Below are positions 1-24,000 of a DNA stretch of 24,000 nucleotides, one piece after another. Origin of the DNA: Methylotenera sp. G11 (GTDB taxonomy: Bacteria > Pseudomonadota > Gammaproteobacteria > Burkholderiales > Methylophilaceae); contig NZ_JUHH01000001.1 of assembly GCF_000799735.1 (NCBI RefSeq), positions 2,333,387-2,357,386 on the forward strand. The letters are read 5' to 3'. A program made the position numbers and the translations under genes. Positions within the stretch are counted from its first letter, which is position 1; each line of letters opens with the position of its first letter. The notes under the pieces were generated by a model. The model was not told the origin of the DNA. It saw nothing but the letters and a program-made list of their open reading frames with translations, and did no database searches.

Positions 1-61
1 ATAAGGTGTTGTCTCACTTATCAGGTTATTCAGGAAATCTTCATAAACCAAGGAGCTTGAG

Positions 62-1015
62 ATGAAGCGTGTTCAGGCGGCATTGGCCGCGGTAATGTTT
101 CTGCTTTTGCAATCGGCCTATGCCGGTGAGTTTGACGATCACTGCGCAGCCGGACTTGCGGGTGGCATGTTAATTAAAACCAAATGTGAAATTAATACGG
201 TGCTTGCGGGTAAGACTTATTGTTTTGCAAGTGAGGAATCCAGGCAGGCGTTTTTAGGGCACCCGGACGAGATGATGAAACAGGCGGCTGAGTTTTATGC
301 TAAAAACCCAGAACCAGTGCGTGAAAAGATCAGCCAGGCCGACGCTTTGATGCAAATCAGGAGCCAGGCCTGCGACTTATCCAATAAGGATGCCGGTTAC
401 CTGGAGTTCGATGGCATGGACCTGCGTCACTGCAATATGGTGAATACCAGTTTCTTTGGCGCATACTTACGCGGTGCAAATTTAAGTGGCGCTAATCTGG
501 AGCGCGCCTATCTGAATCTTGCCCGTCTGGAGAATGCCGATTTAAGCCATGCCAATCTTAAAGATGCGATCATATTCCAGGCGATCTTCGATAAAACCAA
601 CTTCAAAGGTGCAAACCTGAGCAATGCGCGGGTCATCGGCACGCTAGGCAATGTCGATATGAGCGAAGCCAATATCGTAAAAGGCCGCTTCGGACTGGAT
701 ATCGGTAATCAGCCGATGGGGGCGATGCGATTTGATGCGGTCGGCGGAAATTTCTCGAATACTAATTTTGAAGGTGCCGATATCAATCGTAACAATGTAC
801 GTTTCGGTAATTTCCGCAATGCCAATCTGCGCAATACCAATTTGTTCCGGGCGGATTTCAGCAAGGCTGATCTTACCGGAGCCGATATCACCGGGGCGGA
901 TTTAAATGAAGCCGTGCTTGATGGCACCATCATGACCGGGGTAAAAGGCATTGAAGCCATCAAAGGGTATGACCGCAGCAAAGGTGAGTGCGTGGATTGC
1001 AAAGTCGCACCCTGA
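62..1015 (+). CDS. Secreted pentapeptide-repeat protein with an N-terminal YHS-like module
   Basis: The ATG at 62 is preceded by AAGGAG (51-56). The N-terminus is signal-like (MKRVQAALAAVMFLLLQSAYA). Residues ~120-300 are tandem pentapeptide repeats (ANLSGANLERAYLNLARLENADLSHANLKDA...). GKTYCFASEESRQAF resembles YHS/TRASH-type modules, and the C-terminus carries CVDC. Confidence 0.8.
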   Translation: MKRVQAALAAVMFLLLQSAYAGEFDDHCAAGLAGGMLIKTKCEINTVLAGKTYCFASEESRQAFLGHPDEMMKQAAEFYAKNPEPVREKISQADALMQIRSQACDLSNKDAGYLEFDGMDLRHCNMVNTSFFGAYLRGANLSGANLERAYLNLARLENADLSHANLKDAIIFQAIFDKTNFKGANLSNARVIGTLGNVDMSEANIVKGRFGLDIGNQPMGAMRFDAVGGNFSNTNFEGADINRNNVRFGNFRNANLRNTNLFRADFSKADLTGADITGADLNEAVLDGTIMTGVKGIEAIKGYDRSKGECVDCKVAP

Positions 1016-1036
1016 GGAGGAGTCTTTGTGCTGGAA

Positions 1037-2347
1037 TCACGCGTTCTTGATAGGGATGCTTAACCTGGCTTCCAGACCGCCTTCCGGACGGTTAAGCAGT
1101 TCAAGCGTGCCTTGGTGCAGCTTTGCGATGCGCTCCGCAATGGCGAGCCCCAGACCGCTGCCGCCTACATTGCTGCGTGCTTTGTCGAGGCGTTCGAACG
1201 GGCGTAAAAGCTTTTTCAGGTGCGTTTCCGGGATGCCGGGGCCGTTGTCAAATACGCTGATAATGATGTTATCGGCCTGAATCTCACTTGCGACACGTAC
1301 CTGACCGCCGCCATAGGCGTAGGCATTGCCTACCAGGTTATCCAGCAGGCGCTGCATTGCCAGCGGTTTGATAGGTACGGCGTACGTGGGCGAGAGTTGT
1401 ATCACTAAATCACGTCCCGCCCTGGCCTGGCGGTCATGCAGCGCTTGCAGCAGGGTGTTGATGTCGACCATCTGCGTGTGCTCGCCTTCAGCACCGCGAA
1501 CAAAGTCCAGGAATTGATTGATGATGTTATCCATATCGGAAATGTCTTCAATCATGCCATGCTTGAGGTAGCTGCATTGCTGGTCCGGCAGCATTTCTAC
1601 AGCCAGGCGCAGCCGTGCCAGGGGGGTGCGGATGTCATGCGACACCCCTGCCAGTATCAGGGTTCTTTCGGCATCAAGTTCTGCCAGTGAATCCGCCATT
1701 TTGTTGAAAGTGCTGCTTACGGCGCGCAGCTCCGTCACGCTGTCTTCTGGCAGTTTCTCCGGCTGTTCACCGTTACGCAGCCGATTGGCTGCCTTTACCA
1801 GCAAGTTCAGTGGCCTGTTGATGCGGGCGGCGAGCAAGTAACCGCCGGCGAGCGACAGGCCCAGTACCAATGCACCCCAGCCCAGCCACTGCCAGGGGAA
1901 GGGGCGTTCTACATGGATGCGTGGAATGACCACCCAGAAGTCATCCTGGCCGATACCGAAGCTGACCCAGAGTCCTTCAATGCCGTAGTGTTTCACGGTA
2001 ATAATCGTTTCTGCACCCAGACGCTCACGGATTTTTTCCGCCACCAGTTTAATGAACGGGTCATCCGGCAGCGGCTCGATTTCTTCCATAAAGTCTGCGT
2101 AGTAAATACGCACGCCTTCTTTGCCGGTAAGCTCTGACAGCAAGGCAAGCCGCAGGTTTTCCTGTGAGGCGATGAGCGAGGCGCGGGTGTAGTTGACCAC
2201 CGTCACCGCCTGCAAGGCGGTTGCTTCGGCACGCGGTTCGCGTTCGAAGTATTCAAAAATCTTTAGCGACGCGAATTGTCCTACCGCCAGTAAAACGGCG
2301 ATAAGCAGCATGATTCTAGCAAGCAGTGTTTTTGGTAAAAGTCGCAA
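1037..2347 (-). CDS. envZ: EnvZ-type osmosensor histidine kinase
   Basis: Motifs seen: H-box GVSHDIRTPLARLR, N-box LLDNLVGNAYAY, G1 DNGPGI, G2 GGSGLGLAI. There are two hydrophobic segments, and a HAMP-like linker follows INRPLNLL. It lies directly downstream of ompR on the same strand. The start at 2347 is TTG. The next in-frame Met is 12 codons downstream, so the exact start is uncertain. Confidence 0.85.
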   Translation of the reverse strand: MRLLPKTLLARIMLLIAVLLAVGQFASLKIFEYFEREPRAEATALQAVTVVNYTRASLIASQENLRLALLSELTGKEGVRIYYADFMEEIEPLPDDPFIKLVAEKIRERLGAETIITVKHYGIEGLWVSFGIGQDDFWVVIPRIHVERPFPWQWLGWGALVLGLSLAGGYLLAARINRPLNLLVKAANRLRNGEQPEKLPEDSVTELRAVSSTFNKMADSLAELDAERTLILAGVSHDIRTPLARLRLAVEMLPDQQCSYLKHGMIEDISDMDNIINQFLDFVRGAEGEHTQMVDINTLLQALHDRQARAGRDLVIQLSPTYAVPIKPLAMQRLLDNLVGNAYAYGGGQVRVASEIQADNIIISVFDNGPGIPETHLKKLLRPFERLDKARSNVGGSGLGLAIAERIAKLHQGTLELLNRPEGGLEARLSIPIKNA

Positions 2348-2441
2348 GGTTAACCTGAAGAAAACGTTGGTTACAGGCGGCGCATGACATGTGAATTAAA
2401 GAATATCCAATTCAGGAAAACCGGGTGCCAGCGCCTGATAT

Positions 2442-3164
2442 TCAGTCTACCTCGCCATCAGGGATGAAGACGTAACCAAAGCCCCACATGGTCTGCAGGT
2501 AGCGCGGATGCGCCGGGTCGGTTTCGATCAGCTTGCGCAGGCGCGATACCTGCACATCTATACTGCGGTCGAATACATCCAGTTCGCGTCCGCGCGCCAG
2601 TTGCATGAGCCTGTCCCTTGAGAGCGGCTGGCGCGGGTGGTCTACAAATACCTTGAGTAAAGCGAATTCGCCGCTGGTAATGGCAATGTTGTTGCCATTC
2701 TGGGTCAGTGAGCGGGTGGATGCGTTAAAGACAAAATCACCGATGGTGATATTTTCTGTATTGCTGGCCGGCGCGCTCGGTACGATGCGCTCATGCCGGC
2801 GCAGCACTGCATTGATGCGCGCCAGCAGTTCCCTCGGATTGAAAGGTTTGGGCAAGTAGTCATCCGCACCCATTTCCAGCCCGATGATTCTATCCACTTC
2901 ATCGCCGCGCGCCGTCAGCATCACGATCGGCAGCATTGTGCCGCTGCCTCTTATCCGGCGGCAGATGGACAGGCCATCTTCACCAGGCAGCATCAGGTCT
3001 AAAACAATGAGATCAATAGATTCGTTTGCTAATGCCGTGTCCATTTCTTTTGCGTCGTTTGCCACTTTAACGGTGAAGCCCTGTTCGGTTAAATAGCGTT
3101 GCAATAGTTCGCGTAGGCGCACGTCATCATCTACTACCAAGATTCTTTTGTTCTGGTCGGTCAT
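2442..3164 (-). CDS. ompR: OmpR-family response regulator
   Basis: ATG at 3162-3164. The receiver domain has ILVVDDD, LDLMLPGEDG and a KPF motif. The C-terminal winged-helix has VDVQVSRLRKLIE ... GFGYVF. The overall sequence closely resembles OmpR as I recall it. Confidence 0.9.
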   Translation of the reverse strand: MTDQNKRILVVDDDVRLRELLQRYLTEQGFTVKVANDAKEMDTALANESIDLIVLDLMLPGEDGLSICRRIRGSGTMLPIVMLTARGDEVDRIIGLEMGADDYLPKPFNPRELLARINAVLRRHERIVPSAPASNTENITIGDFVFNASTRSLTQNGNNIAITSGEFALLKVFVDHPRQPLSRDRLMQLARGRELDVFDRSIDVQVSRLRKLIETDPAHPRYLQTMWGFGYVFIPDGEVD

Positions 3165-3466
3165 AATGTGTTGGAACCTTAATTTTTAATAGAATTTTTC
3201 TGCAATTTGTAAGTCCTATACCTTAAATTTTGCAGTAAACGAAGTGTAAGCTAATTGAACCGAATATTAAAGTTTTGTCGGCAAAGTAGCTAGTTCATGG
3301 ATTAAATAAAGGATGCAATAAAACGGCCTGATTTTTACAAATGCTTACAATTTGACTGTTTAGTGAAACATTCAATTTACAATCGTCATTCATGATTACG
3401 ATACTCTTAAACCGGTATGGTTGATGTTGGAAAGTTGATTCTTTGAATTTAATTTTGCAAAATAAT

Positions 3467-4063
3467 ATGTCTATATCTAAAGTCGTCTGTCTGGCTATGT
3501 GCTTAGGTTTAGGGCTGTCGTTCAGCGTCACTGCTGGCGGCAGAAGCAATTTGGCTACTCCGGTGGATAAATCCAAACGCACGGTAGATGAAGATCGCCA
3601 ATCAGAAGATGCCCAGAAAAATGAGGGTTTGCAGCAAACCCTCAACCTCAATTTTAGTCCCGAACATAGAGAAAAACTGCGCAAGGCGCTGGATGATTAT
3701 GCGCGTTCTGTAGACCCCAGCCATGACCAGATTGAAGAGCGCCGCCGTGCCATGCAGGAAAGCATAGAAACCCGTTTCTTTGAAGCGGATATGGATGGTG
3801 ACAGTACGCTCGACAGGCAGGAGGCCACGGAAAAACTGCCTCAGATTGCACGACATTTCAATAGTGTGGATACCAATCAGGATAACCTGATTTCATTAGG
3901 CGAGCTGGTTGAAGCGCAGGCGCGTATCATCGAACGTAGAAAAGCTGCGGATGCGGCGCTTGAGCAGCAGAAGCAGCAGAAACTGATGGAAGCTGAAGCG
4001 GCGTCTGTGGCCAAGCCAAAAAGCAAGCAGGCCAACAATAACTCTAAAAAGAAATCGCTCTAA
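3467..4063 (+). CDS. Secreted EF-hand domain protein
   Basis: The ORF track starts at a TTG (3443). The ATG at 3467 gives a clean signal peptide (MSISKVVCLAMCLGLGLSFSVTA). There are two canonical EF-hand loops, DMDGDSTLDRQE and DTNQDNLISLGE, and a Lys/Gln-rich tail. Confidence 0.7.
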   Translation: MSISKVVCLAMCLGLGLSFSVTAGGRSNLATPVDKSKRTVDEDRQSEDAQKNEGLQQTLNLNFSPEHREKLRKALDDYARSVDPSHDQIEERRRAMQESIETRFFEADMDGDSTLDRQEATEKLPQIARHFNSVDTNQDNLISLGELVEAQARIIERRKAADAALEQQKQQKLMEAEAASVAKPKSKQANNNSKKKSL

Positions 4064-4274
4064 TCCCTCTCGCCCTTCCGCTTCAAACGCAAGCCAAATC
4101 CCGCAGCACTAGCCGCTTTTTCACGTTGATCATTTTTATATCGATGTATCTCGATTTCTTCAAGTAATGCCATCAACAAGTAACGCCATTAATGTTGGCA
4201 GTTGCCCGCAGTAAACTTAGCTGTTAACTTAACTCCTTTGAAGCTTGTCTTTTTGCAAGCGTTTTAAGGTCTGG

Positions 4275-5405
4275 ATGCATTTAACACTGCAAATTACAGA
4301 GAGCATGGCAGCCGTGGATGCTGCCGAATGGGATGCGCTCACCGGTGGCATGCCTTTGCTAAGCCATGCTTTCCTGAGTGCGCTTGAAACTTCAGGCTCG
4401 GTAGGAGGCGAGACTGGCTGGCAACCCAGCCATATGCTGGTGCTGGATGATGGCAAACTGGCAGGCGCCATGCCGCTTTATATTAAAAGCCATTCATACG
4501 GTGAGTATGTATTCGATTGGGCTTGGGCCGAGGCTTATGCGCGTAACGGCCTGCGTTATTACCCTAAACTGTTATCTGCCATTCCGTTTACCCCGATTAC
4601 CAGCCAGAGATTATTGGGCGGCCGGTCGGAAATTCAAGGCCTGATGCTGGCAGCAGTGACGCAGATCATGGATGCACAGCAGCTATCTTCCGCGCATGTG
4701 CTGTTTCCGGACAATGATTCTGCTGATGCACTCAATCAAGCGGGGTGGCTGAAACGCGACGGCGTACAGTTCCGCTGGCAGAATGAGAATTTTCAGGATT
4801 TTGACGCATTTCTGAATGTCCTGAGCCATGACAAACGCAAAAAGATCCGTCAGGAACGTAACAGGATCGCGGCATCAGGCATTGTTTGCAAGCAAGTCAA
4901 AGGTGCGGATATCACGCCTGAGCAATGGGCATTTTTTTATCGGTGTTATAAGAATACTTATTTCGAACACCATTCTTCACCCTATCTGACACCGGCTTTC
5001 TTTGAACAGATCGGCAGGACTATGCCGCAGAATATTCTGCTGATACTGGCTTATGCCGACAATGAGGCGGTGGCCGCGGCGTTGAATATTTACCATCGAA
5101 CAACGCTGTATGGGCGCTATTGGGGTGCATTATCGTATGTGCCGAATCTGCATTTCGAGCTTTGTTACTATCAGGCGCAGGAGTTCTGTATTCGTGAAAA
5201 TATTGCATATTTTGAGGGAGGTGCGCAGGGTGAGCATAAGCTGGCACGCGGTTTTAAACCCAGGCCGACCTGTTCATACCATAAAATTGCGCACCCCCAG
5301 TTTGCACGCGTGATTGCAGACTTCGTGCGTCGTGAATCAGAAGGTGTAGATGCCTACACCGATGAACTGGAGCAGCGTGCGCCATTTAAGGTTAGGCCGG
5401 AATAG
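4275..5405 (+). CDS. FemAB-like / DUF482 (BioF2-like) GNAT-superfamily acyltransferase
   Basis: Family-typical strings are present: AAEWDAL, PLLSHAFLSALETSGSVGGETGWQP, PLYIKSHSYGEYVFDWAWAEAY, YYPKLLSAIPFTPIT, FEGGAQGEHKLARGF. The track start at 4245 is TTG. The ATG at 4275 matches the usual family N-terminus. Confidence 0.7.
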   Translation: MHLTLQITESMAAVDAAEWDALTGGMPLLSHAFLSALETSGSVGGETGWQPSHMLVLDDGKLAGAMPLYIKSHSYGEYVFDWAWAEAYARNGLRYYPKLLSAIPFTPITSQRLLGGRSEIQGLMLAAVTQIMDAQQLSSAHVLFPDNDSADALNQAGWLKRDGVQFRWQNENFQDFDAFLNVLSHDKRKKIRQERNRIAASGIVCKQVKGADITPEQWAFFYRCYKNTYFEHHSSPYLTPAFFEQIGRTMPQNILLILAYADNEAVAAALNIYHRTTLYGRYWGALSYVPNLHFELCYYQAQEFCIRENIAYFEGGAQGEHKLARGFKPRPTCSYHKIAHPQFARVIADFVRRESEGVDAYTDELEQRAPFKVRPE

Positions 5406-5424
5406 GGTGACATGAGATAAAAAA

Positions 5425-5461
5425 AAGAGGGTAGCTGCTCAATTTATGCAACAACCCTCTT
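5425..5461 (-). terminator. Intrinsic terminator for the 5507-5794 gene, lying between convergent genes
   Basis: The stem is AAGAGGGT (5425-5432) paired with ACCCTCTT (5454-5461). On the minus strand the hairpin is followed by a T8 run (plus-strand A run 5419-5426). Confidence 0.6.
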
Positions 5462-5506
5462 GGTCATGCGAACCCTGACCGGTTTGAGCCTGAACTGGCG
5501 ATCTAA

Positions 5507-5794
5507 TTATTTTGCATGGCGCTCACATTTGTCATGCATGGATTTGCGTTCAGCCTCATCTACCTTGCCATCCTTGTTGGCATCCAGCTTAGAGAACATT
5601 TTCTCGGCCTGTTTCTGGTGTTTTGCCATGAACTCCTCTTTGCTGATGACACCATCCTTATTTGCATCAGCATCTTGCCAACTGTGCATTTGCGCCCCGG
5701 CATGGTCGCCGCTCATTTCGTGGTGGTCTGCATAGGCAGTCTGTACCAGACCTAGTAGTAATGAAGATATAGCGAGGATTGGTAGTGTTTTCAT
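5507..5794 (-). CDS. Small secreted EF-hand protein with a His-rich N-terminus
   Basis: ATG at 5792-5794 with AAGGA upstream. Signal peptide MKTLPILAISSLLLGLVQTAYA. Two EF loops, DANKDGVISKEE and DANKDGKVDEAE. The mature N-terminus is DHHEMSGDHAGAQMH. Confidence 0.75.
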   Translation of the reverse strand: MKTLPILAISSLLLGLVQTAYADHHEMSGDHAGAQMHSWQDADANKDGVISKEEFMAKHQKQAEKMFSKLDANKDGKVDEAERKSMHDKCERHAK

Positions 5795-6244
5795 TATGGG
5801 TCCTTTAGTGAATGATTGTTAATGAGTCGTGAGCAGGCAGGTCATGCCACTATATAAAACCAATGTAACTATGATTGCCAAAGCAACACCTAAGTTCAGC
5901 TAAGGTAGCTGCCTACGTGTTTTGAAATGTAAATAATTTGTAAAATCTGCTGAAAACACTTGCAATGCGTGAAAGGCAGGTAAATAAAGGCCTCTGGTTA
6001 TGCACATCATTAAAAATTAATTGGCGGGAAAGCAAAAAAATCCTTACCAATCAACATCTGTTTTGTAACCAATTGATTTTAAACGATTAATTTATAGGTT
6101 TAAATTTTGTGCGATTATAAGAAATCGTTATAAATCTGTTAGTTACGGATTTATTACACAAGTAATCACAAAGTTATCCACAGTTTTTGTGGAGAAACAT
6201 TGATGCACAGCCTTGCCTGAAAATTCTGCAATAAAGCTGGGGAT

Positions 6245-6586
6245 TTACTTTTTGCGGGCGACCGTGTCGGCAACCGGGTAGTGATAGTAAAGCGTGTTCA
6301 GGTGCCTGGCGACATTCTCAATATCGTTGTGATCCCATTTAAGGTTGGCAATGTTTTGCCATAGATTTACTTGGGCTACCAGGCTGGGCCAATCGGCAGC
6401 TTTTTTATTGGCAAGCCAGTGCGGCTGTTCATTATGGCAGGATATGCAGTGCAGGGAGTAGAGTAGTTTCCCGCGAGAAATGTCGTTGCCTGCTGATCCG
6501 TCGGCAAGGGCTGGGCTGGTTAGCGATAGCAGGAATAAGGCAAGTGCAGGTGAGCGGATGACTGATTTTACAGGATGAAGATTCAT
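6245..6586 (-). CDS. Small periplasmic c-type cytochrome
   Basis: ATG at 6584-6586. Signal peptide ...LFLLSLTSPALA. There is a single CXXCH haem-binding motif (CISCH). Confidence 0.75.
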   Translation of the reverse strand: MNLHPVKSVIRSPALALFLLSLTSPALADGSAGNDISRGKLLYSLHCISCHNEQPHWLANKKAADWPSLVAQVNLWQNIANLKWDHNDIENVARHLNTLYYHYPVADTVARKK

Positions 6587-6740
6587 GGTCTTTTTCTCTG
6601 AGCAAGCGTGTCAATAAGATTGGTATTGAATATCCGCCTTTAAGCCTGATCGGTCAATATGCGTATGCACTTATTGCGGCCATGAAGGAGTTTTAATGAT
6701 ATTTCTGGGGTGTGGCGGCGTGGGCGTGATTGCCGGGCAA

Positions 6741-6768
6741 AAAAATAGCGCTTCTGCAAGGAAGCGCT
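6741..6768 (-). terminator. Intrinsic terminator closing the P450-ACP-acyltransferase operon
   Basis: The stem is AGCGCTTC (6747-6754) paired with GAAGCGCT (6761-6768), with a 6-nt loop. On the minus strand it is followed by ATTTTTTTG (plus-strand A run 6739-6745). Confidence 0.65.
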
Positions 6769-7056
6769 TATAAAATTGGAGAAAATATATTGCATATCAA
6801 TATATGCGCTCATATTAATCAGTAATAATTAATGAATTATTTCATATGGTTAATTAATTGTTTCATCTGTGGGTGAATACGTAATTTTATGTGTGCGGTT
6901 GATGCCGGCATAGGTTTTTCTGGGAGATTTTGTTGATTGTGCCATGAACCTGCGGCTGCGTGGGACGAAAAAGCACGCAGCCCCAGAGTTGCCGGCTCAG
7001 CCACAAGGATGGCGTTATTACTGGTGAATTTCAGGCTAGACAGGGCTGGTGCCTGC

Positions 7057-7878
7057 TTATTCAAAAATGTACCGTTTGGCGGATAAGTCTTTTTTAAAAG
7101 CTGCAGAAGCGTTAATGAAGCTTATAAAATTATCCACGCAATCCTCAGCCGAAGATGCATCCGAACGTTCGGATATTTCCAGGCAGATGCTGCCATCTGC
7201 CAGCATTTTGTATTTGCAGAAATACAAAGGCAGTTTGAAGCGATGCGCAAATTCAAATAGTGCTGGACTGATATAGCGGCATTTGCCGTTTTCATCCGGA
7301 AAGTCTACATCGCAGCATATAACGCCGGGGTTGTGAATCACCTTGCTTAGCTTTGCCAGGCAGTACGCATCGCTGTTAATGATATTTACAGCAGACTTTA
7401 CGCCTGACCTGACGAATTTTCCGCTGGCGATTTGTTCGGGGACGTATGCAATAGTGGTGACATTGCATCCCAGATCCGAGAGCACCCTGGTCGTCAGCGC
7501 AAACTCATTATGCACGGTAAGCAATATGATCACTTCATTGGTGGAAGTGATGTTGATCAACTGCTTGTGGTCAAAAACCACATCCGGCACATAAGCAATC
7601 CTGAATTTTCTTAACCTTCTGGTGATGCAGCCCAGGAGTAGCTCGGGCTTGCTTAGCTGGTAATGATTTTCAAGCCGTGCCAGTAAAAAGTTGACGACAG
7701 GATGGTTCGACAATGCCTCCCAGTTTTTCCTGAAATAGAACTGGGAGCCCTGGTTCTTATTTAGCCTAAGGCAAATAAACAGGTGACTATCGATAATGAC
7801 TTTTAACAGCAGCGTTGATAGTTTGTGCTGTTTTTTCTTAAACCGGGCCAGCATTTCTGATTCTGGCCATTTCTGCAT
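7057..7878 (-). CDS. Hypothetical protein, distantly LpxL/HtrB-like (acyl-ACP-dependent acyltransferase fold?)
   Basis: By eye it aligns to the two core blocks of lipid A late acyltransferases. ILLTVHNEFALTTRVLSDLGCNVTTIAYVP lines up with the VGVHFMSLELGGRV...ATYRP block. GVICCDVDFPDENGKCRYISPALFEFAHRFKLPLYF lines up with the ...APDQD...G..FAPFF block. The canonical HX4(D/E) acid is not in register (HNEFAL). The gene overlaps the ACP gene by 41 nt, or 17 nt if Met9 is the start. Confidence 0.35.
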   Translation of the reverse strand: MQKWPESEMLARFKKKQHKLSTLLLKVIIDSHLFICLRLNKNQGSQFYFRKNWEALSNHPVVNFLLARLENHYQLSKPELLLGCITRRLRKFRIAYVPDVVFDHKQLINITSTNEVIILLTVHNEFALTTRVLSDLGCNVTTIAYVPEQIASGKFVRSGVKSAVNIINSDAYCLAKLSKVIHNPGVICCDVDFPDENGKCRYISPALFEFAHRFKLPLYFCKYKMLADGSICLEISERSDASSAEDCVDNFISFINASAAFKKDLSAKRYIFE

Positions 7879-8086
7879 CTACCGAGGATACATCTTCACA
7901 GAGCATGAAATTTTCGATAGCAATATCAACGCCCAGGTCATTATTGATTTTCATCAGCAGGTCAAGCACGTCAAGGCTGTCCAGCCTTAAATCGCGGATT
8001 TTAGTGTCTAGCGATATTTGAATGTTGCTCTTGTTGTTTGATATTTCAGCGAATATCTCGCATAGTTTTTTTTGATGTTCAGTCAT
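7838..8086 (-). CDS. Acyl carrier protein
   Basis: It is 82 aa and acidic, with the phosphopantetheine attachment motif LRLDSLDVLDLL (DSL) at the usual position. Its ATG overlaps the P450 stop codon (ATGACTGA). Confidence 0.75.
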   Translation of the reverse strand: MTEHQKKLCEIFAEISNNKSNIQISLDTKIRDLRLDSLDVLDLLMKINNDLGVDIAIENFMLCEDVSSVDAEMARIRNAGPV

Positions 8087-9143
8087 AGATATCCACCTTT
8101 ATACTTTCATAAATATTAAAAACATTGTCCGGGGTGCGATATTCCATCGTATTGATGATTAATTTCTTTTCCAGTTTTTCAAATCTGCTCTTAACAATAT
8201 CCCAGATTTTTCTGCCGATTGGCATGCCCAGGCAGGTGTGCACGCCTGTTGCAAAATAGATTTGTGCATAACTTGGAAATTCAGATTGCTGATAGCCTGC
8301 GGAATCAAGATAAAGCCTGACTCTTTGCCCGGATAATACATTGACCCCGCCCATTGTGTTATCCCTGATCGATATTCTTTCAATGACAGGCACGCCAGTC
8401 GAAGGGATTTCTGAGTCCCACGCGATATTACTGCATGATTTATCCTGGTTCTTTGAAAGTATATAAGCTACAGACTCAGTGATCGTCCCTATTAAAGAAT
8501 CCGCCCCCAGTGCCAATAACGATATACGGAAGTATTTATCATCATCGTTCATGTTTTCGGGAAATGAGTTAAGTATTTCCGCAATAATTTTATTTATTTG
8601 GATCCTTTTATTTAAAGACAGGGTCTCATCGAGAATCTGTGATAGCGAATCAAAGCTGATGTGTGGCGCTAGATTGTTGATTCCCGACAACACCAATAAA
8701 CATGCCGTTAACGAAGGTCTTAAAATATCCTTAACGATATCGGCCGACTGGTGAACGGATAGCAATTGCATTCTGCTATCCAGTACCGTGGTGAAAGTCT
8801 CTAACGCCGCATCTGAATTTTTCAGTATCTCAACAGCGGAGCGCTTGCGGATGGCTTTATGCGCATCCCCGTTCTTGGCTATAGGGAAATAATCAACCAG
8901 CCTTGAAACGTGCTGCAGTTCAAAATTGAATCTTTGCAGAATGGTGTCAATCTTGTAGTCATGCACCGCATAATTCGCATCGTTCAAGATCAATCTAATG
9001 GTATCGGGATTGCTGCACATCCAGCGGTTTAATTCTGGCGACCACCAAAGATTTTTATTATTTTTATATAAAATATTTTTATCTTTATTCTTGTGCAGCA
9101 GATAGTCTGAGCATTTATCTATCATCAGGCGGGCTTTGAACAT
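8079..9143 (-). CDS. Cytochrome P450 (short, 354 aa)
   Basis: The Cys-ligand loop FATGVHTCLGMPIGRK matches FxxGxHxCxG. An I-helix-like LALGADSLIGT carries the acid-alcohol pair. An ERISIRD...G..V..GQRV block precedes the haem loop. The start is an ATG at 9141-9143. A TATAAT on the minus strand (9160-9165) lies 16 nt upstream, and there is no obvious SD. Confidence 0.8.
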   Translation of the reverse strand: MFKARLMIDKCSDYLLHKNKDKNILYKNNKNLWWSPELNRWMCSNPDTIRLILNDANYAVHDYKIDTILQRFNFELQHVSRLVDYFPIAKNGDAHKAIRKRSAVEILKNSDAALETFTTVLDSRMQLLSVHQSADIVKDILRPSLTACLLVLSGINNLAPHISFDSLSQILDETLSLNKRIQINKIIAEILNSFPENMNDDDKYFRISLLALGADSLIGTITESVAYILSKNQDKSCSNIAWDSEIPSTGVPVIERISIRDNTMGGVNVLSGQRVRLYLDSAGYQQSEFPSYAQIYFATGVHTCLGMPIGRKIWDIVKSRFEKLEKKLIINTMEYRTPDNVFNIYESIKVDIYD

Positions 9144-9214
9144 TTTATTTTAATGAAACATTATATTCTGATAGCTGAATAAGCATTATTAATGATTGTT
9201 AATTTCATTAACTC

Positions 9215-9358
9215 AAGAAACAACAGGGCAGGCCACGATTTATTGCTTGGTTTCAATCGAGAGGTTTTTAGTGTGCCATGGCGTATATAAAGAAAACGCC
9301 CCACTCTTTCGAATAAGGCGTCTTTATTGGGAAAGAGTCACCAGCACACTCCCTTGTA
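9215..9358. repeat. att-like direct repeat, copy 1 (degenerate tRNA terminator plus pseudo tRNA 3' end)
   Basis: It aligns by eye with 10209-10358 over its whole length, with only a few substitutions or indels. It shares three elements with 17915-18006: the GGGCAGGCCACGATTTAT box, the hairpin AAAACGCCCCA.TCTTTCGAA..GGCGTCTTTATTGG, and GAAAGAG. Confidence 0.8.
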
Positions 9359-9547
9359 TGCATTATATTTATTGGACAGTAAAATTTTTTAGATTGCTTA
9401 ATCATAAGATGACTAATGATGTGACTGCTGGCTATATCATTACCGATGTGGAGAGGTTGCGTATCCCGATGCAAAAAATTACAGATTACATTACTGCACA
9501 ATTTGGCGTTAAACAGTCAGCTTTGATATTGCCACTTCAACGGCATG

Positions 9548-9576
9548 CCTAATTGTATTGACATCCGTAACGTTAC
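9548..9576 (+). promoter_or_regulatory. Putative higBA promoter with a palindromic operator
   Basis: TTGACA (9548-9553), a 17-nt spacer, then TACAGT (9571-9576). The spacer contains the perfect palindrome GTAACGTTAC (9557-9566). It lies 32 nt upstream of the higB ATG. Confidence 0.55.
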
Positions 9577-9607
9577 GCGTTACAGTATTTAAAATTGTAA
9601 ATAAAAA

Positions 9608-9886
9608 ATGATTAAAACATTCAAACATAAAGGGCTCAAAGATTTCTTTGAGAGTGGAAGCAAAGCGGGGATAAGACCCGATCACGCTTCTAAATTAAGT
9701 CGCCAGTTAGTGCGTTTAGATATTGCTAAAGCACCTGCGGATATGAATTTACCAGGATGGAGGCTTCATTCTTTAGAAGGTGAGTTAGCTGGACATTATG
9801 CCGTAACGGTAAACGGTAACTGGCGAATGACTTTTATGTTTGACGGTGAAGATGCGATCCTGGTGGATTATCAGGACTATCACTAG
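9608..9886 (+). CDS. higB: HigB-family (RelE/ParE superfamily) toxin
   Basis: It is 92 aa. MIKTFKHKGLKDFFESGSKAGI...GWRLHSLEGELAGHYAVTVNGNWRMTFMF...LVDYQDYH is the typical plasmid-maintenance killer HigB pattern. The toxin gene precedes the antitoxin gene, as in hig loci. Confidence 0.85.
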   Translation: MIKTFKHKGLKDFFESGSKAGIRPDHASKLSRQLVRLDIAKAPADMNLPGWRLHSLEGELAGHYAVTVNGNWRMTFMFDGEDAILVDYQDYH

Positions 9887-9898
9887 AAAGGAATTGAT

Positions 9899-10204
9899 AT
9901 GAGCAGAATGCATAATCCGCCACATCCTGGCGAAACTTTGAGAGAAGATATTCTCCCCGCCCTCGGCTTGAGCGTGACCGAGGCAGCAGATCAACTTGGT
10001 GTTGCTCGCCCATCTTTATCACGTGTGCTTAACGGACACGCCGCTATTTCACCTGAGATGGCTTTACGTATAGAAAAATGGCTAGGTATCGAGAATGGCG
10101 GCAGTGCCAACTTATGGTTGGCAGCACAAGCTTCTTATGATTTGTGGCAAGCCAGAAGTAAATTCAATGCGAAGGTGAAGCCTGCTGAACTGCAGGCAGC
10201 TTAA
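9899..10204 (+). CDS. higA: HigA antitoxin (XRE-type HTH)
   Basis: It is 101 aa. The N-terminus is [60 protein letters not shown] lies upstream of the ATG at 9899, and the gene starts 12 nt after the higB stop. Confidence 0.85.
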
Positions 10205-10208
10205 ATTT

Positions 10209-10358
10209 AAGAAATAGCAGGGGGCAGGCCACGATTTATTGCTTGGTTTTAATCGAGAGGTTTTTAGTGTGCCATGGCGTATAAATGAAAACGCCCCAAT
10301 CTTTCGAAAGGGGCGTCTTTATTGGTGGGAAAGAGTCAACCAAACAAACTCTTGCAAG
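10209..10358. repeat. att-like direct repeat, copy 2 (terminator-like hairpin plus pseudo tRNA 3' end)
   Basis: It starts 5 nt after the higA stop. It contains the box GGGGCAGGCCACGATTTAT (10221-10239), the hairpin ACGCCCC...GGGGCGT (10281-10306), and TTATTGGTGG-GAAAGAG. That last string matches the tRNA 3' end TGGTGGTGAAAGAG apart from a 1-nt deletion. Read on the minus strand, the hairpin lies about 145 nt downstream of the hsdR stop and could terminate the hsd operon. Confidence 0.8.
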
Positions 10359-10451
10359 CCATTAGATCAATGGGTTGATGCTGCCTTAAATTTTATAAAT
10401 ACCGTCATGACGTATTCTCAACTTGGATGGCGAAGCAGTGTTTGTCTAACA

Positions 10452-13400
10452 TCAAACCTGCCCGCCCACACCTTTAAACTTCTCAACAAAAGCAGAAATT
10501 TTTTGGAATACGCTCTGCTTCTTTGTTAGATACTGTGGGTTCAGTGGGCTCATCTTTGGTAAAACAGCATTAAGTTCTGTGCCATTTTCACTGGCATACT
10601 CACGTCTTAATGATGCCGCGATATAGCGCTTGGCAGCTTCAGCATTGAGACTCTCAGCAGCAATCAAAGCTTCAGCCTCACGTTGTTGCTCAGCTTGTGC
10701 AAATGCGAAGAAAGCTTCAATGATGCTAGCTTTGTCTAAAATCTCGTCCAAGTTGGTTTGATTAATAAAATCAACAATCAGACTTTCTTTGGCGCGGTTG
10801 CCTATGCTTGCACGAATAACTCGCCGAGCTTCCTCAACCAGTGAGGCCTTATCTTTTATCTTTTTATTATGTTCAAAAATCAGCTCAAGGATGTAATCCA
10901 GATTGATTTCTTGTGATCTAAGCAAGTCCACTTCAAAAACAACATCATCCCAATCAATGGTAGAAGCATCTTTTTCATTGGCTGCTTTTTCACGGCGGAG
11001 CCAGTCGCGAATATCGTTATACGTTGAACGATAATCTTGAATGGTACGCTCGGCTGGTACCTTAATCGCTTGCATGACTGCCAAATCATCATCGCTTAAA
11101 TAGTATTTAGCTTTAAAGGCTTCTACAGCCTTAGCGTCACTTAAATCCAGACCTTGCAAGTCTTTCAAGCTGGCAAACTCATCGTAGTTTTGTAGAATAT
11201 TTTCAACGCGTAAATACTCCCCAAACAACTTGGCAAAATCTTTTTTATCTTGTTCTTTAACAATCTCGTCAGGGTTAGGGAAGCGCGCTTGCAGCTCTGT
11301 CACCACGTCCAAATAACCGCGTCGTGCTTCACCCGTCGCTACATCGGTATAGCCTTCCATATATTCTTTGTAGCTCTTCTCCAGCACCACATTTCTAGTA
11401 TTGTTGTCGCCAAACAGGGTAATCGCATCAATCGTGGCTTGTTCTAAATCTCTAAACGTCACAATATTGCCAAAGGTCTTAGTGGCATCATAAATACGAT
11501 TGGTGCGTGAATAGGCTTGCATCAAACCGTGAAAACGTAGGTTTTTATCTACGAACAAGGTGTTCAAGGTGGGGGCATCAAAGCCAGTTAAAAACATACC
11601 CACCACAATCAGTAAATCTACTTCCTGATTCTTTACCTTTAAGGCAAGGTCGCGGTAGTAGTTTTGAAACTCTTTGCTATCAACGCCAAAATTAGTCTTA
11701 AACATAGCGTTGTAATCAGTAATCGCAGCACTTAAAAACTCTTTGGCGCTACTATCCATTGCTGAAGGTTCAAAACTCTCCTCAACAATATCGCCTACTG
11801 CGTCTTGCTCTTCATTAGCAGCAAAGGAGAAAATTGTTGCAATTTTGAGTGGTCTTGCACTTTCTTTCTGCAAGTTCTTTATCGACTCATAATACAACTT
11901 GGCAGCATCCACACTGCTTACGGCAAACATGGCATTAAAGCCTTTTCCATTTGCACTTAAACGATGTGTTTTTTGCCTAAAGTTATTTAAGATGTACTGC
12001 GAAATCTCCTTAATGCGGTCAGGGTGCAACAGGGCTTGCTTGTTTTCTGCGGCCGTGAGTTTTTTTTCATTTTGCTCAGACTCAATCGCCTTAAACTGTG
12101 GGCGCACATCGTTGTAGTCCACCTTGAACTTGAGCACCTTCTCATCGCGTATCGCATCGGTAATCACATACGAATGCAGCTCACGCCCAAACACACTGGC
12201 AGTAGTCTCTGCCCCCAAAGCGTTTTTAGGAAAAATTGGCGTACCTGTAAACCCAAACTGGAAGAACTTTTTAAACTTCTTGTTTAGGTTTTTTTGAGCT
12301 TCACCAAATTGGCTTCTGTGGCATTCATCAAAAATAAACACCACTTGCTGGTTGTAAATCGGCAAGTCACCTTCGCTTTTCATCAAGTTATTAAGTTTTT
12401 GAATGGTGGTGACGATGATTTTATTATCATCTTTCTCAAGGTTACGCTTGAGCCCCGCAGTGCTGTCAGAACCATTGACGCTATCAGGTGAAAAGCGCTG
12501 ATACTCCTTCATGGTTTGGTAATCGAGGTCTTTGCGGTCAACCACAAAGAAAACCTTTTCAACAAAAGCCAGCTCCGTCGCCAAACGTGCTGCTTTAAAG
12601 CTAGTTAAGGTCTTACCCGATCCTGTGGTGTGCCAAACATAGCCACTGCCTTCCAGCGTACTCCAGCTTTTGCTTTGGTAGGCGCAATTGATTTTCCACA
12701 AAATACGCTCAGTCGCCGCAATTTGGTAAGGGCGCATTACCAGCAATGTGTCGCTTACATCAAACACCGAGTAAGTCAGCAACACATTGAGCAAGGTATT
12801 TTTTTGAAAAAACGTGGCGGTAAAGTCTTTTAAGTCTTTAATCAAGGTGTTGTCAGACTTCGCCCAATTCATGGTGAAATCAAAACTGTTTTTATCGCGC
12901 TTGGTGGTGTTGGCAAAATAACGGCTATCCGTGCCGTTAGAAATCACGAAAATCTGCAAATACTTAAATAGTGAGTTTTCAGTATTAAAGCTTTCTTTGC
13001 TGTAGCGATGTACCTGATTAAACGCCTCGCGTATCGCTACCCCGCGTTTTTTTAGCTCCACTTGCACCAAAGGCAAGCCATTCACCAACACCGTAACATC
13101 GTAGCGGTTAGCCTGCGTACCTTTTTGCTCAAACTGGCGAATCACCTGCACTTTATTACGAGCAATATTCTTTTTATCTAACAGGTAAATGTTCTGGATA
13201 TGACCATCATCAAACACAAAATCGTGGATGTAGTTGTCATGAATTTTTCGGGTTTTGTCGGTAATGCTATCGCTAGGTTTGTCTAAGTAGGTTTCAATAA
13301 AACGCTGCCATTCACCGTCTAAAAATTGCACTTTATTCAGCGTTTGTAGCTGTTCACGCACATTGGCAAGCATCGCCTTGCTGGTTTTTAAGTCGTGCAA

Positions 13401-13550
13401 GTATTCATAGCCTTGTTTCTGCAAGTCAGCAATAAACTCACGTTCTAAATCATATTCACTTTGATAAGATTGGTTGACCTGCCATTCCTTTGTGTATTTA
13501 TCTAAAACGATAAAATTGGTGGATTCAGCAATCGTTTTGTAATCACTCAT
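10452..13550 (-). CDS. hsdR: Type I (family IC) restriction enzyme R subunit
   Basis: Helicase motif I is [11 protein letters not shown] and the DEAH-type motif is [12 protein letters not shown]. Long stretches match the EcoR124I-type HsdR sequence as I recall it ([49 protein letters not shown], and the C-terminal FKGVGG). The chosen start is the ATG at 13548-13550 ([10 protein letters not shown]...), which overlaps the prrC stop as ATGAGTGA. The ORF track extends to 13583. Confidence 0.93.
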
Positions 13551-14727
13551 TTTGTGCATTCTGTTTCCTGAATCCATATTCACTACTTAAAAAATTAACG
13601 AGCTCTTCTAGTTTTTCTTTATCCTTTGCTCCTACTTCACCAGTCTCTTCACCCGCGTGTGCAGAATGACTTGAAAGGTTTAGAAGTCGATTGGCAAAAA
13701 CGTCTGGATTACCGTCCGCTTCTTTGGGTAGAAGATTTTCCCATTTATCATGGCCTAAAAAAGTAGTTGTTTTTTCCAAGATATTTCTCAGAAAGTTAAA
13801 GTGGTATTTTCTAATTTGGTTGCTACTAATAGCGTCTCTAATCTCAGATAGCAAAAGCAAGTGATATGAAAATGGCGTTTTACCGTCTAGCTTCGTGAGA
13901 ACAAATGTCCCATCAGCACTCTTATCCAAACGGGATTTTTGTGCCTCCGCTGGTCTATATTTCCACTCAATGTTGTCAGCAGTTGGGTCTTTAGCCAGCT
14001 TGTTATTAAACTCATTGGAGAGGACATTATAAAAAAGTGGGTTATGTGTCGTGATGATAAATTTTAAGTCAGCAGAACAATTTTTAACCAGCTTCGCTAA
14101 ATCAACTGCCAACTCAATTAGATGATTATCATCGAGTGAACTCACAGGGTCATCAATGAACACATACTCTAATTTATTGAAATCATTGGTGCTTCTATCA
14201 TCTTCAGGGCTACTTAGCTCCTCTACAATCAGATCTAAAAGGCTATAAAAAATGCACCAAATCAGATTACTTTCTTCACCCTTAGAAATCTTAATGGGGA
14301 CTCTATGCTCGTCACCTCGTATTGCAAAGTAAATCTCAGTGAAATCATCACTAAATTTAGGCTCAATGTTGGTATTCGTTAGCCTTTGAAAGTGATCAAT
14401 TATTTTTGGACCTTGTCCTTGTTCTTCGAGTACCCATTTGGTGAAAACGTTGGGGTGGATTTTTAGCTTTCTATCTTGATCACCGTTTAAGTCGTTATCC
14501 CAATAAAACAGGTCTTCGGTGAAGGCGTTGTAATAAAGAATATTTTTACGTGACAGCTCTGATGCTTCGGCATTATCTTCCTCTTCAGCATCATTTTCTT
14601 CTGCAAGTGGGTTCTTGAACTCTAGAGAAAGGCGCGTTTTGCCAGTGCCATTAAAGGCATAGATAAGTTGAACCTTTTTATTGGCATCCTTCAGTTGCTG
14701 GGCAATTTCAGTTAATGTCTGTCCCAT
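13543..14727 (-). CDS. prrC: PrrC anticodon nuclease (tRNA-Lys ACNase, abortive-infection effector)
   Basis: It sits between hsdS and hsdR. The N-terminal NTPase has [18 protein letters not shown] (Walker A), ISKGEESN (ABC-signature-like) and [21 protein letters not shown] (Walker B region). The C-terminal nuclease region keeps the R-x3-E pair (FLRNILEKT) and a downstream His (LSSHSAH), which I recall as the catalytic triad. The overall sequence closely follows E. coli PrrC as I recall it. The ATG lies 1 nt after the hsdS stop (TAGCATG). Confidence 0.88.
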
Positions 14728-14728
14728 G

Positions 14729-15952
14729 CTATGCCGCTACTTCTTCAGGCTTGGGAAAGTTCAACAGCAAATTGCGGTAATACTCGTATTGCTTCTGGCG
14801 CAATGCAATTTCGCGGGGCAAGCCTTCAGTGAGGGAATTGGTCAGGGCGTCGAATTTGTCGAGGATGGCGACGATGCGGATTTTCTCTGAAGGTGAAGGA
14901 TTTGGAATGGAGATGTTGTTTAAGTTCTTTTGGTTTAATTTAGGTTGAGCTGCCCCTGAGATGTATGGCGTTAAGTCCATATTATTTAGATAGAACTCAA
15001 CAAATCTTCGCTCTGCATATGTATTGAATTTAAGCACGTGGGCGTGATTATTTACCCAGCTTTTACCGCTTATACTAAATGCTATCGGTGTGCTTCTAGC
15101 AACTAAATTTGCACCATCTTCTGAAACAAGTAAATAATCACCATCAAAAATATAGTCTTTTACATAATCAACTATTCCAGATGCACCGTAATAAGGAATT
15201 TCACCTGCATCTCTTAAACCGCTGGTTATAGGTTTACGCATCGAATCAAGATTCTCTGCAAGTTCCCCCAAAGTTTTCCACTCGACTTCCCCCTCTTCAA
15301 AACTCAACAACTGGTCGCGGTAATAGTTGTATTGTTTTTTTCGGGCTGTAAGCTCCGCTGTAAGCTCCGCTGTAAGCTCCGCTGTAAGCTCCGTAAAACT
15401 GTCCAAAATGTGGACAATTTCCGCTTGAATTTCAAGCGATTTTTTTTGGTTTTCTGGGCAGGGAATGGGGATTTTTATATCAAGAACAGCAGCCATATTC
15501 GGGTGCTTTATCCCTGAGCCTCTATAAAATGAACTTAATATTTCAAGGTTGTTCAGCAAAAAATAGTAGAGAAATTTGGTGTTCAAGTAATTTGTGTCAT
15601 TAGAAGTTGCAATACGGTTGTCTGATGTTAAAAACTTTCCTTTAAAGTACTGAACTACTGCATCCCCACCCCAAGGAATAGCTATAACCTCACCATCGCT
15701 AACTTTATCTCCAGCCAGTTCCTCTGTTGTGTATTTATTCGATATGTTTGTTGTTAATAGCTTTACATTGCCGTCTATAGTTACCAATGAATTTAGCTCT
15801 TTGGCAAGGAAATAGTGGTATTTGATAACATTGGGTTGCTTATGACTTTCAACTGCATTAAATTTTTTGTCCCACGTCGTGACTTCCCAGAGTGCTCTCC
15901 ATTCCACCTCGACCCCATCCAGCAGCCTGTCCATAAATTTCACGCTGCTCAT
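14729..15952 (-). CDS. hsdS: Type IC restriction-modification specificity subunit
   Basis: There are two variable target-recognition halves. They are separated by a central conserved region (ILDSFTELTAELTAELTAELTARKKQYNYYRDQLLSF), with a matching C-terminal conserved region (ILDKFDALTNSLTEGLPREIALRQKQYEYYRNLLLNF). The ATG lies 2 nt after the hsdM stop. Confidence 0.92.
   Translation of the reverse strand: MSSVKFMDRLLDGVEVEWRALWEVTTWDKKFNAVESHKQPNVIKYHYFLAKELNSLVTIDGNVKLLTTNISNKYTTEELAGDKVSDGEVIAIPWGGDAVVQYFKGKFLTSDNRIATSNDTNYLNTKFLYYFLLNNLEILSSFYRGSGIKHPNMAAVLDIKIPIPCPENQKKSLEIQAEIVHILDSFTELTAELTAELTAELTARKKQYNYYRDQLLSFEEGEVEWKTLGELAENLDSMRKPITSGLRDAGEIPYYGASGIVDYVKDYIFDGDYLLVSEDGANLVARSTPIAFSISGKSWVNNHAHVLKFNTYAERRFVEFYLNNMDLTPYISGAAQPKLNQKNLNNISIPNPSPSEKIRIVAILDKFDALTNSLTEGLPREIALRQKQYEYYRNLLLNFPKPEEVAA
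15345..15392. repeat. Four perfect tandem copies of a 12-bp unit (GCTGTAAGCTCC) inside hsdS, encoding (ELTA)x4
   Basis: Units were read directly at 15345-15356, 15357-15368, 15369-15380 and 15381-15392. The repeat is in frame and lies in the central conserved region of HsdS. Confidence 0.97.
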
Positions 15953-15954
15953 GC

Positions 15955-17505
15955 CTACAGCTCCTCGCCTTCAATCTCGGTGACGATGGCATCAATCTCT
16001 TTGCGTAGCTGGTCAATTTTAGCCACGGTGGTTTTCAGCTCTGCATTGAGCTGAGCAATGTCCACCACTTCGCGGTTGTCTTTGGCTTCGACATAGCTGC
16101 TCACCGATAGGTTGTAATCGTTGGCGGCCACCTGCTCAAAGGGTACAGATTTGGCGAGGTGATCGATATTCATCTTGCTATCAAAAACCTGCATAATTTG
16201 TTCAATATGAGCATCGGTGAGGATATTGTTATTGGTTTCTTTTTTAAACAGGCCGCTGGCCTCAATAAACTGGGTGTTGGTGTCGGTTTTGTGTTTGGAG
16301 AGCACCAGAATAGTGACGGCGATGGTGGTACCAAAAAACAAATTGGGCGCGAGCGAAATAATGGTTTCAACATAATTGTTATCAACCAGGTATTTGCGTA
16401 TTTTTTGCTCAGCTCCGCCACGGTAAAAAATACCCGGAAAGCAGACAATGGCAGCACGGCCTTTGCTAGATAAATAACTGAGCGCATGCAGTACAAAGGC
16501 GAAGTCCGCCTTGGATTTTGGTGCCAACACACCTGCGGGGGCAAAGCGCTCATCGTTAATCAGCGTGGGGTCGTCGCTACCTATCCAATTGACTGAATAA
16601 GGCGGGTTGGAGACGATGGCATCAAAGGGCTTTTCATCGCCAAAATGCGGGTCTAATAAGGTATTACCCAGCGCAATATCAAACTTGTCGTAGTTGATGT
16701 TGTGCAAAAACATATTCATCCGTGCCAAGTTGTAGGTGGTGTGGTTGATCTCCTGACCAAAAAAGCCTTCTTCAATGATATGGTCGTCAAATTGTTTTTT
16801 TGCTTGCAGCAATAGCGAGCCCGAACCCGCCGCTGGGTCATAAATTTTATTGACGCTGGTTTGTTTGTGCATGGCCAGTTGTGCAATGAGTTTAGACACA
16901 TGCTGTGGTGTGAAAAACTCACCGCCTGACTTACCTGCATTGGCGGCATAGTTGGAAATTAAAAACTCGTAGGCATCGCCAAACAGGTCGATTTTGTTAT
17001 CTTCAAAATTGCCAAAACGAAGACCTTCAACGCCTTTGAGCACCGCAGCCAATCGCATGTTTTTATCTTTAACGGTGTTACCTAGGCGATTGCTGGTGGT
17101 GTCAAAATCCGCAAATAAGCCTTTAATATCTTCTTCTGATGGGTAGCCGTTAGCTGAGCTTTCTATCGCGGAGAAGATGTTGGCTAAATCGGTATTTAAA
17201 CTTTCATTGGTATTGGCCTTGGCGGCAACATTGGTAAATAGCTGACTAGGGTAAATGAAATACCCCTTGGTTTTAATAGCATCGTCTTTTATTTCTGCGG
17301 TGATCACGTCATCACCGAGCTTGGCATAATCGATGCTATCATCGCCACCTTCGATGTAGTTAGCAAAGTTTTCGCTGATAAAGCGATAGAACAATGTGCC
17401 GAGTACATATTGCTTAAAATCCCAGCCATCGACAGAGCCACGCACATCATTGGCAATTTGCCAAATTTGGCGTTGCAGTTCGGCGCGTTGTTGGATGCTT
17501 GTCAT
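15955..17505 (-). CDS. hsdM: Type IC restriction-modification N6-adenine DNA methyltransferase subunit
   Basis: The catalytic motif IVSNPPYS and the AdoMet motif [13 protein letters not shown] are present. The N-terminus [33 protein letters not shown] matches EcoR124I-type HsdM as recalled. Confidence 0.93.
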
Positions 17506-17652
17506 TGTTGTACTCTTGTTTAAATTTGTTTTAAATAGTCATCTAACTAGATTGTTTTTGCATTGTACAGGCAAAGATAATCTAGTCTCGGCAAGAATTA
17601 TATATCTCATTGATGCTAAAGATGGCTGTGACCAATTGAAATCGTCGATAGT

Positions 17653-17886
17653 TTAGCCTACGGATGAAGTCAGCTTTAATCCTTTTTCATTGAGCATCTG
17701 GATAAAGACGCTTACGTCCGCGGTTTCATCTGATCTATTAGAAACTATAGAAATGCTGGCATGCCTCAAGATTTCCGCCTGATGCTCTGCGCTCACAGAT
17801 CCATCGCTATAAAAAGTTGTTAATACGCTTTCATGACCTAAGTTTTGGCTCCATGCTTTAAAGGCTTCAGGCGTTTTACATCTAAA
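17653..17886 (-). pseudogene. C-terminal remnant of a tyrosine recombinase/integrase (5' part missing)
   Basis: The minus-strand frame has no start codon and reads RCKTPEAFKAWSQNLGHESVLTTFYSDGSVSAEHQAEILR...LTSSVG*. The LGH-x4-TT-x-Y block is the C-terminal signature of tyrosine recombinases. Upstream the frame is closed by stop codons inside the 16-bp tandem repeat. It is not in the ORF track because it lacks a start. Confidence 0.5.
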
Positions 17887-17887
17887 T

Positions 17888-17919
17888 AAAATTAATAAGG
17901 GTCAAAATTAATAAGGGTC
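17888..17919. repeat. Perfect 2 x 16-bp tandem direct repeat (AAAATTAATAAGGGTC)
   Basis: Read directly at 17888-17903 and 17904-17919. It sits exactly at the junction between the integrase remnant and att-like copy 3. Confidence 0.9.
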
Positions 17920-18006
17920 AGACCACGATTTATAGCTAAAGCTGCTTTGCAGAAAAGAAAACGCCCCATTCTTTCGAATGGGGCGTCTTTATTGGTGGTG
18001 AAAGAG
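17915..18006. repeat. att-like repeat, copy 3 (the genuine tRNA terminator plus 14 nt of the tRNA 3' end)
   Basis: The box GGGTCAGACCACGATTTAT (17915-17933), the terminator hairpin, and TTATTGGTGGTGAAAGAG are shared with copies 1 and 2. The segment between box and hairpin is shorter than in copies 1 and 2 and unrelated to it. Confidence 0.75.
17951..17986 (-). terminator. Intrinsic terminator of the tRNA gene
   Basis: On the minus strand it reads ACGCCCCATTC-GAAA-GAATGGGGCGT, an 11-bp stem at 17961-17986. It is followed by TTTTCTTTTCT and starts 6 nt after the tRNA CCA end. Confidence 0.85.
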
Positions 18007-18069
18007 GGACTTGAACCCTCGACCCCAGGATTATGAATCCTGTGCTCTAACCAGCTGAGCTACATCACC
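17993..18069 (-). tRNA. tRNA with anticodon CAT (elongator Met or Ile2 type, not the initiator)
   Basis: The 77-nt cloverleaf was folded by hand: GGTGATG-TA-GCTC-AGCTGGTTA-GAGC-A-CAGGA-TTCATAA-TCCTG-GGGTC-GAGGG-TTCAAGT-CCCTC-TTTCACC-A-CCA. The CCA end is encoded. The anticodon stem lacks the three G-C pairs of initiator tRNA. There is one T:T mismatch at 6:67 and a G:T pair at 7:66 in the acceptor stem. Confidence 0.9.
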
Positions 18070-18106
18070 TTGTAAACTTGTTTGCTTGTATTTCAGCAAG
18101 GCCGCA

Positions 18107-18135
18107 ATTCTAGTGTTTTAGTGGTGAATTGTCAA
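18107..18135 (-). promoter_or_regulatory. Sigma70-type promoter of the tRNA gene
   Basis: On the minus strand: TTGACA (18130-18135), a 17-nt spacer, then TAGAAT (18107-18112), followed by a GC-rich discriminator (TGCGGCC). An AT-rich tract lies upstream. The -10 element is about 37 nt upstream of the mature 5' end. Confidence 0.7.
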
Positions 18136-18230
18136 AAAAAGTTTTTAACTTTTCCGGTTTATTTTTTACTATTCTGTTTTTGGCATGCAACATGGCCTGA
18201 GCCAGTGAATACAGGTCGTTTAAAGGCTGG

Positions 18231-18262
18231 TAGCGCCCGGCAGCAATGAGTGCCGGGCGCTA
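18231..18262 (-). terminator. GC-rich hairpin just downstream of the cheX-like gene (probable terminator with a weak U-tract)
   Basis: A 12-bp perfect stem, TAGCGCCCGGCA (18231-18242) paired with TGCCGGGCGCTA (18251-18262), with an 8-nt loop. It lies 7 nt from the stop codon at 18269. There is no clear T run on the minus strand. Confidence 0.5.
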
Positions 18263-18268
18263 TTGCAT

Positions 18269-18730
18269 TTAACGGATTCTTGAAATATCCACTATCAGTG
18301 ATGCGCTGTAATGCTTCCATTTAATAATGATCACATAGGCATAGGGGCGTGCCTGGTGGTCCAGGTTTTCTGGCAGGTGCGCGATTTTTTCCGGTATGGA
18401 GATGACCATGTTTTCGCCGAAATATTTGCGTGCGTTGCCTGAGATGGTGTTGGCGATTTCGCCTACGGCATCCAGCAGGTTTTCATCAGACTGGTTGGGT
18501 TCTTTCATGACCGTGAGCAAGTGCCGCAGCATGGCGCTGGGCGCCGAGAAGTAGAGCGCGCCTTCGTAGTCTGCACTGACTTTGATCATGCCGGTGTAGT
18601 CGTTCATCGGGAATGCGTTTTTGGCGAGGTATGCCACGCCGACCGATGCCGCTTCTTTTGTAATCTGTTTGAAATAGCCGCCTATTGCTTCAATAAAGAT
18701 TTCAATGTCTTTTTCGCTTAAGTCGCTCAT
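18269..18730 (-). CDS. CheX-like CheY-P phosphatase
   Basis: It is 153 aa. The CheC/CheX active-site motif D-x3-E-x2-N is present in LLDAVGEIANTISGNA, followed by ...ISIP. Its ATG overlaps the upstream CheY-like stop codon (ATGA). Confidence 0.6.
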   Translation of the reverse strand: MSDLSEKDIEIFIEAIGGYFKQITKEAASVGVAYLAKNAFPMNDYTGMIKVSADYEGALYFSAPSAMLRHLLTVMKEPNQSDENLLDAVGEIANTISGNARKYFGENMVISIPEKIAHLPENLDHQARPYAYVIIIKWKHYSASLIVDISRIR

Positions 18731-19095
18731 TCTTTTATTAGCTCCAGTAAGGCGTTCACGAGTTCTTCATCGGTAAATGGTTTGTACAGGAACCCGCTGG
18801 CGCCGTTTTTAAGTGCTTCAATCGCGGTGGCTTTGTCGCTGAGGGCGGATACGATCAGGATTTTTACCTCAGGGTTGAATTCAACCAGCAGGGTGGTGCA
18901 TTCCACGCCATCCATTTCCGGCATGGTCAGGTCCATGGTGACCAGTTCCGGGCGTTCTTGCGTGAACAGCGCGAATGCATCGGTGCCGTTGCCAGCGGTA
19001 CCCACGATTTCGATAGGCGGCAGCTTGGCATCTGTCATAATCCTTGAAATACGGCTTCTGATGATATTGGAGTCATCGACGATCATGAGTTTCAT
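18727..19095 (-). CDS. CheY-like single-domain response regulator
   Basis: It is 122 aa. The acidic pocket is MIVDDS, the phospho-acceptor is in VTMDLTMPEMDG, and the conserved Lys is in FLYKPF. Its ATG overlaps the kinase stop codon (ATGA). Confidence 0.85.
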   Translation of the reverse strand: MKLMIVDDSNIIRSRISRIMTDAKLPPIEIVGTAGNGTDAFALFTQERPELVTMDLTMPEMDGVECTTLLVEFNPEVKILIVSALSDKATAIEALKNGASGFLYKPFTDEELVNALLELIKE

Positions 19096-21224
19096 ACAAC
19101 GGCCTCTGTGGCATTCAGGTTAATGGAAGGTTTTGCGTGTTTGGAAAGCCGGAATGCGAACTGCGTGAACACATCGGCTTTGGTATCTATCTTGAGGTCT
19201 CCGCCGATTTCACTAATCAGGGATTGCACCAGATCCATGCCTATACCGCGGCCGGCGTCTTTATCCGTGCTGCTTGCAGTAGAAAATCCAGGTTCGAACA
19301 GTTTGCCTACAATCTCTTTGTCGCTTAACTGATTCACGGCGTCAGCTGCATAATTTCCGGACGACAGCATTGCAGTCCGGATGCGGCTGGGCACGATGCC
19401 TTGCCCGTCATCGCGTACGATAAAGTCAACTTCGCCTTCCTGATTCATGCGGGTGAAGATGGCGATTTCGCCATGAGCCGCCTTGCCTTTTGCTAGCCTG
19501 ATGTCGGGTGACTCAATGCCATGGCAGATGCCGTTGCGTATCAACTGGATACCGATCTGCTGTAACTGATGCACGGTTTTGGTGTCCATCTGGTCGAGCA
19601 GGTCAATTTCCAGTTTCAGCTGCACTTTCTTGTTCTGGCTTTGGCTTACCTGTTCTGCCAGGCGTTGCAGGTTGCTGCCAACGCTGGTCGAGATGGAAGG
19701 CGGTTTGGCTGCGCTGTTGTTAGCCTGATGATGCGCCTGCATCACGGTTGAAATCGTTTCAATCTGCCTGATCTGTTCAAGCATGCCGCTGAGCATCACC
19801 GGCAGGCTCAGGATTTCCTGCGCATCCCACTCGTCCTTTTTACGCAGCGTTACCAGGTGTTCTTCAAATTCATGTGCCAGTGTTTCAATCGCGACTAAGC
19901 CCATGGCCGCCGCTTCGCCCTTGATGGCGTGAATGATGCGGAAGCACTGGTTGGCCAGGTCGGCATGATTCGCTGCACGTTTATCCGCATTGGCCAGTAT
20001 GCCGTTCAGCGATTCAAGGCTGTCATGGGCATGGCTCAGGAAGTCCTGTAACTGGTATGTATCGGCCTGCAGCAACTTTTTCAGCAATTCAAGATTAATG
20101 CTCGATTGGCCTTTCAGTGCGGCGAGCTCTTCCGCCTGGGTGACCTGTTCGGTGACATCCTGCACGGTGACCAGCAGGTGCAGAACACGTTTATCTTCAA
20201 CCACGCGGTTAAACTGAAAACTCAGGTAGCGCGGTTCCGTATCGGTTTTCGCCTGCACTTTTACCTGCGTGAGCGGATTCAGGCTCAGCATCAGGTTCTC
20301 TTTCACCTTGTTGCCGAACAGCAACTGAATATAATCTTTGGCCGAGGTGTAAATCTCGGCTGAAACCAGTTGCTCCAGAATCGGCATGAACGGCATGTGA
20401 GCGCTGACTTCATGCTGCAAGATTTTTCCAATGGAACTGGAAAACTGGCTGCCTATATTTAACTCCGGATCCAGCAGGAACAAACCTTCTTTTACCGTAT
20501 TCAGTATCTCGGCGGTTTCGCGCTGGGCTTTTTCAATCTCGCCATCGGCTGAGCGCAGCTTGCGCAGCGCATTGAATACAATGTTGGCAAACAGCAGCAG
20601 GGACAGCACTAGCGCAATGGTCTGGATCAGCTGCAGGTTGCCGGCTTTGGCTTTTGTGTTTTGCTCCAGTTGTGTGGTGAGGTCATTCATCAGTTTTAAC
20701 AGCTTGAGATTGTTTGCGCGTGCATAGTCGGTGGCAATGTCCAGCGTCACCTCATCTACTACGCTGCTTTGAATCACCGGCTGTAGCAGTTGCTTATATG
20801 GCTGCCAGATCAGCAGGGCAGCATCCACGGCCTTGACCGCGGCATCGCCACTCACTTTTTGCAGCAATACGGGTTTCTCGTCGCCGCCAACTACGGTGCC
20901 GCCTGTTTTAAAGCCATTCAGCGTGGTGTCGAACAGGGTGCTGACTTTTTTGAGTTCTTCGGTGTTTTTCGGGTCAAACCTGCCTTGCGCGGCATCGACC
21001 TGAATAGACAGCAGCACTTTGGCCGTACGTTGCGAAAGCATGCGCTGGCGACCGGAAAGGTTGATGGATACCGCATCGCTATCGAGCGTAGATGAAGTGT
21101 AGAAGTTAAGGCCTAGCACGGCCAGGTTGAAAACCAGGAAAAGTGAGACGGCTAATATAATGCCGCGATATTTATTCAGCGTGCCTGCTTGTTGGTTTTT
21201 ATTGGGCTTACTGTTACTGGACAT
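19092..21224 (-). CDS. Transmembrane CheA-type histidine kinase: PilJ/NarX-like periplasmic sensor, PAS-like domain, HPt and P4 ATPase, with no CheW-like P5 domain
   Basis: AAGGAG lies upstream of the ATG at 21222-21224. There are two TM segments (GIILAVSLFLVFNLAVLGLNF and IALVLSLLLFANIVFNAL). They flank a periplasmic domain of about 155 aa that begins with INLSGRQRMLSQRTAKVLL. The HPt motif is CFRIIHAIKGEAAAMG. The CheA-type N-box is LIRNGICHGIE, G1 is VRDDGQGI, the F-box is LFEPGFST and G2 is GRGIGMDLV. The protein ends about 35 aa after G2. Confidence 0.8.
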   Translation of the reverse strand: MSSNSKPNKNQQAGTLNKYRGIILAVSLFLVFNLAVLGLNFYTSSTLDSDAVSINLSGRQRMLSQRTAKVLLSIQVDAAQGRFDPKNTEELKKVSTLFDTTLNGFKTGGTVVGGDEKPVLLQKVSGDAAVKAVDAALLIWQPYKQLLQPVIQSSVVDEVTLDIATDYARANNLKLLKLMNDLTTQLEQNTKAKAGNLQLIQTIALVLSLLLFANIVFNALRKLRSADGEIEKAQRETAEILNTVKEGLFLLDPELNIGSQFSSSIGKILQHEVSAHMPFMPILEQLVSAEIYTSAKDYIQLLFGNKVKENLMLSLNPLTQVKVQAKTDTEPRYLSFQFNRVVEDKRVLHLLVTVQDVTEQVTQAEELAALKGQSSINLELLKKLLQADTYQLQDFLSHAHDSLESLNGILANADKRAANHADLANQCFRIIHAIKGEAAAMGLVAIETLAHEFEEHLVTLRKKDEWDAQEILSLPVMLSGMLEQIRQIETISTVMQAHHQANNSAAKPPSISTSVGSNLQRLAEQVSQSQNKKVQLKLEIDLLDQMDTKTVHQLQQIGIQLIRNGICHGIESPDIRLAKGKAAHGEIAIFTRMNQEGEVDFIVRDDGQGIVPSRIRTAMLSSGNYAADAVNQLSDKEIVGKLFEPGFSTASSTDKDAGRGIGMDLVQSLISEIGGDLKIDTKADVFTQFAFRLSKHAKPSINLNATEAVV

Positions 21225-21367
21225 GACTGCTCCTTATGCAATTGTTAAAAGATGCAATGGGTTAGAGGTCACCGTCGTTGGTGAGCGATGAATACTGGGT
21301 GGTAATGACTGGCCGGTGCCTTATTCTGATAAGCCGTTTTATCAAGGTGCCGGTTAATCTGGCGATA

Positions 21368-21403
21368 CCTGTGCCATTAAAATAGTGGCTTTAATGGCAC
21401 AGG
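21368..21403. terminator. Perfect 14-bp-stem hairpin between the porin stop and the kinase-operon upstream region
   Basis: CCTGTGCCATTAAA (21368-21381), an 8-nt loop, then TTTAATGGCACAGG (21390-21403). It lies 19 nt from the porin stop codon. There is no U-tract on either strand. Confidence 0.45.
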
Positions 21404-21421
21404 ATGTCGCAGGGCGTTGTA

Positions 21422-22828
21422 TTAGAACGTGTACATGCCGGTTACCCAGACGATTTCTTTGTCGCCTTTGCGCGCTGCGCTGGTAAGGCTGCCATAAACA
21501 TCGGATTCGTTGAATTTTGCGTATTCAAGTTTGCCGCTGATCTTGTCAGTAAATGGATACATGACGCTGGCATCGAACTCGGTGCCGTATTTATCGCCAA
21601 GCTTGCCGATGGACTGGAATTTCTCATCGGACTTGAATACATGGTATTCCGCCTGCAGCTTGGCTTTGCCGATACTGCCGGCAACCGTGACGAATGTGTC
21701 TTCAATGCCCTGGCGCGGGGTCGCCAGGAAGTGGTCAGCCCAGCCCTGGAACAGGTGGTTTGTACCCAGCGGGGTCTGGAATGCATATTTGCCGTTGTTG
21801 CTGGAGAGCTTTTCCTGGTCGATCCTGACTGACCAGGTGTTGTACATCGCGCCGCCGCCTAGTTTGTAGTAGTGTGCGTCAATCAGATCGTTACCGTCTT
21901 TATAGTCAGACTGTTTGGCATATTCAGCGGTATAGAGCACTTTCCAGGTGGCGTCGATGGCACGTACGCCATCCAGGCGCAGGCCGAATGTTTTTGAGCT
22001 GGCGTCCGTGGTGGCTGTCTTGACCAGATCCTGGCTGGCACCCAAGCCATTGCCGCCTTGCGCGGCAATGCCATCGGCAAGCGGATTGCCGTTGTTCTGC
22101 CCCAGGTTTGCAACATCGACCAGGTAAGCGTAGCCCACCAGTGACTCGCTAGGCGAAATACGGTACTTGGCGTTCACGATTTCGATATCGCCCTGACGCA
22201 GTTCTGTGTTGATCTGGCGCACCTGGTCAAAGTGTGCAGCGAAGATTTCCGTATCCGGAATGCTCTTGTTCAGCACGGATACGCCGTCAAACACCTGCAT
22301 GTTCTGGCGGAAACCGATGTCGCCGATGAAGCGCACATTGTCCAGGTTCACCTGCTGGCGGCCAAGACGCACCCTGGTGTTCTTGATGCCGGTCCAATCC
22401 AGGAACAGCTGGTTCACATCGGTAAAGCTAGGGTCTACGATATTGGCGTAGTTTGCCTTGCCCGGTTCGCTCAGGTTCTCGCGGCGGTCGTTAAAGTTGT
22501 GGTTGAATTCATGCACGTCCGTGAGTTGTGCGGCAAAGCTGAAATTGTGGAATGGGGCAGTCTGCCAGCCGATCAGGCTGCGCAGTGTAAAGGCATGGGT
22601 GTTGTCTAGCTTTTGGGTGCCATTGGGTGCCGGCTGGAATGCTTCCTGGTCGATAGACTCATAGCGCAGGCGGAAGTTGGTCATCGGTTTGCCATCTTTG
22701 ATCGATTCCAGAAACGTATATTCTGCTAACGGTTCTTCTTCCGCATAGGCAGATTGTGCCATACCGGAAATTGCCATCGTGACGCAGGCCAAGATGATGT
22801 TGAGTTTGAATGAAGCATTTGATTTCAT
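21422..22828 (-). CDS. Outer-membrane beta-barrel porin (alginate-export/AlgE-like family?)
   Basis: Signal peptide MKSNASFKLNIILACVTMAISGMAQSAYA. The sequence is rich in alternating aromatic and polar beta-strand patterns. The early FRLRYESIDQ motif is typical of alginate-export-type porins. The C-terminus ...WVTGMYTF ends in Phe. Confidence 0.7.
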   Translation of the reverse strand: MKSNASFKLNIILACVTMAISGMAQSAYAEEEPLAEYTFLESIKDGKPMTNFRLRYESIDQEAFQPAPNGTQKLDNTHAFTLRSLIGWQTAPFHNFSFAAQLTDVHEFNHNFNDRRENLSEPGKANYANIVDPSFTDVNQLFLDWTGIKNTRVRLGRQQVNLDNVRFIGDIGFRQNMQVFDGVSVLNKSIPDTEIFAAHFDQVRQINTELRQGDIEIVNAKYRISPSESLVGYAYLVDVANLGQNNGNPLADGIAAQGGNGLGASQDLVKTATTDASSKTFGLRLDGVRAIDATWKVLYTAEYAKQSDYKDGNDLIDAHYYKLGGGAMYNTWSVRIDQEKLSSNNGKYAFQTPLGTNHLFQGWADHFLATPRQGIEDTFVTVAGSIGKAKLQAEYHVFKSDEKFQSIGKLGDKYGTEFDASVMYPFTDKISGKLEYAKFNESDVYGSLTSAARKGDKEIVWVTGMYTF

Positions 22829-22869
22829 GATTACCCCTGGTATTTATAAAATGTGAATTGGATTCTTAT

Positions 22870-22891
22870 ACGGGCTACGGCTGTAGCCCGT
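22870..22891. terminator. Hairpin immediately after the ABC ATPase stop codon
   Basis: ACGGGCTAC (22870-22878), loop GGCT, then GTAGCCCGT (22883-22891). The T6 run follows it on the plus strand only. On the gene's own minus strand it is preceded by A's and followed by TATAAGAAT, so terminator efficiency and orientation are unclear. Confidence 0.4.
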
Positions 22892-22894
22892 TTT

Positions 22895-23716
22895 TTAAGC
22901 AGCCTTTTTGGCATGGCGTTCATACAGGAAGCGCAATACCTCGCTGCGCAGATGGTTGTATTCCTGGTCTTCGGCCAGTTCCAGACGCGCCCGTGGACGG
23001 GCCAGATTGACGTCCAGGATTTCGCCGATGGTGGCTGAAGGGCCGTTGGTCATCATGATGATGCGGTCTGAAAGCAGCACTGATTCATCGACATCGTGCG
23101 TGACCATGACTGCGGTGCAGCCGGATTTCGCCATGATCTTCATGAGCTCATCCTGCAGGTTGGCGCGAGTCAGCGCATCCAGTGCGCCAAATGGCTCATC
23201 CAGCAGCAGTACTTTAGGTTCCATTGCCAGTGCCCGCGCAATGCCAACCCGTTGTTTCATGCCGCCTGAAATTTCGTTAGGGCGTTTTTCGGCAGCATGT
23301 GTCAAACCCACCAGTTCCAGCGCCGCATGGGTGCGTGCTGTCAGCTGGGCTTTGATTTCGGTGCCGAAAACCCGTTCCACTGCCAGGTAGATGTTTTCAT
23401 AACAGGTCAGCCATGGCAGCAGCGAGTGGTTCTGGAACACGACAGAGCGCTCAGGGCCGGGGCCGGCGATTTCGCGCCCGGCACAGAACAAAAAGCCTGA
23501 AGTGGGCTGCAGCAAACCTGCAATCAGGTTCAGCACGGTTGATTTTCCGCAGCCTGAATGCCCGATAATTGAGATGAACTCGCCTTCGCGAATGTTCAGG
23601 TTAATGTTTTTAAGCGCGTTGAACTCACCTTTTTTGGTGGTGAATGTCATGTCTACATTCTCAAGCTGCACATATTTGGCTGCGTTTGCTTTTTCCGGCA
23701 TAGATGTGTTTTTCAT
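22895..23716 (-). CDS. NitT/TauT-family ABC transporter ATP-binding protein (NrtD/CmpD-like, nitrate-type)
   Basis: Walker A is IIGHSGCGKSTVLN, the signature is ISGGMKQRVGIARAL, and Walker B is LLLDEPFGALD. The C-terminal extension ...LARPRARLELAEDQEYNHLRSEVLRFLYE resembles the NrtD/CmpD tail. Confidence 0.8.
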   Translation of the reverse strand: MKNTSMPEKANAAKYVQLENVDMTFTTKKGEFNALKNINLNIREGEFISIIGHSGCGKSTVLNLIAGLLQPTSGFLFCAGREIAGPGPERSVVFQNHSLLPWLTCYENIYLAVERVFGTEIKAQLTARTHAALELVGLTHAAEKRPNEISGGMKQRVGIARALAMEPKVLLLDEPFGALDALTRANLQDELMKIMAKSGCTAVMVTHDVDESVLLSDRIIMMTNGPSATIGEILDVNLARPRARLELAEDQEYNHLRSEVLRFLYERHAKKAA

Positions 23717-23755
23717 AATGATTCCTGGTCAGTAACTGTCAAAAAGATAACGGGA

Positions 23756-24000
23756 CTATTCGTAGCTGAATCTTTTAGCGATCTGCGTGAGCCCGAACTC
23801 AAGCAGCAAGCCGACGACGCCTACAATGAAAATCGCGATGATGATGTGTTCAACATTCAGGTTGTTCCATTCATCCCACACCCAGAAGCCGATGCCAACG
23901 CCGCCGGTCAGCATCTCGGCCGCAACGATCACCAGCCATGCCACGCCGATGGAGAGGCGTACGCCTGTCATCATGTAAGGCAGCGCGAACGGGAACAGTA
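23756..24000 (-). CDS. NrtB-like ABC transporter permease (partial; the 5' end lies beyond the window)
   Basis: The frame stays open to the window edge (...LFPFALPYMMTGVRLSIGVAWLVIVAAEMLTGGVGIGFWVWDEWNNL...). This is the typical C-terminal region of a NitT/TauT permease. Its stop codon is 39 nt upstream of the ATPase start. Confidence 0.8.
   Translation of the reverse strand, partial: LFPFALPYMMTGVRLSIGVAWLVIVAAEMLTGGVGIGFWVWDEWNNLNVEHIIIAIFIVGVVGLLLEFGLTQIAKRFSYE

Follow-up and report, generated by a model that had tools for sequence, protein, structure and literature searches.

The closest described counterpart of the P450-like protein considered here is the Bacillus subtilis enzyme BioI (CYP107H1), which acts on fatty acyl chains bound to an acyl carrier protein (ACP) and whose acyl-ACP complexes (PDB 3ejb, 3ejd, 3eje) provided the best structural and profile match. 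The two proteins share the acid-alcohol pair of the I-helix and the Cys-ligand loop. Their identity, however, is 15–17%, and our protein, at 348 aa, is about 50 aa shorter than the 404-residue BioI chain; it lacks parts of the F/G-H region, the K-helix and the meander, as well as the ExxR motif. Moreover, BioI uses the housekeeping ACP, whereas the P450-like gene is accompanied by a dedicated ACP gene and an acyltransferase-like partner, and by no bio operon.

A dedicated carrier is a feature of the Rhizobium AcpXL/LpxXL system, in which a special ACP holds an unusual hydroxylated very-long-chain acyl group that an LpxL-family enzyme moves to an envelope glycolipid. For the synthesis of this chain the AcpXL cluster has FabZ, FabF and dehydrogenase genes of its own, and the hydroxyl is not P450-derived. 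The trio of genes described here differs in having a P450 instead, with no dedicated FabZ, FabF or dehydrogenase genes in the window (the whole 24,000-nt stretch of Methylotenera sp. G11 DNA that was analysed) or in related loci.

The top remote-homology matches of the third protein of the trio are LpxL and LpxM (HtrB/MsbB; PF03279; LpxM structures 5kn7 and 5knk). The block-1 His and block-3 Asp align, the N-terminal hydrophobic anchors are similarly strong, and the dependence of LpxL and LpxM on acyl-ACP resembles the role proposed here for the third protein, which nevertheless differs from them in its identity of about 10%, its length (265 aa vs 306–323 aa), and the absence of an acid at His+5, of a PF03279 match and of a lipid A context. 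The mycobacterial phosphatidylinositol-mannoside acyltransferase PatA, which is of similar size, belongs to the same PF03279-type fold group as our putative assignment. PatA catalysis depends on His126 and the distant block-3 Glu200, not on the HX4D Asp (PMC4792965), and this His/block-3 acid pattern is that of the invariant residues in the family of the third protein. PatA is also among the best TM-scores of a weak model of that protein, with no detectable pairwise sequence similarity; unlike the trio, it has neither an ACP nor a P450 partner and takes palmitoyl-CoA, not acyl-ACP, as donor. Finally, VexE is an LPLAT enzyme that acylates a sugar nucleotide, demands hydroxylated acyl-ACP and builds the lipid anchor of a polysaccharide (PMC9597891). 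By its described function it parallels two variants discussed below, an acyltransferase gene at the end of an exopolysaccharide (EPS) operon (locus L035) and a glycosyltransferase-coupled trio (L036). VexE differs from the trio in its TPR extension and its use of housekeeping beta-hydroxyacyl-ACP, with no dedicated ACP or P450. A literature search found no paper on this gene combination, nor on P450s in Methylotenera.

Organization of the operon

The features of the locus are as follows.

8079–9125, minus strand: minimal cytochrome P450-like gene, 348 aa; start placed at Met7, where homologues start
8079–9143, minus strand: P450-like gene from the alternative upstream ATG, 354 aa
7838–8086, minus strand: ACP gene, 82 aa; phosphopantetheine Ser37 in LDSLD
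7057–7854, minus strand: putative LpxL/LpxM/PatA-like (LPLAT-type) acyltransferase gene, 265 aa; homologues start at Met9
7057–7878, minus strand: acyltransferase-like gene from the alternative ATG at 7878, 273 aa
6739–6768, minus strand: intrinsic-terminator-like hairpin with T-run, closing the operon (terminator scan)
9144–9215, minus strand: AT-rich short leader separating att-like repeat copy 1 from the P450 start, presumed promoter region (sequence reading)

Together, the three genes make up a single operon with translational coupling, which is unstudied but conserved. The sequence shows that the P450 gene ends, and the ACP gene begins, within ATGACTGA, where the two overlap by 8 nt; the ACP and acyltransferase-like genes overlap by 17 nt, or by 41 nt if the upstream ATG is used; the tight coupling described in an earlier sequence-only reading is borne out. 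The same reading had placed an intrinsic terminator at 6741–6768, where we find a minus-strand hairpin running from 6768 to 6747 (AGCGCTTC...GAAGCGCT) and followed by a T-run. According to the terminator scan, the stem comprises 8 bp, including 5 GC pairs, and ATTTTTTT follows it. The terminator lies 290 nt beyond the stop of the acyltransferase-like gene, leaving a long 3' tail, and is kept in close relatives. A promoter scan of the leader at 9144–9215 returned no consensus promoter on the minus strand; an Rfam search of the whole window returned tRNA-Met only, with no match in the 290-nt tail; and a megablast comparison with E. coli genomes returned no match to the region. A 75-aa ORF at 6837–7064 was rejected as a fourth gene on account of its TTG start and its conservation in near-identical loci only.

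The GC content of the trio is 42.1%, compared with 50.5% in the left flank, 51.7% in the right flank and 56% in envZ, and equals that of the adjacent islands (41.7–42.3%). The earlier impression that the block is richer in AT than its flanks was correct in direction, whereas its estimate of about one third GC was overstated. As also noted before, the window encodes no adenylating enzyme, ketosynthase or PPTase. Near the trio, moreover, there is no acyl-ACP synthetase or ketosynthase that might serve as a loading enzyme, and no ferredoxin or reductase partner; a neighbouring 113-aa cytochrome c was considered as a redox partner and rejected, since its signal peptide and CxxCH motif indicate a periplasmic protein.

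The encoded proteins

As judged from its sequence and its model, gene 1 encodes a true but minimal cytochrome P450, predicted to bind heme. The AF2 model (pLDDT 81.5, pTM 0.82) gave 1333 Foldseek matches in the PDB at E<=0.001, the best 50 of which are all P450s, with the BioI-ACP complexes in the lead (E=3e-12, TM 0.67). Analogously, the family profile gave 84 matches among PDB sequences at E<=0.01; the best 60 of the 84 are all P450s, and BioI again heads them (4e-8). Fold and profile therefore agree on the short P450 recognized in the sequence-only reading. Against Pfam PF00067 the window protein scores 11.8 bits (E=0.1), below the gathering cut-off of 22.8; a homologue from Silicimonas (L033) scores 28.1 bits.

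The Cys-ligand loop, FATGVHTCLG, fits the FxxGxxxCxG pattern, and the distant L008 and L036 homologues retain it as well. Residues F291, G294, H296, C298 and G300 are invariant across 24 sequences, giving a loop of the form FxxGxHxCxG; the confidence of the model is lowest in the Cys-loop region (residues 275–297, pLDDT <50). The I-helix acid-alcohol pair is Asp209-Ser210 in LGADS, which matches (A/G)Gx(D/E)(T/S) and is aligned with AGHET in BioI. In the close family Asp209 does not vary and Ser210 is nearly constant, and the distant homologue in L008 has Asn-Thr instead. The K-helix ExxR motif is absent: profile alignments to BioI and CYP119 show a gap or W-D-S-E-I-P-S in its place, the position of its Arg is occupied in the family by Ser, Ala, Val or Thr and followed by a near-invariant Pro, and in the model a 22-residue loop replaces the J and K helices. 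It should be noted that ExxR is nearly universal in P450s but not strictly defining, and that P450s lacking it are known, e.g., CYP157C1. If the assignment is correct, these features would define a minimal P450 architecture of <=348 aa, devoid of ExxR and overlooked by standard domain models. A genome scan with P450 patterns, which reach the close subfamily only, found a single species genome, a Methylotenera MAG.

By its profile matches, gene 2 encodes an acyl carrier protein, in agreement with the earlier assignment. It matches PF00550 with E=5e-10 and 39.9 bits, well above the gathering cut-off of 20.8, and TIGR00517 with E=4e-7; the DSL serine is present, and each of the 15 aligned ACP sequences of the trio has LDS(L/M)D. 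Hydroxylation of an amino acid on a PCP-type carrier, in the manner of NikQ or NovI, was rejected, since an adenylation enzyme is lacking and the models that the ACP matches best are those of fatty-acid ACPs.

The window protein encoded by gene 3 has no Pfam or NCBIfam match. Its family comprises 141 clusters at 50% identity, and His115 and Asp184 are its sole invariant residues (118/118 sequences). Searched against PDB sequences, the family profile places LpxM (5knk) on top (E=0.012), with the His on the catalytic His (VPHFG) and Asp184 on the LpxM 'LPD'. An hhalign comparison of the family with E. coli LpxL/M/P extends over 135 collinear columns (E=1.6e-4, probability 50%; reversed controls, E=0.5–0.7) and places His115 on LpxL His132 and Asp184 on LpxL Asp200 (PDQD). 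PF03279 is matched by 3 of the 118 members (best 2.9e-4) and is the only Pfam family matched by more than two. These profile results, weak but concordant, point by remote homology to a putative LpxL/LpxM/PatA-like acyltransferase, and a hydrophobic helix at the N-terminus of the protein is like that of LpxL. The AF2 model, for which the input alignment was shallow (11 close sequences), is poor (pLDDT 51.7), and Foldseek on it is noisy, with best TM-scores of 0.35–0.37 for LpxM and 0.28–0.35 for PatA at E-values of only 0.03–0.13. Profile search and structure prediction had been suggested for the 273-aa protein: the former yields the remote LpxL/LpxM alignment, while the latter stays at TM <=0.37 for the fold.

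The divergent LpxL-like character of this protein and its departure from the HX4(D/E) register, both noted earlier, hold for the family at large, in which the His+5 position is occupied by Phe, Ala, Pro, Leu, Tyr or His and never by the acid. HtrB, MsbB and PatA use the block-3 acid, not the HX4D Asp, for the charge relay, and in PatA the HX4D Asp is structural and not catalytic (PMC4792965). The missing HX4(D/E) would be explained by the reliance of the LpxL/MsbB/PatA clade on the block-3 acid, which is invariant here. If the assignment is true, the family would represent a new branch of LpxL/PatA/VexE acyltransferases, all members of which are called 'hypothetical' where they are named.

Recurrence of the trio and its proposed function

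The trio is intact in 22 of the 22 related loci with room for it. The arrangement recurs in 22 independent loci, with identities down to 25–31%, and for this reason is more than chance. Wherever gene coordinates were read at these loci, the P450 stop and the ACP start overlap by 4–14 nt, and in L033 the P450 and ACP genes remain together though the third gene has flipped strand.

The related loci span about ten unrelated neighbourhoods. In L002 and L003 the trio is flanked by genes for UDP-glucose dehydrogenase, an epimerase, GT4, a pyruvyl transferase and APS kinase. In L036–L039 a GT2 glycosyltransferase gene overlaps the P450 gene by 4 nt, downstream of glmU and glmS. L035 contains a member of the acyltransferase family without P450 or ACP; it ends a GT4/Wza/Wzc EPS operon and overlaps the Wzy_C gene by 1 nt. 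In L032 a decayed P450 gene lies beside an intact ACP and acyltransferase pair. About half of the neighbourhoods, that of the window included, are without glycan genes.

The sequence-only reading proposed that a chain is oxidised on a dedicated ACP and then transferred. This is still the best reading and is strengthened by the nested variants, namely the lone acyltransferase of the EPS operon, the ACP–acyltransferase pair with a decayed P450, and the GT2-coupled trio; the chemistry itself is conjectural. With moderate confidence, we favour the view that the trio works as a self-contained module, in which the chain on an acyl-ACP is tailored and then passed to an envelope glycoconjugate. The ACP, made holo by a housekeeping PPTase, would carry a fatty acyl chain, probably loaded by the cellular type II fatty-acid synthase. 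The BioI-like minimal P450 would oxidise the chain while it is still ACP-bound, hydroxylation being the most likely reaction; from the rank of BioI among the matches and the P450-ACP overlap at every locus with coordinates read, we infer action on an ACP-tethered chain. A membrane-associated LpxL/PatA/VexE-like acyltransferase would then move the modified chain to a hydroxyl of the glycoconjugate, presumably by a His115-Asp184 charge relay. The acceptor may be lipid A or the LPS core, the lipid anchor of an exopolysaccharide or capsule, or a sugar nucleotide.

If this is true, the P450 would be the second natural case, after BioI, of such an enzyme acting on an ACP-held fatty acyl chain, here with a dedicated carrier. 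Should the product be a surface glycolipid, it would amount to a hitherto unknown envelope modification in environmentally abundant methylotrophs, and the compact three-gene cassette could become a tool for placing oxidised fatty acids onto glycans. More tentatively, the trio may be an unrecognised envelope-acylation pathway, in which an ExxR-less, Pfam-invisible P450 clade restricted to its own acyl-ACP is joined to a new LpxL/PatA-like clade that installs the oxidised chain on LPS or an exopolysaccharide anchor. Methylotrophs and marine Proteobacteria would then have a new class of surface glycolipids with hydroxy- or oxo-acyl chains, perhaps affecting recognition by phages or predators.

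The glycan-free half of the contexts is what one would expect if the module made a small free lipid, signal or secondary metabolite, the oxidised chain passing to an amino acid, an amine, a polyol or another small soluble acceptor. The neighbours of the trio in L005 (a methyltransferase, a flavin halogenase homologue and two ABC exporters) and the halogenase homologue near the trio in L037 fit this alternative as well. Nevertheless, we consider it unlikely: the two non-trio genes in direct translational coupling, Wzy_C and GT2, both encode glycan enzymes; the characterised relatives LpxL/M, PatA and VexE all acylate glycolipid sugars or sugar nucleotides; and the LpxL-like hydrophobic helix of the third protein also speaks against a soluble acceptor.

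Strict secondary acylation of lipid A, with the special ACP supplying an unusual hydroxylated fatty acid to an LpxL homologue, would reproduce the logic of AcpXL/LpxXL, and it is indeed lipid A secondary acyltransferases that the third protein matches best by sequence and profile. Against this stand the low identity to LpxL, the absence of lpx or waa genes beside the trio in all loci examined, the absence from the window of FabZXL, FabF1XL/FabF2XL and AdhA2XL, and the position of the L035 family member at the close of a Wzy-type EPS operon and not in a lipid A cluster. In our opinion, this explanation is quite improbable.

The rank of BioI by both fold and profile, together with the gene overlap that ties the P450 to its ACP, might instead suggest BioI-like cleavage of a long acyl-ACP to a dicarboxyl-ACP, e.g., pimeloyl-ACP, for a cofactor or dicarboxylate product. 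However, the identity to BioI is low (15–17%), other P450s score nearly as well as BioI, neither the window nor the related loci examined contain bio genes, and the constant partner of the P450 is an acyltransferase, an enzyme for which biotin synthesis has no use. Such a cleavage is very unlikely.

The adjacent island

The surroundings of the envelope-acylation module proposed above include the following elements, which are context and not part of it.

9216–9361, no strand: att-like repeat copy 1, outer boundary of the tRNA-Met-anchored islands (repeat families D1, D3, D4, D5)
10212–10359: att-like repeat copy 2 (repeat families D1, D3, D4, D5)
17906–17998: att-like repeat copy 3, abutting tRNA-Met (repeat families D1, D3, D4, D5)
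17993–18069: tRNA-Met

The trio is not an anti-phage system, and its neighbourhood with a defence island is incidental. HigB/HigA and HsdR/S/M were confirmed in the window, as was PrrC (E=5e-134), in line with the higBA and type IC R-M/PrrC genes read there earlier. The P450 start, however, lies about 75–90 nt outside repeat copy 1, and the trio is located beyond all three repeats; the adjacency to copy 1 stands, whereas membership in the island does not. A scan of PADLOC-DB 2.0 gave no match for the three trio proteins at E<=0.1, while the neighbouring PrrC was matched at 5e-134 in the same scan. The earlier suggestion that the defence or mobile context is a clue to function also finds no support in the other neighbourhoods of the trio, about ten in number, which carry housekeeping or glycan genes and include no defence locus. 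That the trio is an anti-phage or envelope-based immunity module of this island is hardly credible on these grounds, despite the adjoining higBA and type IC R-M/PrrC genes, the shared GC content and the thought that an acylated surface could in principle change phage receptors. As this case shows, genes that lie next to a tRNA integration hot spot may serve a function other than that of the neighbouring island. In close relatives the 3' flank retains conserved core synteny and the 5' flank is variable, as expected next to such a hot spot.

Gene structure and constancy of the trio

The minus strand carries the three genes in head-to-tail order, with a terminator-like hairpin after the last of them.

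8079-9143, minus: P450 (gene 1), 354 aa; 348 aa from 9125 if translation starts at Met7, as in homologues
7838-8086, minus: ACP (gene 2), 82 aa
7057-7878, minus: third gene (gene 3), 273 aa; 265 aa from 7854 if translation starts at Met9, as in homologues
6768->6747, minus: GC-rich hairpin with T-run, 290 nt past the third-gene stop

Read from the sequence, ATGACTGA is common to the P450 stop and the ACP start, and the ACP gene overlaps the third gene by 17 nt (41 nt if the upstream ATG is used). The sequence-only reading, which described three coupled minus-strand genes ending at an intrinsic terminator, is borne out in both respects. Its description of an AT-rich block holds in direction: GC content is 42.1% in the trio, compared with 50.5% and 51.7% in the flanks and 56% in envZ. 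The trio thus exceeds the core in AT content, yet does not fall to the "one third" GC of the sequence-only estimate. Its GC content equals that of the adjoining islands (41.7-42.3%).

Profile searches of related loci (numbered L001-L039) found the P450, the ACP and the third gene together in 22 of the 22 loci with room for them, including homologues at 25-31% identity (hhalign E=1e-56 in L008 and 2e-34 in L036), so that the grouping first seen in one genome is a recurrent one. The gene set is nevertheless rare. In a set of 5.8 billion proteins the P450 family amounts to 27 clusters (90% identity), and P450 patterns, which reach the close subfamily only, match one of 185,579 species genomes. 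Where a source names these proteins, the name is "hypothetical protein". Taken singly, the components are of known kinds; for their combination no match was found in the literature searched, Pfam, NCBIfam or PADLOC.

It should be noted that the distal ~170 nt of the 290-nt interval between the third-gene stop and the terminator (6769-7056) is AT-rich and is kept in L001, L010, L012 and L016, even where other genes have been inserted upstream of it; it is probably part of the upstream region of the cytochrome c gene. Rfam has no match in this interval, and a 75-aa TTG-start ORF (6837-7064) is unlikely to be a real gene.

Assignment of the three proteins

Gene 1 is, as judged from sequence and predicted structure, a real yet minimal P450. 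Pfam missed it (E=0.1). Among 24 aligned members of the family, with identities as low as 27%, F-x-x-G-x-H-x-C-x-G is invariant, and the I-helix L-G-x-D-S forms a second P450 signature. The AlphaFold model is confident (pLDDT 81.5, pTM 0.82); Foldseek matched it to 1333 PDB chains at E<=0.001, of which the best 50 are all P450s, the best ten of the matches listed being BioI bound to acyl-ACP. The family profile likewise places BioI first among PDB sequences (4e-8), and 60 of the 60 matches listed are P450s. Profile comparison attributes the short length, already pointed out from the sequence, to deletions in the F/G-H region, the K-helix and the meander. The ExxR motif was not found in gene 1, and in the model a 22-residue loop stands in place of the J and K helices. 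Since the PDB holds a P450 chain of 343 residues (2rfb), such a length is not unprecedented. Orthology with BioI is ruled out by an identity of only 15-17% and by the lack of a bio context.

Gene 2 is recognizable as an ACP by its match to PF00550 (E=5e-10) and by the motif LDS(L/M)D, kept in 15 of the 15 trio ACPs aligned, which upholds the original assignment. Among NCBIfam models, those for fatty-acid ACPs match it best.

Gene 3 is probably an acyltransferase of the LpxL/PatA type, on statistically marginal sequence similarity. A word-indexed search returned 11 close relatives only; an exhaustive HMMER search recovered 141 clusters (E<=0.001), with lengths of 240-300 aa in nearly every case. 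Across 118 family members, the only invariant residues are His115 and Asp184. The best PDB sequence match of the family profile is A. baumannii LpxM (E=0.012), in an alignment that matches the family His to the catalytic His and the family Asp to "LPD". An hhalign comparison of the family against E. coli LpxL/LpxM/LpxP gave E=1.6e-4 over 135 collinear columns, pairing His115 with His132 and Asp184 with Asp200, compared with E=0.5-0.7 over 18 columns in both reversed-sequence controls. PF03279 is the Pfam family matched by the largest number of gene-3 members (three; best 2.9e-4), and the hydrophobic segment at the N-terminus equals that of E. coli LpxL in strength (Kyte-Doolittle 1.53 vs 1.56). 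The structure model, built from only 11 close sequences, is poor (pLDDT 52), and Foldseek results on it are noisy, with LpxM and PatA at the highest TM-scores; for this reason family membership is taken as probable, not firm. The sequence-only reading had rightly remarked that this divergent LpxL-like protein lacks the canonical HX4(D/E). That lack is explained by the block-3 acid, which serves the charge relay in HtrB, MsbB and PatA, the Asp of HX4D in PatA being structural (PMC4792965).

Variant loci and a proposed pathway

The context survey covered about a dozen lineages of the family.

Table. Neighbours of the trio in related loci
L002: pyruvyl transferase, epimerase, APS kinase, GT4
L003/L004: Lon-like protease and S4 protein; APS kinase, UDP-glucose dehydrogenase, epimerase
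L005: methyltransferase, halogenase homologue, ABC exporters
L006: APH-family kinase
L008: response regulator, NAD kinase
L019-L024: adenylate cyclase, LexA, HflX

Four kinds of variant, taken together, place the acyltransferase in surface-glycan assembly. In L033 (Silicimonas), the P450-ACP pair is kept and the third gene faces it from the opposite strand; the P450-ACP link is therefore the tightest. In L032, the ACP and acyltransferase are intact, and directly upstream of them a 55-aa fragment (6584-6748) is all that is left of the P450; it aligns with positions 221-271 of the P450 profile (E=3e-12) and is thus a decayed P450 gene, which argues that the P450 is a dispensable tailoring step. 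In L035 (7430-9843), a third-protein family member, 24% identical and without P450 or ACP, overlaps by 1 nt a gene for a 523-aa Wzy_C protein (O-antigen ligase/polymerase-like); the family member closes a GT4/GT4/GT1/Wza/Wzc exopolysaccharide operon next to rpsB-tsf-pyrH-frr-uppS-cdsA-dxr-rseP-bamA. Finally, in L036-L039 a GT2 glycosyltransferase gene overlaps the P450 gene by 4 nt; the resulting GT2-P450-ACP-acyltransferase operon lies downstream of glmU and glmS.

We propose that the ACP is the private donor of the acyltransferase and the P450 the editor of that donor; heme binding, the substrate, the type of oxidation, the loading of the ACP and the acceptor are what we infer. A housekeeping PPTase would phosphopantetheinylate the ACP, and type II fatty-acid synthesis would fill it; no ACP-loading gene is conserved near the trio. 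The P450 would then oxidise the tethered chain, with electrons from a ferredoxin and a reductase encoded elsewhere. Finally, the membrane-associated acyltransferase would put the chain on a sugar hydroxyl of an envelope glycoconjugate; His115 would act as the base, partnered by Asp184. With a private ACP, the oxidised chain would stay out of phospholipid synthesis. VexE offers a precedent: like the putative trio enzyme, it is an LPLAT with an acyl-ACP donor, acylating UDP-GlcNAc with a strict need for a hydroxylated chain (PMC9597891). An AcpXL/LpxXL cluster is ruled out, the trio having no chain-building genes.

Some further features of these loci deserve mention. The 1.37-Mb metagenome contig L032 is the one that carries the decayed P450 gene. 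In four of the four loci L036-L039, the acyltransferase gene is followed, in the same orientation, by one for a 243-aa protein (L036 8895-9626) that neither Pfam nor NCBIfam matches and that may be a fifth operon member. In two unrelated lineages, PF04820 flavin-dependent halogenase homologues are found a few kb or less from the trio (L005 4701-6209, together with the methyltransferase and ABC exporters, and L037 6676-8301); this proximity may be fortuitous or may point to a small-molecule product in some lineages.

The island boundary and the flanks

Three direct att-like repeats of roughly 100-150 nt enclose two tandem insertions at one tRNA-Met site.

9216-9361: att-like repeat, copy 1
10212-10359: att-like repeat, copy 2
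17906-17998: att-like repeat, copy 3, adjoining tRNA-Met
17993-18069: tRNA-Met, abutted by the last repeat copy
Between the repeats: insertion 1, a 1-kb higBA cassette
Between the repeats: insertion 2, a 7.7-kb type I R-M locus with PrrC

The P450 start lies ~75-90 nt beyond the outermost repeat, and the trio is therefore outside both islands. In eight metagenome contigs with an 81-99% identical trio, the 3' core is the same as in the window (cytochrome c, EF-hand protein, FemAB-like protein, ompR/envZ), sometimes broken by an ars operon or hflX, and the 5' flank varies from contig to contig. A constant 3' and a variable 5' flank are what a resident gene set next to an integration hot spot is expected to show. 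PADLOC matched none of the three trio proteins, with PrrC at 5e-134 in the same scan. A bearing of the defence or mobile context on the function of the trio is therefore not supported, and its interpretation as a defence system is rejected on its position outside the repeats and the lack of a PADLOC match.

Each repeat holds a terminator-like hairpin that duplicates the 3' flank of tRNA-Met, and copies 1 and 2 have a 62-nt stretch in common at 98% identity. In the close relatives L013, L016, L017 and L025, an ars operon (ArsR, ArsC-type phosphatase, ArsD, ArsA, ACR3/SBF) and hflX, absent from the window, lie between the trio and the EF-hand gene; the 3' side of the trio therefore also takes insertions. 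Two small secreted proteins are encoded just downstream of the trio (5507-5794 and 6245-6586, both minus): the first, of 95 aa, has two EF-hands (DANKDG...) and matches lanmodulin weakly (E=3e-4), and the second is a c-type cytochrome of 113 aa with the motif CISCH. All close relatives keep both in synteny.

Within the R-M locus, the HsdS gene (14729-15952, minus) contains ~4 copies of a 12-nt tandem repeat, GCTGTAAGCTCC, at 15345-15404, which encodes TAEL-TAEL-TAEL in the central spacer. In EcoR124-type (type IC) enzymes a copy-number-variable spacer repeat in HsdS sets specificity, and the TAEL repeat is a possible specificity switch.
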